IMG/VR virus record: IMGVR_UViG_3300044961_000667
Reading direction: 5' to 3' (one strand)
Origin: a virus
Taxonomy: Duplodnaviria > Caudoviricetes
DNA length: 64,000 nucleotides
Shown here: positions 1-64,000 of the stretch, in pieces
Layout of the letters: each line of letters starts with the position of its first letter
Numbering within the stretch: the first letter of the stretch is position 1
Program-made: the position numbers and the translations under genes
Notes under the pieces: generated by a model
Told to the model about the DNA's origin: nothing
Seen by the model: only the letters and a program-made list of their open reading frames with translations
Databases searched by the model: none

Positions 1-272
1 CAGTGGTGCGTCGGGGGCTTCGCGTCGGGGTCCTTCTTCTCGCCGTACACCCAGCCCGTCGCCACCTTCTCCTTCATCCACTCGGCGTGCGAGTCGGAGG
101 GCTTCGAGTCCGGATTGGCGAGGTGGTAGTTGACGCCCTTCATCACGGACACCTTCTGCCACTCAGGCGCCTCGCTCCACGGCACCTGGCTCGTGTCGCC
201 GATGGCCTGGCAGTAGGCCCGATTCACCTCGTGGCACACGGACGCGATGACCTCAACTTTCGACTTCGCCAT
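1..272 (-). CDS. RyR (ryanodine receptor repeat) domain phage protein, truncated by window edge
   Basis: Manual translation MAKSKVEVIASVCHEVNRAYCQAIGDTSQVPWSEAPEWQK...HAEWMKEKVATGWVYGEKKDPDAKPPTHH; H..W...K...GW.YG..KD is the RyR signature; AGGAG-like RBS upstream. Confidence 0.8.
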   Translation of the reverse strand, partial: MAKSKVEVIASVCHEVNRAYCQAIGDTSQVPWSEAPEWQKVSVMKGVNYHLANPDSKPSDSHAEWMKEKVATGWVYGEKKDPDAKPPTHH

Positions 273-936
273 GACCAGCCCTCCTTCGTTCCCACATGGC
301 CAAAGCGGCCAGTCGGTTCTTTTCGCGTGCCTCCGGCGAGTGTTTCTTGCCGGAAAAGTTCTTGTTGCCCATCAGACCAAGGCTGATGTTCAGGCTCCGC
401 TCGGCGCTGTGTTTCTTGCCAGTCCGCTGCGTGACCAACAACTGGATCGTCTCCGGCGAATGCTTCTTTCCGATCTGGGCCGACCGAAGCATCTCCTGAA
501 TGTGCTCTGGCCGAGACTTGCCACGATGGAGAGCGGCCAGCTTTCTCCTGGTCTCTGAAGAAAGCGTCCGCCCCTTCTGCGCCGCAGACATCTTCGCCTT
601 AGCTTCCGGCGTGTGCCTGTACCCAAGAAGCGAACCGGCCTTGGGCGCCAGATTGTACGGCGGACTCAGCACGTCGATGTGGTGCTGCTCTCGCTCAACG
701 AGCATGGCTGGATCTTCGACCCGCTCCACCACGGAGAAACGGAACGACGCCTCGCCGTACTTGTTCCAGGCCATCTGCAGTTTCTGATTGGGGTGCGTTC
801 CGCAACGGAGATGATGTCGATGACCGTACCAACGCTTGGCACCGTGGACTGCGCTCCCAACGTAGAACTTGCCGTTGACGACGTTGGAGATCCTGTACAC
901 GCAGGAAAAGCTGGCGATCTTCTCGACCTTCGACAT
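253..936 (-). CDS. GIY-YIG homing endonuclease with NUMOD3 repeats
   Basis: VYRISNVVNGKFYVGSA...RW..H motif, conserved E/N, C-terminal repeats (HTPEAKAKMSAAQKG, HSPET, HSPEAREK); start chosen at MSKVEK after AAGGAG. Confidence 0.88.
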   Translation of the reverse strand: MSKVEKIASFSCVYRISNVVNGKFYVGSAVHGAKRWYGHRHHLRCGTHPNQKLQMAWNKYGEASFRFSVVERVEDPAMLVEREQHHIDVLSPPYNLAPKAGSLLGYRHTPEAKAKMSAAQKGRTLSSETRRKLAALHRGKSRPEHIQEMLRSAQIGKKHSPETIQLLVTQRTGKKHSAERSLNISLGLMGNKNFSGKKHSPEAREKNRLAALAMWERRRAGHGEVES

Positions 937-990
937 GGGCTTCTCCTTTTCGTCCCATAGAGCCCGCATGGTCGCCGGCGTCAAGCGCTC

Positions 991-1285
991 CTATTTCTGG
1001 CCAGCCAACACCATGCGCAGCTTTCGCATAGCCTTGTCGGCGTCGTACAGCGCGGCCTCAAGCCTCTTGGCGGCCGGGTGCGGACCGAGCGCATCGATGA
1101 AGTGCTGGATGTCGATGAGAATCTCATCGAAGTGGGTCTTGTGGCTCCGCAGCTTCGCGAGGATGTCGCTGGCGGCCCCGCCGAGGGGCTCTTCGGCTTC
1201 CCCCCAGCGCCAGCTTCACGGACTCCAGGAGGGCGTTGGTGCGATCGAACGGACTACGACGAGACTCCACGCGCATCTGATTCAT
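991..1285 (-). pseudogene. Frameshifted member of the LLESVK-leader family
   Basis: MNQMRVESRRSPFDRTNALLESVKLALG then a G6 run (1200-1205); removing one G gives a 97-aa helical ORF (…LGEAEEPLGGAASDILAKL…LAGQK*). Confidence 0.55.
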
Positions 1286-1445
1286 GGCCAGCCCTCCCTC
1301 GTTTTCTCCACCGTCTTTTGAACTGCACGATGATGTAGCCGCGCTGCCTCGCCGGCAACACCGCTTTCACCTCGCGGCGCCTGCCATCGGTGTACACCAC
1401 GACGTCCCCCGGCTTCAGCTGCTTCAGCGTCTTGAGCGTGCTCAT
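1254..1445 (-). CDS. Small hypothetical protein (SH3-like beta pattern)
   Basis: LKPGDVVVYTDGRRREVKAV; start overlaps upstream stop. Confidence 0.5.
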   Translation of the reverse strand: MSTLKTLKQLKPGDVVVYTDGRRREVKAVLPARQRGYIIVQFKRRWRKRGRAGHESDARGVSS

Positions 1446-1789
1446 CGTTTTCCCCCGTCGTAGGCGACGGCGTGCCCGGCGCGGATCATCTCTTCGTTCA
1501 CCACCACGCCCGCCCCGTTGACGATGGTGGCCAACATCCGTCCGTACTTGTCGGACTCGTCCTTCTTCGTGCGGATCGTGACCGGCCCCTTCGACATCAG
1601 GTCCGCCATGTACTTGGTCGCCGCCTGCGCCCTCGCCCTTTCGGTGGCGTCCTTCGACGACATCTCCGGCGTGTTGATGCCGAGTAGTCGGAAGCGCTCC
1701 TCGACGTGGACGCTGAAGCCCAGGTCGACGCGAAGGTCGACGGTGTCCCCGTCGACGACCTTCAACAACGTCGCCCTGTACTCGTACAT
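1442..1789 (-). CDS. Thermonuclease (SNase-like) family protein
   Basis: KVVDGDTV, RLLGINTPE, DKYGRMLA, VNEEMIRAGHAVAY motifs. Confidence 0.9.
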   Translation of the reverse strand: MYEYRATLLKVVDGDTVDLRVDLGFSVHVEERFRLLGINTPEMSSKDATERARAQAATKYMADLMSKGPVTIRTKKDESDKYGRMLATIVNGAGVVVNEEMIRAGHAVAYDGGKR

Positions 1790-1802
1790 ATCGACCCCTG
1801 GT

Positions 1803-1814
1803 GCAATCGATTGC
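1803..1814. promoter_or_regulatory. GCAATCGATTGC palindrome copy 1
   Basis: Exact intergenic 12-mer, 13 nt upstream of thermonuclease start. Confidence 0.7.
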
Positions 1815-1819
1815 GCGAC

Positions 1820-2137
1820 TCAGTCCTCTTCGGACTCGTCGTCGTCAGCCTCGTCCGCCATGGATTCGATCCGCTGGCGAAGATCGTCGATGTTCCCAGT
1901 CTGGTGGCGGCCGGCAATCCACCCCTTCAGGTGCGGAATGATGTAGGCCGCCATCACGGGCTTCAATCCCGGAACGGAGCGGTACACCTCCTTGAGGGAC
2001 TCCAAAACATCCCTGATGCCCTCTTCGGCGTCATCGAGAGCGCTCAGCGCGGCATCGAAGTCAGAGCCAGGTCGAATCCCTTCGTGAAGCTCGCGCTTCA
2101 CGGACTCCAACAGCGTGTTGGTCTTCTTCAGGTTCAT
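1820..2137 (-). CDS. Hypothetical protein, LLESVK-leader family
   Basis: MNLKKTNTLLESVKRELHEG; GAGGAGG RBS. Confidence 0.75.
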   Translation of the reverse strand: MNLKKTNTLLESVKRELHEGIRPGSDFDAALSALDDAEEGIRDVLESLKEVYRSVPGLKPVMAAYIIPHLKGWIAGRHQTGNIDDLRQRIESMADEADDDESEED

Positions 2138-2152
2138 GGTTCCTCCTCTTGT

Positions 2153-2164
2153 GCAATCGATTGC
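2153..2164. promoter_or_regulatory. GCAATCGATTGC palindrome copy 2
   Basis: Exact 12-mer, 15 nt upstream of ATG 2137. Confidence 0.7.
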
Positions 2165-2171
2165 GCGTGCT

Positions 2172-2576
2172 TCAGCCGGCCTTGACAATGGCCCAGACGG
2201 CCCTGGCAACCTGGAGGCAGTCCGCCATCTCCTTCATCGCCATCTCGATGTCGCCCGCAGTCATGTTCTTCGGGTTGAATCCGTACCCGCCGATCTTCCC
2301 CGGCTCCAGGCCAACGCCAAGCTGCGCCATGCCGTGCGTGCCATGGATGTCGAACGTCTGGTCCATGCCCCATTGCTCGATGTTCTTCAGCACGCGATCG
2401 GCGCCGCCGTAACGATACTTTGCCCGCCCCGACGTCAGCGCGCGAGCGATCTTCTGGGCGAGAACGGGGTCGACCGAATCCGTAGCCTCCCCGATGTATC
2501 GCGAGGAGCGCCTGGCCGGATTCGCCAACTCCTTCTTCACCGACTCCAACAGGACATTCGTTCTCTTCAGATCCAT
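2172..2576 (-). CDS. Hypothetical protein, LLESVK-leader family
   Basis: MDLKRTNVLLESVKKELAN…IGEA. Confidence 0.75.
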   Translation of the reverse strand: MDLKRTNVLLESVKKELANPARRSSRYIGEATDSVDPVLAQKIARALTSGRAKYRYGGADRVLKNIEQWGMDQTFDIHGTHGMAQLGVGLEPGKIGGYGFNPKNMTAGDIEMAMKEMADCLQVARAVWAIVKAG

Positions 2577-2593
2577 GATTGAGTTCTCTTTCT

Positions 2594-3103
2594 TTACTTC
2601 GGGGCGGGCTTCGTCAGATCGCGATTGTTGTGCAGGTACGACGCGATTTGCTGGCTCATCGCGTACAACTGATTCGACAACCGCTTTGCGAACGCCTTGG
2701 CTTCGGGCACATCGCTGAACCGAGCCACCTGCGTGAGAGAGTGGGCCGCCTTGCCGTCGAACATCTCCACGCGGGCACGATCGAGAAAGTCATAGGTGTC
2801 CTTCGCGTCGTGGCCTGTCGCCTCGCCGAGGCTCTTGGACTTGCGCGGCCGGTTGCCGGGCGTGCTGGTCAGCTCGTCGTGAAGCTCTTCGAGCGCGCGA
2901 ATCGCGGCGTCGACCGGCGTCACGGAGATCATCGAGCCGAGCTTGCCCTTGTTGGCCCTCAGCTCCTTCACCATCTTCGCGACACGCCCCTCCCAGTTCG
3001 TGAGATCGGCGTCCAGGTCCTCCTTCACCGGGCGGCTACGCCCCGAGAGGCGGCTCTTCACGGACTCCAGGAGGGCGTTGGTCTTCTTCGGGTCCACGGG
3101 CAT
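2594..3103 (-). CDS. Hypothetical protein, LLESVK-leader family
   Basis: MPVDPKKTNALLESVKSRLSG…VKED…LGEA; GAGGAG RBS. Confidence 0.75.
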   Translation of the reverse strand: MPVDPKKTNALLESVKSRLSGRSRPVKEDLDADLTNWEGRVAKMVKELRANKGKLGSMISVTPVDAAIRALEELHDELTSTPGNRPRKSKSLGEATGHDAKDTYDFLDRARVEMFDGKAAHSLTQVARFSDVPEAKAFAKRLSNQLYAMSQQIASYLHNNRDLTKPAPK

Positions 3104-3109
3104 GTCTCC

Positions 3110-3169
3110 TCAGAAGCAGCAGCTATCACGATAGCCGCACTTGGGGCACTTGTCGTCTGTCGGCTTCAT
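3110..3169 (-). CDS. 19-aa mini-ORF duplicating the C-terminus of 3556-3753
   Basis: MKPTDDKCPKCGYRDSCCF*; ATG overlaps the endonuclease stop (ATGA). Confidence 0.5.
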   Translation of the reverse strand: MKPTDDKCPKCGYRDSCCF

Positions 3170-3552
3170 GCGACCCTCAATGCGTTGACGTTTGGACGAG
3201 GACGCTTGAGGTACGCCTCAGCCAATGGTTGGAGCCCTCGCTCCACGCCCCCAATGAACCAGTTGCAGAACGCACACAGCAGCCCTCTGACGTCACCGGT
3301 CTGATGATCGTGGTCGACATGCAGCAGCGCCCTGAAATTGCCAGGCAGTTTCTCTGGCGCCTTGCCGCAACAAGCACAGACTCCGCCCTGCTTTTCAAGC
3401 AGCGAGTCGTACACCTCGGCGGTGATGCCGTACCGCTTCTTCAGGGTGTGGGTCCGCTTGCGATCGTACGACGCCGCCATCCATCGCTCGTGACCGACTG
3501 GGTCACGAGCGATCCTGGCCTTGGTCCATCTGGCGTTCGTCGACTTAGTCAT
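3166..3552 (-). CDS. Endonuclease VII-family (His-Me) homing endonuclease
   Basis: RYGIT…QGGVCACCG…VDHDHQTGDVRGLLCAFCN. Confidence 0.9.
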   Translation of the reverse strand: MTKSTNARWTKARIARDPVGHERWMAASYDRKRTHTLKKRYGITAEVYDSLLEKQGGVCACCGKAPEKLPGNFRALLHVDHDHQTGDVRGLLCAFCNWFIGGVERGLQPLAEAYLKRPRPNVNALRVA

Positions 3553-3555
3553 GAC

Positions 3556-3753
3556 TCAGAAGCAACACGAGTCCCGATAGTGACACTTCGGGCAAATGTA
3601 GTGCGCGTGTTCGGGCTTCATCGTCGTCGAGCACTGGGGGCACGACGTCGACAAGTCGCAGCTCGCCGGCTTTTCTTCCGTCAGCACTCGCGCGTTCGAC
3701 GGCTGGCGCGAGCGCTGCGGAAGCTCCTCTGTGATCAGTCCCGGCTTTTGCAC
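3556..3753 (-). CDS. Small CPxC zinc-ribbon protein
   Basis: CPQCSTTMKPEHAHYICPKCHYRDSCCF; start uncertain. Confidence 0.6.
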   Translation of the reverse strand: MQKPGLITEELPQRSRQPSNARVLTEEKPASCDLSTSCPQCSTTMKPEHAHYICPKCHYRDSCCF

Positions 3754-3762
3754 CGGGCCAAT

Positions 3763-4080
3763 CTACGCGGCCTGGTTTTCAGATTCAAGAGCGTACTCCT
3801 TCAGAGCCAGCTCGACGGCCTCAGCCTGCTGCTCCGAGGTGTGCTGCTTGAAGTGCACCTTTCGCCGGCTGTGGGCGATGAGCTGGTACAGCCGACTGGC
3901 GTGCTGCTTCTCGGCTTTCAGCCGGGCGATCGTGCCAGGCGTGAACTTCTTGAACGTCGGGTCCCAGCTGCCGCTCTCCAGTCGCGGCTGATGCGACTCG
4001 CGGAGAATGCCCTTCAGCATCTTGATCTCCGCCTCGATGTCCTTCCGGTCCTGGTGCAGCTTCTTCAGGTTCAGCTTCAT
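3763..4080 (-). CDS. Hypothetical protein
   Basis: 105-aa ORF with AAGGAG RBS, tightly packed. Confidence 0.65.
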   Translation of the reverse strand: MKLNLKKLHQDRKDIEAEIKMLKGILRESHQPRLESGSWDPTFKKFTPGTIARLKAEKQHASRLYQLIAHSRRKVHFKQHTSEQQAEAVELALKEYALESENQAA

Positions 4081-4093
4081 GGCCTTCTCTCCT

Positions 4094-4420
4094 TCAACGA
4101 AGCAAGGAGAGCCGCCCGAGCGCCCTCCTCACGGTGGGGGTTCGGACGGTGGGCACGATGCCCAACGCCATGAGCGCGCCGTTGAAGGGCGCGTCGGGCT
4201 CTCTGATGGCTGTGTGCGGGATGCCGAGACGCTGAAGCTCGGCTTCGAGCCGAAGCAGCTCCTCCTCGTCGGAGACGGCAAGAGCAACAGCTCTGGTACT
4301 CGGGGGGACTTGCTCGCGGACGGACTCGCCGGCCGCGTGAATCGTCTGGGCAACCTGCACCCCTGGGGGCAGGTCTCGCCTCAAGACGACGTAGTGGTAC
4401 AGCGGCTCTTCGTTACAGCA
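4094..4420 (-). CDS. Peptidyl-tRNA hydrolase PTH2-like protein (no canonical start before the conserved N-terminal motif)
   Basis: PLYHYVVLRRDLPPGVQVAQTIHAAGE…ALAVSDEEEL…IREPD…LMALGIVP…LGRLSLLR. Confidence 0.75.
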   Translation of the reverse strand, partial: CCNEEPLYHYVVLRRDLPPGVQVAQTIHAAGESVREQVPPSTRAVALAVSDEEELLRLEAELQRLGIPHTAIREPDAPFNGALMALGIVPTVRTPTVRRALGRLSLLR

Positions 4421-4451
4421 CTACCTGGCTCAGCGACATGTGCTTCTCCTT

Positions 4452-4979
4452 TCAGCGCCCACGACGGGACTCGAACCCGCTTCGACGACGATGGGTTCTT
4501 TCAGCATGGCAGTTGGCACAAACAACCTCGCACTTCGCCAACTCCATTCTCACATCTTCCTCTGAACGGGCGTGGTTGACCATCCTCGACACGTCGTCTT
4601 GCTTCGTTCCCCTGACGTGATCAAACTGCATCACCCACGGCCCATACTGATGGCCACAGTCCGTACACGGCGTCGTGCTCTTGATCTCGTTGGCGATCTT
4701 GCGAAGCGTTTCACGCTTGATCGACTTGTACGCCCTGTTCTTGTCGACGTACTTCTGGTGATTGGAGCGGTAGTGCTTTCGCGAACCCTTCTGCATGCAC
4801 ACCCGACATCGCGAATGCCGCAGCGTCGGCTTCCTCTTCCAGTTGAAGTCGTCCTCTGACTTGAACCGTTCGCATCCGGAGCACCACTTCTGAACGCCCC
4901 CGGCGGGAATCGAACCCGCAACCCGTTCGCCTGTAGTCGGCGACAGCTCTGCCAGTTGAGCTACGGAAGCATCTTCCAC
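4452..4979 (-). CDS. HNH endonuclease whose reading frame runs through a tRNA-like sequence
   Basis: CSGC/CRVC, PCTDCG…FDHVRG…KCEVVCANCHAERT; the only plausible start (GTG 4979 after GGAG) precedes the tRNA at 4895-4970. Confidence 0.8.
   Translation of the reverse strand: MEDASVAQLAELSPTTGERVAGSIPAGGVQKWCSGCERFKSEDDFNWKRKPTLRHSRCRVCMQKGSRKHYRSNHQKYVDKNRAYKSIKRETLRKIANEIKSTTPCTDCGHQYGPWVMQFDHVRGTKQDDVSRMVNHARSEEDVRMELAKCEVVCANCHAERTHRRRSGFESRRGR
4456..4480 (-). pseudogene. 3' half (T arm + acceptor strand) of a split tRNA
   Basis: GCGGG TTCGAGT CCCGT CGTGGGC G; pairs 6/7 with acceptor strand at 5026-5032. Confidence 0.65.
4895..4970 (-). tRNA. tRNA-like gene with central CTA in a non-canonical anticodon loop
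   Basis: GCTTCCG/CGGGGGC acceptor, GCTC/GAGC D stem, TCGCC-GACTACA-GGCGA, GCGGG-TTCGATT-CCCGC; lacks U33 and purine 37. Confidence 0.6.
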
Positions 4980-4986
4980 ATCATCT

Positions 4987-5032
4987 CCGTCCACCTGTAG
5001 TCGGCGGTTGCTCGCCTATGAGCTACGAGGGC
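4987..5032 (-). pseudogene. 5' half of the split tRNA (same GACTACA loop)
   Basis: GCCCTCG TA GCTC ATAGGC GAGC AA CCGCC GACTACA GGTGG, no T arm follows. Confidence 0.65.
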
Positions 5033-5074
5033 CTGTTCCAACCTGAGGAGATCGTAACTCCTGCAGGAGTTTCG

Positions 5075-5305
5075 TCAAGTGACTGACTGCGCCGGCTCCT
5101 TGCAGTCGATGCAGTAGCCGCACGAGCCGCACCGGTACTTCACCCAAACGCCCTGCACCTTCGACACCCCCGCCGAGCGTCCGTCCTCCTGGCGCGTGAT
5201 GCCAGGCTTCTTGCACTGCGGGCAGATGCCTTGCTTCAGCTTCTCGTCGATCTGCTGACTCCATTCCTGGATGGCAGCGACAACGTCCTGAGGCGGCTCT
5301 TTCAC
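5075..5305 (-). CDS. Small zinc-finger protein
   Basis: CPQC…CGSCGYCIDC; AGGAG RBS. Confidence 0.6.
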   Translation of the reverse strand: MKEPPQDVVAAIQEWSQQIDEKLKQGICPQCKKPGITRQEDGRSAGVSKVQGVWVKYRCGSCGYCIDCKEPAQSVT

Positions 5306-5320
5306 TTCTCCTCCGTACCA

Positions 5321-5700
5321 TGGAGCTGCGGGGAATCGAACCCCGGTCCGAAAGCCTTCAGTCCTTCGACTCTACGTGCGTAGCCGCTGTCACCGCGGCC
5401 GAGTCCTGCTGCCCGCTGGTCTTTCCCCGCATTCGCCGAGCGGACTGGGCGGGGGCAACTCCTGGGTGGGTTTCGCCTCGCCAGCTACGCAGGAGCGCCT
5501 CGCTGGTTCGACGGAGAGCTAAGACTTTCGGTCCGCTCTCAAGCCCTGATCAGGGCAACCGCTCACGCGGCTGCGAGCATCGGGGCCGCCTCGACGTTGT
5601 CGTTGGCGGTTGTGGTTTCTCACTGGGATTTACGAGCACAGCGAGCTGCTCGGCACGCATCTCAGGTCGTCTTTGCCCCCGTCGAATCCAGTTCAGCCCC
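5321..5700 (-). ncRNA. ssrA: tmRNA, tag peptide ANDNVEAAPMLAAA
   Basis: 5' GGGGCTGAACTGGATTCGAC, 3' GGACCGGGGTTCGATTCCCCGCAGCTCCA; tag frame 5563-5607. Confidence 0.93.
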
Positions 5701-6080
5701 GTTCACTGCTTCCTTCAAGCAACGGCGATAGGCGCCCGTGCCGAACATCCGGTCGGTGCGCCCAACGCAGGGAGTTGTGGTCCCCCGCATCGCCGTCCTC
5801 ATCATCTCGCGCGTCGGTGTCGCCTGCACTTTTCGCACTGGCCCGTGCTGTCGAACACGCACAGCTCCTGATTCACACCGCATCCCACGTACTGCGCGAC
5901 CGAGTCGACGCGGAGCTGGGCTTCGTGGCCGCTCTCACGCGAGTCCGCTGCTCTCTGCGACTGCTCGTTCTGCGTCATGGGGGTGCGCCTTCTGTTCTTG
6001 GTCGAACTGACTGTCAAGATCATCAATGACACCAGTGGACAGTGTTCGTCAAGGGGAACCGGACAGCAGCGACAGTTTCT

Positions 6081-6146
6081 CGACCCGTCCAGGAGTCGAA
6101 CCCAGCACCACGCCCTTAGAAGGGGCCGGCGGATCCATCACGGGCC
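6081..6146 (-). tRNA. tRNA-Arg(TCT), truncated D arm
   Basis: GGCCCGT/ACGGGTC acceptor, CTTCTAA loop, T arm; only 66 nt. Confidence 0.55.
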
Positions 6147-6159
6147 TCAACAACAACAG

Positions 6160-6244
6160 CGGAGCGCCCGAGAGTCGAACTCGGCTGACCCGTGAAGGTC
6201 GTCGCGTTAGCAGTGCGATGCCGTCCCACGCTGGCTCACGCTCC
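6160..6244 (-). tRNA. tRNA-Ser(GCT)
   Basis: Cloverleaf, CTGCTAA loop, long variable arm. Confidence 0.85.
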
Positions 6245-6247
6245 ATG

Positions 6248-6335
6248 CGGAAAAGGCGAGAGTCGAACTCGCAGACCGCCCGAAGACGATCGTCCGCTTT
6301 CCAAGCGGGTGGGCTCACCAGTGCCCAGCTTCTCC
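6248..6335 (-). tRNA. tRNA-Ser(GGA)
   Basis: TTGGAAA loop, long variable arm. Confidence 0.85.
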
Positions 6336-6338
6336 ATG

Positions 6339-6427
6339 CGGAGCGGGTCCGAGTCGAACGGACAGCCCGCCTTTCGACGAGCAAGCGCTTTCGAGACGCT
6401 CTGACTTGCCTGTGTGCAAACCGCTCC
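6339..6427 (-). tRNA. tRNA-Ser(CGA)
   Basis: CTCGAAA loop, long variable arm. Confidence 0.85.
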
Positions 6428-6523
6428 AGAAACACCCTCAGATGACCGCCTGAGGGGCGCGGGGGCCTGTTGGCCGAGATGCCCCTAGCTGTCGCCAGTT
6501 CGTGAGCGTCTCGGGACGGCTTG

Positions 6524-6610
6524 CGGAAGACGGAGGACTCGAACCCCACACCCACTCGGGGTGCCGACCGCTTTCAAGGCGGGCCAGCGTCCATCACTGG
6601 TTCATCTTCC
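6524..6610 (-). tRNA. tRNA-Ser(TGA)
   Basis: CTTGAAA loop, long variable arm. Confidence 0.85.
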
Positions 6611-6611
6611 A

Positions 6612-6941
6612 TCACTGCGATCGCGGCTGATCGGCGTTCCAGACGGAGCGGCCCATCGCTCCCTCATCGGCCTCAGCGTTCTTCAACATCGAGTAGTAGT
6701 CCGGTCGCTCCTTCAGGTGCGCCCAGGCGATCTTCCCGATGTCGAGCAGGTCGTCAACCACGTCGGTCTCCGGGTCGACGTCATGCTCCGACTCAACCCC
6801 GAGACCGGCCGCGAACTCTCCGAGGTCGACCTGGCTCCAGTCGATCCCCAGCTGGTCGCCAACCCACTTCGCCAGCTCAGGGCTCCATGCCGGCGCCTCG
6901 CCGACCTCTTCCTTCAGCTGCCTGACGAGCTTCCTGAGCAT
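6612..6941 (-). CDS. DUF5661-like protein
   Basis: GLGVESEH…DD…KIAWAHLKERPDYYSML motif. Confidence 0.7.
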   Translation of the reverse strand: MLRKLVRQLKEEVGEAPAWSPELAKWVGDQLGIDWSQVDLGEFAAGLGVESEHDVDPETDVVDDLLDIGKIAWAHLKERPDYYSMLKNAEADEGAMGRSVWNADQPRSQ

Positions 6942-6981
6942 GCGGTGGCCTCCGGGCGCACAGTACACCCAGAGGCCACCC

Positions 6982-7524
6982 TCAGTCTTCCAGCTCGGTG
7001 TTCCAGTACGCCACCGAGGCGAGCCACTGCTTCCACGGCTCGGGCATGCCCTTCTTCCAGGTGAAGGTGAGCCGCACCGACTCGGGCAACGACTTCGGCT
7101 TCACCGGCACCTGCAGGAGCTTCATGCCTGCCTGCGCTGGCGTCCGACCGCCCTTCTTCTGGTTGCAGGGCGTGCACGACACCACGATGTTCTCCCACGT
7201 CGTGTGGCCGCCCTGCGTGCGCGGGACGACGTGGTCGTACGTGAAGTCGTGCCTGGGCACCTTCGCCGAGCAGTACTGGCACTTGCCCTTGTCTCGCGTG
7301 AAGACGTTCTCGCGACTGAACTTGATCGCCTTCTTCTTGCCGCGGATCGCCCGGAGGAACCGGATCACCGACGGCACCTTGAACTCCAACGTCATCGAGC
7401 GGACGGTCTTGTCCTCGTACTCCTCGACGACTTCCACCTTCTCCTCCCAGAGGAGGGTGATCGCCCGTTGCCAGCTCACGCGGGCAACCGGGGTGTAGCC
7501 AACATCGAGCACCAGCGTTTCCAC
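6982..7524 (-). CDS. HNH endonuclease (McrA-like bacterial family)
   Basis: LVLDVGYTP…SWQRAITLL…PSVIR…FSRENVFTRDKGKCQYC…TYDHVVPRTQGG…WENIVVSCTPCNQKKG. Confidence 0.9.
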   Translation of the reverse strand: METLVLDVGYTPVARVSWQRAITLLWEEKVEVVEEYEDKTVRSMTLEFKVPSVIRFLRAIRGKKKAIKFSRENVFTRDKGKCQYCSAKVPRHDFTYDHVVPRTQGGHTTWENIVVSCTPCNQKKGGRTPAQAGMKLLQVPVKPKSLPESVRLTFTWKKGMPEPWKQWLASVAYWNTELED

Positions 7525-7562
7525 GTTGCCCGTCCTTTCTGCGGCCTTCGCCGCGGTGAGTG

Positions 7563-7647
7563 TAGTCCCGGCCGGACTCGAACCGGCACGGCCTTTGTGG
7601 CCACTGGGGTTTGAGCCCAGCGCGTCTACCGACTCCGCCACGGGACC
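7563..7647 (-). tRNA. tRNA-Leu(CAA)
   Basis: CTGGG-CTCAAAC-CCCAG, long variable arm. Confidence 0.88.
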
Positions 7648-7652
7648 ATCTG

Positions 7653-7741
7653 TGCTCGGGGCGAGACTCGAACTCGCATGAGGCTTTCGCCCCACCGGCT
7701 TCTGAGGCCGGCGTGTCTACCGAAGGTTCCACCACCCGAGC
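7653..7741 (-). tRNA. tRNA-Leu(CAG)
   Basis: CCGGC-CTCAGAA-GCCGG. Confidence 0.88.
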
Positions 7742-7752
7742 ATGCACTTCAG

Positions 7753-7839
7753 TGGTCCGGGCGAGAGTCGAACTCGCATGATCTTTCGATCGGCAGGCTC
7801 TCAACCTGCTGTGTCTACCGGAGGTTCCACCACCGGACC
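7753..7839 (-). tRNA. tRNA-Leu(GAG)
   Basis: GCAGG-TTGAGAG-CCTGC. Confidence 0.88.
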
Positions 7840-7843
7840 AAAG

Positions 7844-7916
7844 TACCCGCTCTCGGAATCGAACCGAGCCCTCCGCCTTGTGAAAACGGCGCTCTCACCA
7901 GTTGAGCTACGCGGGC
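7844..7916 (-). tRNA. tRNA-Val(CAC)
   Basis: CCGTT-TTCACAA-GGCGG. Confidence 0.82.
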
Positions 7917-7920
7917 ATGT

Positions 7921-7990
7921 CGTGAGCCTGGGAGTCGAACCCAGCTGGGCGGATTATGAGACCGCTGCCTTCCCTCGATGGCTTGCTCAC
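7921..7990 (-). tRNA. tRNA(CAT), Met or Ile2
   Basis: GCGGT-CTCATAA-TCCGC. Confidence 0.75.
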
Positions 7991-7994
7991 GGAG

Positions 7995-8067
7995 TAGCAG
8001 GGGCTGGGATCGAACCAGCGTTCTCCAGGTTATGAGCCTGGCGAGATGACCTCTTCTCCACCCTGCA
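7995..8067 (-). tRNA. tRNA-Met(CAT), initiator-like (1:72 mismatch)
   Basis: TGCAGGG/CCCTGCT, CCAGG-CTCATAA-CCTGG. Confidence 0.8.
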
Positions 8068-8068
8068 G

Positions 8069-8142
8069 TACTCCCGGAGGGACTCGAACCCCCAGCCTCT
8101 TCGTTCGTAGCGAAGCGATCTGATCCGTTGATCTACGGGAGC
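8069..8142 (-). tRNA. tRNA-Arg(ACG)
   Basis: CTTCG-CTACGAA-CGAAG. Confidence 0.88.
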
Positions 8143-8154
8143 ATCAAACAACAG

Positions 8155-8228
8155 CGGTCTCGGCGGGACTCGAACCCGCGGCCTTTCGCTTCGGAGGCGA
8201 ACGCTCTCATCCACTGAGCTACGAGACC
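8155..8228 (-). tRNA. tRNA-Arg(CCG)
   Basis: TTCGC-CTCCGAA-GCGAA. Confidence 0.9.
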
Positions 8229-8230
8229 AG

Positions 8231-8303
8231 CGTTCCCGGAGGGACTCGAACCCCCGACTTCTCCGTTAGGACCGGAGCACTCTTCCAACTGAGCTACGGG
8301 AAC
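8231..8303 (-). tRNA. tRNA-Arg(CCT)
   Basis: CTCCG-GTCCTAA-CGGAG. Confidence 0.85.
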
Positions 8304-8309
8304 ATCCTG

Positions 8310-8380
<71 letters not shown>

Positions 8381-8779
8381 TCAACCAACCACGTACTTCT
8401 CAGCCAACTTCACACCGGACTTCTGACCGTTCTTGGCAGGCTCGACCCGAAGCTGCCCGCCAACGGCCCCAACCTCCTCGACCGGGACCAGATACACCGC
8501 ATCCAACTCTGGGCAGTGGACGCCGAAGAACTCGACCTCACCGCGGTACGACTTTCTCCCAGTCCCTCGGTGAGCCGAGTTGCTGCTGGTGTCGAAGACA
8601 ACCGCTCCATTCTTGAGCCGCCCAGTCTTGCACTGCACTCGCTGGAACCCGGCATCAGTGTCGATCACCAGGTCGTAGCGCTGGTTCTCTCCAATCGGGA
8701 GCAGCACCGTCCTCCCGGTCTTGAGCAACGCCGCCATCACCGCACCCTCTGTTCTCGTCCCCTGCGCCTTGGTGTTCAT
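8381..8779 (-). CDS. PD-(D/E)XK endonuclease (I-Ssp6803I / PDDEXK_5-like)
   Basis: G..TE…PIGENQRYDLVID…FQRVQCKTGR…YRGEVEFFGVHCPELDAVYLVP. Confidence 0.85.
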   Translation of the reverse strand: MNTKAQGTRTEGAVMAALLKTGRTVLLPIGENQRYDLVIDTDAGFQRVQCKTGRLKNGAVVFDTSSNSAHRGTGRKSYRGEVEFFGVHCPELDAVYLVPVEEVGAVGGQLRVEPAKNGQKSGVKLAEKYVVG

Positions 8780-8799
8780 GCTCCACATCTACCACACCG

Positions 8800-8841
8800 C
8801 TCGGACACCAGCCGAGTGCTCTGCCTTCGAGCTGCGGGGGC
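8800..8841 (-). pseudogene. 5' remnant of tRNA-Thr(GGT)
   Basis: GCCCCCG CA GCTC GAAGGCA GAGC A CTCGG CTGGTGT CCGAG, no T arm. Confidence 0.7.
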
Positions 8842-8845
8842 GCTG

Positions 8846-8918
8846 TGGATCTGGCCGGACTCGAACCGGCAACCTTCTGCGTGCAAAGCAGCCGCTCTCC
8901 CATTGGAGCTACAGACCC
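8846..8918 (-). tRNA. tRNA-Ala(TGC)
   Basis: TTTGCAC loop, G3-U70. Confidence 0.88.
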
Positions 8919-8923
8919 TTCAG

Positions 8924-8996
8924 TGGAACCGGCGGGACTTGAACCCGCCACCTCTCGCATGCGAAGCGAGCGCTCTCCCAGATGAGCTACGGCCCC
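8924..8996 (-). tRNA. tRNA-Ala(CGC)
   Basis: CTCGC-TTCGCAT-GCGAG. Confidence 0.88.
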
Positions 8997-9001
8997 AGGT
9001 G

Positions 9002-9072
9002 TGCGCGAGCAGGGAGTCGAACCCTGTCGTCTCCCGCGTCGGGGGAGTGCTCTACCGGTGAGCTACACGCGC
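9002..9072 (-). tRNA. tRNA-Val(GAC) with C33
   Basis: CTCCC-CCGACGC-GGGAG. Confidence 0.75.
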
Positions 9073-9161
9073 ATGGGCAGGCGGTGCTTTCGCCGAGCTG
9101 CCAGCAGTCACCACGTTCGTGACCCCGGCCCTGCTCGGTAGACTGCCACCTCTCCTGCTTG

Positions 9162-9234
9162 TGGACCCGGCGGGGATCGAACCCGCTACCTCTCGCATGC
9201 CATGCGAGCGCTCTCCCAAGTGAGCTACAGGCCC
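9162..9234 (-). tRNA. tRNA-Ala(GGC)
   Basis: CTCGC-ATGGCAT-GCGAG. Confidence 0.88.
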
Positions 9235-9326
9235 TAAGCGAGGCAGTTCGTAACGCTGCCTGCCCGGCTTTCCACCGGCGCGGGTTGATCAGACCCACGA
9301 GACTTGCCCGGAGCGACCGGGCCATG

Positions 9327-9399
9327 TGCCGTCCCTCGGAATCGAACCGAGATCCTCCGCTCTTCAGGCGGGTGCATGGACCACCACTGCCAAGACGGC
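9327..9399 (-). tRNA. tRNA-Phe(GAA)
   Basis: CCCGC-CTGAAGA-GCGGA. Confidence 0.82.
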
Positions 9400-9408
9400 G
9401 TACTTCAG

Positions 9409-9480
9409 CGGACCCGAACGGAATCGAACCGTCCTCGCCGGCGTGACAGGCCGGTCGCCTCACCAGATGCGTACGGATCC
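9409..9480 (-). tRNA. tRNA-Asp(GTC)
   Basis: CCGGC-CTGTCAC-GCCGG. Confidence 0.85.
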
Positions 9481-9485
9481 AACAG

Positions 9486-9568
9486 GGCGACTGGAGAGAA
9501 TCGAACTCTCACTGAGCTTTCGCTCGCGGGGTCACAACCCGCTGGGAACCCATTTCCCATCAGCCGCC
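9486..9568 (-). tRNA. tRNA-His(GTG) with long variable arm
   Basis: G-1:C73, GCGGG-TTGTGAC-CCCGC, GAGC-GAAA-GCTC variable hairpin. Confidence 0.8.
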
Positions 9569-9576
9569 AGAAGAAA

Positions 9577-9696
9577 TCTGCTCCACCCGAGTGAGGAAGG
9601 CATGAAACGGGTTTGAACCGTCTGGTCGATTTAGCAGATCGACTGATCACCAAGATCAGTAGTGCGTGTGAGCCATCCTCGGCCGGGTGGTGCAGA
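9577..9696 (-). ncRNA. tRNA-mimic-like structured RNA with extended closing stem
   Basis: D-like, anticodon-like and T-like hairpins closed by about 21 bp of interrupted terminal helix. Confidence 0.5.
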
Positions 9697-9697
9697 G

Positions 9698-9769
9698 TCC
9701 GCCGCAGTGGAATCGAACCACTTGCCTCTCGCTTATCAGGCGAGTGCTCTTCCAGTGAGCTACCGGCGG
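9698..9769 (-). tRNA. tRNA-Ile(GAT)
   Basis: CTCGC-CTGATAA-GCGAG. Confidence 0.82.
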
Positions 9770-9778
9770 GCACGTCAG

Positions 9779-9852
9779 TCAGGGTGGCTGGGATCGAACC
9801 AGCGACCTCCTGCATCCGAAGCAGGCGCGCTACCAGGCTGCGCTACACCCTG
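9779..9852 (-). tRNA. tRNA-Pro(CGG)
   Basis: CCTGC-TTCGGAT-GCAGG. Confidence 0.9.
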
Positions 9853-9862
9853 TTGAGTCAAG

Positions 9863-9899
9863 TCAGGTCGGCTGGGATCGAACCAGCGATCTCCTGCAT
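9863..9899 (-). pseudogene. 3' half of split tRNA-Pro
   Basis: AT GCAGG AGATC GCTGG TTCGATC CCAGC CGACCTG A. Confidence 0.8.
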
Positions 9900-10327
9900 C
9901 ACCAGACGTGGTCACTGGCCAGCAGGATGTTCTTCTTGGCCCCATTCGCGGGGGCCTCCAATCTCACATGCAGGATCGACTTCCCCTGGAACTCCTCAGG
10001 CAGGAAGGCCGTCACCACGTCCATCTCAGGCAGATACACCAGAAGCAGGTCAACCTCCCCGACCTCATACTTCTTGAACGACTTGTTGCTCGGTCCCACC
10101 CACGTCCTCAGAGCCACAGTCGCCACGCCGGACGAATGAGACGACTTGCCGCCTCCATACTTCGCTTGGGCCCGGATCAACCTAACACCATCATCCAGAA
10201 CCAGATCGTACCTGGCATCGGTTGTGGGCCGACTGACGACAAACCCCTTCTCAATCGCCCTCTGCTGCGCCTTCAGCGATGCCACTTCACCCTTCTGCCT
10301 GGTGTCCACTTCTCTTGCGTACCACAC
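9899..10327 (-). CDS. PD-(D/E)XK endonuclease (PDDEXK_5-like)
   Basis: KGEVA…VSRPTTDARYDLVLDDG…RAQAK…YEVGEVDLLLVY; paralogous to 8381-8779. Confidence 0.82.
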   Translation of the reverse strand: MWYAREVDTRQKGEVASLKAQQRAIEKGFVVSRPTTDARYDLVLDDGVRLIRAQAKYGGGKSSHSSGVATVALRTWVGPSNKSFKKYEVGEVDLLLVYLPEMDVVTAFLPEEFQGKSILHVRLEAPANGAKKNILLASDHVW

Positions 10328-10340
10328 AGGAGAACATCTG

Positions 10341-10412
10341 TCGAAGAGACTGGACTCGAACCAGCATCCTCACGGCCCCCAGCCGTGCGCTCCACCATTG
10401 AGCTACTCCTCG
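10341..10412 (-). tRNA. tRNA-Pro(GGG)
   Basis: CGAGGAG/CTCTTCG, CACGG-CTGGGGG-CCGTG. Confidence 0.82.
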
Positions 10413-10417
10413 TCACG

Positions 10418-10452
10418 CCCGAGCAGGCGCGGTACCACTCCGCTACGACCTG
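10418..10452 (-). pseudogene. 5' half of split tRNA-Pro
   Basis: CAGGTCG TA GCGG AGTGGTA CCGC G CCTGC TCGGG; pairs perfectly with 9863-9899. Confidence 0.8.
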
Positions 10453-10456
10453 AAAG

Positions 10457-10528
10457 TCTGGAAGGCGGGGATCGAACCCGCGACCTCTCGCGTCCAAGGC
10501 GAGCGCCCTACCGCTGGACTACTTCCAG
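10457..10528 (-). tRNA. tRNA-Pro(TGG)
   Basis: CTCGC-CTTGGAC-GCGAG. Confidence 0.85.
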
Positions 10529-10532
10529 TTGT

Positions 10533-10544
10533 GCAATCGATTGC
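10533..10544. promoter_or_regulatory. GCAATCGATTGC palindrome copy 3
   Basis: Exact 12-mer, 4 nt upstream of tRNA-Pro(TGG). Confidence 0.7.
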
Positions 10545-10552
10545 GTTCAAAA

Positions 10553-10712
10553 CTGTGCAGTGCGGACTGGCGGTTTGCACCCGCTGCACCGCATTGTCGG
10601 CCTGGCCTCAATAGGCCGCACGGTCCCACGCCGTCGAACGCCAGGACCTGCACCAACCACCGCCATGTTCGACCTGCCAAGCGGTGCCCGTTCATGCCGG
10701 GATGCTGCACAG
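10553..10712 (-). ncRNA. Candidate 160-nt structured RNA
   Basis: CTGTGCAG…CTGCACAG terminal helix followed by TTTT; several internal hairpins. Confidence 0.45.
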
Positions 10713-10784
10713 TACCCCGTACGAGAATCGAACTCGTTTCGCTCGCTTGAAGGGCGAGGGGCCTAACCAATGGCCGAACGGGGC
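10713..10784 (-). tRNA. tRNA-Glu(TTC) with C33
   Basis: CTCGC-CCTTCAA-GCGAG. Confidence 0.8.
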
Positions 10785-11119
10785 TTCTCTGCTCGATCAT
10801 GCGTCCTCTGCCGATGACAGTTGGCGCAGACCACTTCACATTTCTCGATCTCGGCTACGACCTTCTCAGGTCCGACACCGTGCCTCTTGAACTGCCCCAG
10901 GCTGAACTCCTTCCGACCCCTGACGTGATCAAAGTCCATCACCCATGGCGGATAGGCGACACCGCAGTCCGCGCACGGCCTGGACTTGGCTTTGTCGATG
11001 ATCGCCTTGATCGTCTCTTTGTAGGCCGCTGCCGCTCTGATGTACGAGATCTTGTTCTTCTCGTAGTGCCTGCGGCTGTACTCGGCCTGCTTCGACTTCG
11101 ACGGCTCTCTGAGCGGCAT
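10763..11119 (-). CDS. HNH endonuclease (paralog of 4452-4979)
   Basis: PCADCG…WVMDFDHVRG…KCEVVCANCHRQRT; stop lies inside tRNA-Glu. Confidence 0.85.
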   Translation of the reverse strand: MPLREPSKSKQAEYSRRHYEKNKISYIRAAAAYKETIKAIIDKAKSRPCADCGVAYPPWVMDFDHVRGRKEFSLGQFKRHGVGPEKVVAEIEKCEVVCANCHRQRTHDRAEKPRSAIG

Positions 11120-11129
11120 TCTTCGTCAT

Positions 11130-11198
11130 ACCACTTGACGAACCTTTCGTCACTCCACCTTGAAAGGGTGTCGGCCTCACCTGAAGCACCAACGGGGC
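11130..11198 (-). pseudogene. 5' remnant of tRNA-Glu(TTC)
   Basis: GCCCCGT…ACACC CTTTCAA GGTGG then a decayed T arm and no 3' acceptor strand. Confidence 0.7.
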
Positions 11199-11203
11199 TG
11201 AAG

Positions 11204-11274
11204 TACCGCGTACGGGTGTCGAACCCGTCTCACTGGGCTGAGAACCCAGGGACCTCCCGGAAGTCGAACGCGGC
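11204..11274 (-). tRNA. tRNA-Glu(CTC)
   Basis: CTGGG-TTCTCAG-CCCAG. Confidence 0.82.
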
Positions 11275-11280
11275 TTGAAG

Positions 11281-11353
11281 AGGCGGAGGCGGGAGTCGAA
11301 CCCGCTCGATGTCGGTTTTGCAGACCGATGCCTTCCCAGTTGGCTACTCCGCC
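11281..11353 (-). tRNA. tRNA-Cys(GCA)
   Basis: TCGGT-CTGCAAA-ACCGA, U73. Confidence 0.88.
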
Positions 11354-11375
11354 AGGGAAAGACGAGACTGTGCAC

Positions 11376-11732
11376 ATGAAGCGCGTGCTGTGCCTTGATG
11401 ACGACGACATGGTGGCCCGGCTCATCGCCGAGGTGGTCGAGTTCTGCGGACACGAGCCCGTTCGAGAGAGCGACCCGCTGAAGGCTTCCTCGGACCACCT
11501 CCACGACCGGAAGATCGCTGCGGTGCTCACCGACTACATGATGCCTCGCCTCGATGGCGTCGACGTTCTGGTGGTCTGGCAGGAGTCTCGACCCGAGGTG
11601 CGCCGAGTGCTGATCACCGCGGCCCCGAACGAGCCGGCGGTGAAAGAGGCCCTCCGCACCGGCGTCGCTCAGATGGTGATCGCTAAGCCTCCGACGATCG
11701 CCGACATCAAGATGGCCCTGGCCTGGCTCTGA
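11376..11732 (+). CDS. Single-domain response regulator (CheY-like receiver)
   Basis: RVLCLDDD…VLTDYMMPRLDG…VLITAA…IAKP: acidic pair, phospho-Asp, Thr, Lys all present. Confidence 0.9.
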   Translation: MKRVLCLDDDDMVARLIAEVVEFCGHEPVRESDPLKASSDHLHDRKIAAVLTDYMMPRLDGVDVLVVWQESRPEVRRVLITAAPNEPAVKEALRTGVAQMVIAKPPTIADIKMALAWL

Positions 11733-11733
11733 G

Positions 11734-12297
11734 CTACCGCTTCTTCCTCGCCAGTCGCTCCTCCAGCTGCTGAACCGACATCTGGATGGAGTCGTTGATC
11801 GACCGCATCATGTCCTGCCGGAGCTTGTACTCCAGCTCCTGCAGCTTCTTGTCGGAGGCGTCCTTCGACTCCTTCTCGCGCTGGCGGTAGTACTCACCCT
11901 GTTTCTCGATGCGCTGGTCCACCGCCTGCCGGATCTCCGAGACCGTTCCCTTCATGGCCTCGATGGCCGACAGCACCTGCTTCATCTCGGTCTGAACGTT
12001 GCCGACCGACTTGTCGATACCGGCCAGGGCGTCGCTCTGCTCGTCGAACTTGTCGTCGTGCTCGTCGAGCCGCTCTTCGGTCTTCTGCTTGTCCTTGTCC
12101 TCGCGGTCGACCGTCCGCGAGCCCAGCCACTTGACGAAGCCAACGACGGCTCCGATCAACTGGGTGACGACTGCTGCTCCGACCAGCAAGTACAGCCCGG
12201 TCAGCCCGTCACCTGCTGGCGCTGGCGGTGGGGTTGCTGCTGCGGCTCCTGCCGCCGCCGCCGCCGCCGGGCCCGCCGCCAAGATCAACAGGTTCAA
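11734..12297 (-). CDS. Membrane protein with coiled-coil tail (holin-like?)
   Basis: One hydrophobic helix LYLLVGAAVVTQLIGAVVGFVKWL followed by a long charged coiled coil. Confidence 0.6.
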   Translation of the reverse strand: MNLLILAAGPAAAAAAGAAAATPPPAPAGDGLTGLYLLVGAAVVTQLIGAVVGFVKWLGSRTVDREDKDKQKTEERLDEHDDKFDEQSDALAGIDKSVGNVQTEMKQVLSAIEAMKGTVSEIRQAVDQRIEKQGEYYRQREKESKDASDKKLQELEYKLRQDMMRSINDSIQMSVQQLEERLARKKR

Positions 12298-12300
12298 GAA

Positions 12301-12657
12301 CTACTCCTTGCTCGACAGATCGTCGTCGTCGTCGGGCTCTTCAGAGGGCACCGCCGACACCGGAGTCGCTGGCGGGAGGTTCACCTGCAGCTTGGCCGCA
12401 ATGGCGTCCACCACCTTCGACGTGTGCCGGCTTTCCATCTGCATCGACATCATCAGCTTCTCGCCTCGGAGCGTGCGCTCGTCGACATGCTTCACGGCGG
12501 TCTTCAGTGCCGCCAGGTCCTCGCCGAAGCCGGCCATTTTGGACCTCATCTCGTGCATGTCCTCTTCGAGCTTTGCCACTCGCGAGGCCAGGCTGATGGC
12601 CGTCGGCTTCCGCTTTCTTGGGGCCGTACGGAGGCCCCTCCCTCTGGTGTCACGCAA
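12301..12657 (-). CDS. Coiled-coil hypothetical protein
   Basis: Heptad pattern, basic N-terminus, acidic C-terminus. Confidence 0.6.
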   Translation of the reverse strand: MRDTRGRGLRTAPRKRKPTAISLASRVAKLEEDMHEMRSKMAGFGEDLAALKTAVKHVDERTLRGEKLMMSMQMESRHTSKVVDAIAAKLQVNLPPATPVSAVPSEEPDDDDDLSSKE

Positions 12658-12766
12658 AGTCGCTCTCCGAAGAAGCGGTCCACGGTCGTGGTTCTCTCAC
12701 GGCCTGCTGTTGGTTGACTGCTCCATCTTTCGCCCTCTTCTGGGCATCCGTCAACTGTCACTGATG

Positions 12767-12841
12767 CGTACCCTCTCGGAATCGAACCGAGCACCGTCGG
12801 CTTAACAGGCCGCTGCTATCAACCAGACCAGCTCAGGGCAC
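12767..12841 (-). tRNA. tRNA-Asn(GTT)
   Basis: CTGTTAA loop. Confidence 0.75.
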
Positions 12842-12847
12842 ATCGTA

Positions 12848-12918
12848 CTGGGGAGGAAGGGATCGAACCTTCTCCGTCGGCTTCAGAGACCGCTGCGCTA
12901 CCCTTGCGCCACTCCCCA
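12848..12918 (-). tRNA. tRNA-Gln(CTG)
   Basis: CTCTGAA loop, TGGGGAG acceptor. Confidence 0.85.
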
Positions 12919-12930
12919 ATGTCTTTCGCT

Positions 12931-12997
12931 CAGGGGCCCTGGGAATCGAACCCAGCTCGTCGGCTTCAAAGGCCGACTCACTCCCTGAGTACCCCTC
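12931..12997 (-). tRNA. tRNA-Gln(TTG), irregular
   Basis: TCGGC-CTTTGAA-GCCGA; short D region. Confidence 0.6.
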
Positions 12998-13001
12998 CAT
13001 G

Positions 13002-13073
13002 AGCGGGTGGCGAGGATCGAACTCGCGCATCCTGGGTTGGAAGCCCAGAGCCTTTCCGCTTGGCTACACCCGC
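13002..13073 (-). tRNA. tRNA-Gly(TCC)
   Basis: CTGGG-CTTCCAA-CCCAG. Confidence 0.88.
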
Positions 13074-13076
13074 ATG

Positions 13077-13147
13077 TACCGCCGCTGGGGATCGAACCCA
13101 GTCCCTCCGCTTAAAAGGCGGTTGCTCTACCCTTGAGCTACGACGGC
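13077..13147 (-). tRNA. tRNA-Lys(TTT)
   Basis: CTTTTAA loop. Confidence 0.85.
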
Positions 13148-13204
13148 GCGTGGACCTGCGCCGTCGCGTTTCATCTTCGTCTTCATCGTCGTCTCCTTGT
13201 CGAG

Positions 13205-13292
13205 TGGTGGGAAGGCTCGGAGTCGAGCCGAGCTGGGACGCAATGCCACCCGCTTTACAGGCGGGCCACGAGCCCTACGTGTCTACCTTCCC
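13205..13292 (-). tRNA. tRNA-Tyr(GTA), encoded CCA
   Basis: CCCGC-CTGTAAA-GCGGG, long variable arm. Confidence 0.82.
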
Positions 13293-13295
13293 ATG

Positions 13296-13366
13296 AGCGG
13301 CATCCGGGAATCGAACCCGGTTCAGTGGCCTGGCAGACCACGGCCCAACCAATAGACCAATGCCGC
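13296..13366 (-). tRNA. tRNA-Gly(GCC)
   Basis: GTGGT-CTGCCAG-GCCAC. Confidence 0.85.
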
Positions 13367-13448
13367 ATACGGCTTTGTCGCTGACGGCCGCGCAGATCCT
13401 CGTGCGGAATGCACGAAGGACTGAACGTCTGCCGGCGACAGAAGCCAG

Positions 13449-13519
13449 TGGGCCCTGAGGGGATCGAACCCTCTCCTGACGCTTAAGAGGCGCCTGCTCT
13501 ACCCTTGAGCTAAGGACCC
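13449..13519 (-). tRNA. tRNA-Lys(CTT)
   Basis: GGCGC-CTCTTAA-GCGTC. Confidence 0.87.
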
Positions 13520-13569
13520 AGATTCGGCCAGCCCGACTAGACGTCAGACAGGTGGCCGAACTGTCGCTG

Positions 13570-13590
13570 CTATCCAGTTTTCAGAGAACA
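13570..13590 (-). promoter_or_regulatory. boxA-like antitermination site
   Basis: TGTTCTCTGAAAACTGGATAG resembles the rRNA-operon boxA TGTTCTTTGAAAACT. Confidence 0.55.
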
Positions 13591-13599
13591 GAACTGCGA

Positions 13600-13673
13600 A
13601 GCACCAGGTCGGGCTCGAACCGACGACCTGCGGTTTACGAAACCGCTGCTGCTACCTGCTGAGCTACTGGTGC
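13600..13673 (-). tRNA. tRNA-Thr(CGT)
   Basis: GCGGT-TTCGTAA-ACCGC. Confidence 0.87.
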
Positions 13674-13677
13674 ACTG

Positions 13678-13751
13678 CACGGCGAGCAGGAGTCGAACCT
13701 GCAGCGTCGGGTTTTGGAGGCCCGTTCCCTTCCCGTTGGGGACTTCGCCGT
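13678..13751 (-). tRNA. tRNA-Trp(CCA)
   Basis: CTCCAAA loop, G73. Confidence 0.8.
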
Positions 13752-13811
13752 ATACCGTTGTTCCTTTCCTTTTGACGAAACATCCTCTCGAAGACTGACC
13801 TGCGGTGGTGC

Positions 13812-13853
13812 AGAAAAGCGAAAGGCCGGGACCCTTTTGGGGTGCCCGGCCTC
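13812..13853 (-). terminator. Intrinsic terminator-like hairpin ahead of the tRNA array
   Basis: AGGCCGGG…CCCGGCCT followed by TTCGCTTTT. Confidence 0.6.
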
Positions 13854-13879
13854 CGTGAGCGATCCAATGTGCTACTGGA

Positions 13880-14059
13880 TCAGGTTCTCATGGAGCCGGG
13901 CCGTCGGTGGTCGCTGGTACCCAGATTCTGCTCGGGCTGATAGGCGACCACGCTTTCGACGGACCAAAGGCACGAACGCAAAAACGCCGGTCGAGCGGCC
14001 ATGGCCGCCCCGGCGATTCGCTTCGTCAGCGCTTTGGTTGAGGTCGACATCGAAAGCAC
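13880..14059 (-). CDS. Small leader ORF (59 aa)
   Basis: AAGGAG RBS then GTG; lies between a promoter and a terminator. Confidence 0.45.
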   Translation of the reverse strand: MLSMSTSTKALTKRIAGAAMAARPAFLRSCLWSVESVVAYQPEQNLGTSDHRRPGSMRT

Positions 14060-14078
14060 GTGCTCCTTGATGTCCAGC

Positions 14079-14108
14079 AGAGTACCCACCTGACGAATTC
14101 GCCGTCAA
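14079..14108 (-). promoter_or_regulatory. Sigma70-like promoter
   Basis: TTGACG-N18-TACTCT. Confidence 0.55.
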
Positions 14109-14130
14109 GCACCTGACGACGATTCTTCGA

Positions 14131-15066
14131 TCAGTACCAGCCCGCGGGGTTCAACGTCGGGTTGTTCTCGAACGGGTACTGCTCACCGCCACCCTCGTCG
14201 TCATCCTGCCAACCAGGAGCGCCCTGTTCCATCTCCGGGTCGGACTCGATGCTTCGACGAACTTCCTTCTCCATGAAGTCGGCGATCACCGCCATCATCG
14301 CCTCGTCGTCTTCAGCTCCCTGCATCGCGCTCACGAGCGAGCCCTCGTCCGAGTCGGCCTCGACCAGCATCTGGCCGTGGAGCTGGAACGCCTCGACGAA
14401 GTCGATCTTCTTCAGGAAGCTCTGCCACGCATCCCTCGCGTAGTCGGCGACCTTCTCCTTGAACTTGCCGGTGCCGATGTCTCGACCGCGGTAGAAACCC
14501 TTGAGAAAGGTCCTCGCGATCGACTTCGCGATTCCTCCGGCCACGTCGGAGACCTTCTTCTTCTCCTCGGGAGACGGCTTCTTCCCGGCCGCCGCCCCCT
14601 TGAGCGCCTTGGTCGCTTCCTTGGCTGCTTCGGGATTCTTGGCGACAGCCTTGGCAGCGGCCTTCTTCGCGCGGCCCTTGCCCTTCGCGACCTTCGCCTG
14701 ACCAGGGGCTTTCTTCGGGGCCGGCGCCTCGGCATCACCCTTCGGCTTGTCGACCTTGGTGGCCGGCTGCCCCTTCGGCTTCTTCGCGGAACCACCCTTC
14801 TCGGGCACCTTCTCCCAGTCGCCCTCCTTCGTCTTGACGAAGGTGCCCGCCTTGCGCTTCCGCTTCTCACCCGGCTTGGCGACGTTGGTGCCCTGGCCCT
14901 TGCCGGCGGCAGTCTTCGCCACCGACGGCTTGCCCACCGCGGTTCCACCCTTCTTCTGCAGCTGCGAGATCGGGATGAGCACCGGAGACGTCTTCACGTC
15001 GCGCGGGTACGGGCCCTTCTCAACGAGGGAACGCATCTGCTCCACGAGTGAAGAGAGGCTGCTCAC
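14131..15066 (-). CDS. Lys/Ala/Gly-rich histone-H1-like protein with acidic tail
   Basis: AGGAG + GTG; PAKK/AAK repeats; acidic C-terminus after LVE-A. Confidence 0.7.
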   Translation of the reverse strand: MSSLSSLVEQMRSLVEKGPYPRDVKTSPVLIPISQLQKKGGTAVGKPSVAKTAAGKGQGTNVAKPGEKRKRKAGTFVKTKEGDWEKVPEKGGSAKKPKGQPATKVDKPKGDAEAPAPKKAPGQAKVAKGKGRAKKAAAKAVAKNPEAAKEATKALKGAAAGKKPSPEEKKKVSDVAGGIAKSIARTFLKGFYRGRDIGTGKFKEKVADYARDAWQSFLKKIDFVEAFQLHGQMLVEADSDEGSLVSAMQGAEDDEAMMAVIADFMEKEVRRSIESDPEMEQGAPGWQDDDEGGGEQYPFENNPTLNPAGWY

Positions 15067-15074
15067 GTCGACTC

Positions 15075-15428
15075 CTACGCGCTCTTGCGGGCGCGGAAGA
15101 TCGCGGTGCGCGCCAGCTCGTCCATCCACGATGCGTCCGCGAGCACCGACTGGATCGAATCAGTCAACTGACCCATGTACTCGTTCACGCGAGGCACGGT
15201 GATCTCCTCGGGCCGCCCCTGGTACTCGCGAGCAAGGTGCGCGGCCAGGTGATCGGCGAGCAGCTCTCGCAACATCACGCGGGCGTCTGCCTTCAGCGCC
15301 TCGTTCTCATCGTCGTGGAACGGGTCCTCGTCAGTCTCCCCGGCGTCTTCCACCCCCGCCGACAGGTGATCGAGCGTGGCCTGCATCTCGTCGAGGTCTT
15401 CGAGGATCTTCTCGGCACTGACTCCCAT
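15075..15428 (-). CDS. Acidic hypothetical protein
   Basis: 117 aa, GAGG RBS. Confidence 0.7.
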   Translation of the reverse strand: MGVSAEKILEDLDEMQATLDHLSAGVEDAGETDEDPFHDDENEALKADARVMLRELLADHLAAHLAREYQGRPEEITVPRVNEYMGQLTDSIQSVLADASWMDELARTAIFRARKSA

Positions 15429-15440
15429 CGTCCACCTCGT

Positions 15441-15452
15441 GCAATCGATTGC
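15441..15452. promoter_or_regulatory. GCAATCGATTGC palindrome copy 4
   Basis: 12 nt upstream of ATG 15428. Confidence 0.7.
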
Positions 15453-15459
15453 GTGAGCG

Positions 15460-15846
15460 CTACGGCTGCTGCGCCTTGTTCACCGCGAACACGACTACCA
15501 CGACTGTGGCCGCGCCGAGAACGAAGCCCGACACGAGGCCGATCTGCCCTTTATACTCGCTCCAGAAGGTCGGCTTCAGCACCTCGACCTGCTTCTTGTA
15601 GGCGTCCTCCTTCTTGGCCCACGCCTCCTTGTCGGCTTCGTACTCGCGCCGCAGCTTCTTCAGGTCCACCTTGTCGGCGAACGTCTGCTCGGCCAGCTGC
15701 TCCGGGAACAACAGGCCAGGGAACGGCGCCTTTTCTCCGGTCTCCAGCGGAACGATGACTCCTGCGTCGGCCAGGGGGACATCGACCGGCGGATCGGCAA
15801 AGGCCGGCAGGCAGACCAACAACGTCAGCAGGGCGATCAGTCTCAC
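15460..15846 (-). CDS. Exported protein with C-terminal membrane anchor (spanin-like?)
   Basis: Signal peptide (LIALLTLLVCLPAFA), coiled coil, C-terminal TM helix. Confidence 0.6.
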   Translation of the reverse strand: MRLIALLTLLVCLPAFADPPVDVPLADAGVIVPLETGEKAPFPGLLFPEQLAEQTFADKVDLKKLRREYEADKEAWAKKEDAYKKQVEVLKPTFWSEYKGQIGLVSGFVLGAATVVVVVFAVNKAQQP

Positions 15847-16820
15847 GGGGGCACCACGGGGAGCGTCGGGTTGCGACGGTACACTTTCGTGTTCGTCGGG
15901 TTGTCGTTGTCGTCTCGCAGATCGAACACCTGGATCGGCGTGAGTCCATCGACGTCGTACAGCGTGAGCTGGAACGACTCGATCTTCCACTTCCCGAAGG
16001 CCACCTTGCGGGCGGCGAGCGCGTGAGCCAGCGAGTCGGAGAACATCTTGCCGAACGTCCCGGCGGACGCGTGGCCAGCCGTGGGCTCGTCGTAGATCAG
16101 GTCGACGAGAGCCGGGTGGTTGGCGGCCACGTTCAACTGCGTGCCGGCCTGGCCGGCGGTGTTGTACCCGCTGATGCTCTTGTCCCAGACCGCCGTCGCG
16201 ATGGCAGCGTTGTCGATCGTGAGGTTCGACGCGTCGAACAGCGCCTGCCCTGCCTTGCCCGCGCCCAGGTGGCCGGCCAACAGCTCCTCCCAGACGTCGC
16301 CAGCGACCGTCAGAACCTCGTTGAAGACCGCCTGGCCGCTCTTGCCGTCGTTGTTGCCGGCGGTGTCGCCTCGGATGGACTCCTTGTAGAGCAACGCCTT
16401 GCCGAACACCGTCGCGGCTGCCGAGTTGTCGGTCGGGTCGCCGAGCTGATCGACGCGAAGGCCCTTCTGCCCGGCCGCGTACGCCGTGCTGTCGGACCAG
16501 ACGTCGGTCACGATCTGCGAGATCGGCTCATCGAGGAAGGCATCGCGCGGGCTAATCGCCCCCTTGATGTACCGCACCTCCTCGGTGGGGATGCTGGCTC
16601 CGCCGTCGACCATGAAGACGATGTCGGGATCGTTCTTCGTCGTCCACGTCCAGTCGAAGTAGTACTCGCCGTTGCTCTTCTCGACGATCCCACCGACCGG
16701 CGAAGCAGGCGACGTCGCACCGAAGGTGTCGGCGCGCTGGAAGAACGTGAAGATCGGCGCGAGCCCCGTGTCGGAGTTGCGGAAGTTCAGGAAGTAGCGC
16801 TTGACGACTGGGAATGGCAT
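15843..16820 (-). CDS. Virion structural/fibre-associated protein
   Basis: Four VW(D/E)…GH…G…G repeats; C-terminal domain shared with 28387-28878. Confidence 0.65.
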   Translation of the reverse strand: MPFPVVKRYFLNFRNSDTGLAPIFTFFQRADTFGATSPASPVGGIVEKSNGEYYFDWTWTTKNDPDIVFMVDGGASIPTEEVRYIKGAISPRDAFLDEPISQIVTDVWSDSTAYAAGQKGLRVDQLGDPTDNSAAATVFGKALLYKESIRGDTAGNNDGKSGQAVFNEVLTVAGDVWEELLAGHLGAGKAGQALFDASNLTIDNAAIATAVWDKSISGYNTAGQAGTQLNVAANHPALVDLIYDEPTAGHASAGTFGKMFSDSLAHALAARKVAFGKWKIESFQLTLYDVDGLTPIQVFDLRDDNDNPTNTKVYRRNPTLPVVPP

Positions 16821-16990
16821 CGGCTCCTCACTTTCCTGGCGGCGTTCCCGGCGTCATCACCTGCTGACCCTGGATGCTGGTGAACGTGCCGTTGTTCAGC
16901 GACGCACCGCCGTCTGCCTTCGGCCCTCCGACGGTTGCCGTCGAGGGCTTGGGCACGATGCTCACGATGGTGACGAAGAGGTCGGCCATG

Positions 16991-18802
16991 TCAGAACAGT
17001 CCGTTCGCGGTTACGAGCCAGATTCTCCCATCGGTCCCAAGAACACCACCAGCCACGCCCACAGCGTAGATGCGCTTGGCCGGCTCGTCGAGAACGACTC
17101 CAACCGCAACGCCATCGGTGAGCCCGACGGCAGTCCAGGTCGCGGTGTTGTCGGAGACCGAACCAGTCGACGCCCACGCCGGCTCTGCGCTTCCTGACGT
17201 ACCTCCAGCCGCGGTACGGAAGTAGTACTTCGACTTCGCGAACTGATGCGTCTCGCGAGGGCGCACCAACGCGCCCGCCGAATACACGGTGTTCCGCACC
17301 CACTCCTGGATCACCTGTCCCGAGAGCGTCCGCTGCGCAGCGATTCGCCCTTCACTGTCCAGCACGACCACGCCGGCGGTTCCAGCTGCAACCACCACGC
17401 TGCCGTTCGAGGCCACCTTCGACTGGAAGAAGCTGCCACCACCGGGCAACGTCAGCGAGTCGAACAACTGCACAGGCGCCGAGGAGCTGACGTACTTGTA
17501 GACGTTCAGTCGGTCGACCAGCGACGCATAGACGAGCGCGCCAGTCGGGTTCCCGGAGTCCACGCCCACGCTGAGCGCGTTCGCCCTGCTGGTCAACTTG
17601 GTGTTCACCAGCAGCGTCGGCGTCACGCCGTTCTCCTGGTACACCCGAAGCCTCTCGACGCCAGCCTCGGTGGACGCCACGAAGATCAGAGCCGGCGAGA
17701 GGAAGTTCGCCACTGCCACGGCCCTGACTCCAGTCACGCCCGAGAAAACGGTGCCCGTCGCTCCCGACGAGAGGTTGACGACAACGAGCTGCCCGCCCGT
17801 GCCGGAGTTGTCGGCGTACTGCGCGACGTAGCCATGCGTGCTGGAGACATCCATGGCCACCGCGTAGGACGTGCCAGGGAGATCGACGTTCAGCGAGCCG
17901 GCTGCAGGCACGAGCGAGTACTCGTTCACGTCGTCGCCGTTACCGGTCGGCCCTGCCGACGCCCCCACCGTCATCACCGTCCCAGCGACATCCACCCTCG
18001 CCACGGCGCCAACACCATCTGACGTGCCCTGCTGAACACCGTCGAGGTGGTACAGCTTCGTGTTGTCGGTCGACAGCACCAAGGCCCCGCGCAGGTTGTC
18101 GATCAACGTCGTGTTGTCGAACTTCGACGGCTCCCCCACGAAGAACGTGTTCGCCACCGACGGGTGCTTCACGATGCACTGCAACGGACGCGTTCTGCCA
18201 AGCGTCGCCGCCTCGACCAACTGCCTCGACTCTCTGCCCAGCTGAGCCACGGACGCGTGACTCTGCGTGTACGACGCGACGTCCACGAAGGTCGTCTCGT
18301 TCACCTGCCCCGTCAGCAACGGGTACCCCGACTGCCAGGTGAGGCCGCCGTCATCGCTGATGCGGCCGTACACGCCCAGGTTCTTTGCCGTGCGGTAGTA
18401 CAACATCCACTCCGGCCCCTGAGTCGTCCGGTACGACATCTTGGGCTGCGAGCCCTGGCAGAGCACCGTCGGCCCCGAGATGAGCACGCCCGTGGTCGGG
18501 TGAAACCGCGCGATGAGCAAGTTGCCGTTGGCGGAGCCGTTCACGGCAACGCCGTCGTCCCAGACCACCACGACATGGTCCGTCACCGGATCGTACAGCG
18601 CGCTCACGCCTCGGAACGGCTGCCCCAACTGCGGCGTGACCTCGGTGAAGTCGAGCCCGTTGTGCGGCTTCCAGCTCAGGCGCTTGGTCGCAAACGCGAC
18701 CGGCGTGTACCAGACGACGTACGTCACCCCCGAGCGCAGGAAGCTCGAAAGCTCCTGCGGCTGCCCCTCGATGGTGATCCCTGAGATGGCCGAGACGGTC
18801 AT
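16991..18802 (-). CDS. Tail fibre/receptor-binding protein (beta-propeller-like)
   Basis: 603 aa, beta-rich G/S/T/V composition, in fibre cluster. Confidence 0.65.
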   Translation of the reverse strand: MTVSAISGITIEGQPQELSSFLRSGVTYVVWYTPVAFATKRLSWKPHNGLDFTEVTPQLGQPFRGVSALYDPVTDHVVVVWDDGVAVNGSANGNLLIARFHPTTGVLISGPTVLCQGSQPKMSYRTTQGPEWMLYYRTAKNLGVYGRISDDGGLTWQSGYPLLTGQVNETTFVDVASYTQSHASVAQLGRESRQLVEAATLGRTRPLQCIVKHPSVANTFFVGEPSKFDNTTLIDNLRGALVLSTDNTKLYHLDGVQQGTSDGVGAVARVDVAGTVMTVGASAGPTGNGDDVNEYSLVPAAGSLNVDLPGTSYAVAMDVSSTHGYVAQYADNSGTGGQLVVVNLSSGATGTVFSGVTGVRAVAVANFLSPALIFVASTEAGVERLRVYQENGVTPTLLVNTKLTSRANALSVGVDSGNPTGALVYASLVDRLNVYKYVSSSAPVQLFDSLTLPGGGSFFQSKVASNGSVVVAAGTAGVVVLDSEGRIAAQRTLSGQVIQEWVRNTVYSAGALVRPRETHQFAKSKYYFRTAAGGTSGSAEPAWASTGSVSDNTATWTAVGLTDGVAVGVVLDEPAKRIYAVGVAGGVLGTDGRIWLVTANGLF

Positions 18803-21800
18803 CAGGCCCTCAAGCCAGTGCAGTACTTGGCCAGGCGGAAGCGTCGATCGCCGAACACGCGGTACGACACGGGGCCAGCATCCGCGGTGAACGACACCGC
18901 GGCCCCCGTGTAGTGGTTCTTCACGGTGATCGCCGTCGCGCTCGTGAAGACGCTGATCTCGTAGATCCCCTTGTTCACGCCGCTGTCGACGTAGAGCAGG
19001 CGCCCCACGTCATCAGAGCAGAACCCGGAGCCCACGAAGTTGCCGTTGCTGCCCGCCATGGACCCGTCGGCTCGGGCGTACCCGCTGCCGATGTCTTCAG
19101 GGAAGAACCGGTAGTGACCACGGCTGTCCTGGCAGATGTCGCCGCTCTGCAGCGGGTACGTGCTCATCGGTCGCGTGATGCGAGCGCTCTTCGAGCCCTC
19201 GGTCGTCGTCGACGTCGTGTCGTAGCCGGGGCGACGAATCTCCCAGGGGCGGTTGGTCACGGCCGGCTGCAGGTTCTCGCTGATCGTGATGGTCGTCAGC
19301 GCATCGTTGATCGTCGCGATCGTGTACTCGCGCAGATCGCTGTCGAACTCCAGCGTGCCACCAGTGCCGCCAGCGAACGAAACAGCGGCCCCCAACTGCG
19401 ACGAAACTGTCACCTGGGTCGAGCTGTTCACCGTCTTGATGATGTAGCCGCCGTTGTCCGCGGTGGCGCCAGTCACCTTGACCACCTTGCCGAGATCGGC
19501 GTCGGTGAAGGCGGCGGAGGCCGAGTTGAGCTGATTCGTCCCCACCGTCGTGACAGCATCACCGGCCGCACCGAGCCGACGAATCGCGAACCGATCGGGA
19601 GCCGTACCTCCGGCGTTGATGCCCTCGTGCACGGTGAAGTTCATCGGGCCAGCGTCGGTCGCCAGCGCAGGAGCACCACCCGACGGCGTCACCAACGTCA
19701 CCTGCGTCGCCGAAACACGGCTGGCGATGCGGTAGAAGTTGCCCGAGTACGTCCCCGAGGTGAACCTGACGAAGCGCCCCACGTCGGCCGTCACCCACGC
19801 CGCGCTCGCCGAGTTCAGCGCGTTCGGCGACGTCGTCGTGCCGTCGGTGTACGGCACCCGCACCTGGTGGCCGAGGAACTTGTTGCCCCCGGTGGTCAAC
19901 GTCAGCGTGTCGCCGCTGGCGCCACCGAGATCGACGTTCCCGTTGAAGCCCGCCACGCCAGACATGGCGTTGTTCGCCGCCTGCAGGAAGTCGACCCTGT
20001 TCAGCCAGCTGAAGTAGAAGTCGGCGTTCGTCTGCGCCTGATCGGTCGACGTGTAGCGGCTGCTCGCCAGCTTCGCTCCGGACGGCGAGTAGAACTCGAA
20101 GCTGCTCCACCAGAAGGCGGCGTCCTGGCCAGTGTCGCCGTTGAACCTCGGAATGCCAGTCCACTTCCACCACCTGCCCGTGCGCTGCGCGACGGACAAG
20201 TCGGTGAGGTCGAAGTACATCAACGCGTCGTTGTTGTCGTACTGGTTGCGACCGTTCAGCGTGAAGAACGTGCCGTTGTTCTTCACGTCGGGAGGCAACG
20301 CCTCGGTCGAGAACGACAGACGCTTGACCAGGCTCCAGGTCGGAACGACAGCCTGGTAGTTCTGGTTCGTGACGGTCGCGTTCGGACCCGTCCGCACCTG
20401 CGCCGACGTCGCCGACAGGAGCCGGTCCACGCAGAGACGGTGCGTCGGGGCTCCCAGGCTGGGAATGGCGATCATGTCTTCGTCCTGCACGCCATCGCGG
20501 ACTTCGTACGTGATGCCCGACGCAGAGCCGCCCCACGCCTTGGCCGTCTGATCGAGGTTGCGCACCGTGACCGTCGAGCCATCGAGCGACACCGCGATGA
20601 TGCGGTAGCTGCCGTTGTCGGCACCCGCACCAGCAGTCAGCTTCAACACCTTGCCGCGGTCGCCAGTGACGAAGGTCGACGCCGCCGCCACCAACGTGTT
20701 GCCGCCAGCCGTGATGGCACCGTCGGTGTTCGGGCCCGTCGTCACCGCGCCCAGGAAATCTCCGGACGACAGAGTCAGCGTGGTGACGTTCGCTCCCGAC
20801 GCGTTGATGTTCGCCGTTCCGCTGGTGCGAACAACGGACGAGGCGACCGGAGTGCCGCCAGAGTTCGGTGCCGAGTACAGGTTCGCCACCAGTCCGTGGA
20901 ACGTGGCCGTGAGTCCCTGGAAGCTGTACCCGCTGCCGGTGTTGCTCTTGAAGCGGATCTGAACGAACCCAACCTCGGTGTCCTTGCCGAGGTCGACCAT
21001 CACCGAGGCCCCCATCACAGAGCTGTTGGCGTCACGCCCATGCCAGTCAGTGTCGGCGCTGGGGGACGAGTACATGTCGGCTCGCCCACCGGCGTTGTTC
21101 AGGTATTTGTCCTGAATCCAGTCGCAGAGCTGGCGGCCGTTGGTCGTCTCCGCACCAGGCAGCGCCCGGTGGTGACTGAGTGCCGCATCGTACTGCGGCG
21201 AAGCCCTCGCGTACGTCTCGTAGTACACCTTGGTCTCGGTCGAGCCAGGCACGGCCAGCGGGTTCTCGACGACGAACTTCTTGTCCTCGAAGTTCTCCGA
21301 GAAGCGCGTCTTGAAGCCGAACATCTCGTAGGTGGCGCCCGACAGATCCTGCGTGTTGTCCTTCCCGAGACCGTCGGCCAACATCACGGTGATGTTCTCC
21401 GGGCCGGCGTTCGAGCCAGGGGTGCCCAGGTCCCAGACGGAGTACGTCAGGGTTCCCGCCGTCGCGCTGGCCGAGAAGGGCCTGCCGTTCATCCTGGTAA
21501 GCGTGACGCTCGCCGCGCTGATGAACGCGGTGATCTTGTAGACATCAGCGTCCGCTCCCGACTCGATGCGGAGGAGCTTGCCCACGTCACCAGACACGAA
21601 GCTGGAGCCGCCGAACGTCGACGACGCCGACGTCGTCGAGCCATCGGTAGCAGTCACCCTGCTCTGCCCACCGCGACCCAGGAACTCGTTGTTGGGCGGC
21701 GTCGCGCCACCCTGACGGTTCCAGCGCACCTTCACACCGAACATCGTGTCCTGATGCGTCGAGTGAATCGGCCGCGTGAAGAGCCCGCCGCCCTTCGTGT

Positions 21801-24800
21801 ACGAGAGCGTCCCCGCCGTCGCGCTGGCCGAGAACGGCTTGCCGTTGAGCAGCCTCAGGTCGACCGACGTCGAGCTGTTGAAGACGCCGATGCGGTAGAT
21901 GCCGATGGAAGCGCCCGACTCGATCCGCAGCAGCTTGCCCACGTCAGCAGCGGCGAAGCCCGAGCCCGTGAAGGTCGCAGACCCAGACGTCGTCGCTCCA
22001 TCCGTCGGAACGTTGTTGCCCTTGAGGGGCATGGACTCCCGCGAGTGCTCCAAGGGCACCCACTTCGCACCATCCCACTGGTAGTGCACTTCGATGGGGG
22101 CAATCAGGTACCGCGCGCCACTGCCCACCGCCGACGGATGGACGTAGAAGTACCGACCCCAGGGGTCGAAGTGGAACGCGACCGCCTCGTTGCTGTTGTT
22201 GGGGTTGATCTCTCCCTTGTACGCCCAGGACTGCGTCGCCTGAGAGAAGTACCCGACGTTGCCCACCGAGTTCGTGTTGGGCCTGAGGTACACCATCATC
22301 TTCCCGTCCGGGTGCTCGTAGAACGCTCGAACGTACCGCGTGTTGCCCGAGCTGCCGGCGTACGCGCCATCTGGCCGCGGGGCGACCTTGTCGGACACGT
22401 AGAACGTGCCCGCGTAGTTCGACTGCGCTGAACCGGAAGCGTTGGTGAAGGTCACCGACGACGAACTATTGAAAGCCGTGATCGGGAATGCCCCGTTGTT
22501 CGCCGCCGTCGACGCGCCGGTGATGACGATCCACCGCCCCACGTCGGCAGCCGTGAAAGGCGTACCCGTGGCGTTGATCGTCATGTTCGGCGTCGAGAAC
22601 GACAGACCCGTCGTGCCGTTGCCGGTGCCCGTCGTCAACGGCACTCCAGCGAAGTACGTCGTGTTGTCAGGGCCGAAGTGACGCTTGACGGCCGCCGCGG
22701 CGAAGTTGCTCCTCGGGATCTGGAAGATGCCGTTGTCGGAGCCGACCCAGACGTCATCGAACTTGCTGTTGACGTGGATCGCAGAGAACACGCCCGGCGT
22801 GCCAGGGTTGGTCGCCGGATTCGCACCGCCCTGCACAACACCGCCAGCCGGCGACAGCAGCGACGTGTTCGAGATCGAGATGAACGCGTGCGTATTGGCC
22901 ACGACGTCGTACTTGTTGATCTGCTGCTGCGTGTCGTTCGACAGCCAGTAGACGTCTCCCGTGCCCTGATCGACGCTGCACATCTGCGGCTGCCCGTACA
23001 GCAGCCCCGTGCCACCAGGAACTCGCGTGTTGATGTTCGCGCCATTCGTCATCGTCACGGTGCGCGTCAAGAACGTCCCCGGAGCGAGGGACTCCATGTA
23101 GTTGATCTTCCCGGCACCCGTCGTGTTGTTGTTGAAGAACAGGTACAGGCGATCACCGATCTCGAATGTGCCGCCACTCTGGGTGGTGAACGTCACCGCC
23201 CCACCAACGAGCGTCTGGACCTCGACCGAGGTCGCGCTATTGATCGCGCTGATCTTGTACGTGCCCGAATCCGCGCCAAGCCCCGTGAGCTTGATGACGC
23301 GCCCGATGTCGGCGGCCGTGAAGCCTCCCGACGCCGACGTCACATTGTCGGCACCATCGGTCGAAGCGTCGGCAGCAGTCCCGAGCCGAGTCCTCGTCTT
23401 GTCGATGACGCAACCCGCGAGCACCGAGGAAGGAACGCCGTCGCCGAGGCCATACTGCAACGTCGTCAAGTCCGGCTTGATGACGATGATGCCGGCGTTG
23501 CCTCCGCTCGCGTGGAACATCGCGACGTAGACCCAGTTCTTCCCAGAGCCGAAGTTACTGCCGATCTGCATCGACGTGACGACGTCGCCAGCACCCATCA
23601 CTGGGGTGGGCGTCAGCATCTGCTGAGGGGCATTGCCGAGGTAGTTCGCCACCTCGCGAATGCCCTCGCTCGTCTTGTACCGCCAGTGGAACAGCGCCGA
23701 CGTGTTCGAGATGGTGGTGCCGCTGAACCACATCCGCTGGTTGTCCCAGTCCAGAACGAGTCCGTTGCAACCGCCAGAGAAGTTCGACAACCACGGGATG
23801 GTTTCGCTCCCGTTCGCCCCGAACAAGCAGTCGGAGAGAATGAACCCGTCGTCCTGGATGGCCGAACCGAGAGCGCCATACCCGTGCGTGAACGGACGCA
23901 GCGTCATCGAGTAACTGCCCTGCTGCTCGGTCCCCACAGCAGCTTCAGTGGAGCCAGTCTTCTCCACGACGAAGCGCATGATGAAGGACTCCCGCAACGC
24001 CTTGTCACCGTAGTACGGCGCGGCCGGGTTCCGCGGATTGTACCGGCCGGCGGTGTCAACAGTACCGACACTGAGCGGGATGATGCCGACCTCGTTGAAC
24101 CAGGCTCGACGACCAGGAGCCGCAGTCATCAGCAGGCCACTCGCCGTGTCCTGTGCGTAGAATGGAGTGCCGTCCAGGTTTCGCAGCCACAGCCTGTTGG
24201 TCTGCAAGTCGTTGTTCTGAACGAAATAGTACCCGGCGTCAGCACCCGTTTCGATGCGGACAATCGAGAAGACATGCTGCGACGTCGACCCAAAATCCCA
24301 GAACTGACCATTCGTGTACGTGACGTAGCTCAACCCAGCAGTCGTGGCGACCGTGTTCCCCTGTTGATGCGCAGGGTGAAAATACACAATACCGATCTGC
24401 GTATAGTCGAGCGGCACGTCCACCTGCGAAACGAGCTGATCTCCACCACCAAATCTCGACGCGATAACTCCCGGATAGGCGCTCCCGGCACCAAGCCCAC
24501 CAACGACTCGCGGGATGTTGGCTGCAGGCACGTTCCCGACCGTCCCGGTAACCCTGAACTGCGCGTACTGCACCGTCGACATGGTCGTCGTGCTTCCGGT
24601 CGGAGAGTCAGGGTAGTTCGTCACACCTCGAACGAACGTGTCGTGACCGATGCTCTGATCATCGTCCGCCAACAGGTAGACCATCTTGAAGGGCAGAGCC
24701 AACACATGCGGGGCGGTGCCCGCGTAGTTGTTGTTCCACTGATAGATGGTGCGGTACCTCGACGCGTACAGGTACGACAAGTTCGAGCCCTGGTGCTCGA

Positions 24801-24855
24801 CGCGACCCTCATTGTCGTGGAGGGTCAGCAGACCGACGATGTCCTTGAGTCCCAT
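18802..24855 (-). CDS. Giant 2017-aa tail fibre/adhesin with eight internal repeats
   Basis: Recurrent F/W-x-x-x-D-(V/I/L/R)-G-(R/K)-x-(I/L/V)…G…G-Y-(R/K)-I motif. Confidence 0.7.
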   Translation of the reverse strand: MGLKDIVGLLTLHDNEGRVEHQGSNLSYLYASRYRTIYQWNNNYAGTAPHVLALPFKMVYLLADDDQSIGHDTFVRGVTNYPDSPTGSTTTMSTVQYAQFRVTGTVGNVPAANIPRVVGGLGAGSAYPGVIASRFGGGDQLVSQVDVPLDYTQIGIVYFHPAHQQGNTVATTAGLSYVTYTNGQFWDFGSTSQHVFSIVRIETGADAGYYFVQNNDLQTNRLWLRNLDGTPFYAQDTASGLLMTAAPGRRAWFNEVGIIPLSVGTVDTAGRYNPRNPAAPYYGDKALRESFIMRFVVEKTGSTEAAVGTEQQGSYSMTLRPFTHGYGALGSAIQDDGFILSDCLFGANGSETIPWLSNFSGGCNGLVLDWDNQRMWFSGTTISNTSALFHWRYKTSEGIREVANYLGNAPQQMLTPTPVMGAGDVVTSMQIGSNFGSGKNWVYVAMFHASGGNAGIIVIKPDLTTLQYGLGDGVPSSVLAGCVIDKTRTRLGTAADASTDGADNVTSASGGFTAADIGRVIKLTGLGADSGTYKISAINSATSVEVQTLVGGAVTFTTQSGGTFEIGDRLYLFFNNNTTGAGKINYMESLAPGTFLTRTVTMTNGANINTRVPGGTGLLYGQPQMCSVDQGTGDVYWLSNDTQQQINKYDVVANTHAFISISNTSLLSPAGGVVQGGANPATNPGTPGVFSAIHVNSKFDDVWVGSDNGIFQIPRSNFAAAAVKRHFGPDNTTYFAGVPLTTGTGNGTTGLSFSTPNMTINATGTPFTAADVGRWIVITGASTAANNGAFPITAFNSSSSVTFTNASGSAQSNYAGTFYVSDKVAPRPDGAYAGSSGNTRYVRAFYEHPDGKMMVYLRPNTNSVGNVGYFSQATQSWAYKGEINPNNSNEAVAFHFDPWGRYFYVHPSAVGSGARYLIAPIEVHYQWDGAKWVPLEHSRESMPLKGNNVPTDGATTSGSATFTGSGFAAADVGKLLRIESGASIGIYRIGVFNSSTSVDLRLLNGKPFSASATAGTLSYTKGGGLFTRPIHSTHQDTMFGVKVRWNRQGGATPPNNEFLGRGGQSRVTATDGSTTSASSTFGGSSFVSGDVGKLLRIESGADADVYKITAFISAASVTLTRMNGRPFSASATAGTLTYSVWDLGTPGSNAGPENITVMLADGLGKDNTQDLSGATYEMFGFKTRFSENFEDKKFVVENPLAVPGSTETKVYYETYARASPQYDAALSHHRALPGAETTNGRQLCDWIQDKYLNNAGGRADMYSSPSADTDWHGRDANSSVMGASVMVDLGKDTEVGFVQIRFKSNTGSGYSFQGLTATFHGLVANLYSAPNSGGTPVASSVVRTSGTANINASGANVTTLTLSSGDFLGAVTTGPNTDGAITAGGNTLVAAASTFVTGDRGKVLKLTAGAGADNGSYRIIAVSLDGSTVTVRNLDQTAKAWGGSASGITYEVRDGVQDEDMIAIPSLGAPTHRLCVDRLLSATSAQVRTGPNATVTNQNYQAVVPTWSLVKRLSFSTEALPPDVKNNGTFFTLNGRNQYDNNDALMYFDLTDLSVAQRTGRWWKWTGIPRFNGDTGQDAAFWWSSFEFYSPSGAKLASSRYTSTDQAQTNADFYFSWLNRVDFLQAANNAMSGVAGFNGNVDLGGASGDTLTLTTGGNKFLGHQVRVPYTDGTTTSPNALNSASAAWVTADVGRFVRFTSGTYSGNFYRIASRVSATQVTLVTPSGGAPALATDAGPMNFTVHEGINAGGTAPDRFAIRRLGAAGDAVTTVGTNQLNSASAAFTDADLGKVVKVTGATADNGGYIIKTVNSSTQVTVSSQLGAAVSFAGGTGGTLEFDSDLREYTIATINDALTTITISENLQPAVTNRPWEIRRPGYDTTSTTTEGSKSARITRPMSTYPLQSGDICQDSRGHYRFFPEDIGSGYARADGSMAGSNGNFVGSGFCSDDVGRLLYVDSGVNKGIYEISVFTSATAITVKNHYTGAAVSFTADAGPVSYRVFGDRRFRLAKYCTGLRA

Positions 24856-24870
24856 TTGAATTCTCGCCCT

Positions 24871-25479
24871 TCAGTAGACCGGGTTCATGCTGAGCTTGTA
24901 CACGACCTCCAACGTCTGAGTCGTGGTCTGCGTCTTGGGCGGCGTCAGGAGCGAGTACGACCAAATGTAAACTGGCCCGAAGTTCACGTCCGTCGACGTG
25001 CCAGTGAAGTAGCTCGTCCAGATGATGCCCAACGTGCGGTTGGATGCTGGCGCCCCGAACGTCGTCGAATACTGCTTGGTGTATGTACTCGGCGTGATGA
25101 CGGGCGTCAGGAGGGACGACAGGAAGGACTGGTTTCCATTCGTCGGGATTGCAGACCTGAAAATGCTCGGAGTCTCCTGGCTCGGAGCAAAGCCAAGCCT
25201 CAGGTTCTGAAGTCCGTTGTCGAACCACGCGCTTCGAGCGATGTCGGTCAGCAGGTTCTCCTGCTTCGTCTGCCACTCCACTTCGCCTGATCGAACGTCT
25301 CGGGCCGTCAGCTCGAACTCGCCCTTCACCTCGAACCCACTGGCCAACACCATCTTGCGATGGGCACTGGGGATCGGACTCCCGAGGTGACTCGGCATTC
25401 GCCCCTGCGCACGCGCCCGGAGGAACGCGTCGACTTCGGCGGGGCCCATCTCCTGCGCGATGTAGGACTTGTTGCTCAT
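24871..25479 (-). CDS. Fibre-anchor/structural protein
   Basis: ENLLTD…LGFAP…YSTTFGAP…KTQTTTQTLEVVYKL resembles fibre N-terminal modules. Confidence 0.6.
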   Translation of the reverse strand: MSNKSYIAQEMGPAEVDAFLRARAQGRMPSHLGSPIPSAHRKMVLASGFEVKGEFELTARDVRSGEVEWQTKQENLLTDIARSAWFDNGLQNLRLGFAPSQETPSIFRSAIPTNGNQSFLSSLLTPVITPSTYTKQYSTTFGAPASNRTLGIIWTSYFTGTSTDVNFGPVYIWSYSLLTPPKTQTTTQTLEVVYKLSMNPVY

Positions 25480-27260
25480 TCCGTCTGAACCACCTTTCCA
25501 GAGTCGACTGGACGATTCGTCGTTCCGTTGGTCACCGACCCGGATTGAGCGCCGCCCGAACCCAGGTTGTTCATATCCGGGTCCTGGGTCGACATCTTCA
25601 CGGGTGCTCGGTTCACGTACGAGAAGTCCTCCAACAACACCTCTCGCATGCCTCCGCCCCAACCCAGGCTGGCGCCTTCCCGGTCGAATCCATCACCATC
25701 GTTACCGAACTGCAAAATCGTCCCGCCGGGCGTGTCTCTGACGAGACCAAACCTGTCGTACAGCACCTCCGACAAGACTCCCGTCCTCATCCCGGTTCGA
25801 CTCAGCGCTTCGGCAAAGTACCCTCGCCCCGAGACCCTGGTGGCGATGGGCACGAAGAATCGGCTGTCGGAGATGGGCGTGGGCGCCGCCATCGCGACGA
25901 CGGCTCCGCCATCGTTGTAGTACGCCAGGTACCCGCCCTCCTCGGAGTCGACAGGTCCGATGACGAAACCGAAGCCGAGCGTCGGATGCTTCAGAAAGGC
26001 CAGCTGCGGGGTGTTCGGCGTCCCCTGGACCACCACCGGCTCCATCCCGCTTCCACCCCACCCAAGGTTGACGATCGTCGGCTCGGTGAGGTTCAGCTTC
26101 ACGGTGCCGAACGTCGTCTGAGTGAAGTCGCTGATCAGCGGCTCGCGCTGTCCACCACCCGACCCAAGCCTCGCTCCGTCGACGTTGTCGACAGACTTGA
26201 TGATGGTGCCCGTGTCCGCGGTGTACGGCATGTTGATCGTCGCCGGGTCGTCGGTCGAGTTCGCCGTCAGCTTGTAGATGCGGTTGCCGGAAACGAAGAA
26301 CACGTAGAGCGTGTCGGTGGCAGCGTCGTAGAGCAGCTCCGGCTGGCCCGTGAGAGACGAGTTGCCGCCACCGACCGTCGTGAGTCGCGTCTCGGAGCCA
26401 AACTGCCCAAATGGCGACTCCTTCACCGCGTACAAGTCCTTGTCGCGCTCGAACACCCACCACCGCACGCCGGCACCCATCTCGGACGTCGAGACCGCCA
26501 AGACGGTGTTCGACGCACTGAGCTTCGTCGTCGTGCTTCGGAGCGCAGCGCGGAAGTACGCGTCGATGAGGTACGCGTGGTAGGGCCTCGCCACGTCGTG
26601 GACCGAGATCTCGTCCAGGAGGCCATCCCAGAACGCCGAGTTCGCTTCCTTCTGGGACCGCCCCACAGAGAACACGGCCGATGCGTTGGCCGCCGGCCCC
26701 GGAACAGGGAATGCCGTCGGGCTGCCATTCAACGTGATGACAGCAGGCGCCTTCTGCACGTTGTCGACGAAGATCTCGACATCGAAGCCTCCGCCATTCA
26801 CCACCCGCCGAACCTGTACGAAGTACGTCTGCCCGGTTCGGATGGTGCCGGCGGCAGTCTGAACGACAACCTCTCCTCCGGCCGCCGTGTGGCGGTACTG
26901 CAGCGCACCGCTCAGCGTCACGTTCAGCGCGTAGAGCGAGTTGTCGCCCGTCGTCGGACCACCACACGAGACGATGCACCTCAGCTGCGAGCCGGCGCCG
27001 TTGTACGTGTTCAACCGCACCCAGCCCATGAGCGTCAGCGAGCCCGTCAACCGCAGAAGCGCTGACGTCACGCTGGCAAACGACGTCGACCCATCGAAAC
27101 GCCTGGCATTGCCGACTCGCCCCGGCAGCGCCCCGTTCGAGTTGGTGACAGCCAGGTTGAGACCGTTGGCGGTCGAGTCGACAGCGGGATCGGTCTCCAG
27201 AGCTTCATCGAAGCCCCAGTACCCAACGACATTCGAGTCGAGCGTGAGCCTCTGGCCCAT
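25476..27260 (-). CDS. LamG/concanavalin-A-like domain virion protein
   Basis: VVGYWGFDE…ARRFDGS…LTLMGWVR…FWDGLLDEISV. Confidence 0.8.
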   Translation of the reverse strand: MGQRLTLDSNVVGYWGFDEALETDPAVDSTANGLNLAVTNSNGALPGRVGNARRFDGSTSFASVTSALLRLTGSLTLMGWVRLNTYNGAGSQLRCIVSCGGPTTGDNSLYALNVTLSGALQYRHTAAGGEVVVQTAAGTIRTGQTYFVQVRRVVNGGGFDVEIFVDNVQKAPAVITLNGSPTAFPVPGPAANASAVFSVGRSQKEANSAFWDGLLDEISVHDVARPYHAYLIDAYFRAALRSTTTKLSASNTVLAVSTSEMGAGVRWWVFERDKDLYAVKESPFGQFGSETRLTTVGGGNSSLTGQPELLYDAATDTLYVFFVSGNRIYKLTANSTDDPATINMPYTADTGTIIKSVDNVDGARLGSGGGQREPLISDFTQTTFGTVKLNLTEPTIVNLGWGGSGMEPVVVQGTPNTPQLAFLKHPTLGFGFVIGPVDSEEGGYLAYYNDGGAVVAMAAPTPISDSRFFVPIATRVSGRGYFAEALSRTGMRTGVLSEVLYDRFGLVRDTPGGTILQFGNDGDGFDREGASLGWGGGMREVLLEDFSYVNRAPVKMSTQDPDMNNLGSGGAQSGSVTNGTTNRPVDSGKVVQTE

Positions 27261-27740
27261 TTACGCCCCCGCGAGGAGGTACGGACCATTCGTGTCGAGG
27301 AAGTTCGGCTCGAACTGGGGGTTCAGGTGGTCCTGGTGGAACACCGTCTTCTCGCGCTTCTGAATGCGCAGCTCGACCCGGTACTTCTTCTGCCACCCCG
27401 CCGCTCCAGCGCCACCCACCACGCAGAAGGACAGATGCTGCTCAGCTGGAACCCAGAAGCAGTTCGGGACGAACTCTTTGCCAGGAGAGAGCTGGAACGG
27501 CATGCAGGCTTCAGGGTTGGCCGGCGCGACCGCCATGGCGTTCGGGTCGGTGCCAATCTCCAGTCCCACCGAGGCAACCTCAGCATCGGCCTCCTTCGTC
27601 AGCCGCAGGAAGGTGCCTCCACCGCAGTTCAGAATCAGGTCGTCAGCCGAGATGGTGCGTTCGACGGACATCCCCGACGCGATGAGCATGCTCCGCAGAT
27701 CGGAGAAGAACAGGGCGACGCTCTGGTAGCTCGACTGCAT
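27261..27740 (-). CDS. Hypothetical protein
   Basis: 159 aa, GGAGG RBS, abuts next gene. Confidence 0.65.
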   Translation of the reverse strand: MQSSYQSVALFFSDLRSMLIASGMSVERTISADDLILNCGGGTFLRLTKEADAEVASVGLEIGTDPNAMAVAPANPEACMPFQLSPGKEFVPNCFWVPAEQHLSFCVVGGAGAAGWQKKYRVELRIQKREKTVFHQDHLNPQFEPNFLDTNGPYLLAGA

Positions 27741-27787
27741 CGGGTTCCTCCGCCAAGGGCTGTTTACCCCAGGAGTCTCAGGCCAAC

Positions 27788-27814
27788 AAGAAAAGCCCCA
27801 GAGGCTCCGGGGCT
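27788..27814 (-). terminator. Intrinsic terminator
   Basis: AGCCCC-GGAGCCTCT-GGGGCT TTTCTT. Confidence 0.65.
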
Positions 27815-27837
27815 GTCGACCAGTCTACACCAGAAGC

Positions 27838-28224
27838 TCAGACAGAGATGGTGACAGTCGGCTCGACGGAGAAGTGACTGCGCTCGACGATGACGTGCAC
27901 GTCGGCCCCCATCATCATCTTGATGTCGTAGACGTAGTCCTGCGGGAAGAGGTTCTGGGTGTCTCCGGGGTCGATCCTCACCTCGAACTTGCCGGGAGTC
28001 GTCGCGTCGCCGTTCTGGGTGATCACGATGCCGAGACCGCCCGTCTTCTTGAAGAAGACCTGATCGACATCCGCATCCGCCTCGACACGCTTCACCCGCA
28101 TCGTGATGGTCGCGTTCTGAATGCTGATGCCGATGTCGACCTCGATCTCCACGACCAGGCTCGTGCCCTGGTACACGGACAGGTCGAACGTCTGAGGCAT
28201 GGCTGGCGGTCTTTTGGTCGGCAT
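27838..28224 (-). CDS. BppU-N-like Ig-fold structural protein
   Basis: FDLSVYQG…G.F.V.I.P.DT..L…YVYDIKM. Confidence 0.65.
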   Translation of the reverse strand: MPTKRPPAMPQTFDLSVYQGTSLVVEIEVDIGISIQNATITMRVKRVEADADVDQVFFKKTGGLGIVITQNGDATTPGKFEVRIDPGDTQNLFPQDYVYDIKMMMGADVHVIVERSHFSVEPTVTISV

Positions 28225-28237
28225 CTCAGCCCTCTCC

Positions 28238-28390
28238 TCAGCGCTTCAGCTTCACCTTCAACTGCACCTTCATCGTCACCTTCACCCGCTTCGGTCCGCG
28301 CTTGATGCGAACCTTCACCTTCTGCGGCTCGAAACGCACAACCCTGGTCCCACCAGATGCACCCAAGCCCTTGGTGATCAGCAGACTCAC
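28238..28390 (-). CDS. 50-aa cationic alternating K/V peptide (not in ORF track)
   Basis: VSLLITKGLGASGGTRVVRFEPQKVKVRIKRGPKRVKVTMKVQLKVKLKR*; GTG overlaps upstream TGA. Confidence 0.6.
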   Translation of the reverse strand: MSLLITKGLGASGGTRVVRFEPQKVKVRIKRGPKRVKVTMKVQLKVKLKR

Positions 28391-28878
28391 GGCGCCTGCG
28401 TCCTCTCGAACACCTCTTCGACGTTCGGAGCCCCGTTACGGTCGAACAGGTTGAACTTCAACAGCGGAGTCACCTGATCGTCGTCGTACATGATCATCTG
28501 CAGCGTGTTCTTGTCGAGCTTCCAGCGGTTCGTCTCGATCTTCCGAAGCAGCGACACGTCGGACACGAGCGAGTTCAAGGTCGGCTGGACGACAAGATCT
28601 TCGCCCATCATCCCAACAACCCCGTTGCCGTCGGTGAGCTTGTACTCGACGACGTACGCACCCGCGGGAAGCGTCGGCCCCGACCACACGTAACGCCAGA
28701 CGTTGGTCACCCCCACCTGGACCAACGACGTGCTCGGCAAGTCCACCGTCTCGGTCACGCCCGCAAGGTGGTAGACGCGGACCAGTCCGCTCACCACGTC
28801 GAGCTTGGCGGCACCACCAAGGCCGAGCGCCACCGCTTCGAGCACCACTTGAGCTGGGTTCGTCGAGACGATGAGCAC
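28387..28878 (-). CDS. Virion structural protein
   Basis: Ig-like N-terminus; C-terminal RWKL…MYDDD..TPL..FNL.D domain shared with 15843-16820. Confidence 0.65.
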   Translation of the reverse strand: MLIVSTNPAQVVLEAVALGLGGAAKLDVVSGLVRVYHLAGVTETVDLPSTSLVQVGVTNVWRYVWSGPTLPAGAYVVEYKLTDGNGVVGMMGEDLVVQPTLNSLVSDVSLLRKIETNRWKLDKNTLQMIMYDDDQVTPLLKFNLFDRNGAPNVEEVFERTQAP

Positions 28879-28960
28879 GCGAGGCAGCCCTCCGTCCCCA
28901 CTCTACGCCCATCAGGCCGAACGCCCAAGCGACTCGGACCCAATGGGCGCAGCTGGTCGC

Positions 28961-29332
28961 TTAGCCGGCGACGCCGATCTCGCCTTCGCCCTGGATCGAC
29001 AGCGACGTGGCCGCGGACGCGCCACCGACCAGGAACTGCGTCGAGTCGATGCGCATCATGCCGTACCAGTCGTACGCGCTGTTGGCGGCAACCGAGAGCG
29101 CCTGACCAACGACTTCGGTGCCAGCGGCGTTCGCGCCGCTCGCACCGAGCCACAACGAGAACGTCACGGCGCCCGCCGTCTTGTTCACGATGCGGATGTG
29201 CCGGAGGATGATGTACATCGGCGACGATCCACCGTTCACGCCGCCAGTGGCCGTCGGCGGGTTGAGGATGTTGGTCGTCAGCGTGTTGCTCATCGCGACC
29301 GGGCCGAAGTTGAAGATCTTGTTGGCTGCCAT
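28961..29332 (-). CDS. Small beta-sandwich structural protein
   Basis: IILRHIRIVNKTAGAVTFSLWL…SVAANS. Confidence 0.65.
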   Translation of the reverse strand: MAANKIFNFGPVAMSNTLTTNILNPPTATGGVNGGSSPMYIILRHIRIVNKTAGAVTFSLWLGASGANAAGTEVVGQALSVAANSAYDWYGMMRIDSTQFLVGGASAATSLSIQGEGEIGVAG

Positions 29333-29370
29333 GGTTCAAAGCTCCTGCGTGTTCGAGATGGACTTGGAAC

Positions 29371-29643
29371 TTACCCTGCGATGTCGCTCAGGGTGAGAAT
29401 GTCTCGCGCGTTGTGCACCGCGGGAGCGCCCAACGAGTCGAGCCGCGCCAGGATGGCCGCGTTGATCTTCGCCTTCTGCTGCGTCTCGGAGTCGGTGTTC
29501 GCCACCACCACTTCGATCGACTCCTGGGCCGTTCCTTGCGCCAGCCCCCAGTAGTCGACCAGCAGCACGATCACGCTCTGGTTCGTCGGGTCAGCCGGGT
29601 TGGGGAAACGGTCGGTGATCTCGTTCACGTACGCAGTCGCCAT
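29371..29643 (-). CDS. Hypothetical protein
   Basis: GAGG RBS before MATAYV. Confidence 0.6.
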   Translation of the reverse strand: MATAYVNEITDRFPNPADPTNQSVIVLLVDYWGLAQGTAQESIEVVVANTDSETQQKAKINAAILARLDSLGAPAVHNARDILTLSDIAG

Positions 29644-29650
29644 GGCTTCC

Positions 29651-29881
29651 TCAGTCAAACAGATCGGACGGTACAACTCCATCGACAGGACGCTCGATCC
29701 ACCCCGTCATCGAGCCGTCGTCAAGCAGCCAATGCGTCGCCGACAGCTGTTGCACACCCTCGGCGAAGAACACCGACATGAGCGGCTCTGGCCCGCCACG
29801 AATCACGACCGCAGGGAACGGGCCCTGCTTGTCATCCCACATCATGAACCACACCATCTGTCCAACCGTCGTCGTCGGCAT
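29651..29881 (-). CDS. Hypothetical protein
   Basis: 76 aa, coupled to upstream gene. Confidence 0.55.
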   Translation of the reverse strand: MPTTTVGQMVWFMMWDDKQGPFPAVVIRGGPEPLMSVFFAEGVQQLSATHWLLDDGSMTGWIERPVDGVVPSDLFD

Positions 29882-32337
29882 CAGTAGTCCGTCTCAATAT
29901 AGAGCCCGAAGAGCGTGTACCCCACAACCGACGACGTACCACCAACCGAGGTGTACCCGTAGAAGTTGAGCGCCGTGGTGTTGCTCGGAATGTCCGTGTT
30001 GACCGAACCCGTAGCCACGGCCCCCGACGTGAGGTTCGTCACCTCGTAGTTGATGGTCGTCGTGTTGGGCGAGCAGAACATCGCCAGCTCGTACACCGCG
30101 GCGCGGTCCGTAGTGGGCACCGCGAACGAATCACCCAGGTCAACCTTGGACGCCGTGCCGGTGCCGTCGTTGTACATAAACTGGATGTTCGTATCGGCCG
30201 CATCCCACCCCATGCCCAGAATGTTCGTCAACGACGACGGCTGCACATCCGTAGGCGCCGCCGTGGAAGCACGGAATCCAGTGAATGCACGATGCGTCGC
30301 AGTCGCCACTCCCGTCGCAGCGCCCCACCGACACACATAATGGAAGCCACCAAGGCCCGCCGCGTTACCCGTCCACCACTGCTGTGCAGCGCCTCGAAAG
30401 CCAGCGACAGCAGTCGTTGCCGCAGTCGTGACGAGGTAGTCGATTCGGCGCATCGACTGATACAGATCGGTCGACGCCCAGTTGGCAGCCGTAGCCGTGC
30501 CGGTGGCCGTCACCGCAGCACCAAAGGCCGAAACCGTCGTGCTATTGCCATTCGGCCGCACGATGGCGATCGCGTTCCGTCCGAAGTGCGGCTGAAGGGA
30601 CGTGCCAAGTCCCGACGGACCCAACTGCGCCGTCATCATCCGGCCGCCGAACTTCCTCGCGAAGACGGTCAGCTTGTCAGTGGCCGGCGTAGTCGGAGAG
30701 GCATCAAGCGACAGCACAGGCGAGCCGCTGGCGGCCACTTCCATCTTCGATGCGCCAGCGAGTGCGCCAGCGTTGTTGTACTGCACCTGGCCCGTCGAGC
30801 CACCAGCGCTTGCCGTGCCGGCTGCTCCAGCAGGACCAGGCGGGCCCATCTCGCCGTCCAACCCGTCCTCGGCGACGAGGAAAATGGCCGGACCAACCGG
30901 ACCAGTCGCTCCCGTCGGACCAGTAGCTCCAGGCGCCCCCGGAGGGCCAGGCTCACCGTCGATGCCGTCTTCGGCAGTCAGGTAGACGGCGGGCCCGACT
31001 GGACCCTGGGCGCCCGTTCCTGCTGGCCCCGTCGGCCCCTGTGGCCCTTGCGGCCCCTGCGGCAACACCCCGAGGTCGATGTACGACGCCGGGTCGTCGA
31101 ACAGCATGTGTGAGCCGGCCGGCGGTCCAGAGCCGATCGCAACATCGGCCACAAAAGCCAACGACGTCACCCCCACCACGATGGTGCCCTGCGTGTTGAG
31201 CCGCCACCGCGTGTGCGCGTTCGATGTGCCTGCGCTCACCGCAACCAGAATCTCCGGAACCACCGACTCCGAAGTCCAGTCGGCCGCGTAGCTCCAAGCC
31301 CCACTGGCGACTACGTAGATGCCGTTGGCAGAGCCCGTCGTCTGATTCTTCAACAACACTCGGTCGCCGGCCGCCAGCGCCACACCATCGATGGTGAGCA
31401 ATCCCGACAACGTACCAACGTTGACGGTCGACGCGGCACGCACGGGGCGAACCATGCCAGTCTGCGCCGACGCAGAACCAGGCAGCGAGTTGAACGCCTG
31501 GGCCGCGGTGGTGAACGGGTTCGTCGCAACGTACGAATACCCCTTCGTCGCCATGACATCGTCGAGGTCGCCCTTCGACGTCACTGGGGCCGTGATGTCG
31601 ACGTACGGCCCCTGGGCAAACGAATCGAGCACCAACGAGCCAGGGACCAGCAACGACAACGCCCCCAGCGACGGGTCCGCCTGCCTGTAGCGGAAAGTCG
31701 GAGTCGCCCCGTTGACAGGCACACTGGGGCCAGCCTCCACTGTCCACGTTCCAGCACCACCAGGATTTGTGAGGTTTCGCCCGTTGCCAGAGCCGTCACT
31801 CAGCATCGAGCCCAGCGACTGCAACGAATAGTACGACCAGAGATTCGTCGTACTAACCGGATCGAGCTGCGTACGCTCCACATCCAGTTCTTCGAGCGTC
31901 AGAGCCCGAGACCACGTCTTGATGCCGGCGGCGTGTCCATCGTTGCCGATGTAGCCGATGCCGAAGAGCGTGCTCGTGAAGTTGGCAACGTTGGTGCCGG
32001 CATTCACCTGCGTAAGGCCAGCCGTCCCATCCTGCATCCAGGCAACAAAGTCCGACGTCCCGTTTCTCACGTACGCAACGAACCACCACGAAGCCGTGGA
32101 GAACGTCGGCGTACTCAGATCGACGATGGCAGCACCACCACTGAAGATGACGGGGTTCAACACCTCCAACCCGAGAGACACCGCCGTCCCGGGGCTGTCC
32201 AGCAACCAGAACTGCGAGTAGTTGTTGTACGTCACCCAGTAGTACCAGCCAGCAATCGTGTAGCTCGCGTTGGCCGGCACAGGCGAGGCGCTCGTGATGC
32301 CATCCGCATTGCTGTTGAAGCGAATCGAGTTGGTCAC
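29881..32337 (-). CDS. Mosaic tail fibre: LamG domain, fibre module, collagen repeats, C-terminal beta domain
   Basis: YTIAGWYY…IKTWSRALT; GDRVLLKNQT…NGIYV; GPQGPQGPTGPAG, GEPGPPGAPG. Confidence 0.75.
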   Translation of the reverse strand: MTNSIRFNSNADGITSASPVPANASYTIAGWYYWVTYNNYSQFWLLDSPGTAVSLGLEVLNPVIFSGGAAIVDLSTPTFSTASWWFVAYVRNGTSDFVAWMQDGTAGLTQVNAGTNVANFTSTLFGIGYIGNDGHAAGIKTWSRALTLEELDVERTQLDPVSTTNLWSYYSLQSLGSMLSDGSGNGRNLTNPGGAGTWTVEAGPSVPVNGATPTFRYRQADPSLGALSLLVPGSLVLDSFAQGPYVDITAPVTSKGDLDDVMATKGYSYVATNPFTTAAQAFNSLPGSASAQTGMVRPVRAASTVNVGTLSGLLTIDGVALAAGDRVLLKNQTTGSANGIYVVASGAWSYAADWTSESVVPEILVAVSAGTSNAHTRWRLNTQGTIVVGVTSLAFVADVAIGSGPPAGSHMLFDDPASYIDLGVLPQGPQGPQGPTGPAGTGAQGPVGPAVYLTAEDGIDGEPGPPGAPGATGPTGATGPVGPAIFLVAEDGLDGEMGPPGPAGAAGTASAGGSTGQVQYNNAGALAGASKMEVAASGSPVLSLDASPTTPATDKLTVFARKFGGRMMTAQLGPSGLGTSLQPHFGRNAIAIVRPNGNSTTVSAFGAAVTATGTATAANWASTDLYQSMRRIDYLVTTAATTAVAGFRGAAQQWWTGNAAGLGGFHYVCRWGAATGVATATHRAFTGFRASTAAPTDVQPSSLTNILGMGWDAADTNIQFMYNDGTGTASKVDLGDSFAVPTTDRAAVYELAMFCSPNTTTINYEVTNLTSGAVATGSVNTDIPSNTTALNFYGYTSVGGTSSVVGYTLFGLYIETDY

Positions 32338-32819
32338 GCCACTGCCTCCAACGTCGCCACGATGTTGGACGGCGACGTGTCAATCGCCGCCGCCTTGGTG
32401 ATCTGAATGTCCAGCAGATCACCAGCCGCGAACGCAACCGTATTGCTCAAGTCGCTTCCGTCGTTCGCCGTCGAAGCCATCGTCACCACCAGCGCCGTCG
32501 CGACACTGTTCTTACGCACGGTGTAGACGACGTTGTTGCCATTCCCAGCGCCAGTATTCTGCCTCACCCGAAGACTACGCAACGTGCAGGCACTCGGAAC
32601 GCGAAACTGGATGGCCGTGGTCGGCGCAGTCTCGTTCTCGAACGATGGCCACAGGAAGCGAGTCGTCGTCGTCGTTGCGATGCTCGCAGCTCCGAACAAA
32701 AAGAGTGCGATGGGGTTAAGCTGGGGCTCCCACCTGGCCGTGGAGGCGTTCCAGGTGAGAACCTGCTTGTCGCTCGCGCTGTCCTGCGCGATCTGCTTCG
32801 GAGCGAGCTTCCCAGCCAT
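32334..32819 (-). CDS. Fibre-associated protein
   Basis: QVLTWNASTARWEP linker plus beta-sandwich. Confidence 0.65.
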   Translation of the reverse strand: MAGKLAPKQIAQDSASDKQVLTWNASTARWEPQLNPIALFLFGAASIATTTTTRFLWPSFENETAPTTAIQFRVPSACTLRSLRVRQNTGAGNGNNVVYTVRKNSVATALVVTMASTANDGSDLSNTVAFAAGDLLDIQITKAAAIDTSPSNIVATLEAVA

Positions 32820-32828
32820 CGCCCCTCC

Positions 32829-34340
32829 TTAGAAGGACTCGTACAGGAAGTCGATCCGATCGGTCGCCGCCAACTGGAAGCCAGCGACGGAACCATTCCA
32901 GCGCAACGTGTCTCCGGCGACGATGGCCGACATCGCACGCGCCGTCGTTCCTCCATCTCCAGAAAAATAGCAGTCCACCGACACCTTCGTGCCGTCGCCG
33001 ACGAGGTAGTGAACACCGTTCACGCGCACTCCAACGTACCCGCCGAGGGCGTTCGCGCTGGCCACGGTGGTGGCGGTCGCCTGATCGCCATCCGACGTCG
33101 TGACGCTCGCGGTGAGGGACTTGTTCGCCGTCACCTGCCGCGGAACGCGGTGGACGTGGTCCGACCGAACGAACGTCGTCGCAGCGCCAGCAGCGTTCGC
33201 ACTGCCGACATCAACGGGCGCCGCCACTGACACCGCGTGCTGATGATCGGACCGAGCGAGCGAAGTGGCCGTCCCTTCGGCAGCCGTATTCCCAGCGGCC
33301 ACCGCACCAGCCGCCGGAGCCGCCGTCGAAACGTCGTGCTTGTGGTCCGCTCGGGCCACAGTGGTAGCAGCACCCGCCGAGGCCGCTGACTTGGTGACAT
33401 CCGCCGGAGCCGCGGGCGCAGGAAGCGCATGCGTGTGATCCGAACGAGCGAGCGACGTCGCAGAGCCAGCAGCCGACGCATCGCCGACTGCGATCGTACC
33501 AGCAGCAGCCGTCGTGACTGAGTGCTTGTGATCGCCGCGAGGAATCGTCTCCGCGGTGCCCGCCGAAGCTGCAGCCGCGTCGATGGCAGTGAGGCCGCCT
33601 GCCAGCGTGTAGTTGATGCTGATGTCGTTCGGGTTCGCCGACAGACCGGCGGAGCCCGCTGCGATCACCACGTCGATGGTGCTGCCAGTCTTCGTCAGAC
33701 CGTTGCCAGCAGTGACCGTACCGCCGCCGGAGAACTGCGCAAACGTCAACGCCGTCGTGTTGAGAGTGATCGGATTGTCGGTCGACAACACCCATCCCGA
33801 ATCACCGTTGGTCGCGCCCTCCTCAATGAACACAAAGAGACCTGCCGTCACCTTCGCCGAAGTGTCAGCGTCAGTGGTGCGCGTCAGCGTGAAGGGAGCG
33901 CCAGCGTTACCAACCTGCGAGACGAAGTAGAGGCCGTTGTTGGCACCAGTCGCCTCGTCCTTGACCAGGATGCGGTCGTTCAGCGCGAGCGTGATGCCGT
34001 CCTGGGCCGCCAGCGCACCGTTCGCCGTGGCCGTGAGAACGTTGCCAGAACGAGTATTCGAGGGCAGCGGCCCAGTGGTGGCAACACGCATCGACTGCTT
34101 GACGTCGAGCCCCTGCGCAATCGCATCGACGTAGTTCTTCGTCGCCGCATCGGACGGGTTCGACGGGTCGACGAGGCCGGTGATCTTGAAGTTGTTGACG
34201 TTCCAATCCGCGGTGAGCGGGTTGGTGCCAGCCGCCACGAGAACGCTGGAGTCGACCTTGGCCGACGTGACCGCGTTGGGAGCGATCTTCGCCGTCGAGA
34301 TGGTGTTGTCGGCAAGCTGCTTACCCTGAATCTGCGCCAT
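32829..34340 (-). CDS. Tail fibre protein with (L/A)ARSDHxH repeats
   Basis: DAATKNYVD, DVKQSMRVAT, five R.DH.H metal-binding fibre repeats. Confidence 0.75.
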   Translation of the reverse strand: MAQIQGKQLADNTISTAKIAPNAVTSAKVDSSVLVAAGTNPLTADWNVNNFKITGLVDPSNPSDAATKNYVDAIAQGLDVKQSMRVATTGPLPSNTRSGNVLTATANGALAAQDGITLALNDRILVKDEATGANNGLYFVSQVGNAGAPFTLTRTTDADTSAKVTAGLFVFIEEGATNGDSGWVLSTDNPITLNTTALTFAQFSGGGTVTAGNGLTKTGSTIDVVIAAGSAGLSANPNDISINYTLAGGLTAIDAAAASAGTAETIPRGDHKHSVTTAAAGTIAVGDASAAGSATSLARSDHTHALPAPAAPADVTKSAASAGAATTVARADHKHDVSTAAPAAGAVAAGNTAAEGTATSLARSDHQHAVSVAAPVDVGSANAAGAATTFVRSDHVHRVPRQVTANKSLTASVTTSDGDQATATTVASANALGGYVGVRVNGVHYLVGDGTKVSVDCYFSGDGGTTARAMSAIVAGDTLRWNGSVAGFQLAATDRIDFLYESF

Positions 34341-34352
34341 TGCTGCAACCTC

Positions 34353-34880
34353 CTAGAGAGCTTCGTACTCGAAGTCGATTCTGTCGCTGCCATCCAACTG
34401 GAAGCCAGCCACCGAGCCGTTCCAGTACAGGAAGTCACCGGCAACAATCGTCCCGGTGGCTCTCGCGGTCACACCGCCGTCACCACTGAAATAGCACGGA
34501 ACCCCAGACTTGGTCCCATTCCCGACTTGGTACTCGACGCCATTCACTGAAACCGAAACCCACGACTTCAGAGGCGGAGTGCCAAGCATCGCAGTGACGC
34601 ACGCCAAGCTGTTGTCTGCACCGGTCGCCAACGCCGGCATCCACTTGTTCAACGGCGTCGGCCCAGAGGCGATCAGCGCCGGAACCTTTCCCGCCGCGAA
34701 GTCTTGGTTCCACGAGCCAGGGTTCGAGCCGAAGATGACCTGCTTGAGCTGACTCAGCACGCCGTCCTGCATCTGGTCCTGATCGGCAGCCGTCGTCTCG
34801 ACCACAGCAATGGCGCCGGGGCTCAGCTGATCATTCAGCGAGTCTCCCTTCCGCACCTGGCTGAGTCGGACCTTCGTCAT
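34353..34880 (-). CDS. Fibre-associated protein sharing its C-terminal domain with 32829-34340
   Basis: VNGV.Y.VG.GTK…CYFSGDGG.TAR…WNGSVAGFQL…DRIDF.YE. Confidence 0.7.
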   Translation of the reverse strand: MTKVRLSQVRKGDSLNDQLSPGAIAVVETTAADQDQMQDGVLSQLKQVIFGSNPGSWNQDFAAGKVPALIASGPTPLNKWMPALATGADNSLACVTAMLGTPPLKSWVSVSVNGVEYQVGNGTKSGVPCYFSGDGGVTARATGTIVAGDFLYWNGSVAGFQLDGSDRIDFEYEAL

Positions 34881-35143
34881 CAGCTCACCCTCACGTAGTC
34901 GATGAGCAGGACATCTCCCGAGAGCGGCGGCACGAGGAGGGTGATCGACTGAAGTCCGACGTTCTCAATGTAGTCGGCGCTCGGTCCCTCTTCCTGGCGA
35001 ACGCCGTTCCGAAAGAGCTTCGTTGAGCCCGTCTTGAACTGGAAGAACGTCGTGAACGTCACGTTCACACCGTTGACGAGGCCGCCGGGGACCTCGTTGT
35101 GCACCGGCTCCTGAAGGAGACCAAAGCGAACCTCTACAGCCAT
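34880..35143 (-). CDS. Small structural protein
   Basis: NEVPGGLVNGVNVTFT…LFRNGVRQ…GDVLLIDY. Confidence 0.65.
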   Translation of the reverse strand: MAVEVRFGLLQEPVHNEVPGGLVNGVNVTFTTFFQFKTGSTKLFRNGVRQEEGPSADYIENVGLQSITLLVPPLSGDVLLIDYVRVS

Positions 35144-35149
35144 GGCGGC

Positions 35150-35452
35150 TCACCCCTTCAGTTCACGGTTGAGCAGCTCGGCGAGTCGCTTCCGGCGCTC
35201 GGCACCGTTCTCGATCTTCTTCACCTCTTCGAGTTGAGCCTTCTTCTCGACGGACTCCGTCTGCGCCTTCGCCTTCTCCAACATGGCCTGCGTGTCCGCG
35301 TCTCGGATGGCGTCCTTCGCCTTCTCGATCGCGAGATCGACACCGCGTCCACGCGGCCCGAGCACCAGCTTCAGGATGAAGCCGAGCAGGACGATGGCAA
35401 TCAAAGCCACCATCCACCACCACTTCTTCAGCGTGGCGAGCCAGGCTTCCAT
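35150..35452 (-). CDS. N-terminal TM + coiled-coil protein (i-spanin-like?)
   Basis: WWWMVALIAIVLLGFILKLVL then charged helix. Confidence 0.6.
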   Translation of the reverse strand: MEAWLATLKKWWWMVALIAIVLLGFILKLVLGPRGRGVDLAIEKAKDAIRDADTQAMLEKAKAQTESVEKKAQLEEVKKIENGAERRKRLAELLNRELKG

Positions 35453-35456
35453 CGGA

Positions 35457-35819
35457 TCACCAGGCCCAGACCCTGACGGTGGCCGCGCCACCGTTCTGCT
35501 TGAAGTAGATCTCCTTCTCGCGCATGCCCACGAAGGAGAGCAGCCCGTCGGTCGACTTGATCGTGCCGTGCACCGTCGTCCCGTCGAAGCTGTAGTCGGC
35601 GTTGCCCGAGTCAGCGCGCATCATCACGCCCTGGCTCTTCGTCAGCTTCGTCCCCTGGACCGTCCCGTCGAACGGATCCGTCTCGGCAGGGTTGATCGTC
35701 GGGTCGACGAACGGAACGTACGAGTTCGCGTCGGTCTTGCTGAAGGCCACGGGCGTCGTCAAGGTCTTGAAGACCCGGAGCGACTTGTGGCCCTGGCTCT
35801 GCGGGGTGGCAACGGTCAT
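35457..35819 (-). CDS. Hypothetical structural protein
   Basis: 120 aa, GGAG RBS. Confidence 0.65.
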   Translation of the reverse strand: MTVATPQSQGHKSLRVFKTLTTPVAFSKTDANSYVPFVDPTINPAETDPFDGTVQGTKLTKSQGVMMRADSGNADYSFDGTTVHGTIKSTDGLLSFVGMREKEIYFKQNGGAATVRVWAW

Positions 35820-35836
35820 TCTCTATCTCCGGCTCA

Positions 35837-36025
35837 TCAGCTGTTTCGCTGAACGTACTCTCCAAACGCCTTCGCGACGACCTCAGAGACCGAAATCTTC
35901 TTCGACTGAGCGTGCTTTTCCAACACCTCGAACGCCTTCTGGGGCACCAGAACTACCACGAAGCCGTCCTGCCGAGCCAGACTGTCGAGGGACACCGGAG
36001 CTGGCACTTCAGTCGCCTTGGCCAT
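35837..36025 (-). CDS. Ribbon-helix-helix (CopG/Arc-like) DNA-binding protein
   Basis: FVVVLVPQKAFEVLEKHAQSKKISVSEVVAKAFGEYV. Confidence 0.6.
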   Translation of the reverse strand: MAKATEVPAPVSLDSLARQDGFVVVLVPQKAFEVLEKHAQSKKISVSEVVAKAFGEYVQRNS

Positions 36026-36028
36026 CGA

Positions 36029-36706
36029 TCACCTGCTCAGTTTCTTGGCTCCATAGGTGCTGGCAGTGGTCGCCAGCCCAGCCCGACCCACGAACTTGAC
36101 GCGACCGCCGACCTGCACGGTCTCCATGAACGAAAGCCCCAGCTCGACCAGCCGAGGCGTCCCGTCAGGGAACCACATGCGGTAACCCACGTCGCACTTC
36201 GTCATCACGCACTCCATCGACGGCAGCTTTCCTGGACCCAGGATCGTGTTCGGCAAGTAGAGCAACAGCTTGCTGGGCGGATTCACCCGAATCTCGTTGT
36301 CCGAGTAGCCGGGGTACAGGTGCTGCCGGAACCACGCCACGGCCGCGTTGAGATCGACGTTCCGCGTCAGGTGGTCCTCGCGGTACTGCACGTCCGACGG
36401 AGCAGCATTCACTCCGCCCTGCGACGGATCTGCCTGGTGGTCTCGACTGAAGACCGCGGTGAAGCTCAGCTCGCGAGCACCACCAGCAATCCACTGCAGC
36501 AGCGGATGCGAGCCGCCAGGGATCTGCTTCTGGTTGTACTCAACGCCCTTCGTGTCATCGATCGTCTCAGGCCAGTACTGGAACTCGCGCCCATCCCCGG
36601 CCACGACGTTGTCGGTGAGGTCCATCGGGTACAAGACAGCCTTGGCGGTCTTCCCCGTGAAGAACGATCCGGGAGTGATGCCTGCCAGGCTGCCGAGTCC
36701 CGCCAC
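36029..36706 (-). CDS. CIS tube-initiator-like baseplate protein
   Basis: FQYWPETI…IPGGSHPLLQWIAGGARELSFTAVF…PP…C.MTKCDV.Y..W..DG.PR. Confidence 0.75.
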   Translation of the reverse strand: MAGLGSLAGITPGSFFTGKTAKAVLYPMDLTDNVVAGDGREFQYWPETIDDTKGVEYNQKQIPGGSHPLLQWIAGGARELSFTAVFSRDHQADPSQGGVNAAPSDVQYREDHLTRNVDLNAAVAWFRQHLYPGYSDNEIRVNPPSKLLLYLPNTILGPGKLPSMECVMTKCDVGYRMWFPDGTPRLVELGLSFMETVQVGGRVKFVGRAGLATTASTYGAKKLSR

Positions 36707-36720
36707 TGCTCACCTCTCGT

Positions 36721-36732
36721 GCAATCGATTGC
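36721..36732. promoter_or_regulatory. GCAATCGATTGC palindrome copy 5
   Basis: 14 nt upstream of start 36706. Confidence 0.7.
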
Positions 36733-36919
36733 GCCCTACCGCCAGCCCTGAAGCAACTCGTCGAGATCGACCCATTCGCTGGACTGCTCGGGTCGCCTCT
36801 CAGAGCCTACCTCTTGCCAGAAGGACTTGGTGAGGCGCTCGCGACGAGAGTCGCCCTTCTGAGTGTCTCCGCGAGGGGCCGCCCAGCCTCCCCAGGGGAT
36901 GCTGGAGCCTTCCGCCTGC

Positions 36920-37159
36920 TCAGTTGGGGTGCGAGGCCGCCCAGGCATCGAGAACCTCCTGCGTCCACACGACGCCGGCCACGGCGATGACACGAGCCGC
37001 CTGTCCGTCCAGCGACGAGCCAGGAATCAGCGTATCGACCGCGGTGGATCGAGCGACCTCGTTGCCGTCCTTCATCACCGCCGTGACGGTGAAGACCCGG
37101 ATCACGCCTTCGATCATGACTTCGATCTTCTCGACAAAAACCTGCTCGGTGAGCGCCAT
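36920..37159 (-). CDS. Small fibre-associated protein
   Basis: MALTEQVFVEKIEV…EVARS…RVIAVAGVVWTQEV, typical of ORFs following fibre genes. Confidence 0.7.
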   Translation of the reverse strand: MALTEQVFVEKIEVMIEGVIRVFTVTAVMKDGNEVARSTAVDTLIPGSSLDGQAARVIAVAGVVWTQEVLDAWAASHPN

Positions 37160-37174
37160 TCTTCCTCCAGAAAA

Positions 37175-39088
37175 TCAGAAACTGCCGAGCGCGATCCGCT
37201 CGACGATGTAGTGCCACCGCACCGCGATCATGTCCATCGTGCCCGTGTTCACACGGACATCGAAGTAGAACTGAGGGCTGCCTCCGGTGCGGTAGTAGAA
37301 CACGTCCTCGAAGGAGATCCGGTAGTTCTCGCCCACCACGAAGGACGAGCCGTACGGGTCCAGGTTGTGCGTCTGCAGCGTGTGGTACGACACGGTGCCG
37401 CCCTGCAACGTGATGGTCAGGAACTGCGGAGTCCCCGTGATCGCGTTCACCTGGAAGTTGAGGAACCCGCGAGCACGGTACAGCCCGTAGTTCGTGGCCG
37501 GCGTGACGGACAGGTACCACGTGTTCGTGGCCATCCCGACCCGGAAGATCGTGCCGAACGCTGGAGCGTAGGTCGCGATGGTGTTCGTCGTGAAGCGAAC
37601 ACCAGAAGTGCCGATGCCGGAAAGCGACGAGGTTCCCTCGAACGCCGCCGAGTGGATGCCGACCTGGCCCAGCGCAGTGCCGAGATCGTTCAGCGCCCCC
37701 TGCACGTTGGTCGAAACGATCGGCGCGGTGGCAACGTTCGAGATGGCCGATGCGGCATGCGCGCCGGACCCGTTGTTCAGGTGGTTGTTGTGGTGCGTCA
37801 GCAGCTGACCAATTTGGTCCCTCACTGAAGATGCCGTCAACGCATCAGGAGCGCCCGCGGCTGCCTGGGCTCCGATCTTGCCAGCTCCGTCGCCAGTCGC
37901 CCCCGCTGCGTTCGCCGCAAGTTGCGAGACGATCGTGTCGAGACCCGATTCGATCGTCCCAGCAGGGACAACCGCAGTGTCGAACCACGCGCCCGAGCCG
38001 CCGTACGAGGCCCCGGTCGCGCTGTGGGTGTGCATGTTGTCGGCGTTCGCCGATGGCCCACCGAACACCACCGACTGCGCCAGGGCATCCTGGGCACGAG
38101 TCGAGAACTCGACGTCATCGACGTACAGCACGCCGGCGCAGTTGCCGAACGAGACGTCGAGCCTGGCGTGAGCACACCCGACGGGCGCGGTGACATGGGC
38201 CTTCCGCTCGACGTACGTCGTGCCACCACCGGTGAACGCGACATCGATGTCGATGGTCGACCCGACGATCACGAAGCTCTTGTCGAAGAACGTGACTCGC
38301 AGCTGAGCACCAGTGCCGCCAGAGATCGGACTCGCACCCGTGCTGCGCATCCACGCACCGACGCGGTACTCCTGGCCAGGCACCGCGGGCATGACCGTGC
38401 TGTTGGCCTGCAGCGTCACCGCGCCGGCAGCCGACAGCTTCATCGACTTCGTGCCAGTTCTCGCGTTGTCCGTCGACGCCGTCAGAACGAGCCCGCCGCC
38501 CGTGCTGACCCACCCGGCCACGGCACCGGCGTTGTCGTCCGACTCGAAACCCGAGTTGAACACCAGGTTGTTCCGCGGCTTCGCCAACGTCTGAATCGCA
38601 TCGCCTGCCGCGTTTCGATGCGCGGAGCTGATGTTGATCGCCGGGATTGGCCCGGCAGCCGGGACCAGAACCCTGGCCAGCACGATCAAGTCCGGGTTCG
38701 ACACCAGCTCGGCGTCATCGACGACTCGGAACTGCGCCGCAGTAGCCGCGCCGATCGTGTACTGCGCGTCGAGGCACACGTTCACGTAGGCCGGCAGGCC
38801 AGGCACCGTGGCGAGATTGATCGAGAAGTCGTTCTCCGTGACGAACGTGAGCGCGTACTTCCCGCCGGTGTTCTCGTTCACCACCGCCACGCTGGCGCTG
38901 AGCGTCGGGTCCCGAACGATGTCGATCCACAGCCCCAGCGCCGCGCCAGGGACCACGGTGAACCCCGCGTACACGCCCTTGGGGTTCGTGACGTACGCCT
39001 TCTTGTTGAGCGCACCCGAGGTGTAGGGCTCCTGCCAGCGCACCTTCACCTGGTCGTTGCTGATCGTCTGGCTGATGTGAACCGTCAT
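37175..39088 (-). CDS. Baseplate-attached tail fibre with CBM4/9-like domain
   Basis: NLVFNSGFE…GW…ARTG.KSM…PGQEYRVGAWMR…LYVDDVEF. Confidence 0.75.
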   Translation of the reverse strand: MTVHISQTISNDQVKVRWQEPYTSGALNKKAYVTNPKGVYAGFTVVPGAALGLWIDIVRDPTLSASVAVVNENTGGKYALTFVTENDFSINLATVPGLPAYVNVCLDAQYTIGAATAAQFRVVDDAELVSNPDLIVLARVLVPAAGPIPAINISSAHRNAAGDAIQTLAKPRNNLVFNSGFESDDNAGAVAGWVSTGGGLVLTASTDNARTGTKSMKLSAAGAVTLQANSTVMPAVPGQEYRVGAWMRSTGASPISGGTGAQLRVTFFDKSFVIVGSTIDIDVAFTGGGTTYVERKAHVTAPVGCAHARLDVSFGNCAGVLYVDDVEFSTRAQDALAQSVVFGGPSANADNMHTHSATGASYGGSGAWFDTAVVPAGTIESGLDTIVSQLAANAAGATGDGAGKIGAQAAAGAPDALTASSVRDQIGQLLTHHNNHLNNGSGAHAASAISNVATAPIVSTNVQGALNDLGTALGQVGIHSAAFEGTSSLSGIGTSGVRFTTNTIATYAPAFGTIFRVGMATNTWYLSVTPATNYGLYRARGFLNFQVNAITGTPQFLTITLQGGTVSYHTLQTHNLDPYGSSFVVGENYRISFEDVFYYRTGGSPQFYFDVRVNTGTMDMIAVRWHYIVERIALGSF

Positions 39089-39110
39089 CGAACCCTCCGC
39101 CGGCGGCGGC

Positions 39111-39779
39111 TTAGAACTGGTACTTCAGAACGTTGCTCAGCGTCTTGGCTGGCGTCTTGATCTCTTCCGGGAACGTCCCGTAGCACAGCATGACGTTGTT
39201 GTTGTCGAACACGGCGATCTCGAAGAACTCGGGCGGGTTCGCCAACTGATCAGCGTTCGCCTCGGTGAAGTCGACCAGGGTGTTGATGATCGTTCTCGCA
39301 GTCCCCACGCCCTCGAACAGAACGTCGGCGCCCGTGAAGGTCTTCTTGAAGACCAGGAACGGCTCGTCGGCCTTCGACGCTGCCTCAGGACCAGGACTCG
39401 TGACGCCGGCGAACGGCGCCGACAGCGTCAGCGTCAGGTTGTCGGTGACTCCCAGCACTTGGTACCACAGGCCATCGACCGGGCCGTCTGGGCGAATCCA
39501 CTTGCCCGTGGCCAACTCCGACGTGAACAGCGTTCCGCTGCCAGTCACCGTCGCGCTGCCGTTGGTGAACGTCAGAGTTCCCGTCAGCGACACGCCCTGC
39601 GCTTCCAGTCGCGTGCGGGACGGGAGCGGCGTCTTCGGCGTCTTCACCCCGCCAGAGACGATGTACCCGCCCTCGCCGATCAGGAAGTAGCTCGCCACCG
39701 AGGTGATCAGTCCCGCGGTCGCCTTGGCGAACTGATCGCGCCCCACGTTGGTCGGCACAGCGGAAATGACGTTGGCCAT
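39111..39779 (-). CDS. Tail-collar/fibre anchor protein
   Basis: TNVGR…F.IGEGG…EIAVFD…MLCYGTFP…KT. Confidence 0.7.
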   Translation of the reverse strand: MANVISAVPTNVGRDQFAKATAGLITSVASYFLIGEGGYIVSGGVKTPKTPLPSRTRLEAQGVSLTGTLTFTNGSATVTGSGTLFTSELATGKWIRPDGPVDGLWYQVLGVTDNLTLTLSAPFAGVTSPGPEAASKADEPFLVFKKTFTGADVLFEGVGTARTIINTLVDFTEANADQLANPPEFFEIAVFDNNNVMLCYGTFPEEIKTPAKTLSNVLKYQF

Positions 39780-39833
39780 CTAAGTCTCCGTGGATGCGTG
39801 CGTGAGAGTACCACTCACAACCAGCAGCTACCA

Positions 39834-41456
39834 CTAAGGAAGCTCGGTCGCCTCTCCCGTGACTGCGAGCGGCCCATCCGTCGGCAGATCGTCAGCGGCC
39901 TCAAAGTCGAAGTAGTGGCCGCCGTTGATGAACGACGCGAGGGTGGCGGTGTTCTCGATGGTGACCGACAGGTTCAACGTCACCAACAGGTTGACGCGGA
40001 AGGCCAGACGCACCAGTTCGACGTGAATCGGCTTCACCTCGCCGTACCGCTCGATGATGCGATCGACGGTGGTGCTCGTTTCCTGCGTGATCGTCCGCGG
40101 GGTGATCGCCACGAAGAGCTTCGACGTCTTGCAGAAGTCGCAGTTCTCGACCAGGTGGCACGGAGGCTCAAGAACTGCCGCTCCCGCGACTGGCGACGTT
40201 CCGTTCACGAACGGATTCCACCCGAACACACCGGGGGTCACCGTCGTTTCGAGCTGGAACCTGTCTTCACCGCACACGAGGATCCACCCCGTGAGGATGA
40301 TGTCGGTGTTGCCAGTCAGCGTCACCGTGGACGACGTGAAGCCCGAAACAGTCGTCGGGTACGTCACCAGCAACAGCTCGTCGCCACAGTAGATGTCCGT
40401 CGGTTCGACGTCTGAAGGCACTTCGTCGTAGCTCAGAAAGCGCGGGGCCACCGAAGTCAGCCACACACCAGAGCCAACGCTCGGGTACTCGAACAGCTCC
40501 CCGTGAGTCGCGAGGTACGACGGGTCGTACTTGGTCACGTCGACATGCCACAACGGCAGCACCGTCGTGTCGTACCCGTAGATCTTGCCGATGACGTCGT
40601 AGCCCTTGATCGTCCCCTTCAACGGGATGAACTGGGTCACATTGGCGATGGCTGACCGCGAGACCGCCTCATCGTCTCGATCGTCGATGCTGATGCCGAA
40701 GTCCGAGCCAAGCCCGACCGCCATGGTCGTGTCTCGAATCTGGATCCAGCTCAGCTGCTCGATCTGGGTCGAGTCGAGGATGATGTAGTCGGCTCGGACC
40801 GGCGTTTGGCCCTCGATGACTCGCAGGGAAACAACGATCCGGGTGTCGAGGGTGGTGAAGGATGCCGGCTCAGGCAGTTCGCTCGCGAGCGGGGCGGTGA
40901 AGCGGCTGACGTAGGTGACGACACCTCGATCGACAACAACCAGCCCAGCACCATCGTCGGTCGTCACCGTTGGACCAATCCACGCATCGGCCATCGTCAA
41001 AGACGTGTCCGACACGATGGTCGCCACTCGACTCCGCGGGCTGGCAACATCGGGGGAAATCGCCAGTCCTTGAATCAGCTCCTGGGTGAAGGCCGTCCCG
41101 ACCCCCGTGACGACGTTCGAGCCGTTCGTGAACGTCATCTGCCCGCTCAACTTCCGACTCACCGTCAGGATCTGGTCGTCGACCTTGGCCTGCCCGAAGG
41201 TCGACGGGATGAACCCGAACGGGACAACCAGCGGATCGCGCAGGTCAAGGAAGTCGTCGTTCTTGGTGCGAACGCCCTCGACCACCTCGCGACACACCTC
41301 CAGGAACGTCTGCAGCGGCCTGGCCGCCTGCTCGTTGTCTCTGGAGATGTGCACCTCGGGCACGACATCGGTGAGCACCCTCTTCGCCCACTCGACGTGG
41401 CCAAAGGGGAAGTGTCCGAAGAAGCCGTGGCCGAAGCCGGTGTTGTTCCCAGGCAC
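39834..41456 (-). CDS. Baseplate wedge protein (P2 gpI-like)
   Basis: PLQTFL…IPLKGTIKGY…VKPIHV; follows gpJ-like gene. Confidence 0.7.
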   Translation of the reverse strand: MPGNNTGFGHGFFGHFPFGHVEWAKRVLTDVVPEVHISRDNEQAARPLQTFLEVCREVVEGVRTKNDDFLDLRDPLVVPFGFIPSTFGQAKVDDQILTVSRKLSGQMTFTNGSNVVTGVGTAFTQELIQGLAISPDVASPRSRVATIVSDTSLTMADAWIGPTVTTDDGAGLVVVDRGVVTYVSRFTAPLASELPEPASFTTLDTRIVVSLRVIEGQTPVRADYIILDSTQIEQLSWIQIRDTTMAVGLGSDFGISIDDRDDEAVSRSAIANVTQFIPLKGTIKGYDVIGKIYGYDTTVLPLWHVDVTKYDPSYLATHGELFEYPSVGSGVWLTSVAPRFLSYDEVPSDVEPTDIYCGDELLLVTYPTTVSGFTSSTVTLTGNTDIILTGWILVCGEDRFQLETTVTPGVFGWNPFVNGTSPVAGAAVLEPPCHLVENCDFCKTSKLFVAITPRTITQETSTTVDRIIERYGEVKPIHVELVRLAFRVNLLVTLNLSVTIENTATLASFINGGHYFDFEAADDLPTDGPLAVTGEATELP

Positions 41457-41464
41457 TGCTCACC

Positions 41465-42004
41465 TCACACGATGATGGTGCTGTGTCCGAGACCCATGGT
41501 GGGCAAGAGCGAGCCGCCGCCGGTGACTGCCACGCGACCACCAGACTCGATCAACGTGAAACTGTCGCCATCGAAGAGCACCATGCCGTTGCGGAAGTAC
41601 AGCCGGTCATCCACGCGCTGACAGATCACCAACGCCGTGTCCTTCACGGACAACGGGAGCGGAGGAGTCACCGCGGTCGCCGGAACGGTCGTGTTCACCT
41701 CGATGCCTCGCGGCAGAACCACCGTCATCGCCTGCCCATCGAGCAGAGTGAGCGTTCCCGGCGAGACGAACCACGCAAAGGCGTTCTGCAGCGAGAACAA
41801 GCGGATCGCGTTGCTCCACGACATGATGCCCGACGCCTTGTTGAAGGTCATCGTGCCGCCGCCCTGCAGAAGCAGGTTGCGGTCCTCTCGCGCCGCGTAG
41901 TGCTTCGCGTCGATGTCGGCCATCAACGTCTTCCACTGATCCCACCAGTCGGTGTCGTTCTCCGACGGGTACGGGATCTTGGTGCGGTCAGTCTCAAGAG
42001 GCAT
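41465..42004 (-). CDS. Baseplate-associated hypothetical protein
   Basis: 179 aa, RBS, between wedge genes. Confidence 0.65.
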   Translation of the reverse strand: MPLETDRTKIPYPSENDTDWWDQWKTLMADIDAKHYAAREDRNLLLQGGGTMTFNKASGIMSWSNAIRLFSLQNAFAWFVSPGTLTLLDGQAMTVVLPRGIEVNTTVPATAVTPPLPLSVKDTALVICQRVDDRLYFRNGMVLFDGDSFTLIESGGRVAVTGGGSLLPTMGLGHSTIIV

Positions 42005-42013
42005 CGTTCACTC

Positions 42014-44254
42014 CTACAGCGCGCTCACCGCGAGCACGCCCTTCGTGATGATCTGTTCCGGCGCGATCACCACGTCGCCATCCGACGTGATGAGCCCTGG
42101 CAAGACGACGCCCAGGTAGTTGCGAGTCAGGTCGAACTTGATGTTCAAGTACCTCAACCCAGGAATCCCACCAAGCGCATCACCGATCGTCGCGTCGTAC
42201 ATCTCCGCGATGCGCAGCGCCTGGCCGAACTCCTTGTCCTTCAAGACGGTCTCCAACGCAGCCGTCACGTTGGAAACAACCTCCTGTTTCACGAAGCCGT
42301 CGAGCACGGACACCTTCACGGTGGTGTCGACCAGCACCAGCGTCGGGCTGCCGTCCAGCACCTCGACGGTGACGGTCGCCTCCTTGCGCTCGTCCAGGAA
42401 GGTCTGCAGCGACGTGATGAGCGCCAGACTCGGACCCTGCAGGAATCCGTTGACGTCTCTCGTCAGGATCGGAACCTGAATCAGGTTCACCTTGCACATC
42501 TCCGACAACATCCCGTCGACGTGGGCGTACAGGGCGTCGGAAATGGCAGTCAACGACGTGGTCGGGTCGACCACGGCCGCCAGCGCAGCATCGGCCGCCG
42601 TCTTCTGCGCATTCGCGTCCGCGGTCACCACGGCAGCATCAGCGACGACGACTGCGTTCACCGGAGAAATCGCCGCTGCCGACACGATGATGCTGTCGTT
42701 GGCCGTGTCGATGTCGTTGGCGAGACTGTTGATGCCGCTCGCATCGGTGCCGTTGAGCGCGTTCGCCTCTGAAGCGATGACGCTCTGCGCGGTCGCGATC
42801 AGCGCGTTGCTGTTGTTGATGACGAGCTTCTGCGCCGAGATGATCGCGAGCTGCGCCTGGATGGTCGCGTTGTTCACCTGGAGCGTCGGGTTCGCCTGGA
42901 TGGTCGTAACCGCAGTCGCGATCGCAGCCGCCGCCGCGTCACTGAGTCCCGACTCCGTCGTGGTGGTGAACGTCTTCGAGACGATGACGTCGCGGTGGTT
43001 GCTGATCGACGTGACGAACGCCTTGATGGCCGCGACGTCGGTCGCGATGTCACCAGTCTGCGCAGTGACAGCCGCAGCGTGGCCGTTGACGATGCCGGCG
43101 TTGGCAGTGATCGCCGTCGCCTTCGCAATTTCCTCGTCGGCCTTCGTCTTGATGATCCCGGTCTGCGTGGTGACCGCAGGAACCGAACCGACCGCCACGG
43201 TCGCAGCCTGAGCCAGGAGCACATTCAGCAGCGTGTCCTGCTGGGCAGAACGCACCACAACCGCCTTCGCCTTCGCCACCTTGCCAGCGAGCGGATCCGC
43301 GAACGTGTTGGGCAGCGCGTAGTAGTCGCTCTCCACCACCGCGACGTCACGCGCCTTGAACGTGATGGGCGCGAAGATGCGAGCGTGATCGAGCGTCTCC
43401 GGATCATCTCCGCCAGAGGCGTTCTTCGCGTTGGTCACACCCAACGCGATGCGCTGGAAACTGACGACCAGCGGCGCGACGACGTCGTTGATCGACCCGC
43501 TGGTCGCCTGCCCAGCCTTGCCCGAGGTGATGACGTACACCACGCGGACTTCGGCGCCCCGGGCCGGGATGTTGCCGGCGACACCGTCACCGAAGCGAAC
43601 CGACGGGGGCTCGTCGCTGTAGCCGATCTCGTACTGGTTCGTCTGATCGAACGTGATGAAGTCGCTCTCGGTCCACTCCACGCCAGCGACGTAGGTCGTC
43701 ACCGCCGCCGAAGCGACGTACTTCCCGCTCGGAACCTGCGCCAACCCGAACACCTGGTTGGGCGTGCCGTTCGAGGTGAAGATCTCGACCTTCGTCTGCC
43801 CTTCACGGACCGACACGGTCTTCACCGTCTGCCCAGCGGAATACGTCACCGCCTGCGTGCTCTCGAAGATCAGTCCGTTCGGACCCTTGAACTGGAAGCC
43901 CTTGGGGATCACCACGTCGAACAGGTACGGACCAGAGGTCAACGTCACCGTGAGGTCGACCGACGAGGCAATCGCCCCGTCCATCTTGTACCCCAGCTGC
44001 CTCGTCAGCTTGGAGACTGCCTTCCGAAGGATCGAGGTCGCGAGGTACGTGTCGGTGGCCTGGCGGTCCGTGTAGAAGCTGAGCCCGTCCACCACGTAGG
44101 CGAACAAGTCGATCAGCATCCCTCCGACGCCCGACGTGTAGAAGTCGTTGAAGTCGGCGGCGAACTTCTCCTTCGCTCGCTGAACAAGCTCGTCGTACGC
44201 GGACGGGAAGTCCTTGCCGGCGTACCGCACTCTGACGATGTCCCCGGTGGCCAT
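42014..44254 (-). CDS. Baseplate wedge subunit (gpJ/T4 gp6-like) with long helical insertion
   Basis: Y.GKDF…GMLIDLFAY…FGDG..G.IP…Y..TSG..G…GGDDPET…RDVAV…DY. Confidence 0.85.
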   Translation of the reverse strand: MATGDIVRVRYAGKDFPSAYDELVQRAKEKFAADFNDFYTSGVGGMLIDLFAYVVDGLSFYTDRQATDTYLATSILRKAVSKLTRQLGYKMDGAIASSVDLTVTLTSGPYLFDVVIPKGFQFKGPNGLIFESTQAVTYSAGQTVKTVSVREGQTKVEIFTSNGTPNQVFGLAQVPSGKYVASAAVTTYVAGVEWTESDFITFDQTNQYEIGYSDEPPSVRFGDGVAGNIPARGAEVRVVYVITSGKAGQATSGSINDVVAPLVVSFQRIALGVTNAKNASGGDDPETLDHARIFAPITFKARDVAVVESDYYALPNTFADPLAGKVAKAKAVVVRSAQQDTLLNVLLAQAATVAVGSVPAVTTQTGIIKTKADEEIAKATAITANAGIVNGHAAAVTAQTGDIATDVAAIKAFVTSISNHRDVIVSKTFTTTTESGLSDAAAAAIATAVTTIQANPTLQVNNATIQAQLAIISAQKLVINNSNALIATAQSVIASEANALNGTDASGINSLANDIDTANDSIIVSAAAISPVNAVVVADAAVVTADANAQKTAADAALAAVVDPTTSLTAISDALYAHVDGMLSEMCKVNLIQVPILTRDVNGFLQGPSLALITSLQTFLDERKEATVTVEVLDGSPTLVLVDTTVKVSVLDGFVKQEVVSNVTAALETVLKDKEFGQALRIAEMYDATIGDALGGIPGLRYLNIKFDLTRNYLGVVLPGLITSDGDVVIAPEQIITKGVLAVSAL

Positions 44255-44258
44255 TTCT

Positions 44259-44627
44259 CTACCTCGGGATCAGCACTTCCAGCGGATCCCGCTGAAGTCC
44301 GTTGATGGCGTAGACGATGGTGGTCAACACCCCCTCGTCTTCCTTGTCTTCTACGACCAGGTCAAGAAGCGTCACCCTCGGCTCGTTCTCCGAGATCGCC
44401 TTCAGCACGGTCCGGGCGATGAGCGCGTTGAGGGCCGGCCCCTTGTTCTCGAACACGAGCGTCTGCGCATCGCATCCGGCCGACGGGCGCATCACTCGCT
44501 CGAAGCGCCCGGTCAGAACGATCTGTTCGAGCGACTCGCGGACGAGCTGCTCGTCGACGGCGGTCTCTGGATAGCCACCGCCCCCCTTCCTGAACGGGAA
44601 CGAGATGCCGACGAATCGAGCCGGCAT
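44259..44627 (-). CDS. Baseplate gp25/GPW-like protein
   Basis: GISFPF…VRESLEQIVLT…ERVMRP..GC…ENEPRV. Confidence 0.88.
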   Translation of the reverse strand: MPARFVGISFPFRKGGGGYPETAVDEQLVRESLEQIVLTGRFERVMRPSAGCDAQTLVFENKGPALNALIARTVLKAISENEPRVTLLDLVVEDKEDEGVLTTIVYAINGLQRDPLEVLIPR

Positions 44628-45005
44628 TTAGCCTCCAGCCAACACGCGAATGGGCACCGCAGCCGTGCCAGGGTTGGACACGTACAACTGATTGACCTGC
44701 CCCCCGATGATCGACACGCCGGAGAGCACCATCTGTGGCGCGGTCGGGCTGTTGATCCGAACGACCAGCGACGGGGCGCCGCACTTGATGAGCGCCTTCT
44801 TCACCGTCACGTTCGAGGCTGCGAGGTCGATCAGGTAGTCGACTGCTGCCGCCGAGATGTCGACCGTGATGTCGAACTTCTCGGTGATCGTGGTGCTCTC
44901 GTCGAACACCTCCTTGGCCTCGTCGACCTCCCCCACCGATTCGTAGATGGCGAACTTCCCGAGGCCGCTGTTCTTGTCCCCGGTGAACTTGATCGACTTG
45001 GCCAT
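44628..45005 (-). CDS. Hypothetical protein
   Basis: 125 aa in baseplate cluster. Confidence 0.65.
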   Translation of the reverse strand: MAKSIKFTGDKNSGLGKFAIYESVGEVDEAKEVFDESTTITEKFDITVDISAAAVDYLIDLAASNVTVKKALIKCGAPSLVVRINSPTAPQMVLSGVSIIGGQVNQLYVSNPGTAAVPIRVLAGG

Positions 45006-45020
45006 CGCACCCGTCCTTGC

Positions 45021-45032
45021 GCAATCGATTGC
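45021..45032. promoter_or_regulatory. GCAATCGATTGC palindrome copy 6
   Basis: 15 nt upstream of ATG 45005; extended GCGCAATCGATTGCGC. Confidence 0.7.
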
Positions 45033-45092
45033 GCTGCCCCGGAATCAGGGCTGCGACGGCAAGCTACCACGGCAACCTCAGCTCTTCATCCG

Positions 45093-45581
45093 TCACTGCA
45101 CTGGCTGCGGCAGCGGCCCGAACTGAACGAGGACTGTGCGGGTGCAGGCGTCGAGCGCAGTGGCCTGTGAATCGGCAAACCCGTCGTCGGAGTCGGTCTT
45201 CAAGTAGATCGCCGTGAGTGCCGCGATCAACGCCGCCACCCCCACCGGAGGAGTCGCCACTCCCGGCAACACGAATGGTGGGTTCGGAACAGCTCCAGGC
45301 GTGAATGGCGTGCCTCCCCAATAGGCCAGCAGCCCACTCCCCCACGCTGCGGCCACCACGGCCGGCACGCCAATCGGAATGCTGAGTACGCCCTGGAGCA
45401 CACCCTGGAGTGCCTGCTTGCGGCCAGCGGCGATAATGACGCCTCCGTTCGGCGTGATCGCTTGCGAAGCATACGCGTCGTAGATCGACGCCCACTTGCT
45501 CGCCAGCTCCGCCCTGTCCTTCGGCTTGTTCCGGCCGAGCTGGGCGAACTGGAGCTGCATCGCTGCCTTGATCAGCGGCAC
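45093..45581 (-). CDS. Hypothetical protein following spike gene
   Basis: 162 aa, GAGGAGG RBS. Confidence 0.65.
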   Translation of the reverse strand: MPLIKAAMQLQFAQLGRNKPKDRAELASKWASIYDAYASQAITPNGGVIIAAGRKQALQGVLQGVLSIPIGVPAVVAAAWGSGLLAYWGGTPFTPGAVPNPPFVLPGVATPPVGVAALIAALTAIYLKTDSDDGFADSQATALDACTRTVLVQFGPLPQPVQ

Positions 45582-45591
45582 GGACTCCTCC

Positions 45592-46422
45592 TCACTTCAA
45601 CTTCACCTTCTGAGAGAGCGTGGTGGCGAGTGTGGCCGCCTGGGTCGGTGGGCCGGTGGGGCCCACTGCCGACGGGTGCGTGTGCTGCTCCAGCCACGAC
45701 TTGAGATCGTCTCCGCGTACCGCAGCGTTATCCGCGCCGTCCGCGATCGTGACGTTCCCCGCCTTGATGTTGCAGTTGGCTGCCTTGTCGATCACCACGT
45801 CCTTGCTGGTGCTGATCTTCACGCCGTTCGAGTCCATCACGACGATGTTGTCGTTGGCGTCCTTGACCTCGATCTTCTTGTTCTCGTCGTCGAACGCGAG
45901 CTTGTTCCCAGCCGGCGTCTCAACCTCGACGCTCTTGTTCTTGAGGAACGTGAGCTTCGCTCCATCCTTGTGCTTGAGCAGGATCTCCAGCTTGTCCTCG
46001 GTGTCAGTGAACAGCAGCTGGTGGCCGCCAGGAGTCACGATGCCCCGAACCGTGGGCGGCTTCTTGTCTTCGTGCTTCATCTCCTCCGGAAGGTCGTCCT
46101 TCTTCCACCATCCGCCGAGGTAGAACGGATGCTTCGTGTTCCCCTCCTCGAAGCCGACGATGACGTAGTCGTCCTTGTCGGGCGGGAAGAACAGCCCTCT
46201 GTTGGTCCCGCCCATCAACGAAACCGGATACGCCCAGTCGAGCACACCAGTCTTGCTCACCGCGGGACAGATCACTCGAACGCGCCCTTGGTTCTCCGGG
46301 TCGATCGAAGTGACAACCTGCGCTCGGTACAGGCTGTAGTAACGATTGAACACGAACACCAAGCCGAACCTGGAGACCAGGTCGCGCAGCCTCGTGATCG
46401 GGTCCTCAAGGAAGGCCATCAC
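45592..46422 (-). CDS. Baseplate spike (gpV/gp5 OB-fold)
   Basis: YRAQV…DPENQGRVRV…WA.P…FFPP…V.VGFEEG…YLGG; C-terminal HTH metal site. Confidence 0.88.
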   Translation of the reverse strand: MMAFLEDPITRLRDLVSRFGLVFVFNRYYSLYRAQVVTSIDPENQGRVRVICPAVSKTGVLDWAYPVSLMGGTNRGLFFPPDKDDYVIVGFEEGNTKHPFYLGGWWKKDDLPEEMKHEDKKPPTVRGIVTPGGHQLLFTDTEDKLEILLKHKDGAKLTFLKNKSVEVETPAGNKLAFDDENKKIEVKDANDNIVVMDSNGVKISTSKDVVIDKAANCNIKAGNVTIADGADNAAVRGDDLKSWLEQHTHPSAVGPTGPPTQAATLATTLSQKVKLK

Positions 46423-47792
46423 GCGCCTCCTGGCGTCACGTCGACGGTCTTCGAGTCACCCGACAGATTCGATGCCTCAGCGTTCACCGAAGGCCCGCTC
46501 GTCTCGGGGATGTCAGCAACGCTTGGCGTGCCAGAACGCTGCAGCTCGAAGCTCGACTCGTACCCACCTCGCCCGAGGACGTGCGTCACCTTCATCACCT
46601 GGTACTGGCCGTCGAACCGAGTCACGCCGGTCTTCACCTGCACCTGCTCCCCCGGCAGCACGAAGGGAATGCCAGGGGTCGAACACTCGGCCTTGATGTT
46701 CATCAGCCCCGCATCGGTGACTTCCTTCTGCAGCGAACTGGAAGCACTGACTTCTCTCGCGCTGACGAAGGTCTTCTTCCCGTCCTCGGTATCGGGGTTG
46801 AACGTCCGATCGGCAGGAGCCGTAGGCCCCTGTGCACCAGCGTCCACCGGAATCGACGGGTTCTGCTTGCTGCCGATCGTCGTCGACCCTTCCACGGTTC
46901 CCGCAAAGTCAGTCGCCTCGCCGGAGTTCGGATCGATGTCCGTCGCACTCACTCCACGGCCGACGCCAGGCAACCACAGCGAGGTAGTCTGCACGTTGAA
47001 CGTGTACATCGGGTACACGCCATCGCCGAGCTGTCCCTTTACGTCGCTGAACGAAGTCTTCTGCGAGCCCGGCAGGTACACGAAAGTCCGCGACGGCTTT
47101 TGCTTCGCGAGCACATCCGCCGGCACCACACGCAGCACATCGCCCTCAGTCCACATATAGCAGCCGGCGTTCTGTGCCAGACTCATAATAAACTGCCAGT
47201 CATTGAAACCCGACTGCACAATCGTCGGGTGCTTCTCATTCAGCGCATCGTTCGCGACGATCGTGCTCGCACCGTCGACGATCGTCTTCAGCGAGTGCTT
47301 CTGAGCGATCTCCTCGATGACCTCTTTCGGCGACACAGACGCTGGACCGTCTTCCGCGTTCTCGCGCTTCTCATCGGGGTACACCTTGTCAGCCGAGGTT
47401 CGCCCCATCACGAACCCGAAGCCGTTGCCATTCAACGTGACGGTGACGTCGTCGCCAAACTGCACCGAAGGCTGCATCATCGTCACGTACGTCCAAGGGA
47501 CGAGAGGCGTCCCGACGTAGCCGAACCTCACGGCCAGCGTGGCGCCCTTGTCGACCAGATCCGACTCCAGTAGCTCGACCGCTTCCCTGAAGGGCGGGTT
47601 CAGGGTCATCGTGACGATGGTGTTCATGCCCAGCCCCACCTCGATCGTCACCTCAACCAAGTACGGCAGGTACCCACCTCCAGAGTCGGTCGTGTACGTC
47701 TGCCCGGTCCCGTTCTTCGGGAACAGCTCGACGATGCGTCCGCCGGCGTGGATCTGAGCAAGGATGACGAAGCCACTGAAGTCGATCGCCAT
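46419..47792 (-). CDS. Baseplate hub protein (gpD/gp27-like)
   Basis: VRFGY…Q….DWQFI..LA…G.P.V.PG…RFDGQY.V.KV.H…GY.S.F. Confidence 0.82.
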   Translation of the reverse strand: MAIDFSGFVILAQIHAGGRIVELFPKNGTGQTYTTDSGGGYLPYLVEVTIEVGLGMNTIVTMTLNPPFREAVELLESDLVDKGATLAVRFGYVGTPLVPWTYVTMMQPSVQFGDDVTVTLNGNGFGFVMGRTSADKVYPDEKRENAEDGPASVSPKEVIEEIAQKHSLKTIVDGASTIVANDALNEKHPTIVQSGFNDWQFIMSLAQNAGCYMWTEGDVLRVVPADVLAKQKPSRTFVYLPGSQKTSFSDVKGQLGDGVYPMYTFNVQTTSLWLPGVGRGVSATDIDPNSGEATDFAGTVEGSTTIGSKQNPSIPVDAGAQGPTAPADRTFNPDTEDGKKTFVSAREVSASSSLQKEVTDAGLMNIKAECSTPGIPFVLPGEQVQVKTGVTRFDGQYQVMKVTHVLGRGGYESSFELQRSGTPSVADIPETSGPSVNAEASNLSGDSKTVDVTPGGA

Positions 47793-47798
47793 GCGCCC

Positions 47799-48104
47799 TT
47801 ACCTCTGGAAGAGGACGCCGAACACGAAGCGACCAGACGGAATCCGAATCTCCATGCCTCGCTGAAGCTCGACGTCGGGCAGTCGAATCTCGTTCGCGAC
47901 CGCGATGATCCACCCCAAGTACGGGGTCGCGTAGAATCGCTGTGAGATCGTGTCGAGGCGATCCCGCTCCTGCACGATGTACATCAAGTCGTCTTCCTGG
48001 ACCGGAATGCTCACCGGCTCCTGTAGCTCCCAGAACTCGACGTTGCTCACGTTGCGGAGCGTCGCGAAGCCCATTCTCGACGTCTTCAGGATGTTGACGG
48101 CCAT
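47799..48104 (-). CDS. LysM-domain baseplate protein (gpX/gp53-like)
   Basis: YIVQERDRLDTISQRFY…WIIAVANEI…GMEIRIP. Confidence 0.85.
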   Translation of the reverse strand: MAVNILKTSRMGFATLRNVSNVEFWELQEPVSIPVQEDDLMYIVQERDRLDTISQRFYATPYLGWIIAVANEIRLPDVELQRGMEIRIPSGRFVFGVLFQR

Positions 48105-48107
48105 GGC

Positions 48108-50225
48108 TTACGTCCCCAGTGCCGAAGCAGCTTTCGCCTGCTTCGCCTTGAAGGCCCGATCGAACTCCTTCATGTCGACCTGGATCACCACGGGCCGGTC
48201 GGCCAACTTCGAGATGGTGCTCACCGCCGCCGAGTCCAGCGTCGTGCTGGTCGGCTGGACCGACATCTGCGGCTTGGGCTGAGGAGGCAACAGGCCGGGC
48301 GTCGAATTCTGCTGCGAGAACGACTGCGTCGGCGCCTGCTGAGGAGGAAGCGGCTTCACGACGCCCGGCGCACCACCCTGAGGCACCCCCTGAGGCTTCG
48401 TCAGCGGGTTGTGCGTCATGTCGTAGTACCAGTCCGACATCTTCCCGCCGATGTCGACCGCCTGCTTGGCGCCCTTCTGCATCGCGCCGATCATCCCGCC
48501 GCTGGCCACGTTGACGATCTTGCCGAGAATCGTGTCCTGATCGACGAGCGCCTTCAGCGCCGCCCAGATCAGCCCTCCGATGCCCTTCGCGAGCCCAACG
48601 AAGAGCGGCGTCCAGTCCACCTTCCCCAGGAGGTCTCCAACCTTCTCCACGCCAGCGGCGAGGACGGCATCGAACTTCTGCCCGTTCTCCTTGCTCGTGA
48701 GGAACTTCCAGAAGTCCTGCGCCAACCCCACCAGTCCGTCCCACAGGTACTGCCAGGGGAACGACTCCTTGATGATGCCCCAGATCTCCTTGAACGCCGC
48801 GCCCACCGAGTCGACCAGGTTCCCGAACGCGGCCTTCACTGCCTCCGCCTTGGGCTTCATGTCCCCAGGGAAGACGACGTTGATCAGCTCGGCAAGGCGC
48901 TCAACCGGCCCGCCCTTCTTCGCCAACGGCGTGATGACGTTGTTCAGGAACTTCATGCCGACGTTCACCAGCGGCCGGAACGCGACCTCCAGCTTCAGCA
49001 GCATCGCTCCCAGGCGCATCTTCATCGCCTGCATCCCGCGCTCGATGCGCTCCGCGTACGCGGCTTTCTTCGCCTCGGCCTCCTGCTGCTTCATCAGGCC
49101 AGCGGACTTCGCGAGCGCCTTCGGGAGATCCTTCCCGAAGACACCCTGCACCTTGCCCCAGCCCTTGTAGATGAGCTGGGTCGTCTTCGGCCCGAACGAC
49201 TTCTCGATGAAGGTGCGCAGTCGCGCCTGTTCACCCTGCGAGAGCTTCGACGCTTTCCCGACGACGTTGGACATCTGGGAGATGAACTGCACCGGGTCCT
49301 GGGCACCCTCCTTGACCGACTTCATGCCCTTGCCGACGTCGCGGAAGAGAACCGACAGATCTTCCGTGAGCCCGCCCAGGCCATCGCCAAGCCCTGCGAA
49401 CGCCTGCGACATCTCCTTCGAGTTGGAGGCCATCAGCTCGAAGAACTCCGTCGCCTGCCCAGCAGCTTCCTCCGCCGGCAGCCCGAGCCCCTTCGTGAAG
49501 GCCGCGCCCAGCTGCAGCACCGACAGCGAGGTCTTCTTCATCTGGTCGGGGGTCAGCTTCAGGAACGACAACTTGTCCTGCACGTTCAGCATGATCTTCG
49601 GCAGGTTCTCGATGCCGATGGGGATGTTGCCGAACGCCTTCTGCGTGGCCAGGGCCTGATCCATCAGCCCCTCCATCGCCTTGTCAGTGAGCCCGATGCT
49701 CGTCTTCGCCGTCTCGAAACTGCCGACCTGCTGAGGCGACATGCCGAACGTCTTCATCACGGAGACGGTCTTGCCGAGCTTCTTCATCGCCTCGTCGAAG
49801 CCGATGCCGGTGGACAGCAGCTCCTTCAGAACCTCGCGCGACTCGTCGAACTCCGCACCGGTGCCAGTGCTGGCCTTGATGATCTCCGAGTTGGCACGCC
49901 TCATCTGGTCGGCAGTCAGCCCAGCCTGGGCGCCCAGGAGGGCGCTCTTCTTGTTGAAGTCGAGCAGCAACCCTCGACCTTCGCGAGCCATGTCGACCAA
50001 CCCGCTGACGATGCTGGCGATGCCGCCGGCGATCATGGTGAGCCCGCCCGTGGTGAGGCCGGCAACCATTCCTCCCAGCGCCAGGCCCGCCGATGCGGCT
50101 CCCTTGGCCAGCCCACCGACCTGAGTCGTGACGGCGCCGACGGCCTTGCCCAGCTTCTTCACGACGGCGGTCATGGAGTCTTTGGCGGTGTAGACAACGC
50201 CAAAGCCGACGTCTTTCTGGCTCAT
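48108..50225 (-). CDS. Tape measure protein (705 aa)
   Basis: Helical A/G/K-rich protein directly after the chaperone genes. Confidence 0.85.
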   Translation of the reverse strand: MSQKDVGFGVVYTAKDSMTAVVKKLGKAVGAVTTQVGGLAKGAASAGLALGGMVAGLTTGGLTMIAGGIASIVSGLVDMAREGRGLLLDFNKKSALLGAQAGLTADQMRRANSEIIKASTGTGAEFDESREVLKELLSTGIGFDEAMKKLGKTVSVMKTFGMSPQQVGSFETAKTSIGLTDKAMEGLMDQALATQKAFGNIPIGIENLPKIMLNVQDKLSFLKLTPDQMKKTSLSVLQLGAAFTKGLGLPAEEAAGQATEFFELMASNSKEMSQAFAGLGDGLGGLTEDLSVLFRDVGKGMKSVKEGAQDPVQFISQMSNVVGKASKLSQGEQARLRTFIEKSFGPKTTQLIYKGWGKVQGVFGKDLPKALAKSAGLMKQQEAEAKKAAYAERIERGMQAMKMRLGAMLLKLEVAFRPLVNVGMKFLNNVITPLAKKGGPVERLAELINVVFPGDMKPKAEAVKAAFGNLVDSVGAAFKEIWGIIKESFPWQYLWDGLVGLAQDFWKFLTSKENGQKFDAVLAAGVEKVGDLLGKVDWTPLFVGLAKGIGGLIWAALKALVDQDTILGKIVNVASGGMIGAMQKGAKQAVDIGGKMSDWYYDMTHNPLTKPQGVPQGGAPGVVKPLPPQQAPTQSFSQQNSTPGLLPPQPKPQMSVQPTSTTLDSAAVSTISKLADRPVVIQVDMKEFDRAFKAKQAKAASALGT

Positions 50226-50245
50226 CAGCTCACCTCGTCAGCGTT

Positions 50246-50410
50246 CTATCGCCTCGACCGCTCTTCTTCGAGGTCCATCTTACGCTGCAAGAGGCGCTTC
50301 CGTCGCATGACGGGGATGGCCATGGTCTCCGCCGGCGTCCATCCCCACATTTCGGCGAAGTAGAAGACCTCTGCTTCTAGGGCTTCGACGTCGCCGACGG
50401 GAAGAAAAAA
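50246..50410 (-). CDS. -1 frame extension of tail assembly chaperone (GT product)
   Basis: T TTT TTC slippery heptamer at 50404-50410; -1 frame continues FLPVGDVEALEAEVFYFAEMWGWTPAETMAIPVMRRKRLL. Confidence 0.7.
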   Translation of the reverse strand, partial: FFLPVGDVEALEAEVFYFAEMWGWTPAETMAIPVMRRKRLLQRKMDLEEERSRR

Positions 50411-51129
50411 CTCGGCTCCGACGGGCTCACCTCGATCTCGAACTCGTGCTGGCACGAGACGCACGTCGCCTCGACATCGGTCTCGAACTCCGCCTCAGTC
50501 CCACGCCACTGATCGCGGATGAAGTTGCGCTCCGAGGACGGCAGCGCACGCAGCTCGTCGTGGCCCGGCTTCTTGCCGTCGATCTTGGACACCCGCAGCT
50601 CCATCGCGAGCGTGGCGACCTCGGTCTTCATCTTGGCCGACTTCTCGGCGGCCTCCTTCTGCTCGACGCCCGTCATCACCTTCATCTCGACGAGGCGGCC
50701 ACGAGGAGTCTTCACCTCGTACACCCGACGTCCAGGATCCTTGGCCGGGTGACGCTCCAAGGTGTCGAGGTCGATCTGCTTCCACTGCTTCTGCTTGCAG
50801 TTCGGGCACTCCACCTGGAACCGGTAGAGCGAGCCACACGACACCTTGCGAATCTCCACGAGCAGCTGCGAACGATCGGCGACCGGCAGAGACAGCACCA
50901 TCGTCGAGATGACGCCCTTGTCCTTCACGCCGTCGAAGTCGATCACGCAGTTGCTCATGATCTCCTGCAACTTGTCGAACAGCGTCTTTCCCGACGAGGT
51001 GATGATGTCCTCCTCGACGCCGGTCATCTCAGAAATGGTCACCTTCCTCAGGAGCGTGCCGTCGTCCTTCCGGTAGCCCGACAGCAGCTCGAAAGAGGCG
51101 ACGCTCGACTTGGCTTCTTCGGAGATCAT
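50377..51129 (-). CDS. Tail assembly chaperone with CxxC motifs
   Basis: EMTGVEED…DR..LLVEIR…CPNC…CVSC; position between tube and TMP. Confidence 0.75.
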   Translation of the reverse strand: MISEEAKSSVASFELLSGYRKDDGTLLRKVTISEMTGVEEDIITSSGKTLFDKLQEIMSNCVIDFDGVKDKGVISTMVLSLPVADRSQLLVEIRKVSCGSLYRFQVECPNCKQKQWKQIDLDTLERHPAKDPGRRVYEVKTPRGRLVEMKVMTGVEQKEAAEKSAKMKTEVATLAMELRVSKIDGKKPGHDELRALPSSERNFIRDQWRGTEAEFETDVEATCVSCQHEFEIEVSPSEPSFFFPSATSKP

Positions 51130-51151
51130 TCGCTGGTCCTCGCTTGCGTGC

Positions 51152-51163
51152 GCAATCGATTGC
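51152..51163. promoter_or_regulatory. GCAATCGATTGC palindrome copy 7
   Basis: 22 nt upstream of ATG 51129. Confidence 0.7.
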
Positions 51164-51209
51164 GCTCACACCCGAAGCCCTAGCTTCCTTGACCGTCTGT
51201 GTCCAGACG

Positions 51210-53000
51210 CTACTTGGAGGCGTCGAGAACGCTCTTGACGAAGTGAGTCGCCTCCGCGGTCTCCTGCCGGCGCTTCTTCATCCAGTCGTCGAACGACATC
51301 TCGGGGCCAAGCTGGTCGTCCTTCCCGGCCCACTTGGTCCACAGGTAGTCGAAGTCGGGATCGACGTCTTCCTTGAACGCGTACGGCGAAGGACCGCCCA
51401 GCTCGAACTCCGCCTTCTCGGGGTTCGACATCACCGTGACGAAGTCGGTCACCCAGGAGAGTCCTGGCTCGATGGTGGGCGGCTGCACCTCAGCCTCGTT
51501 GACGTACCCCACACAGATGTGCGGCACGAAGTCGAACGGGCTGCTGTACTCGATTCCCGCCGCAGCGATCGCCCGAACGATGTCGGTACGAAGGGCCGAC
51601 AGGCCCACCGCCGACGGAACCACGTACACCGGCACGCGACCATCGCTGTTCTTGGTGGCGGCGAACTTCCCAGAGCCCGTCAGCGTGAACTCCAACGGGG
51701 GATGCGTGGCCACCACCTCGGCCACCGCCTTCTTGATGCGCTCGAACGCGTCAGGCGGGTGCTTCGACTTGTTGCCGTAGTACGCCAACGTGATGTGTGG
51801 GCCAACACCGTTGTCTCGCGGTTCCCCACGCGCGTACTGCGACATGATCTTCGCGCCCGTCTCAGGCGGAAGCATGATCGCCACCCACAGGCTGCCCTCG
51901 TGGTCCTCCGTCGTGAACCTGGCGTACGGCTGAAGCGGGTGATCCTTCACCGGCTTCACGTCGGGCATCGGTCGACGCAGCATCGGCGGATACTGCTCTT
52001 CATCGCCACCACGCGGACTCCGAGCGTCACCCGGAAGCGTCGTGATGAGCGTCGAGTCGGGCATCGGGTCTTCGACCTTCACTCCGCCCATCGCCTGCTC
52101 GAACTTCCGCGCGAAGAACTTCTCGGCGTCATCGGCCGACACGAGGAACGACGGCAAGCCCACCGCCTCGGTCACGTCCGCTGGGTGCACCGGCACCGGC
52201 GCCGCAGGCGCATTCGGGCCAACCCATCCACAGTCAGGGCACGTCCAGGCATCTCTCCCGTCGTCGTACTCGATCTGAGACTCGCAGGCCGCGCTCTCCT
52301 GATGCCTGCGCATCGCAGCCGACTCCGCATCGACGCTCTCAGCCATCGGCTTCGGGTACAGGCGAAGGCGCTGGAGTGAGTGCGGACCGTCGTCGCCCAT
52401 GTCGACGTCAACCAGCTTCGACCCAGAGCTGGCGGCCAACTCGGCGTGCATTCGATCGGCGGGCGGCGTGCGACTGTGCTTGCTGACGATCTTCCCCGTC
52501 TTGCGGTCTACGGACCCCTCTCCCGACGCCAGGATCATCCCGTGCTTCAACAGCCAGTTCACGGTCTTCGCCACCAGCTTGCGGCCCATCCCCTTCTCAC
52601 CAGAAACGTTGGCGAGGTCGCTGATGAAGGCCAAACGCTTGCCTTCGACTTCGATGTCTCCGGTCGACAACCCCATCTCGGCCATCACCTGGCCGTCGGG
52701 GCTGATCAGCATGGCGAACAGATCGTAGCTGCTGTGGTTCTTGTCGACATCCAACTCCCAGCCATCACCAACCGACTCGCGCTGAGGCAGCTTCCCTTTG
52801 GCCAGCTGGCGGTTGAACTTCTTGAACTGCTTCTCCTTGGACTTCTTGTCGTCCCAGTTGCCCCACGGCTTGATGCTTCCGCCGCCAGCACCAGGGGCAA
52901 CGCCACCAAGCGGAACGGCGACGGTACCGACGTTCGCGGCAGTGGTCTGCTCGTTGCGAACGACCGCCTCCAGCTCTCGAATCAGTTCGTCGATCTTCAT
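51210..53000 (-). CDS. Multidomain protein with 2H phosphoesterase, GNAT-like and Zn-ribbon segments
   Basis: PHITLAY…FVPHICVGY (two H-x-T/C motifs); GEKGMGRKLV; CPDC. Confidence 0.75.
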   Translation of the reverse strand: MKIDELIRELEAVVRNEQTTAANVGTVAVPLGGVAPGAGGGSIKPWGNWDDKKSKEKQFKKFNRQLAKGKLPQRESVGDGWELDVDKNHSSYDLFAMLISPDGQVMAEMGLSTGDIEVEGKRLAFISDLANVSGEKGMGRKLVAKTVNWLLKHGMILASGEGSVDRKTGKIVSKHSRTPPADRMHAELAASSGSKLVDVDMGDDGPHSLQRLRLYPKPMAESVDAESAAMRRHQESAACESQIEYDDGRDAWTCPDCGWVGPNAPAAPVPVHPADVTEAVGLPSFLVSADDAEKFFARKFEQAMGGVKVEDPMPDSTLITTLPGDARSPRGGDEEQYPPMLRRPMPDVKPVKDHPLQPYARFTTEDHEGSLWVAIMLPPETGAKIMSQYARGEPRDNGVGPHITLAYYGNKSKHPPDAFERIKKAVAEVVATHPPLEFTLTGSGKFAATKNSDGRVPVYVVPSAVGLSALRTDIVRAIAAAGIEYSSPFDFVPHICVGYVNEAEVQPPTIEPGLSWVTDFVTVMSNPEKAEFELGGPSPYAFKEDVDPDFDYLWTKWAGKDDQLGPEMSFDDWMKKRRQETAEATHFVKSVLDASK

Positions 53001-53001
53001 C

Positions 53002-53574
53002 TCACGCTCCGATGGCGTACTCTTCCCAGTACTCGGGCTTGATCTCCAGCTCCTGCAACGAAATCGCGCTGGACGACGCATCGAAGTCGCTTCCCACCTT
53101 GTACCTCGTCGGCACGCACCCGTGGAGCACCCAGGCTTTCCCTGGGATCCGAGTGTACTGCGTCCCGAGGGCCACGCTGCCCACCGGGTTCATCGACGTG
53201 AAGTGCACCAGCAGCAAGTTCTTCCGAACTGAGCTGCCGGCGCCGGCGGCCAACAGAGCCGGCAACGCCCCGGAGTTCTGCTTGGTGAGCGCCGCCTTGT
53301 CTCCGCTCAGCGCAGCGACGATCCATCGCCAGAAGTCGCTGTCGAAGAACTGAACGCCGCGGGTCAGCGTGATCGAGTTCACTGCCGCCCTGGTGACGAC
53401 AGTCCTCGGGAAGTGCCACGTCCCCTCTCGGATGTCGTGGGTCTCGACGGTGATCTCAGGCGCAGTGATGGCGCTGAACCCGAACACGGGCAGCAGCACT
53501 GGCGTCGGGAACGAGATGTCCGTGAGCCAGAACTGGTACGCCTGCATGTAGTCCAGCACCCGCGAGTTCGCCAT
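53002..53574 (-). CDS. Tail tube protein (gp19 family), second copy
   Basis: GFSAITAPEITVE…REG…ITLTRGV…FWRW…P..YK..DFDA.SS…E..I. Confidence 0.85.
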   Translation of the reverse strand: MANSRVLDYMQAYQFWLTDISFPTPVLLPVFGFSAITAPEITVETHDIREGTWHFPRTVVTRAAVNSITLTRGVQFFDSDFWRWIVAALSGDKAALTKQNSGALPALLAAGAGSSVRKNLLLVHFTSMNPVGSVALGTQYTRIPGKAWVLHGCVPTRYKVGSDFDASSSAISLQELEIKPEYWEEYAIGA

Positions 53575-53585
53575 TCTCTGACCTC

Positions 53586-53620
53586 AAAACGAAGGGCCGG
53601 CCGATTGCTCGACCGGCCCC
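53586..53620 (-). terminator. Intrinsic terminator-like hairpin
   Basis: GGCCGGTCG-AGCAA-TCGGCCGGCC CTTCGTTTT. Confidence 0.55.
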
Positions 53621-53660
53621 CGGCTCCCGCGTACGGGTTGGCCGTCTTGGAGTAGACCTA

Positions 53661-54185
53661 CTAGGCGTTCGCTTCGACCTTCTCGCCACCCACGACCTCG
53701 ATGTCGAAGGACTCGTAGTCGAGGGTCATCTCGGTGATGGAGATGTCCGACGACGTCGCGTCGAGGTCGCTGCTCACCTTGTTCGACGTGGGGAACGCGT
53801 TCCACAGCGTGATCTTGCGAGCCGGCTGCTGCGCGTTGTCGCGGTGGAAGTGGTTGATCGTCACGTCGGCCCGGTACTCGCCGCCCTTGATGACCAGGTA
53901 GATCCACTTCGCCAGCGCCGTCTCAGCGCGGGCCACGCCACGCGACAGGGTGATCGGCTCGAACGTCGGCACGCCCGGCTGCTTCTTCGTGTACGTCCAG
54001 ATGCCCTCGCGGTACGTCGCCGACTCGACGGTGACGTTGGGCATGCCGCACGCGTTGAAGCCGCCCTGCGGGAAGCGATCGCCTCGGGGGGCCGAAGTGC
54101 CCAGGAAGGTCCCGCCGCCGGCCTTCACGTCGGTCACCTGGAAGCGGAAGTTGTGGAGGAAGTCGCTGTTCTCTGCGCGTGCCAT
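53661..54185 (-). CDS. Tail tube protein (gp19 family)
   Basis: NFRFQV…GF..C…YREG…KQPG..TF..ITLSRGV…LWNAFP…DLDATSSD…TL.YE. Confidence 0.9.
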   Translation of the reverse strand: MARAENSDFLHNFRFQVTDVKAGGGTFLGTSAPRGDRFPQGGFNACGMPNVTVESATYREGIWTYTKKQPGVPTFEPITLSRGVARAETALAKWIYLVIKGGEYRADVTINHFHRDNAQQPARKITLWNAFPTSNKVSSDLDATSSDISITEMTLDYESFDIEVVGGEKVEANA

Positions 54186-54200
54186 CGTGTTCTCCCGTAC

Positions 54201-54764
54201 TCAGAACGAGCCGTAGCCCGTGACCGTGTCCTTCTTGTAGAGGGAATCGCCCGCCGTCTGAGCGATCCCCTTCCCGGCGATCGGATTCGCATCGCGCAGC
54301 TGGTGCATCAGGTCGATCGCCATCATCTTCTTGTCGGCGATCGACTTCTGGAAGTCGGCCGCCACCGCCGGATGCAGCCCGAGGTTCTCGGCGTGCAACA
54401 GCACGTCGTCGAGGAACATCACCATCCCTGCGGAGTACGGCTTGTTCGCGCGCCCCACCGAGCCGAACGACGTCAGGTCCTGCAGGAAGACGCCGGCGTC
54501 CCAGATCTTCTGGGCGACATCGGCGAGCGCCCCGGCACGCATCAGCGAGCCCAGCACCCAGCGCTGCCACTGCGAATCGGTCAGCGACGCGTGGCCGACG
54601 GCTCGAAGGCAGATCTTCCCGTCCTTCATGTCCCGCTCGCCCTTGAACATGAAGCCGGCAGGGTCGAGCGAGCCGACCCACCCGCCCTGAACGACCCCGA
54701 CCAGCTCCTCGAAGAGGTCGCTGGCTCTGGCCATCACATCTCGGCTTTCGTTCTTCGTGCTCAT
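54201..54764 (-). CDS. Hypothetical protein between sheath and tube
   Basis: 187 aa, GAGG RBS. Confidence 0.7.
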   Translation of the reverse strand: MSTKNESRDVMARASDLFEELVGVVQGGWVGSLDPAGFMFKGERDMKDGKICLRAVGHASLTDSQWQRWVLGSLMRAGALADVAQKIWDAGVFLQDLTSFGSVGRANKPYSAGMVMFLDDVLLHAENLGLHPAVAADFQKSIADKKMMAIDLMHQLRDANPIAGKGIAQTAGDSLYKKDTVTGYGSF

Positions 54765-54793
54765 CGTTGCCTCAGGGCCTCACCGAGCCAGGC

Positions 54794-56854
54794 TTACCCG
54801 CCGGTGTTGGTCTTCTGCTGGAACCTGAACCGGACGAACTCGGCCGGCTTGTTGGGCGCGACGCCGACGTCGACCACCACCTGGCCAGCGTCGATGACTT
54901 CCTGCGGGTTGTTCTTCTCGTCGACCTGCACGAAGAAGGCGTCCGCGGGCTTCGTGCCGGCGAAGTACCCGTTGCCGAAGAGCACCAGCAGGAACGACGT
55001 CATCTGCAGGTTGATCTTGGTCCAGAGGTCCGGGCCGTTGTTCTCGAACACGATCCAGTGCGTCGAGTTGAACGTGCTCTTCTCCAGGAACATCAACAGC
55101 CGGCGGGCGTTGATGTAGCGGTACAGCGGGTCGAGCGCGAGCGTGCGCACGCCCCAGACCGCGACGCCCGTCTGCGCCGAGCTGATCAGCGGGTTGATGC
55201 GGTTCGGGTACACCGTGTCCCGCTCGCCCTTGTCGAGCACCCGCTCCAGGCCCACCTGGAAGTTCAGCTTGCCGTCGTCGATGCCGCCAGGCGACTTGCC
55301 GACGTTCTTGTTCGTGTCGGTGCGCGCGTAGACGCCAGCGACGTGGCCCAGCGGCGGGATGTTCAGCGGCCGGTTGGTGAGCGGGTCGGTGACCGTGATC
55401 CACGGGTAGTACAGCGCCGCGTAGCTCGTGTTCGGCACGAACTGGAACCGGATGTAGTCGACGGCCTCCTGCGGCTTCAGGCCGGAGGGCGTCGTCAGGA
55501 TGACGAACTTGTCCTTCCGCGACTCGGCGTAGCTGATCTGGTCGCCCGCCACCGTGACGTTGCCAGCGAAGTCGGGGATGCACAGCTGCATGATCTCATC
55601 GGGCCGGTCGAACGCGTAGATGCCGCGACGATCAGCCTCCAGACTGGGCGACGAGACCTCGTTGCGAGTCACGCCGGCGACGCCATCAGAGCCCGCGGAG
55701 AAGGTGAACGTCACCGACGCCGACGGAGCCTTGAAGTAGTTCGCCGTGACGGCGGCGGCGGCAGGCGTGGCCGCACCGAGCAGCTTCACGTTGTACGCGC
55801 CGGTCGTGTAGTCGATCGTGTTGACGCCGGTCGGATCCACGCCCGAGCCGGTGAACTTGCCCTGGCCGTTGTCGGTCGCGATCACCACCGACTGGCAGAG
55901 GATGTTCACCGTCTTCTTGAAGACGGGGACGTTGGCCAGGGTTCCGGTGAACGTCTGCGCCAGGCCCGTACCCGTGCCCACTGCGACGCCAGTGAACGGC
56001 GTCCCGTTCAGCACCGTCGGCACCGCGTTCTGGCCAGGCGTCTTCACGACGATCAGGTCGGAGCCCGAGTTCACGACGGACGGCATGTACTCGGTGTCGT
56101 TCGCGTCGGTGAACGACATGCCGGTGAAGGTCTCGACGAGCTGGTACACCGCGTCGGCGTCCTTCTTGAACACCAGCAGGTCGTGCTTGGTGTACTTGCC
56201 CAGCGCGTAGTCGACGTAGTCCTCGTTGTTGCGGACCATCACCTGCAGATCGTTGCCCCACACGCCCTTCGAGCTGGCGTCGAGGTCCCAGATCTGCTGC
56301 TGGTACGAGATGCGCACCGGAGTCGCGATCGCCGGGGCAACAGAGAAGGTCACCGACACCGCGCCCGTCGCGTAGTTGATCGTGCCGGCGGAGATGCCAG
56401 CGCCCGTGATGAGCCCGGCGCCGTCGTCCGTCCCAGTCACACTGCCCGCGGTGACGGTCACACTGCTGGTGCGCACCGGCAACCCCGTAGCAGTGTGAGT
56501 GAATACGGTCGCCACGCCATCGCCAACAGAGGGCGTCATCGAGACGTTGGTGAACGGGTTGACGATGAACCCGTGGGCCAGCGCCGCATCAGACGCCACG
56601 ACTCGCGTCATGAAGCCACGCGAGCCGCCGTTGGCGAAGAAGGCCGCCACGTTCAACGGAACGAAACTGTCCGGCGTGAAGTCGCCGAAGATGGCCTTGA
56701 AACCACCGAACGAGGTGATCAGCGTGGCGAGGTCCGTCGGACCTTCCTTGCTGTAGCCGATGATGCCGATCGACGAGGTCGACACGCCCTGGATGACGCG
56801 TGGGCCAGCCGCAACCTCTTCGATGAAAATGCCTGGGCTCAGAAATTCGGGCAT
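54794..56854 (-). CDS. Tail sheath protein
   Basis: FLSPGIFIEE…AFFANGG…YAALYYPW…PPLGHVAG.YARTD…GVAVWGVRTL…YINARRL…KPAEFV. Confidence 0.95.
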   Translation of the reverse strand: MPEFLSPGIFIEEVAAGPRVIQGVSTSSIGIIGYSKEGPTDLATLITSFGGFKAIFGDFTPDSFVPLNVAAFFANGGSRGFMTRVVASDAALAHGFIVNPFTNVSMTPSVGDGVATVFTHTATGLPVRTSSVTVTAGSVTGTDDGAGLITGAGISAGTINYATGAVSVTFSVAPAIATPVRISYQQQIWDLDASSKGVWGNDLQVMVRNNEDYVDYALGKYTKHDLLVFKKDADAVYQLVETFTGMSFTDANDTEYMPSVVNSGSDLIVVKTPGQNAVPTVLNGTPFTGVAVGTGTGLAQTFTGTLANVPVFKKTVNILCQSVVIATDNGQGKFTGSGVDPTGVNTIDYTTGAYNVKLLGAATPAAAAVTANYFKAPSASVTFTFSAGSDGVAGVTRNEVSSPSLEADRRGIYAFDRPDEIMQLCIPDFAGNVTVAGDQISYAESRKDKFVILTTPSGLKPQEAVDYIRFQFVPNTSYAALYYPWITVTDPLTNRPLNIPPLGHVAGVYARTDTNKNVGKSPGGIDDGKLNFQVGLERVLDKGERDTVYPNRINPLISSAQTGVAVWGVRTLALDPLYRYINARRLLMFLEKSTFNSTHWIVFENNGPDLWTKINLQMTSFLLVLFGNGYFAGTKPADAFFVQVDEKNNPQEVIDAGQVVVDVGVAPNKPAEFVRFRFQQKTNTGG

Positions 56855-56879
56855 GACGTTGCGTCTCCTCGGTTCCGTC

Positions 56880-57194
56880 TCAGCGGCGCTTTCTCACGTG
56901 CCGCGCCCCCACAGGGGCCTCATCAGAAGTCTTCTTTTCGTCGGTCAGTGGCTCTGGCGAGCCACTCTCTACCACCTTCGCCGGGACTTGGGCCACAACC
57001 TGCCCCAGGGGGACTTCCGGAGCAACCTCGTCGAGGCGCTTCACCTTCCCGATGGAGATCATCCTCTGTAGCTCGGGCGACCCGTCGAGGTCGTCGCCGA
57101 CGACGAACGCCGAGAAGCCTCGCGGACAGCAGCTCTTCTGGTTGTCCAGTTCGATGGGCAGCGGACCAGGAGTGCAGTTGTAGTAGCGACCCAT
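56880..57194 (-). CDS. Hypothetical protein preceding sheath
   Basis: 104 aa, GGAG RBS. Confidence 0.6.
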   Translation of the reverse strand: MGRYYNCTPGPLPIELDNQKSCCPRGFSAFVVGDDLDGSPELQRMISIGKVKRLDEVAPEVPLGQVVAQVPAKVVESGSPEPLTDEKKTSDEAPVGARHVRKRR

Positions 57195-57205
57195 TCTTCA
57201 CTCCG

Positions 57206-57922
57206 TCAGTTGGTTTTCAAGCCAACGTGCACAATCACTTCCGTAGCCGCAGTATCGGTGCGCGGGTCCGACAAATCCAGCTCTCCTTCGACTCTGATGG
57301 AGACGGTGAAGCCTACCACTCGCTCCCCGACCCTCGCCAGTTCGTCGATGACGGTGAAGCCCTCCTGGAAGGCTTCGTAGGTCCGCTTCTCTTTCAGAGA
57401 GTCGACGACGTACACGCTCGACGCTGGGTGCTGGTACACGCGCATCACGTGCTCCAGCAGCAGCAGCGCGTCGCCACGCGTCTTCGCGAGCACGTGCAGA
57501 TCGTACGGGATGTCGTACGGGTACGCCCAGTCCTTCGACTCGTACTTCGTGAAGCCCTGGACCCCCGTCTTCGTGTCCGTCACCGGCTGAGCGCTCGCCG
57601 ACGGCAACCGGTACTCCTTCGTCTTGGGGTGGTAGCGCAGCGGCGCTGGAACATGGTCTCCGCGGCGCACCACGATCTGCGGCACCTCGGGCGTCTCGTA
57701 GACATCCTCGGGAGCACTGAAGGTGATCAGAACGGCGTTGCCAGGACCCGTTCCCGGAAAGTTCATCGACTTCGTGAAGCGCGACAGCGGCAGAAAGTAG
57801 TTCGGCTGTTGCTTCACGCCATCGCGCAACGTTCTCGACAACTGAACTCCACCGAGCGTCTCAATGACGCCCTGGTCGAAGTTCCTCATGAAGACCGAGC
57901 CGGTCCTGAAGGAATCGCTCAT
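57206..57922 (-). CDS. Tail terminator/sheath stabiliser (gp15-like)
   Basis: P.PYDIPY.L…; position before sheath. Confidence 0.65.
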   Translation of the reverse strand: MSDSFRTGSVFMRNFDQGVIETLGGVQLSRTLRDGVKQQPNYFLPLSRFTKSMNFPGTGPGNAVLITFSAPEDVYETPEVPQIVVRRGDHVPAPLRYHPKTKEYRLPSASAQPVTDTKTGVQGFTKYESKDWAYPYDIPYDLHVLAKTRGDALLLLEHVMRVYQHPASSVYVVDSLKEKRTYEAFQEGFTVIDELARVGERVVGFTVSIRVEGELDLSDPRTDTAATEVIVHVGLKTN

Positions 57923-58344
57923 CGCCCATGGGACCTGGCAGCAGCCTCTCGGTCGGCCAGCTCCTGCGCCGCCCTGAGCACGGCCGGCTTGAAGTCCGTC
58001 GTCTTGGCCGCCGCGGTCCACGCGCCAAGATCTTCGTCGCTGGCCCTCGCGCTCGGGAACGGAGGCATGCGCCCTTCTGCGGCGTACCGCTTGGCCATCG
58101 AGACGATCAGCCCGACAGCGAGGTCGGGCTTGAACGCGTAGCGGACTGCCAGGCTGTTCACGCAGTCGCCGAGGAAGTCGTCGAAGCCTCGCTCCGACTC
58201 CGACGGGTTGAACGCAGTCATGGGCGCCGACGCCGTCCGCTCACCAGCGCCGCCAAATGGCGTCCCAGTGGTCACGACCGCACCGCCCTCACCGAGCACC
58301 TTCTTCATCGACTCAACGAGTGGCCTGAGCCTCGACAGCGACAT
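57919..58344 (-). CDS. Hypothetical protein with LVESMK leader
   Basis: MSLSRLRPLVESMKKVLGEG; GGAGG RBS. Confidence 0.7.
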   Translation of the reverse strand: MSLSRLRPLVESMKKVLGEGGAVVTTGTPFGGAGERTASAPMTAFNPSESERGFDDFLGDCVNSLAVRYAFKPDLAVGLIVSMAKRYAAEGRMPPFPSARASDEDLGAWTAAAKTTDFKPAVLRAAQELADREAAARSHGR

Positions 58345-58377
58345 CGTGTCCTCCGTTCAGTCGACTATACCCGGAAC

Positions 58378-59235
58378 TCAGATCCGGATCTTCTTCACGA
58401 AGGGCACGAACGCCAGCGTGTTCGTGAAGCTCACCTGCGGCAGCTTCTTTTTCCGGCCCGCGGACTTCCACCCGAAGTTCGGGTCCCACAGCCACTTCCC
58501 CCAGTACCCCTTCGTCCACTCCCTTTCAACTTGCTGCCGCATCGCTCGATGCGACGGCCGCCAATGCGGGATCGAACGCTGCCCTCCAACACCGAACTCC
58601 ACTCGCAGAGCAAACGTCGACAGGTCGGTGAGTCCCTTGACTGGCTTCCGAAGCTCGCTGGGCATCCGAACGCCGGCGGCCAACAACGCCTTCGCGATGT
58701 CGGGCCTCTGGTCCTGTCGCTGTGAGCGAACTCGCGAGACCTCGGCAACCGTCGACGGCATGAAGACGACGTTCGCCTCCTTCGGCCCTGGCGACAGCGG
58801 CAACGTGTCGACCGTCCACGGGTTGTACTGCATCAGCACATCAAGCCAGGCGGGCCTCTGGTCTGGGCTCTGCCTGGGCTTCGAGTAGATCATCACCAGC
58901 GAACGATCGTTGTCGCGACGAGTTGCACGCCGACGGCGACCCAGCGACTGCACCGCGAAGACGTTCCGAGGGCTGCCAGGCGGGGTGCTCGTCACCTGCA
59001 CCACTCGCAGCGACCGCTTGTACTCCGCGAAGAACGCCGACGTCGGGAGCCGTCGCTTCATCAGCGAGAGGTGCATCTCGGCCATCCGGCGGGACACATC
59101 CTCCATCACCGCCTGCTGCCGCTTGACGACTTCCTTCGCCGACGGCCCGATGGGGAGCACCTTCTCCAGGTCGCTTGCGGCCCTGGGGATCGGTCTGTTC
59201 CCCGTCGCACGGACGCTGAAGGGCGACTCCGCCAC
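58378..59235 (-). CDS. Basic virion morphogenesis protein (neck/tail completion?)
   Basis: …EFGVGG…PHWRP…; in head-tail joining region. Confidence 0.6.
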   Translation of the reverse strand: MAESPFSVRATGNRPIPRAASDLEKVLPIGPSAKEVVKRQQAVMEDVSRRMAEMHLSLMKRRLPTSAFFAEYKRSLRVVQVTSTPPGSPRNVFAVQSLGRRRRATRRDNDRSLVMIYSKPRQSPDQRPAWLDVLMQYNPWTVDTLPLSPGPKEANVVFMPSTVAEVSRVRSQRQDQRPDIAKALLAAGVRMPSELRKPVKGLTDLSTFALRVEFGVGGQRSIPHWRPSHRAMRQQVEREWTKGYWGKWLWDPNFGWKSAGRKKKLPQVSFTNTLAFVPFVKKIRI

Positions 59236-59239
59236 CGGA

Positions 59240-59836
59240 TTACGAGATCCGGCTCACGAGGGTCGCGGGCCACTCCATCACGCGACCCTTGAGCTTGTGC
59301 CCTTCGCTCTCGATGCGAACCTTCAGCTTGCCGTCGACCGCCGACTCCGCCTGCACGCTCGCGCGGAGCATGGACTCCGACGTCGTCTGCGTGGCCGGCA
59401 CCGTCACCGCGACCGCCTCGCCCACCTTCCAGGGGATGTACCCCATGGTCGCGCCGGTCATCTTGGCCGCGCCGGGGACGTTGCCGACCGGCTCGTCCTC
59501 AGCAGCCCGAACGTCCGCGGAGCGACGCTCGCCGATGATCGAGCTGATCTCGCGCATCGACGACTCGAAGGCGTTCTCCTCATTCTTGTCGTCATCCTTC
59601 TTGTCGTCCTCGACGTCCTCGGCCTTCATCGCCTGGACGGCGGGCGGGTTGATGGTGCCCTGCTGCTCATCGCCAGCTGCGGTCCCAACGAGCGCGACGT
59701 CACCCGTCTTCAGCGGAATCTCGCCGATGCCGGCGTCCTCGCTGTAGCGATCGTCCTCGCTGCGGCGCTCGCTGAGAATGGAGGTCACCTCCTCCATCGT
59801 CGCCTTCGCTCGATCTTCGATCTTGGTCTGGTTCAT
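59240..59836 (-). CDS. Acidic protein with duplicated leader-like segment
   Basis: TMEEVTSILSERR and SMREISSIIGERR repeat. Confidence 0.65.
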   Translation of the reverse strand: MNQTKIEDRAKATMEEVTSILSERRSEDDRYSEDAGIGEIPLKTGDVALVGTAAGDEQQGTINPPAVQAMKAEDVEDDKKDDDKNEENAFESSMREISSIIGERRSADVRAAEDEPVGNVPGAAKMTGATMGYIPWKVGEAVAVTVPATQTTSESMLRASVQAESAVDGKLKVRIESEGHKLKGRVMEWPATLVSRIS

Positions 59837-60195
59837 GTCGTCCTCGTCTGGAACCCGGCCTCGACCGGGGGTGCTTCTTTGCCCTTCGGAGCCATTTCCA
59901 ACAGCGGCCTGCAGCCCTTGCACAACCCCAACACCCGCCCTCCGAACGACTTCGGCTTCAGCTTGTACATCGCTTCGCTGCCACATGCGAAGCAGCTGAC
60001 CTCGAACATCGCCTCCGTCAGCGGTCCCTTGTACTCCTTGAAGGTGCTGCCACCCATCGGCCCCCTGCACGCCTCGGTGCCGGTGCACCGCTGGAGCCCT
60101 TGATCCCGCCCCTCGTGCATTCGCACGCACATCGAGCAAACGAATCCTACCCCATCGGCACGAAGCAGCCCAATCGAGAACTCATTCAAGGGCAT
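59833..60195 (-). CDS. Cys-rich zinc-binding protein
   Basis: CSMC, C..…C, CFAC, CKGC. Confidence 0.65.
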   Translation of the reverse strand: MPLNEFSIGLLRADGVGFVCSMCVRMHEGRDQGLQRCTGTEACRGPMGGSTFKEYKGPLTEAMFEVSCFACGSEAMYKLKPKSFGGRVLGLCKGCRPLLEMAPKGKEAPPVEAGFQTRTT

Positions 60196-60878
60196 CAGGA
60201 GGCTTCCATCTGCTGCCAGATCTCTTCGGGAGCCACTTCAGAGTCCTCTCGGTCACCGTGTAGGTCGCCATCCATCTCCCAGGCAACCACGAAGAAGCGC
60301 TCTCCACGCGCCGAAATCGCCTCCCACACCTCCAGCACCTTGGGCTCTCCGACGTCTCGCTGTACACCATGCCGGAACATCAACTGGGCCAGCTGGTCGT
60401 CAGGCTCATCGAGAAGCACCGCAGCCAACTCAGCAACATCTGCTCTCGACAACAGCGACTCCGTGGTGAACGACATGCCCCACGTGCCCTCGAACAGCGA
60501 CGAAAGCGAAACGAGTCCAGCGCTCTCCCGGAAGCTGATCGGAGGTGCCGCGCTGGTGCGCGCGGCGGGCTGCACCTGTCGAATGGATTCAGGCGGGAGT
60601 CCCGAGCCGGAGGCCGCCGTCGGACCATCCAGCGGATTGCCGGAATGATCGTCTGGCTGGGCCTCTCGGCTCGGCTCCTCGGCCGACTCCGCATCACCGG
60701 AGTCGGTGCCCCCTCTCCCCTCTTCTGAACCAGGCTGGCTCTGGCCGTCTTCCTGGCCTGCCTCCCTGGAGAATCTCTGCCACAGGTCGGCCATCGACCA
60801 CGGCTTGGCGTCCATCACGCGGAGCGAGCCGCCCGAGGCGTCGAACTCGTAGAGCTTCTGAAGATCGAGCAGCGTCAC
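60195..60878 (-). CDS. Hypothetical protein
   Basis: 227 aa, both ends overlap neighbours. Confidence 0.6.
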   Translation of the reverse strand: MTLLDLQKLYEFDASGGSLRVMDAKPWSMADLWQRFSREAGQEDGQSQPGSEEGRGGTDSGDAESAEEPSREAQPDDHSGNPLDGPTAASGSGLPPESIRQVQPAARTSAAPPISFRESAGLVSLSSLFEGTWGMSFTTESLLSRADVAELAAVLLDEPDDQLAQLMFRHGVQRDVGEPKVLEVWEAISARGERFFVVAWEMDGDLHGDREDSEVAPEEIWQQMEAS

Positions 60879-61405
60879 AGCGTGTCCTCCGCGACCGGCA
60901 GAACACCAGCAGTCTTGCGCTCAGGCAAGAAGCGCTCGCGACGCTTCGCGTTCATCACGAACTGGATGGGCACAGCCCCATCGGGCTCGTACTGGTGCTC
61001 TCCGCCACCATCTCGCTGAAATGCGCGCGAGACATCGGTGGGTACGTGGGTGTCGTCTTTCACGTCTTCGAGATCGTACTGCCCGCCCCAGAACTGCAGG
61101 ACATCGCCTTCCTTCGGAATCGGCGCTCCGCGGTCTTCGAGATGTGCCCGGCTGAACCACACCTGCGTCGTCTGGATGCGCTCGCTGCCACGCTCCGAGA
61201 CGTCAATCTCTCGGTCCGGCTGCCGCACGTAGAACATGATGTCGAAGCTCTCGTACACGAACGCCTTGGGCTCGTCGTACAGCGCGTCGCTCTGCTGCGA
61301 AACGTCGAGCGAATACAGCACGCCGTCGGTGCCGGACAGCTCGATGAGATCAGCGTTGAAGCTGTCCCAGAGCGCAGTGTCGGAGCTGTCGGTCAGTCGT
61401 CCCAT
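60875..61405 (-). CDS. Head closure/neck protein (gp14-like)
   Basis: D.LYDE…P.EGDVL.FW…Y; follows gp13-like gene. Confidence 0.65.
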   Translation of the reverse strand: MGRLTDSSDTALWDSFNADLIELSGTDGVLYSLDVSQQSDALYDEPKAFVYESFDIMFYVRQPDREIDVSERGSERIQTTQVWFSRAHLEDRGAPIPKEGDVLQFWGGQYDLEDVKDDTHVPTDVSRAFQRDGGGEHQYEPDGAVPIQFVMNAKRRERFLPERKTAGVLPVAEDTL

Positions 61406-61408
61406 GGT

Positions 61409-61420
61409 GCAATCGATTGC
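61409..61420. promoter_or_regulatory. GCAATCGATTGC palindrome copy 8
   Basis: Fills the gap between genes, 3 nt upstream of ATG 61405. Confidence 0.7.
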
Positions 61421-61423
61421 GCC

Positions 61424-61816
61424 TTACTTCGAGAAAGCAGCCAGCTCAGTGGCCGCCTTTGAAACGCCTCCGTGCGTGAGATCCGAGAACTCTCCGTCCG
61501 AGATCCGGTTCGCCAGGTCGGCCACGATCGAGTAGTGCTTCATGCGCTTCAGCATCGCCTGCATCTTGTCGAAGTCGATGCTGCCAACGTACTTGCGCTT
61601 CTGCCAGATCCCGTACTCCAGGTTCGCGACATGGGCGAGAACGTCGACAGCGTGCTGAATGTCCGACGCGTGCTTGCCGTAGATCGACGCCAGCTCACCG
61701 AAGAACTCCAGCGCAACAGGGTCGAGGTCTCCGGCCTCCGAGAGCAGGTCCTCCGACAGCGCCCTGGCCACATCGGCGCCAAGCTCTGCCTTCACCGACT
61801 CGATCAGCGTCTTCAC
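61424..61816 (-). CDS. Hypothetical protein, LIESVK leader
   Basis: VKTLIESVKAELG…LSED LLSEA. Confidence 0.7.
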   Translation of the reverse strand: MKTLIESVKAELGADVARALSEDLLSEAGDLDPVALEFFGELASIYGKHASDIQHAVDVLAHVANLEYGIWQKRKYVGSIDFDKMQAMLKRMKHYSIVADLANRISDGEFSDLTHGGVSKAATELAAFSK

Positions 61817-62148
61817 CTGGCCGCCTTCGCGAGCTTCTCGTACTCGCGCTGCTTCTTCGGGTTGTCCTTCTCCATCGCGTGCTTCATGTTTGCCCGCGAG
61901 CCCTTGCCGGTCGACTTCACGGCCTCTCCTCGCCCGCCGGACTTCAGGTAGCCCGAACGGCGAAGATGCGCATGGCAGATGTTCCGCGAGCCACGCGCCT
62001 TGGCCCGATCGCTTCCCGACAGCTTCTTGGAGACCGCCACCATGCAGTGGCGAACCTGGGCGCCGGTCTTGTCGGGCTTCTCCGCTCCGGAGTCGCCAGT
62101 CGTGTCCTCGAACAGTTGGTCGAGGCTGATGTACGCGCTCTCGCTCAT
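61813..62148 (-). CDS. Basic hypothetical protein
   Basis: 111 aa, coupled on both sides. Confidence 0.65.
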   Translation of the reverse strand: MSESAYISLDQLFEDTTGDSGAEKPDKTGAQVRHCMVAVSKKLSGSDRAKARGSRNICHAHLRRSGYLKSGGRGEAVKSTGKGSRANMKHAMEKDNPKKQREYEKLAKAAR

Positions 62149-62540
62149 CCGGAATGCCTCTCAAGATACTCGGCTGCAAGGCGAAGCACATCAGGTCGCT
62201 CCTTGAACTTCGCCAAGCCGTTGTTGCAGAAGTCGCAGAGCAACGAACGGAGCTTCCCAGTCTTGTGATCGTGGTCTACCGAGAAGAACTTCTTGTTCGC
62301 CCCTGGGTCGCCTGACCCACAAATCGCGCAGACGCCTCCCTGTGCCGCGAGCATCGTCTCGTACTGCTGGTGAGTGATGCCGTACCGACGCCGCAGGTTC
62401 CAGTTGCGGAAGTACATCGGATCTTCAGCCTGCCGCTTGGCAGACTTCGCACGAACCTTGGCAGCGTTTCGCGCGTAGTACGCCCTCTCGGCCACCCTCG
62501 CCCGCTCTCGCTTTTCGCTTTGAAGGATCGCAGTTCGCAT
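62145..62540 (-). CDS. Endonuclease VII-family homing endonuclease
   Basis: RRYGIT…QGGVCAICG…VDHDHKTGKLRSLLCDFCNNGL…AAEYL. Confidence 0.9.
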   Translation of the reverse strand: MRTAILQSEKRERARVAERAYYARNAAKVRAKSAKRQAEDPMYFRNWNLRRRYGITHQQYETMLAAQGGVCAICGSGDPGANKKFFSVDHDHKTGKLRSLLCDFCNNGLAKFKERPDVLRLAAEYLERHSG

Positions 62541-62542
62541 CT

Positions 62543-63265
62543 CTACCCCGTGATGATCCCCATGGGGAAGCCGAGTCCGACGATCTCCTCCTGCAACGCC
62601 TCCAGCTCTTCCTTCGCCTCCTGCTTCAGCGTCTCGCCGTCGAGCTTCTTGTCTCCGCCGGCCAGCGGATAGCTGTCGAACTTCGAGCGCAGGTACCCGA
62701 GCCGCATCTTGGCCCTGGCGAAGGTGTACCTGCGAATCAGCTCCTCGTCCCGCGGGTCCAGGGAGGAGATGTCGACCGTCGCCGACTTGTACGAGATGAG
62801 CGCCGAGTACGAGCCCTTCTGAACCGGGAAGATCCTCAGCTTGTGGCTGTCGCGATCGAACTCGTAGTCGACGTCCGACGACATCACGCGCTTCACCATG
62901 TCGACGTAGCTGATGGTCTGCGCGAACGTCGAGTACACGCCACCTGCCTGCGGAACTCGGAACAGGTCGTAAGGGATCGACTCGTCGAGGAAGTTGAACG
63001 AGGTGAACAGCACTCGCAGGTCGACCGCAGAAACGCCCGGCGCGATGCTCAGGACATCGTTCACATCGTTCGGCAGCGTGTACTCGCTCTGGCCGGCGAT
63101 GACCGCGAGGGTCATCTCCTTGTTGGTGCCCTTCCAGTTCGCGAACCATCGCTTCGCGTCAGCGATCGAATCGTCAAGCTGATCCTCGGTCAGCTCCACG
63201 CGCTGCGTGGGGAAACCGAGCGTCCTCTTGACCCATCCCTTCAGTTCGGTCTCGTTGACGGCCAT
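62543..63265 (-). CDS. Neck protein (T4 gp13-like)
   Basis: KRTLG.P…VELTEDQLDD.I.DA…RRYT.A..K..LG..RSKF…GG…LDG..L..EA..E…L. Confidence 0.85.
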   Translation of the reverse strand: MAVNETELKGWVKRTLGFPTQRVELTEDQLDDSIADAKRWFANWKGTNKEMTLAVIAGQSEYTLPNDVNDVLSIAPGVSAVDLRVLFTSFNFLDESIPYDLFRVPQAGGVYSTFAQTISYVDMVKRVMSSDVDYEFDRDSHKLRIFPVQKGSYSALISYKSATVDISSLDPRDEELIRRYTFARAKMRLGYLRSKFDSYPLAGGDKKLDGETLKQEAKEELEALQEEIVGLGFPMGIITG

Positions 63266-63306
63266 GGTCGTTCAGCTCCCAGACTACGCTTCCTGAAGCT
63301 GAGCGA

Positions 63307-63678
63307 CTACCGCTTGGACTTGCCCTTCGACGCGCCAGCCGACGTGCCGGCGATGCTCTCCGAGGTCGTCCCCTTGCTCACCGGGGGAGCGGGCGGCGCG
63401 GGCGGCGGAGTCGGCGCGGCCGGCTTCGTCTCGACGGGCGGAGCCGCCGACGTGTCGCCCTCGGCGATGATCTTCACGTTCGAGCCGGACTGGGAGTCGG
63501 TCAGCAGCTGCGGGGCTGCCTTCACCGGTTCCTGGACCGTCTTCACTTCGATCAGCCCGAGCAGCGGGGCGTTCTTGGCCCACTGATCGCCTTCGATGAT
63601 CTCGTTGTCCCGGAGCACTCGCCCTGACGGCAGCATCACCGTTCCGAAGCTCGGGTTCTTCATCCACTTGCGCGCCAT
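63307..63678 (-). CDS. Hypothetical protein with Pro/Ala-rich tail
   Basis: 123 aa directly after MCP; AAGGAG RBS. Confidence 0.65.
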   Translation of the reverse strand: MARKWMKNPSFGTVMLPSGRVLRDNEIIEGDQWAKNAPLLGLIEVKTVQEPVKAAPQLLTDSQSGSNVKIIAEGDTSAAPPVETKPAAPTPPPAPPAPPVSKGTTSESIAGTSAGASKGKSKR

Positions 63679-63728
63679 GACTGCTCCTTTGCGGTTACCG
63701 GCCAGACCATCTACTCCAGAAACACAAC

Positions 63729-63764
63729 GGGGAGGAGGAGAGGCGAAAGCCTTCCCTCCTCCCC
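63729..63764 (-). terminator. Hairpin after major capsid gene
   Basis: GGGGAGGAGGGAAGGC-TTTC-GCCTCTCCTCCTCCCC followed by a T-rich run. Confidence 0.6.
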
Positions 63765-63788
63765 GCTCTGAAAGACTTCGGCGATGGC

Positions 63789-64000
63789 TTACAGGTTGAC
63801 GACGTTCACCTGGCCGTAGAACTCGCTGCGCAGCACCTTCTTGGCGTAGCGGGTGCGCATGCCCTTCCGGAACGAGAAGTCGCCCGGATCGAGGAACGTC
63901 GGGGTGACCTGCAGGGGCACGAACGGCGCCCAGGCGTAGCCGGCGTCGAGGAACGACGGCATCTTCAGGCCCACGAGGATCTTGCCCTTGTAGGTCGGGT
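63789..64000 (-). CDS. Major capsid protein (T4 gp23 family), C-terminal fragment
   Basis: DAGYAWAPFVPLQVTPTFLDPGDFSFRKGMRTRYAKKVLRSEFYG. Confidence 0.9.
   Translation of the reverse strand, partial: PTYKGKILVGLKMPSFLDAGYAWAPFVPLQVTPTFLDPGDFSFRKGMRTRYAKKVLRSEFYGQVNVVNL

Follow-up and report, generated by a model that had tools for sequence, protein, structure and literature searches.

As far as is known, homing endonuclease (HE) genes persist in essential genes only within self-splicing introns or inteins, their other refuge being the space between genes. In phage Aeh1, nrdA is reportedly split by mobE. 'Fractured genes' that carry split inteins and are split by free-standing endonuclease genes have been described (Dassa et al. 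2009, PMC2677866), and the endonuclease-gene invasion model of collaborative homing brings together a free-standing HE and an ORF-less intron (reviewed in PMC3984707). In tRNA clusters, SegB of phages T4 and T6, a free-standing GIY-YIG endonuclease, cuts the tRNA genes of phages lacking SegB and is inherited preferentially together with the neighbouring tRNA genes (PMC2330249), and the association of nucleases with tRNA genes is widespread (PMC13096335). A further relative is I-Ssp6803I (PDB 2OST; PF11645), which is encoded in the group I intron of the Synechocystis tRNA-fMet gene.

Here we describe a cassette that interrupts a tRNA-Pro(GGG) gene in the tRNA array of a phage, in a window of 64,000 nucleotides, the whole stretch of DNA that was analysed. 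The best reading of this cassette, to which we give a probability of roughly 0.8, is that of an intron-less homing element equipped with a replacement tRNA. Pfam, sequence comparison and fold prediction all place its nuclease in the family of I-Ssp6803I, both genes lie in a tRNA anticodon loop, and the presumed target is a pseudo-palindromic anticodon arm. However, I-Ssp6803I is carried on a cyanobacterial chromosome inside a self-splicing intron, whose removal from the RNA restores the tRNA, whereas the cassette resides in a phage tRNA array, has no ribozyme, and would restore function at the DNA level through a second complete tRNA gene. Like SegB, it embeds a free-standing nuclease gene in such an array, but SegB has a GIY-YIG fold and targets the T-psi-C region while the cassette enzyme is of the PD-(D/E)XK type. 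SegB also sits between genes and replaces the flanking ones by co-conversion, and there is no description of it as an insert in a split tRNA gene, complete with a self-contained replacement and an exact empty site that is itself a tRNA gene. As in the fractured genes, a free-standing HE gene has been inserted in a gene with no intron; there, trans-splicing inteins or the assembly of subunits keep both pieces working, whereas those flanking the cassette appear to be dead, a spare gene being supplied instead. Collaborative homing likewise involves an HE pre-adapted to a conserved site, a partner that neutralises the damage, and illegitimate recombination that builds the composite, but there the partner is a ribozyme intron and here it would be a duplicate tRNA gene.

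All features of the cassette and the split gene (Table 1) are co-oriented with an array of 39 tRNA genes and a tmRNA gene. The 5' half of the resident gene comprises the 5' strand of the acceptor stem, the D arm, the 5' strand of the anticodon stem and the loop nucleotides up to the anticodon; the 3' half supplies the last loop nucleotides, the 3' strand of the anticodon stem, the variable loop, the T arm, the 3' acceptor strand and A73. When joined, the halves make 72 nt that ARAGORN calls as tRNA-Pro(GGG), with fully paired acceptor (7/7), D (4/4), anticodon (5/5) and T (5/5) stems and the loop TCGGGAT, its sole oddity being C33. The cloverleaf recognised in the initial annotation is thereby upheld, and the uninterrupted gene is present in four other public runs. 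Shuffled sequences have an expected count of 0.00 for a 23-nt probe that spans the anticodon arm of the joined gene, so the split tRNA is not a product of chance. Over 31 nt, the 3' half is 96.8% identical to the neighbouring tRNA-Pro(CGG).

Table 1. Features of the interrupted tRNA-Pro(GGG) locus, in window coordinates
Feature	Position	Length	Strand	Basis or remark
tRNA-Pro(TGG), upstream neighbour	10456..10528		minus	ARAGORN
Resident tRNA-Pro(GGG), 5' half	10418..10452	35 nt	minus	Sequence; ARAGORN on joined halves
Cassette, insertion/deletion polymorphism	9900..10417	518 nt	minus	9899 joined to 10418 in contigs of runs X5, X7, X8 and X10
Cassette tRNA-Pro(GGG), putative replacement	10340..10412		minus	ARAGORN; Rfam tRNA, 61.2 bits; sequence
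Spacer between cassette tRNA and nuclease gene	10310..10339	30 nt	minus	Small hairpin possible over a weak Shine-Dalgarno-like stretch
PD-(D/E)XK homing-endonuclease gene, GTG start	9899..10309	136 aa	minus	PF11645, I-Ssp6803I family
Resident tRNA-Pro(GGG), 3' half	9863..9899	37 nt	minus	Sequence; ARAGORN; orphan T arm at 9887
tRNA-Pro(CGG), downstream neighbour, paralogue of the split gene	9778..9852		minus	ARAGORN

Empty-site alleles, which the initial annotation had put forward as a check on its reading, were found in four public runs (X5, X7, X8 and X10), one of them holding both alleles. Contigs of these runs skip exactly 518 nt, the 5' half being contiguous with the last base, 9899, of the 3' half. 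In X7, a 123,753-bp DNA contig of a near-identical phage crosses the empty site with the halves exactly joined and shows only five other differences in about 1300 nt. Both filled and empty alleles occur in X5, a bioreactor run, and the unitigs there end at a distance of exactly 30 nt on either side of the junctions, which is what a k=31 bubble should give. X8 and X10 are RNA libraries, and the joined halves found there probably reflect the empty allele, being found likewise in DNA contigs. Read depth is even, and both alleles are present as single copies. Since the empty site is present in DNA contigs and both alleles are present in one run, the cassette is a DNA insertion polymorphism and not an intron. 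SNPs, which in unitigs can be phased over no more than 30 nt, are about 7-fold denser in the cassette (8 in 518 nt) than in its flanks (3 in 1461 nt; p 0.0016), which is at most suggestive of horizontal movement. An exact-pattern search of IMG/VR for the rejoined junction gave 0 matches, and a BLAST search of the region against GenBank phages gave generic tRNA matches only (71-80%).

The insertion point lies in the anticodon loop, between nucleotides 35 and 36 or 36 and 37, as the junction slides by 1 nt (a G). From its 5' end, the cassette consists of a 5-nt linker, a tRNA-Pro(GGG), the spacer and the PF11645 nuclease gene, which is its only ORF and lies inside neither a self-splicing intron nor an intein. 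ARAGORN, Rfam and Pfam confirm the first impression of an insert that holds only a divergent, intact tRNA-Pro(GGG) and an endonuclease. The accompanying remark that a ribozyme would have no room also stood: only about 35 nt remain once the tRNA and the ORF are subtracted, and an Rfam scan of the insert with permissive filters (E<=1) returned tRNA as the sole family, with neither Intron_gpI nor any other ribozyme. The cassette tRNA has the canonical U33 and G37, in contrast to the C33 and A37 of the resident gene, along with C1-G72 and A73, and its anticodon arm (CACGG/CCGTG) differs from the resident one (CCTGC/GCAGG). In the window, this inner tRNA is unlike the halves, which resemble their native neighbour.

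A transposon or IS-type insertion was considered and rejected, given that the cassette ends (9900 and 10417) carry no terminal inverted or direct repeats beyond the 1-nt ambiguity and that the sole ORF is the nuclease. A hairpin sequestering the Shine-Dalgarno region was also set aside as a feature: it recurs at the matching place in three further loci (L001, L002 and L003, described below), making four in all, yet shuffled sequence folds equally well (z +0.14).

The nuclease matches PF11645 with an E-value of 2.7e-22 and 79.7 bits (cut-off 26.1) over profile positions 2-135 of 138. Its start is likely the GTG at 10309 and not that at 10327, judging by alignment with the MDTRQK... of its homologues. 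The TGA stop occupies 9901-9899, and the 3' half of the resident gene contributes either the final base or the final two, in agreement with the overlap given in the initial annotation. At the sequence level, the protein matches PDB 2OST with an E-value of 1e-4 and is about 23% identical to I-Ssp6803I. An AF2 model (pLDDT 84.5, pTM 0.80) retrieved the four chains of 2OST as the top four Foldseek matches in the PDB (E 2e-8 to 2e-7, TM 0.70-0.78; best fold match TM 0.76-0.78), and the matches that follow have E-values above 2e-3. The catalytic D...QxK motif (D35, Q48 and K50) is invariant in a six-sequence alignment and aligns with YDLV...VQVK of 2OST. Profile, sequence, predicted fold and motif together assign the protein to the I-Ssp6803I-type PD-(D/E)XK family. 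Seven of the eight SNPs between two natural copies of the cassette are synonymous, and the pattern of substitution indicates that the gene is under purifying selection.

A search for the same architecture in other tRNA arrays, which the initial annotation had also suggested, yielded three loci in which a 5' piece, a tRNA, a homologous nuclease and a 3' piece follow one another: L001 and L002, two diverged phage tRNA arrays in which a tRNA-Pro gene is split, and L006, a metagenomic tRNA-Arg gene with an inner tRNA-Arg. In L001 and L002 the inner tRNA occupies the position of the cassette tRNA. Their nucleases are 65-67% identical to that of the window and the L006 nuclease is 47% identical; in all three the ORF ends ...TGG T, leaving the rest of the stop codon to be supplied by the 3' piece. 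The order Pro(TGG), split Pro, Pro(CGG) is conserved in L001. In the DNA available, the window and L001 have the nuclease and the tRNAs in common but no other proteins, so the question of vertical or horizontal descent rests on tRNA covariation and the read data. In IMG/VR, neither a protein pattern of the single nuclease nor one from an alignment of four sequences retrieved any relatives. Fifteen viral contigs with an intact tRNA-Pro(GGG) and an anticodon-arm pattern of the L001/L002 type were discarded as empty sites of this lineage, their arrays being non-syntenic.

Between the split genes of the window and L001 there are eight fully compensatory stem changes, three of them between the two halves, and on this account each gene would have been a working tRNA until shortly before it was split. 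Elsewhere the remnants are decayed or truncated: they are truncated or mismatched in L002 and L006, the 5' piece of L006 stops in the D arm, and L003 has a whole decayed copy downstream. This pattern is what dead target genes of different ages might be expected to leave. In L001 no rejoining of the halves restores the GGG anticodon, and neither loop nor anticodon is conserved in L001 and L002.

These observations bear on two readings in which the halves would still yield a tRNA. One is that they are spliced together from around an intron, which would belong to a degenerate group I or to a new type assisted by tRNA-processing enzymes, and this would suit the anticodon-loop position at which bacterial tRNA group I introns occur, the intron-encoded nature of the relative I-Ssp6803I, and the joined halves in contigs of the two RNA libraries. 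We judge it very improbable: the joined form in DNA runs, including the 123.7-kb contig, means that the RNA-library contigs need no splicing, the leftover of the insert is about 35 nt with no Rfam intron model at E<=1, the remnants of L002 and L006 are damaged and the anticodon of L001 is lost, and a complete isoacceptor inside the insert makes splicing unnecessary. The other reading, a functional split tRNA whose halves are made separately and paired or ligated in trans as in Nanoarchaeum, was considered because of the covariation across the halves, which keeps all stems paired between the window and L001. The same covariation is equally expected of a gene that was intact until recently, and an intact allele exists today; moreover, the loop and anticodon vary among the tRNA-Pro loci, one 5' piece ends in the D arm, and the sequence has no evident complementary leader and trailer or bulge-helix-bulge motif. 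With an intact allele at hand and decayed remnants elsewhere, this reading was dropped as scarcely credible.

It is also conceivable that the locus is a static scar, left by a one-off illegitimate recombination or local duplication, and that filled and empty alleles were exchanged by ordinary strain recombination with the nuclease playing no driving part. Cleavage by the nuclease is deduced from its family, SegB-linked rearrangement and amplification of a tRNA region through microhomology is documented (PMC13096335), the 3' half of L001 is 96% identical to the 3' part of its inner tRNA, as local duplication would produce, and the 5' junctions are heterogeneous, with no clean alignment between the window, L001 and L002. 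This explanation nevertheless seems unlikely, given that homologous nucleases are found in this layout at four loci, in two species of tRNA, and each time with the 3' junction on the last codon of the ORF, that the boundaries of the indel restore a perfect tRNA, and that the nuclease is intact, under purifying selection, and of a family of HEs that target tRNA anticodons. Furthermore, the inner tRNA of the window is unlike the halves, and the halves are like the native neighbour.

The proposal of intron-less homing with a replacement tRNA, made in the initial annotation, draws support from the empty alleles, the lack of a ribozyme, the I-Ssp6803I-family nuclease and the recurrent layout. In outline, a free-standing HE cassette would invade a tRNA gene, and the complete replacement tRNA aboard would make splicing unnecessary. 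The nuclease, like its relative I-Ssp6803I, may recognise a pseudo-palindromic anticodon arm, here that of the uninterrupted resident gene, and upon co-infection would cut that gene in phages without the cassette; recombinational repair from the cassette-bearing genome would then copy the cassette in. Insertion would destroy the target and so render the carrier immune, and the cassette tRNA, with its different anticodon arm, would escape cutting while supplying the tRNA-Pro(GGG) function. As no promoter or terminator consensus was found in the cassette and it is co-directional with the array, it is probably expressed as part of the long transcript of the array. A simple pair of tRNA and nuclease genes, such as that seen in L008, is the probable source of the nested form, which would have originated on one or a few occasions by illegitimate capture into a cut allele and would have spread afterwards by ordinary homing.

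Several observations count against this scheme. Just one sequence in the window comes close to the presumed 23-bp target, the anticodon arm of tRNA-Pro(CGG), with three mismatches, and this gene is intact nonetheless. The inner tRNA of L002 has the same anticodon stem as the remnant (CTTGC/GCAAG), which means that immunity cannot always come from a diverged arm. The heterogeneity of the 5' junctions also weighs against it, as do the 5 of 10 loci of this nuclease clade that have no remnant.

At least four nuclease cassettes are present in the single tRNA array of this phage. The initial annotation had counted three of them (numbered 1, 2 and 4) as company for the homing design; cassettes 2 and 4, however, have a different layout, in which a remnant of the 5' two-thirds is followed by the nuclease and then a complete tRNA, the gene having been broken beyond the anticodon arm. 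The accumulation of cassettes would agree with a nuclease that has been partly domesticated, for phage competition (marker exclusion) or for break-induced amplification or exchange of tRNAs against tRNA-targeting defences, so that the tRNA is selected cargo and not mere compensation, a reading that overlaps with the homing cassette. Escape from Septu through amplification of tRNA-Tyr is driven by SegB, for which enrichment in the vicinity of tRNAs is also described (PMC13096335), and the cassette tRNA is canonical at U33 and G37 where the resident has C33 and A37. Partial domestication is nonetheless quite unlikely, as flat read depths and single-copy alleles give no evidence of amplification and no observation ties the tRNA variant to a defence system.

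A literature search, with most subscription journals outside its reach, found no description of a nested cassette of tRNA and nuclease. The initial annotation had called the locus an undescribed system, and this holds for the nested, replacement-carrying design only, since HEs homing in phage tRNA clusters are known (SegB; PMC2330249, PMC13096335). What is new here is this design with a nuclease of the PD-(D/E)XK type, and with filled as well as empty alleles in nature. On this reading the element breaks a gene and brings a working copy, which would be a third solution to survival in essential genes, one with direct population evidence. Beyond this locus, we lean slightly towards the view that 'replace rather than splice' is a general, unnamed homing strategy, adopted independently by at least four nuclease folds, PD-(D/E)XK in the present case, and actively spreading in phage populations, the last suggested by the coexistence of filled and empty alleles. 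In such a strategy, a nuclease gene fused to a full copy of the gene that it targets would invade that gene, the spare making the invasion harmless. A bolder and less likely idea is that selection acts on the cargo tRNA alleles themselves, for instance because they evade host anticodon nucleases; if so, the cassettes would be vehicles for exchanging anti-defence tRNAs.

A cultured relative, gp106 of Streptomyces phage Forrest, offers a laboratory handle on the enzyme family. The small I-Ssp6803I family is extended to free-standing phage enzymes that probably read tRNA anticodon arms and could supply new long-site nucleases. Such cassettes would account for the tRNA fragments that litter phage tRNA arrays, and the natural pair of filled and empty alleles makes homing without splicing testable.

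The 39 tRNA genes and the tmRNA gene of the window form one co-oriented minus-strand array at about 4.9-13.8 kb, broken up by several small open reading frames that include PF11645 PD-(D/E)XK and HNH nucleases detected with Pfam. The phage is uncultured and GC-rich (63%), no close relatives of the window were found among GenBank phages or in IMG/VR, and the runs that contain it come from hot-spring, microbial-mat, bioreactor and wastewater metagenomes. On the minus strand, tRNA-Pro(TGG) is followed after 3 nt by the 35-nt 5' piece of a split gene and, 5 nt further on, by a complete tRNA-Pro(GGG). A spacer of 30 nt separates this tRNA from an open reading frame of 136 codons, after which come the 37-nt 3' piece, 10 nt and tRNA-Pro(CGG). 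Every detail of this split that had been read from the sequence proved correct: ARAGORN calls the rejoined pieces as a 72-nt tRNA-Pro(GGG) with all stems fully paired, the 518-nt insert (9900-10417, cassette 3) has the contents described, and the nuclease stop (TGA, 9901-9899) takes its final one or two bases from the 3' piece. The split gene looks native, since over 31 nt its 3' piece shares 97% identity with the neighboring tRNA-Pro(CGG). The inner tRNA-Pro(GGG) is unlike the split gene in the acceptor, D and anticodon stems.

Nuclease and tRNA features of the array discussed in the text
Feature	Position	Strand	Description
HNH nuclease	6982-7695		Pfam
Full tRNA-Thr(GGT), cassette 2	8309-8380	minus	Abuts stop of PF11645 gene 8381-8779
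PF11645 PD-(D/E)XK nuclease, cassette 2	8381-8788 as called	minus	Pfam
Remnant of tRNA-Thr(GGT), cassette 2	about 8841-8797	minus	Acceptor strand, D arm and whole anticodon stem-loop kept; just upstream of PF11645 gene
3' piece of split tRNA-Pro	9863-9899 (37 nt)	minus	Begins AT GCAGG; perfect T arm; end CGACCTG-A
PF11645 PD-(D/E)XK nuclease, cassette 3	9899-10327 as called	minus	Pfam
5' piece of split tRNA-Pro	10418-10452 (35 nt)	minus	Acceptor strand CAGGTCG, D arm, anticodon-stem strand CCTGC, loop bases TCGGG
Full tRNA-Glu(TTC), cassette 4	10712-10784	minus	First 22 nt overlapped by last 22 nt of HNH gene
HNH nuclease, cassette 4	10763-11119	minus	Motif
Remnant of tRNA-Glu(TTC), cassette 4	about 11198-11139	minus	Anticodon arm included; upstream of HNH gene

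The initial annotation had also argued that the insert leaves no room for a ribozyme, and this holds: once the tRNA and the open reading frame are subtracted only about 35 nt are left over, and a permissive Rfam scan of 4500-14500 returned tRNAs and the tmRNA, with no intron or ribozyme. No inverted or direct repeats were found at the cassette ends, and no promoter or terminator consensus within it. The nuclease start was adjusted to a GTG at 10309, since homologues begin MDTRQK. Directly 5' of the nuclease genes, a small hairpin covers the Shine-Dalgarno region in the window (10310-10339) and in three loci with homologous nucleases (L001 9972-9996, L002 109-135, L003 8369-8389), but its predicted stability does not exceed that of shuffled sequences (z -1.8 to +0.1).

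Contigs from four public runs, aligned to window positions 9300-11300, establish that an uninterrupted form of the gene exists. In all four, a joint links 9899 to 10418 and omits the 518 nt between them; its exact position is ambiguous by 1 nt. The wastewater DNA run X7 has this joint within a contig of 123,753 bp, contiguous at record 122303 to 122304, with zero depth for the insert and only five other differences from the window over about 1300 nt. The bioreactor run X5 contains both alleles, the joint at a depth of 18.1 and a cassette-bearing 577-nt unitig (9871-10447) at 11.5; the unitig ends exactly 30 nt beyond each junction, which is characteristic of a bubble formed by two alleles in a graph with k=31. 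The joints in X7 and X5 thus reveal a near-identical phage with the gene intact. Cassette 3 is a discrete insertion in an anticodon loop, and its filled and empty alleles coexist in nature and within one sample. The search for empty sites proposed in the initial annotation thus succeeded, and the original observation is confirmed. As DNA itself carries the joined form, the same joint in the RNA libraries X8 and X10 is uninformative about splicing. Per base, cassette 3 differs about seven times as often as its flanks (8/518 versus 3/1461, Fisher p 0.0016), an excess that would agree with a separate history of the cassette and is suggestive only, because the unitigs phase the flanks no further than 30 nt.

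Since the empty-allele sequence equals the rejoined halves, the unusual loop of the uninterrupted tRNA-Pro(GGG), TCGGGAT with C33 and A37, is its native state. In the cassette tRNA these positions are U33 and G37, the canonical bases. Nearly all tRNAs have U33, so the native gene may encode an unusual tRNA or one that works poorly.

The cassette 3 nuclease matches PF11645 (E 2.7e-22) and, by sequence, PDB 2OST, which is I-Ssp6803I (E 1e-4). For its AlphaFold model (pLDDT 84.5), the best four PDB matches are the four chains of 2OST (TM 0.70-0.78, E about 1e-8), and the next matches are five orders of magnitude weaker. D35, Q48 and K50 are invariant among homologues. The eight positions at which the X5 cassette differs from that of the window all fall in the nuclease gene, and seven are synonymous (the other being V83A), indicating purifying selection on a member of this tRNA-anticodon-directed homing family. 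The anticodon arm is a natural pseudo-palindrome, so an I-Ssp6803I relative in an anticodon loop is exactly what is expected of a homing element of this family, except that cassette 3 has no intron. I-Ssp6803I itself acts as a tetramer and recognizes a pseudo-palindromic site of 23 bp (PMC3384342).

A search of 5.8 billion proteins recovered three relatives of the nuclease (67%, 65% and 49% identity). Two loci, L001 (a Logan contig) and L002 (JGI), have tRNA arrays syntenic with that of the window, with orthologous tRNAs 53-95% identical across all three (63-95% between window and L001), and share its layout of Pro(TGG), 5' piece, tRNA-Pro(GGG), nuclease, 3' piece and Pro(CGG). A metagenome scan added L006, where a nuclease of 47% identity and an inner tRNA-Arg(ACG) lie between fragments of another Arg-type tRNA, the 5' fragment comprising acceptor and D arm and the acceptor strands of the two fragments pairing 7/7; the nested layout therefore recurs in two tRNA species. 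In all four nested loci the reading frame closes with TGG T, and loop bases of the 3' piece supply the rest of the stop codon (T|GA for the window and L006, T|AG for L001 and L002). The insertion point thus falls after position 35 or 36 of the anticodon.

Comparison of the split genes of the window and L001 shows eight double stem changes, all fully compensatory and with no broken pair; in three, the paired bases lie in different halves (acceptor pairs 5-68 and 6-67, anticodon-stem pair 28-42). These changes imply that both genes still worked as tRNAs until shortly before splitting, and they argue that diverged alleles were invaded separately and fairly recently. The compensatory pattern would equally be produced by a functional split tRNA, but that reading fails: the intact allele is found in present-day phages, a GGG anticodon is not restored by any rejoining of the L001 halves, L002 has an anticodon-stem mismatch, and the L006 5' piece stops in the D arm.

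In L003, L004 and L005, tRNA-Pro(CGG) and the nuclease are followed by a decayed full-length tRNA-Pro(CGG) copy; that of L003 (5250-5327, downstream of the 49%-identical nuclease; 86% identity over 42 nt) has its loop changed from TTCGGGA to TCCAGGA, and by its sequence represents a third layout. No tRNA remnant was found at L007, L008, L009, L025 (a Candidatus Parabeggiatoa contig) or gp106 of the cultured Streptomyces phage Forrest, where the nuclease sits beside tRNA genes or without any tRNA, nor at a more distant PF11645 gene (30% identity) between tRNA genes of Synechococcus phage Sf-FR1 (L027). The nested cassette could plausibly have descended from a simple tRNA-nuclease pair such as that of L008. 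Forrest gene 106 (L026, MZ820093.1 69567-69962) lies 7 nt upstream of tRNA-Asp in the tRNA array of that phage and shares 44% identity with the PF11645-family nuclease of the window; judged on this likeness, its deposited annotation as 'endonuclease VII' looks wrong.

The window array has only four orphan T arms, the 3' piece of the split tRNA-Pro among them. One (GACGG TTCAAAC CCGTT, at 9622) lies with hairpins in the 129-nt minus-strand gap 9568-9696 between tRNA-His and tRNA-Ile, which drew no tRNA call from ARAGORN or Rfam and may be an odd tRNA-like RNA or a further remnant. Orphan T arms outside called tRNAs also occur at 6105 and 4480 (minus), the latter adjoining a tRNA-like gene with a CUA anticodon, called 'Pyl' (4894-4971). 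At 7753-7839 (minus), between tRNA-Leu(CAG) and tRNA-Val(CAC), Rfam finds a tRNA of class II length (44.4 bits) missed by ARAGORN, which may be a further tRNA-Leu. L001 carries a tRNA-like sequence of roughly 130 nt between tRNA-Pro(TGG) and the 5' half (9700-9835); its acceptor strands are GCGGGAG/CTCCCGT, its T arm is canonical and its middle is oversized, and it drew no ARAGORN call. The X7 contig has about 100 extra nt at 9484, between tRNA-Asp and tRNA-His, a second indel polymorphism within the array.

Cassettes 2 and 4 of the window had been offered as parallel cases, which holds in part. Both do combine a nuclease with a tRNA remnant and a full tRNA, but the nuclease is preceded by the old 5' part and followed by the full gene, and the break lies 3' of the anticodon arm; on sequence they are not nested insertions. 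The X7 contig, which is without cassette 3, carries cassette 4.

These results support reading cassette 3 as an intron-less homing cassette, to which we assign a probability of about 0.8 and for which the cleavage specificity of the enzyme is presumed. During co-infection, the nuclease would cut the intact arm CCTGC-TCGGGAT-GCAGG of cassette-free genomes, repair from a filled genome would copy the cassette in, and insertion would destroy the cutting site; the cargo tRNA, with the arm CACGG-CTGGGGG-CCGTG, would escape cutting and supply tRNA-Pro(GGG). The arm of the neighboring tRNA-Pro(CGG) has only three mismatches to the presumed 23-bp site, and in L002 the inner tRNA and the remnant have the same anticodon stem. 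For the first nested copy we favor illegitimate capture of a tRNA-nuclease unit at a cut site, by analogy with the endonuclease-gene invasion model (PMC3984707) and with SegB-linked microhomology events (PMC13096335).

The initial annotation's suggestion of an undescribed system stands in part. Free-standing endonucleases and intron-less homing are known, as in SegB, which resides in a phage tRNA cluster and cuts tRNA genes (PMC2330249, PMC13096335); an L-array-linked HNH nuclease is a further established tRNA-cluster case (PMC8421152), and genes split by free-standing nuclease genes have been described (PMC2677866). A full-text literature search found neither a cassette nested in a tRNA gene with a complete isoacceptor as its own remedy nor a free-standing phage-borne I-Ssp6803I-family member nested that way. 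To these systems cassette 3 apparently adds, for the nested replacement-tRNA design, natural filled and empty alleles observed directly.

Follow-up and report, generated by a model that had tools for sequence, protein, structure and literature searches.

Does the spacer between two tRNA genes of an uncultured phage specify a small structured RNA, or does it fold by chance in GC-rich DNA? We examined a 64 kb window (the whole stretch of DNA analysed) from a phage of ~62% GC, in which nearly all genes lie on the minus strand and in which sheath and tape-measure domains, together with tail-fibre families, indicate a contractile tail. ARAGORN and Rfam define a tRNA array at 4894-13751 comprising 39 tRNA genes and one tmRNA, every one on the minus strand, and this array is interrupted by an HNH endonuclease gene (10763-11119) and also holds a PD-(D/E)XK endonuclease gene (9899-10327). 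A gap of 183 nt between the genes for tRNA-Glu(UUC) and tRNA-Pro(UGG) houses a 160-nt element (10553-10712) that is 67% GC and lies on the same strand as the 39 tRNAs (Table 1).

The spacer and its flanking genes

The upstream neighbor of the element, tRNA-Glu(UUC), does not encode its CCA, and its 3′ end is placed at 10713 by Rfam and at 10712 by ARAGORN, so that the 5′ arm of the element begins 0-1 nt later. The HNH cassette upstream of the element split an old copy of tRNA-Glu(UUC), and the 5′ remnant of that copy (GCCCCGUUGGUG...CUUUCAAGGUGG, ~11195-11150, minus strand) is still present upstream of the HNH gene within the region 11120-11198. The HNH stop codon now lies 22 nt inside the intact tRNA-Glu(UUC). 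Because the cassette split the old tRNA-Glu, we infer that the spacer on the downstream side of the tRNA formed part of the original locus rather than of the cassette.

On the other side of the element, the minus strand reads UUUU, GAAC and then the palindrome GCAATCGATTGC (10544-10533), with tRNA-Pro(UGG) beginning 4 nt further on. The window contains eight exact copies of this palindrome (1803, 2153, 10533, 15441, 36721, 45021, 51152 and 61409), and allowing up to two mismatches yields nine matches against 2.6 expected, a count that none of 100 shuffles reached. Each of the seven other copies comes just after a stop codon, and 3-25 nt separate it from the next minus-strand start codon or its ribosome-binding site; copies are usually followed by AC or GC. 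The palindrome probably serves the phage as a promoter, operator or leader signal, and the position before tRNA-Pro of the 10533 copy, the only one within the tRNA array, suggests that a unit border lies right after the element.

Two further observations concern tRNA genes of the array. The spacer at 7752-7839 (minus strand) has a predicted cloverleaf fold: its acceptor stem is GGUCCGG/CCGGACC (7 bp), its T-arm GCGAG-UUCGACU-CUCGC and its anticodon loop UUGAGAG, and there is an extra arm. ARAGORN and Rfam both passed over what is probably, judging from this fold, a tRNA-Leu(GAG)-like gene. In tRNA-Pro(UGG), three sequencing runs carry C in place of U at tRNA position 11 (window position 10518), a structure-preserving change that converts the D-stem wobble pair U11-G24 to C-G in a bona fide tRNA.

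Table 1. Positions in the window of the predicted helices of the element and of the features that flank it.
Feature	Position	Strand	Description and basis
tRNA-Glu(UUC)	10713-10784	-	Directly upstream of the element; discriminator A at 10713; ARAGORN; Rfam tRNA, 52.8 bits
P1 5′ arm	10705-10712	-	CUGUGCAG (DNA CTGTGCAG); sequence reading and fold, pair probability 0.99
P2	10687-10701	-	Hairpin CCCG/CGGG with 7-nt loop GCAUGAA; fold, mean pair probability 0.98
P3	10658-10686	-	CACCGCU/GGCGGUG, 7 bp including one G-U, loop of ~15 nt; fold, probability 0.97
P4	10596-10657	-	Branched arm; fold, probabilities 0.95-0.98
P5	10561-10593	-	UGCGG/CCGCA, 4x4 internal loop, GCGG/CCGC, 7-nt loop GUGCAAA; fold, probabilities 0.95-0.96
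P1 3′ arm	10553-10560	-	CUGCACAG (DNA CTGCACAG); sequence reading and fold
U4 run	10549-10552	-	Directly 3′ of P1; polymorphic, UUCU in one run; sequence reading
Palindrome GCAATCGATTGC	10533-10544	-	4 nt upstream of tRNA-Pro(UGG)
tRNA-Pro(UGG)	10456-10528	-	Directly downstream of the element; ARAGORN; Rfam, 66.3 bits

Predicted fold and its statistical weight

The ViennaRNA minimum free energy (MFE) fold of the minus strand is a five-way junction in which helix P1 closes around four arms, P2-P5, and all main helices have pair probabilities of at least 0.95. P1 consists of 8 bp of perfect complementarity between CTGTGCAG (10712-10705) and CTGCACAG (10560-10553); its 5′ arm directly follows the discriminator A of tRNA-Glu, and adding both flanking tRNAs to the folded sequence leaves its probability at ~1.0. 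Arm P4 has a base of GUUGGU/GCCGAC with two G-U pairs and carries GCA/UGC plus GGUCCU/GGGACC, with a loop that includes CGUUCGACG, and also bears a hairpin GGCCU-AUUG-AGGCC. The plus strand folds poorly, with an ensemble diversity of 43 and an MFE of -67 compared to -77 for the minus strand, an asymmetry consistent with the four G-U pairs of P3 and P4.

An earlier note on this DNA had proposed a multibranch domain shut by an 8-bp terminal helix that stands beside tRNA-Glu and is followed by TTTT and the palindrome. Sequence reading and folding bear out this arrangement, folding predicts the closed multibranch domain, and the internal helices given as CACCGC/GCGGTG, GGTCC/GGACC and GCGG-GTGCAAA-CCGC all recur in the minimum-energy fold with pair probabilities of at least 0.95. 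Two of the proposed details fit less well. A claimed CGGCC/GGCCG helix competes with both the predicted GGCCU/AGGCC hairpin and the GUUGGU/GCCGAC helix, and two motifs described as T-loop-like stand outside any T-arm-like context, with the tRNA model silent in the element at E<=10 and a relaxed ARAGORN call ridden with mismatches.

We compared the fold with several kinds of control. The MFE z-score of the element is -1.3 to -1.4, and this measure decides nothing because the tmRNA (-1.3) and a good tRNA-Pro (-1.0) of the same window score no better in a GC-rich genome. The element has an ensemble diversity of 10.3; shuffles give 38.5 ± 15.4 and none of 150 falls as low, and 1.3% of 451 genomic 160-nt windows are equally well defined. 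These figures are favored by the choice of the element ends at the helix. With natural tRNA-to-tRNA boundaries, the spacer falls at the unremarkable 25th-30th percentile, and when control windows are allowed their best closed domain 5-6% of them match the element. A perfect 8-bp helix spanning at least 100 nt occurs in 8.7% of shuffled spacers, and an 8-bp helix starting no more than 3 nt from the tRNA end occurs in 0.8%. Taken together, these statistics are suggestive but borderline.

The element is not alone in closing on itself. Other minus-strand spacers of the array likewise self-close over nearly the whole spacer, including 13367-13447 (z = -5.5), 13520-13599 (z = -3.5) and 9073-9160 (z = -2.7). 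Self-closing spacers thus seem to be a habit of the array, judging from these predicted folds, and the 160-nt element may be the largest of them. The array spacer at 9577-9696, ~900 nt from the element, has a fold z of -5.2.

Coding potential, family searches and relatives

The element is non-coding. Real genes here have a GC3 of 0.75-0.92 and a GC2 of 0.39-0.52, and the element has a GC3 of 0.54-0.70 in every frame with no codon-position GC pattern. An ATG ORF of 39 aa (10666-10547, minus strand) that starts in the P3 loop has a GC3 of 0.57 and a GC2 of 0.68, the reverse of real genes. None of the six ORFs overlapping the element occurs in a collection of 15 billion proteins, where the adjacent HNH protein is present on six contigs. 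Homology searches with the open plus-strand frame returned nothing, Pfam gave no match over the element, and six-frame comparison of the element with the window and with relatives detected no protein-level similarity. The absence of a convincing ORF, noted earlier from the letters, is upheld by the codon-position, protein-collection and Pfam results; a conserved peptide, the outcome that the earlier note had set against its own proposal, was looked for with a negative result, and so the RNA reading stays alive.

Searches for known RNA families and repeats were likewise negative. Rfam 15 (4,227 models) assigned no family to the element, either at the gathering score or with the cutoff relaxed to E<=10 over 451 nt, and the only matches touching it are at chance level (Prion_pknot, E 2.6; malK-III, E 6.5), in agreement with the earlier failure to recognize a riboswitch. 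We rejected a tRNA, a tRNA remnant and an intron-bearing tRNA, as RF00005 has no match in the element and ARAGORN with introns and lowered thresholds made a call only at 70% of threshold, a spurious one with mismatches in every stem. A Y RNA or YrlA (RF02553) was also rejected, with no match on the element at E<=10; the sole weak YrlA match (E 0.15) falls on the tRNA-Pro region at 10429-10485, outside the element. A scan for intrinsic terminators, defined as a short GC-rich hairpin plus at least five T in eight, found no site on the element or its flanks, where there are just four U and these are polymorphic; its one match is on the plus strand at 10997-11015, inside the HNH gene. A miniature inverted-repeat mobile element was rejected as well: the 8-bp inverted ends are present, but there is no target-site duplication, and the flanks are TA and TT. 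Neither blastn nor a single-sequence covariance model detected a second copy of the element in the 64 kb window. Among 50,697 phage records (INPHARED), blastn with 10440-10800 matched only tRNA-Pro genes, and tblastn gave distant sheath matches only, the response regulator being without a match.

The stretch is present, in part or in full, in 20 public runs spanning 14 studies, and the data sets with the phage are from hot-spring, mat, bioreactor, wastewater and soil habitats, the habitat names of low-share runs being left out. We compared four runs from four studies, and all carry the element in near-identical phages (~99% identity). Within the element we saw one substitution, 10685 T>C (runs X11 and X16); it replaces A-U with G-U in P3 and so leaves the position paired, as about half of random transitions in a helix would. 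In the U4 run, 10550 A>G in X10 changes UUUU to UUCU. Across the four studies the surroundings are likewise nearly unchanged, and stretches of X16 without cover are evidence of nothing. Contigs from RNA libraries cover the region; such contigs carry no transcript ends or levels. A 518-bp cassette of the PD-(D/E)XK gene and tRNA-Pro(GGG) is absent in three runs of three studies, where the joint is 9899>10418. An apparent joint 10490>11148 in X11 was rejected as a deletion, as it has just 25 letters on one side, and was taken as tRNA cross-matching.

Searches for more distant relatives used the neighboring genes. The adjacent response regulator (11376-11732) has 54 homologs of 46-100% identity, among them P0002-P0012 at 67-76%, a range suited to covariation analysis, and led to L081, an IMG/VR record of 179 kb that is syntenic, shares the tRNA order, has a regulator 66% identical and is the only diverged syntenic relative reached. 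Between tRNA-Glu(UUC) and the original tRNA-Pro(UGG), L081 has a gap of ~150 nt of unrelated sequence and no defined fold (z = +0.4). A covariance model of the element found no match in L081 or in three other related virus records. The palindrome GCAATCGATTGC does not occur in L081 either, and because it too is missing there, L081 is too distant to be decisive. Further IMG/VR records with the response regulator (L082-L084) have no tRNA array. Metagenome contigs searched with a response-regulator alignment were swamped by ordinary bacterial regulators, the only related contig (L001) being without tRNAs, and genome contigs queried with the response regulator gave only bacterial regulators of ~30% identity. 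Searches of IMG/VR with exact patterns (the element core, the palindrome plus flank, and the tRNA-Glu 3′ end) or with neighboring proteins returned no relatives.

L081 carries an HNH cassette of its own, with the same logic as that of the window and in a different tRNA. Within 3752-4172 of this record, an HNH endonuclease ORF (122 aa) begins in the T-arm region of an old tRNA-Pro(UGG), which the cassette split; the 5′ part of this old gene is at ~4172-4121, and an intact tRNA-Pro(UGG) lies at 3687-3761.

A candidate spacer RNA and its alternatives

Our tentative reading is of a lineage-specific, self-closing spacer RNA that is transcribed along with the tRNAs and then either broken down or kept as a small RNA in the manner of T4 RNAC and RNAD. 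As a small RNA it is a candidate: its position, strand, predicted fold and non-coding nature are established, and its transcription, processing and stability are what we infer. In the proposed pathway, the minus-strand spacer of a polycistronic tRNA precursor would fold back on itself, and 3′ processing of tRNA-Glu would create the 5′ end of the element at the foot of P1, the cut probably being made by RNase Z after the discriminator because no CCA is encoded. Weak termination at or just after U4 could supply the 3′ end, or RNase P could cut at tRNA-Pro and the 3′ tail then be trimmed as far as P1. Either route would leave a closed, exonuclease-resistant RNA of ~160 nt. Its likeliest role would be local, allowing neighboring tRNAs to fold independently and marking off the palindrome-associated unit that begins with tRNA-Pro, and a conserved trans-acting function is less likely. 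In favor of this reading we count the strand and position, flush with the tRNA-Glu 3′ end and U4, the well-defined ensemble, the strand asymmetry, the rarity of a flush 8-bp helix in shuffles, the lack of a coding signal, the pair-keeping substitution, the other self-closing spacers and the T4 precedent; against it we count the modest z-score, the ordinary natural-boundary statistics, the 5-6% of boundary-optimized control windows that match it, the missing Rfam match, the negative terminator scan, the unrelated L081 spacer and the polymorphic U4. The features read from the sequence are real, and the predicted fold is plausible and specific to the minus strand; the element is a candidate of low to moderate interest and low priority unless closer relatives covary.

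Several of the same observations can be read differently. The spacer could be non-functional filler, a drifting sequence such as a decayed gene or cassette, with a fold that arose by chance in 67% GC DNA and a flush helix that is coincidental; we regard this as possible, if doubtful. An MFE z of -1.4, an ordinary spacer at natural boundaries, equally defined closed domains in 5-6% of control windows, a long-range 8-bp helix in 8.7% of shuffles and the absence of the element from syntenic L081 and across four related records are all as expected of filler, and the many endonuclease cassettes of the array leave debris behind. Filler agrees less well with the lack of any detectable tRNA or protein-gene remnant, with the p of ~0.008 for a flush P1 and with a strand asymmetry that favors the transcribed strand; the element is also nearly unchanged in four studies, though its surroundings are too. 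It is unlikely, in our assessment, that the element is instead a border between transcription units, at which P1, P5 and U4 would stop or attenuate transcription arriving from the upstream tRNAs and the palindrome, as a promoter or operator, would restart it at tRNA-Pro(UGG), the structure mattering solely as a terminator or 3′-end protector. The terminator scan found no site on the element or flanks, a helix around 144 nt with only four U makes a poor intrinsic terminator, one strain has UUCU, and no comparable structure precedes the other palindrome copies. What speaks for a border is the arrangement itself, with U4 directly after P1, the palindrome 4 nt before tRNA-Pro as the sole copy inside the tRNA array, and seven other copies just upstream of same-strand gene starts.

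Readings in which the element acts away from its locus, or is not an RNA, have less to recommend them. We consider it improbable that the element is a phage small RNA acting in trans on a target of its own, such as a host tRNA-recognizing enzyme for which it would be a decoy. Its fold is closed and well defined, and phage tRNA islands host other non-coding RNAs, including Y-RNA-like RNAs, ROOL and GOLLD (PMC12286853), but the element is not conserved in the diverged L081 and matches no tRNA or Y RNA model. The P5 loop GUGCAAA does share six of seven bases with the anticodon loop CUGCAAA of the phage tRNA-Cys, and we estimate that roughly one in ten such elements would match one of the 39 anticodon loops this well. 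A more specific proposal, in which the element would be an anticodon stem-loop mimic processed from the tRNA precursor and would serve as a decoy or sponge for a host tRNA-targeting defense nuclease or modification enzyme, strikes us as highly improbable. Hardly credible, finally, is a small protein encoded by the 39-codon ATG ORF that starts in the P3 loop, or a miniature mobile element with the 8-bp P1 arms as terminal inverted repeats: the ORF has a GC3 of 0.57 and a GC2 of 0.68, the reverse of real genes, is not in the protein collection and has no Pfam match, and for a mobile element we found neither a target-site duplication nor a further copy, whether in the 64 kb window or in related records.

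The element can be set beside several classes of structured RNA. Like the lysine (five-way) and FMN (six-way) riboswitches, it measures ~160 nt and has a P1 helix closing a junction with four arms; unlike them, it has no Rfam riboswitch match at E<=10 and is followed by a tRNA gene instead of an ORF or an expression platform. YrlA (RF02553), found in bacteria and mycobacteriophages, is likewise a closed small RNA with 5′ and 3′ ends paired in a long stem and a branched head, whereas the P1 of the element is just 8 bp and the element has no identified bulged Ro-binding motif, no tRNA-like module and no match to the model. ROOL measures ~600 nt. ROOL and GOLLD are phage and prophage non-coding RNAs of unknown function beside tRNA islands, and GOLLD members are often longer than 800 nt (PMC12286853). 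Both differ from the element in being far larger, widely conserved and represented in Rfam, and neither has a match on the element.

The closest parallel in setting is bacteriophage T4, with which the window phage shares T4-like tail genes, including the sheath. RNAC and RNAD are conserved in T4-like phages, whereas the element, known here from its sequence and predicted fold, has no detectable homolog and no blastn homology to any of the 50,697 phage records, which are expected to include T4-like phages. RNAC and RNAD are small non-coding RNAs of unknown function that are encoded among tRNA genes, on the same strand, and arise from tRNA-region transcripts (PMC3014915), and RNAC has been seen by northern blot (PMC9697503). 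The element is similarly non-coding and lies inside a phage tRNA cluster on the tRNA strand. It resembles the small RNAs of phage tRNA regions in kind, and by the sequence and model comparisons made here it is a member of none of them. If real, it would be a small, structurally distinct addition to the RNAs of phage tRNA islands, with ends set by tRNA processing.

Follow-up and report, generated by a model that had tools for sequence, protein, structure and literature searches.

The window (the whole stretch of 64,000 nt analyzed here) derives from an uncultured contractile-tailed phage, as judged from its tail sheath and baseplate wedge genes, with a G+C content of 62–65%. Metagenomes containing this phage come from hot-spring or mat, bioreactor, wastewater, and soil samples. 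A blastn search of phage GenBank returned only generic tRNA-Pro matches, indicating that there is no close isolate. The minus strand of the window carries a tRNA array (4894–13751), in which ARAGORN identified 38 tRNA genes along with one for tmRNA. Four small endonuclease genes lie among the array tRNAs: two HNH paralogs and two PD-(D/E)XK genes (Pfam PF11645). The locus under study contains one of the HNH genes, flanked on one side by a partial tRNA-Glu(UUC) sequence and on the other by a complete tRNA-Glu(UUC) gene (Table 1).

Table 1. Features of the tRNA-Glu(UUC) locus, in window coordinates
Feature	Position	Strand	Basis and remarks
tRNA-Glu(CUC), upstream neighbor	11203..11274	-	ARAGORN; spacer of 4 nt to the 5′ remnant
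5′ remnant of resident-type tRNA-Glu(UUC), 48 nt, about positions 1–48	11151..11198	-	Alignment score 37
Leader hairpin GACGAA-AGG-TTCGTC, 6-bp stem, 3-nt loop	11137..11151	-	MFE fold; 17-nt spacer to the ORF
Predicted hairpin over the HNH start codon, 8 bp	11112..11135	-	MFE and centroid folds
HNH endonuclease gene, ATG start, 118 aa	10763..11119	-	PHROG 2255, PHROG 3106
Intact tRNA-Glu(UUC), C33	10712..10784	-	ARAGORN; Rfam tRNA 52.8 bits

A sequence-only reading had described this locus as a cassette in which a 5′ remnant of tRNA-Glu(UUC), an HNH gene, and an intact replacement tRNA-Glu(UUC) follow one another. Its structural details were confirmed. Both copies start with GCCCCGTT (11198–11191 and 10784–10777, minus strand); the remnant has the anticodon loop CTTTCAA on a 4-bp stem (CACC/GGTG), and the intact copy has the loop CCTTCAA on a different stem (CTCGC/GCGAG). 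The HNH stop codon, said to lie within the new tRNA, is the TAG at 10765–10763, which corresponds to tRNA positions 20–22; the final 22 nt of the ORF (7 codons plus TAG) are the first 22 nt of the intact tRNA-Glu(UUC). The layout as a whole also held, given that the remnant matches an uninterrupted resident-type gene of homologous arrays, and its description as a cassette gained support from a related strain in which the tract diverges on its own and from the same arrangement of HNH homologs beside other tRNAs, as described below. Within the 418-nt gap, the HNH gene is the sole long ORF that reads as a gene. No group I or II intron was matched by Rfam in 4000–14200 at E values up to 10, and the functional tRNA is contiguous, with the ORF upstream of and overlapping it, which departs from the organization of an intron-encoded homing endonuclease. 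The locus does not resemble an integrase-type island either: it has no integrase, the duplicated part is the 5′ part, and no 3′ tRNA remnant was found downstream of the intact tRNA (10529–10711).

The remnant retains the acceptor 5′ strand, the D-arm, the anticodon arm, and the variable-loop sequence AGTG. Its local alignment with the intact tRNA-Glu(UUC) compares with 16.4 ± 3.1 for dinucleotide shuffles (z about 6.6), and the observed score was reached by 0 of 5000 shuffles and by a single one of the 2486 background windows drawn from the same record. Among the 39 tRNA genes of the window, tRNA-Glu(UUC) is the best match to the remnant, and the pattern GCCCCGTT-N22-27-CYTTCAA occurs at two sites only, the remnant and the intact copy, against an expectation of 0.00. 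The upstream stretch might nevertheless resemble a tRNA by chance and not be tRNA-derived, and the Rfam tRNA model indeed did not report the half gene at E values up to 10, as is expected of a fragment. This explanation can practically be discounted in view of the z-score, the register 4 nt after the preceding tRNA, the shared anticodon, and a D-loop identical at 15 of 15 positions to that of the orthologs presented next. Exact-pattern scans of IMG/VR with the remnant, the 3′ end of tRNA-Glu(CUC), and the 5′ part of the intact copy gave 0 matches each.

Using the final 24 nt of tRNA-Glu(CUC) as a query, we scanned 185,579 species genomes and obtained matches on six Myxococcota MAG contigs (L107–L112), which carry homologous arrays. 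The order Trp, Gly, ..., Cys, Glu(CUC), Glu(UUC), Pro or Ile, Asp, Phe is common to the MAG arrays and the phage. On five of the six contigs (L107, L108, L109, L111, and L112), an uninterrupted tRNA-Glu(UUC) gene follows tRNA-Glu(CUC), with a spacer of 4 nt in all of them except L112 (12 nt). The remnant is identical to these five genes at 38–40 of 48 nt (79–83%) and shares with them the D-loop GCTTCAGGTGAGGCC and the loop CTTTCAA, and its variable loop likewise fits AG(A/T)G; in the anticodon stem, it differs from them by compensated pairs (29:41 and 30:40). The intact copy departs from the resident type in its D-arm, anticodon stem, and variable loop and does not carry GCTTCAGGTGAGGCC. The comparison of the D-loop, anticodon loop, and stem thus identifies the remnant, on sequence grounds, as the 5′ two-thirds of the resident-type gene, orthologous to the uninterrupted tRNA-Glu(UUC) genes, and marks the intact copy as foreign in type over at least its 5′ two-thirds.

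All five uninterrupted genes have two non-Watson-Crick inner D-stem pairs (GCGC versus GGCC), as does the remnant. The odd D-stem therefore looks like a conserved trait of the resident-type tRNA, and the idea that the poor D-stem of the remnant reflects decay was weakened. The flanks of the MAG arrays look cellular (Rhs/YD-shell, HATPase, and response regulator genes), and some of their tRNA sequences are identical to those of the phage. A comparison of the window with the MAG-array flanks revealed no protein homology, with tRNA-derived matches only. The shared gene order and tRNA sequences of the MAG arrays point to a myxobacterial host and to a tRNA array that host and phage exchange as a unit. 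On L025, a diverged phage contig that is nevertheless syntenic, tRNA-Glu(UUC) likewise comes after tRNA-Glu(CUC) with no HNH gene in between; its tRNAs are too diverged to tell which Glu copy is ancestral. Its 152-nt gap between the two genes (L025:2897–3048) holds a 48-codon basic ORF in place of the HNH gene.

The array has no complete tRNA-Glu(UUC) gene other than the intact copy. Identity to the resident-type genes is 70–74% in the 5′ part of this copy and 88% in its 3′ part; this 88% likeness from position 48 onward keeps the right-hand junction from being placed. We considered whether the locus arose in situ, by a partial tandem duplication of the phage's own tRNA-Glu(UUC) around a pre-existing HNH gene through nuclease-induced breaks or replication slippage, after which the upstream copy decayed, with nothing coming from outside. 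The first 8 nt are identical in both copies, and the phage endonuclease SegB is reported to yield tandem repeats of a tRNA and truncated segB by way of microhomology that the 5′ end of the tRNA shares with the 3′ end of segB (PMC13096335). However, the remnant and the intact copy are identical at only 31 of 49 nt and differ in their D-arms, self-complementary anticodon stems, and variable loops; the D-loop of the orthologs is found in the remnant and not in the intact copy; and the two copies of the sister Thr cassette are likewise of different sequence types. About 37% divergence of duplicates would also take a time that is hard to reconcile with an HNH gene that is intact and under purifying selection. 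We regard such a duplication as quite unlikely.

The HNH protein matched PHROG 2255 (E 1.2e-27) and PHROG 3106 (E 2.8e-25), both of which are named HNH endonuclease, while none of the Pfam HNH models reached E 0.01, placing this clade outside the HNH families of Pfam. As the sequence-only reading had proposed, it is a paralog of the other HNH protein of the array, encoded at 4452–4880 (49% identity over 100 aa, E 2e-31). More than 550 relatives are present in the databases, almost all unnamed, and the closest one beyond its own cluster is 56% identical. HNH nucleases are characterized by a His general base after a beta-hairpin (DH), an Asn, and a metal-binding His, often together with two CxxC zinc pairs. 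An alignment of 34 members contains the invariant pattern CxDC...DFDH...KCxVVCxNCH, and the protein keeps all of the invariant or nearly invariant residues (C49, C52, D64, H65, C94, C98, N100, C101, and H102); it has no N-terminal zinc-finger extension. The AF2 model has a pLDDT of 90.4, and its top Foldseek matches are mostly HNH domains (Cap5, Cas9 HNH, Gme HNH, and T4 endonuclease VII), of which the best has an E value of only 0.31. No sequence match was found in the PDB, and the clade has no solved structure.

Three near-identical contigs, found through an exact match to the CheY-like neighbor protein, are occupied by the cassette, with 0 differences in L021 and L022 and 3 in 671 nt in L023. 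Among the near-identical phages, namely, these three and the bioreactor strain X10, the search turned up only occupied alleles, and no contig joined across the cassette in four sequencing runs that showed partial shares of it. The low shares in these four runs were considered as a sign of cassette-free alleles and rejected, as they reflect fragmented coverage; stretches lacking coverage count neither for nor against such alleles. Among more distant contigs, the gene table of P0006 (CheY-like ortholog 76% identical) lists a NADAR gene at the place expected for the tRNA array, that of P0009 (67%) shows no gap large enough for an array, and L024 has no tRNAs. The insertion is accordingly inferred from the more distant orthologs in the MAG arrays, at the identity to the remnant given above.

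Strain X10 covers 10486–11436 with 36 differences in 951 nt. Thirty-three of them fall between 10742 (tRNA position 43) and 11145 (the loop of the leader hairpin; binomial P 8e-10), with none in the remnant, tRNA-Glu(CUC), or tRNA-Cys and less than 1% in the flanking non-coding DNA. The HNH gene has 22 synonymous and 7 non-synonymous differences (dS 0.36, dN/dS 0.07). The two differences in the intact tRNA form a compensatory change from C27:G43 to U27:A43, with C33 kept, and both changes in the leader hairpin (11143 and 11145) are in its 3-nt loop, so that the 6-bp stem is kept. The low dN/dS and the compensatory tRNA pair indicate that both the HNH gene and the tRNA are under purifying selection, and by these signatures both are functional. 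Since the differences are confined to 10742–11145, the cassette behaves as a separate evolutionary unit: the tract consisting of the hairpin, the HNH gene, and tRNA positions 1–43 or more evidently has a history of its own. The X10 tract could have arisen when a diverged cassette displaced the resident allele, or by an independent homing event. The same pattern could also be produced by ordinary recombination with a diverged co-infecting phage, that is, by a process that is not nuclease-driven homing.

The leader hairpin constitutes the left edge of the tract that diverges in X10. Its start, ACGA..GGTTCG, is nearer to the T-arm start of the intact copy (ACGAG-TTCG) than to that of the resident type (GCGGG-TTCG). 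It may therefore be a decayed T-arm piece of the donor's own remnant, and this likeness would fit a donor that already had the fragment-HNH-tRNA layout. The second predicted hairpin pairs the start codon (AUGCCGCU) with AGUGGUAU and has the purine-rich GACGAAGA in its loop; this structure is a possible translational brake according to the fold models. The whole leader folded no better than shuffles (z-score −0.73).

The two PD-(D/E)XK cassettes of the window are missing from L023, which has uninterrupted tRNA-Thr(GGT) and tRNA-Pro(GGG) genes instead. The Pro(GGG) gene (L023:3005–3077) equals the two stranded halves in the window (9862–10452) joined together, with C33 in the loop TCGGGAT. The Thr(GGT) gene (L023:1812–1883) corresponds to positions 1–29 of the Thr fragment of the window followed by positions 27–76 of the intact Thr copy (window 8309–8841); in this cassette too, the two tRNA copies are of different sequence types. 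Such chimeric junctions fit break repair in which the fragment pairs with the left end of the break and the intact copy serves the right end. The L023 Thr allele may equally represent loss of the cassette through recombination between the repeats; the repeats are recombination substrates whether the cassette is gained or lost.

To see the cassette in the context of its family, we collected 100 loci with HNH homologs (20 from IMG/VR and 80 from JGI metagenomes). A tRNA was present within the short flanks of 73 of them, and in 40 a same-strand tRNA starts between −52 and +21 nt from the ORF stop, with the stop inside the tRNA in 36. Offsets of −9, −14, and −22 between the stop and the tRNA recur. 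A 5′ tRNA fragment of the same anticodon lies upstream of the ORF in 8 of the 38 testable cases, the present cassette included; besides Glu(UUC) in the window, these are Arg-TCT (L083), Arg-ACG (L063 and L001), Phe (L099), Thr-TGT (L004), Trp (L053), and Gly (L014). The fragments end at tRNA positions 38–49. A recognizable remnant was missing in the other 30 testable cases. The HNH tree follows tRNA identity, with 24 changes versus a shuffle mean of 31.6 and 0 of 300 shuffles as low, a signal that is inflated by near-duplicate loci. Across these loci, the sequences show that the layout recurs in the HNH family.

We consider it probable that a free-standing HNH homing-endonuclease cassette inserted into the phage's tRNA-Glu(UUC) gene long ago and has become fixed there. 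In this insertion, the first ~48 nt of the resident gene would have been stranded upstream as a pseudogene, while the cassette would have brought the leader, the HNH gene, and a new tRNA 5′ part fused to the 3′ end of the ORF. The new part would span at least positions 1–47 and possibly the whole gene. The phage would thereby keep one working tRNA-Glu(UUC) with no intron or splicing; the HNH cassette seems to occupy an RNA gene by supplying a substitute for it, not by splicing out. The nuclease would cut cassette-free tRNA-Glu(UUC) genes of co-infecting relatives, presumably between the 3′ side of the anticodon loop and the T-loop, and the break would be repaired on the occupied allele, with its left end pairing with the remnant and its right end with the intact copy, so that the two copies would serve as homology arms. 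Because the two copies belong to different sequence types, the original target would no longer be present in the occupied allele, which would be immune. The HNH gene is probably expressed from the polycistronic transcript of the array; a promoter and terminator scan of the minus strand found nothing. Expression may be limited by the start-codon hairpin, and RNase P cleavage at the tRNA 5′ end may remove the last 7 codons and the stop codon of the ORF. Taken together, homing is the likely mechanism on the present sequence evidence. The resident-type orthologs, the cassette-limited divergence, and the family statistics are what the present analysis newly adds.

The sequence-only reading had further raised the question of whether the loop change of the intact copy, C33, confers resistance to the nuclease. 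The comparison with other tRNAs did not support this idea: C33 is unusual, but it is also found in tRNA-Val(GAC), which has no adjacent endonuclease gene, and in the resident, cassette-free tRNA-Pro(GGG) of the sister strain L023. C33 is thus not attributable to the cassette, and we ruled it out as a cassette-specific determinant of immunity. Altered anticodon loops of phage tRNAs have been proposed as a means to evade host nucleases (PMC10264068), and C33 may alternatively serve in the evasion of host anticodon nucleases.

This alternative is one element of a broader explanation, in which the HNH gene is a domesticated module that serves the phage through recombination or amplification of tRNA genes under defence pressure, the fragment has a function as RNA (for example, as a processing signal or as a UUC decoy for a host anticodon nuclease), and the working tRNA evades the nuclease via C33. 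The cassette is fixed, the fragment is unchanged in all near relatives, the HNH gene is under purifying selection, and C33 is kept in X10, all of which would be expected of such a module, as would the proposal of nuclease evasion just cited. In addition, SegB is reported to benefit its own phage (PMC13096335). However, a background of less than 1% already predicts 0 changes in 48 nt, and the conservation of the fragment is therefore uninformative; the leader does not fold better than shuffles; the fragments of other family members vary in end position and decay; and C33 is not tied to cassettes. Domestication appears unlikely, and it would moreover be compatible with a homing origin.

The usual view is that homing endonucleases persist in essential genes inside introns or inteins, or else lie between genes. 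The cassette and its relatives point to a third route for RNA genes, in which the gene is broken and a diverged substitute for the broken part is brought in. Related solutions are found in other systems. I-Ssp6803I is a PD-(D/E)XK homing endonuclease of a tRNA-fMet group I intron and belongs to a family (Pfam PF11645) that also supplies the two sister cassettes of the array. Its target is a tRNA gene as well, but it resides in a self-splicing intron, so that the gene is restored at the RNA level, whereas here a part of the gene is duplicated at the DNA level and the nuclease has another fold. Free-standing homing endonuclease genes of fungal mitochondria bring a duplicate end of the host gene and leave a pseudogene fragment, and thus likewise keep the invaded gene functional by a replacement segment; they differ in that they invade organellar protein-coding genes, form in-frame fusions, and encode LAGLIDADG or GIY-YIG enzymes. 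Integrative elements in tRNA and tmRNA genes also resemble the cassette, since the incoming DNA copies the displaced part of the gene, the gene still works, and the partial copy is left as a scar. However, they use an integrase, replace the 3′ end, and have identical att cores, whereas the cassette has no integrase, is a unit of about 400 nt, duplicates the 5′ part, and carries strongly diverged copies.

Among known systems, SegB of phages T4/T6 comes closest. It is a free-standing GIY-YIG homing endonuclease whose gene lies in a tRNA cluster and is transcribed together with the tRNAs; it cuts tRNA genes at a T-loop motif and drives the inheritance and amplification of neighboring tRNAs. Two brakes on segB have already been proposed, a start-codon hairpin and the severing of the stop codon when the tRNA that follows is matured (PMC2330249, PMC13096335). 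SegB and the present HNH protein are alike in that each is encoded by a free-standing gene in a phage tRNA array, with an ORF end that abuts or overlaps the next tRNA. They differ in enzyme family (GIY-YIG versus HNH, PHROG 2255) and in that the activity of SegB has been demonstrated, whereas the HNH of the cassette is known from its sequence; the available text describes neither a stranded target fragment nor a diverged replacement beside segB. HNH genes are also found in the tRNA arrays of mycobacteriophages, mycobacteria, and cyanobacteria (PMC5966550, PMC8421152), and a role in shaping the tRNA repertoire has been proposed for those of cluster M phages (PMC5966550, citing Pope 2014). Processing of the transcript is thought to lower the expression of HNH genes in tRNA arrays (PMC2330249, discussion section). 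These mycobacteriophage-type genes likewise lie within tRNA arrays, and the remnant-plus-replacement layout goes unmentioned in the same texts. In the accessible literature on SegB and tRNA-array HNH genes as a whole, we found no description of a stranded fragment combined with a diverged replacement.

On a broader scale, the order partial tRNA, endonuclease, tRNA may be more than a scar, namely, the active state of a general strategy for colonizing RNA genes without introns, used by at least two unrelated folds (the HNH clade and the I-Ssp6803I-like PD-(D/E)XK family). The diverged 5′ copies would act at once as homology arms, as immunity, and as a guarantee of a working tRNA, and rival cassette alleles would displace each other at occupied sites, as suggested by the X10 tract. 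We hold this generalization tentatively, regarding it as plausible without leaning toward it. The third route for RNA genes would explain the abundance of nuclease genes in phage and bacterial tRNA arrays, the gain of xenologous tRNAs and tRNA pseudogene pieces by arrays, and the odd or half tRNAs that tRNA finders report beside HNH genes. If the HNH clade recognizes tRNA genes specifically, it would be a source of new sequence-specific nucleases; for this 118-aa enzyme, the sequences of the presumed target (the resident-type gene) and of presumed immune alleles are available.

Several further features of the array were observed. U33 is absent from three array tRNAs: tRNA-Val(GAC) (9001–9072) and tRNA-Glu(UUC) have C33, and a tRNA at 4894–4971, called Pyl(CTA) by ARAGORN, has the loop GACTACA (A33, C37). 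A tRNA at 7753–7839 on the minus strand scored 44 bits with Rfam and was missed by ARAGORN; conversely, the ARAGORN tRNAs tRNA-Glu(CUC), two Ser, and Tyr are absent from the cmscan list. The 183-nt stretch between tRNA-Glu(UUC) and tRNA-Pro(UGG) (10529–10711) contains no plausible gene or tRNA fragment and has a single difference in strain X10. A gene for a stand-alone CheY-like receiver lies mid-array on the opposite strand (11376–11732). Its orthologs, 46–76% identical, are found on many other contigs, mostly metagenomic, and their neighbors vary among the contigs inspected; a 187-aa neighbor protein had no relatives in IMG/VR. The phage also encodes a tmRNA of its own (5318–5700, Rfam 123.6 bits), which would be relevant if tRNA maturation strips the stop codon from the HNH message.
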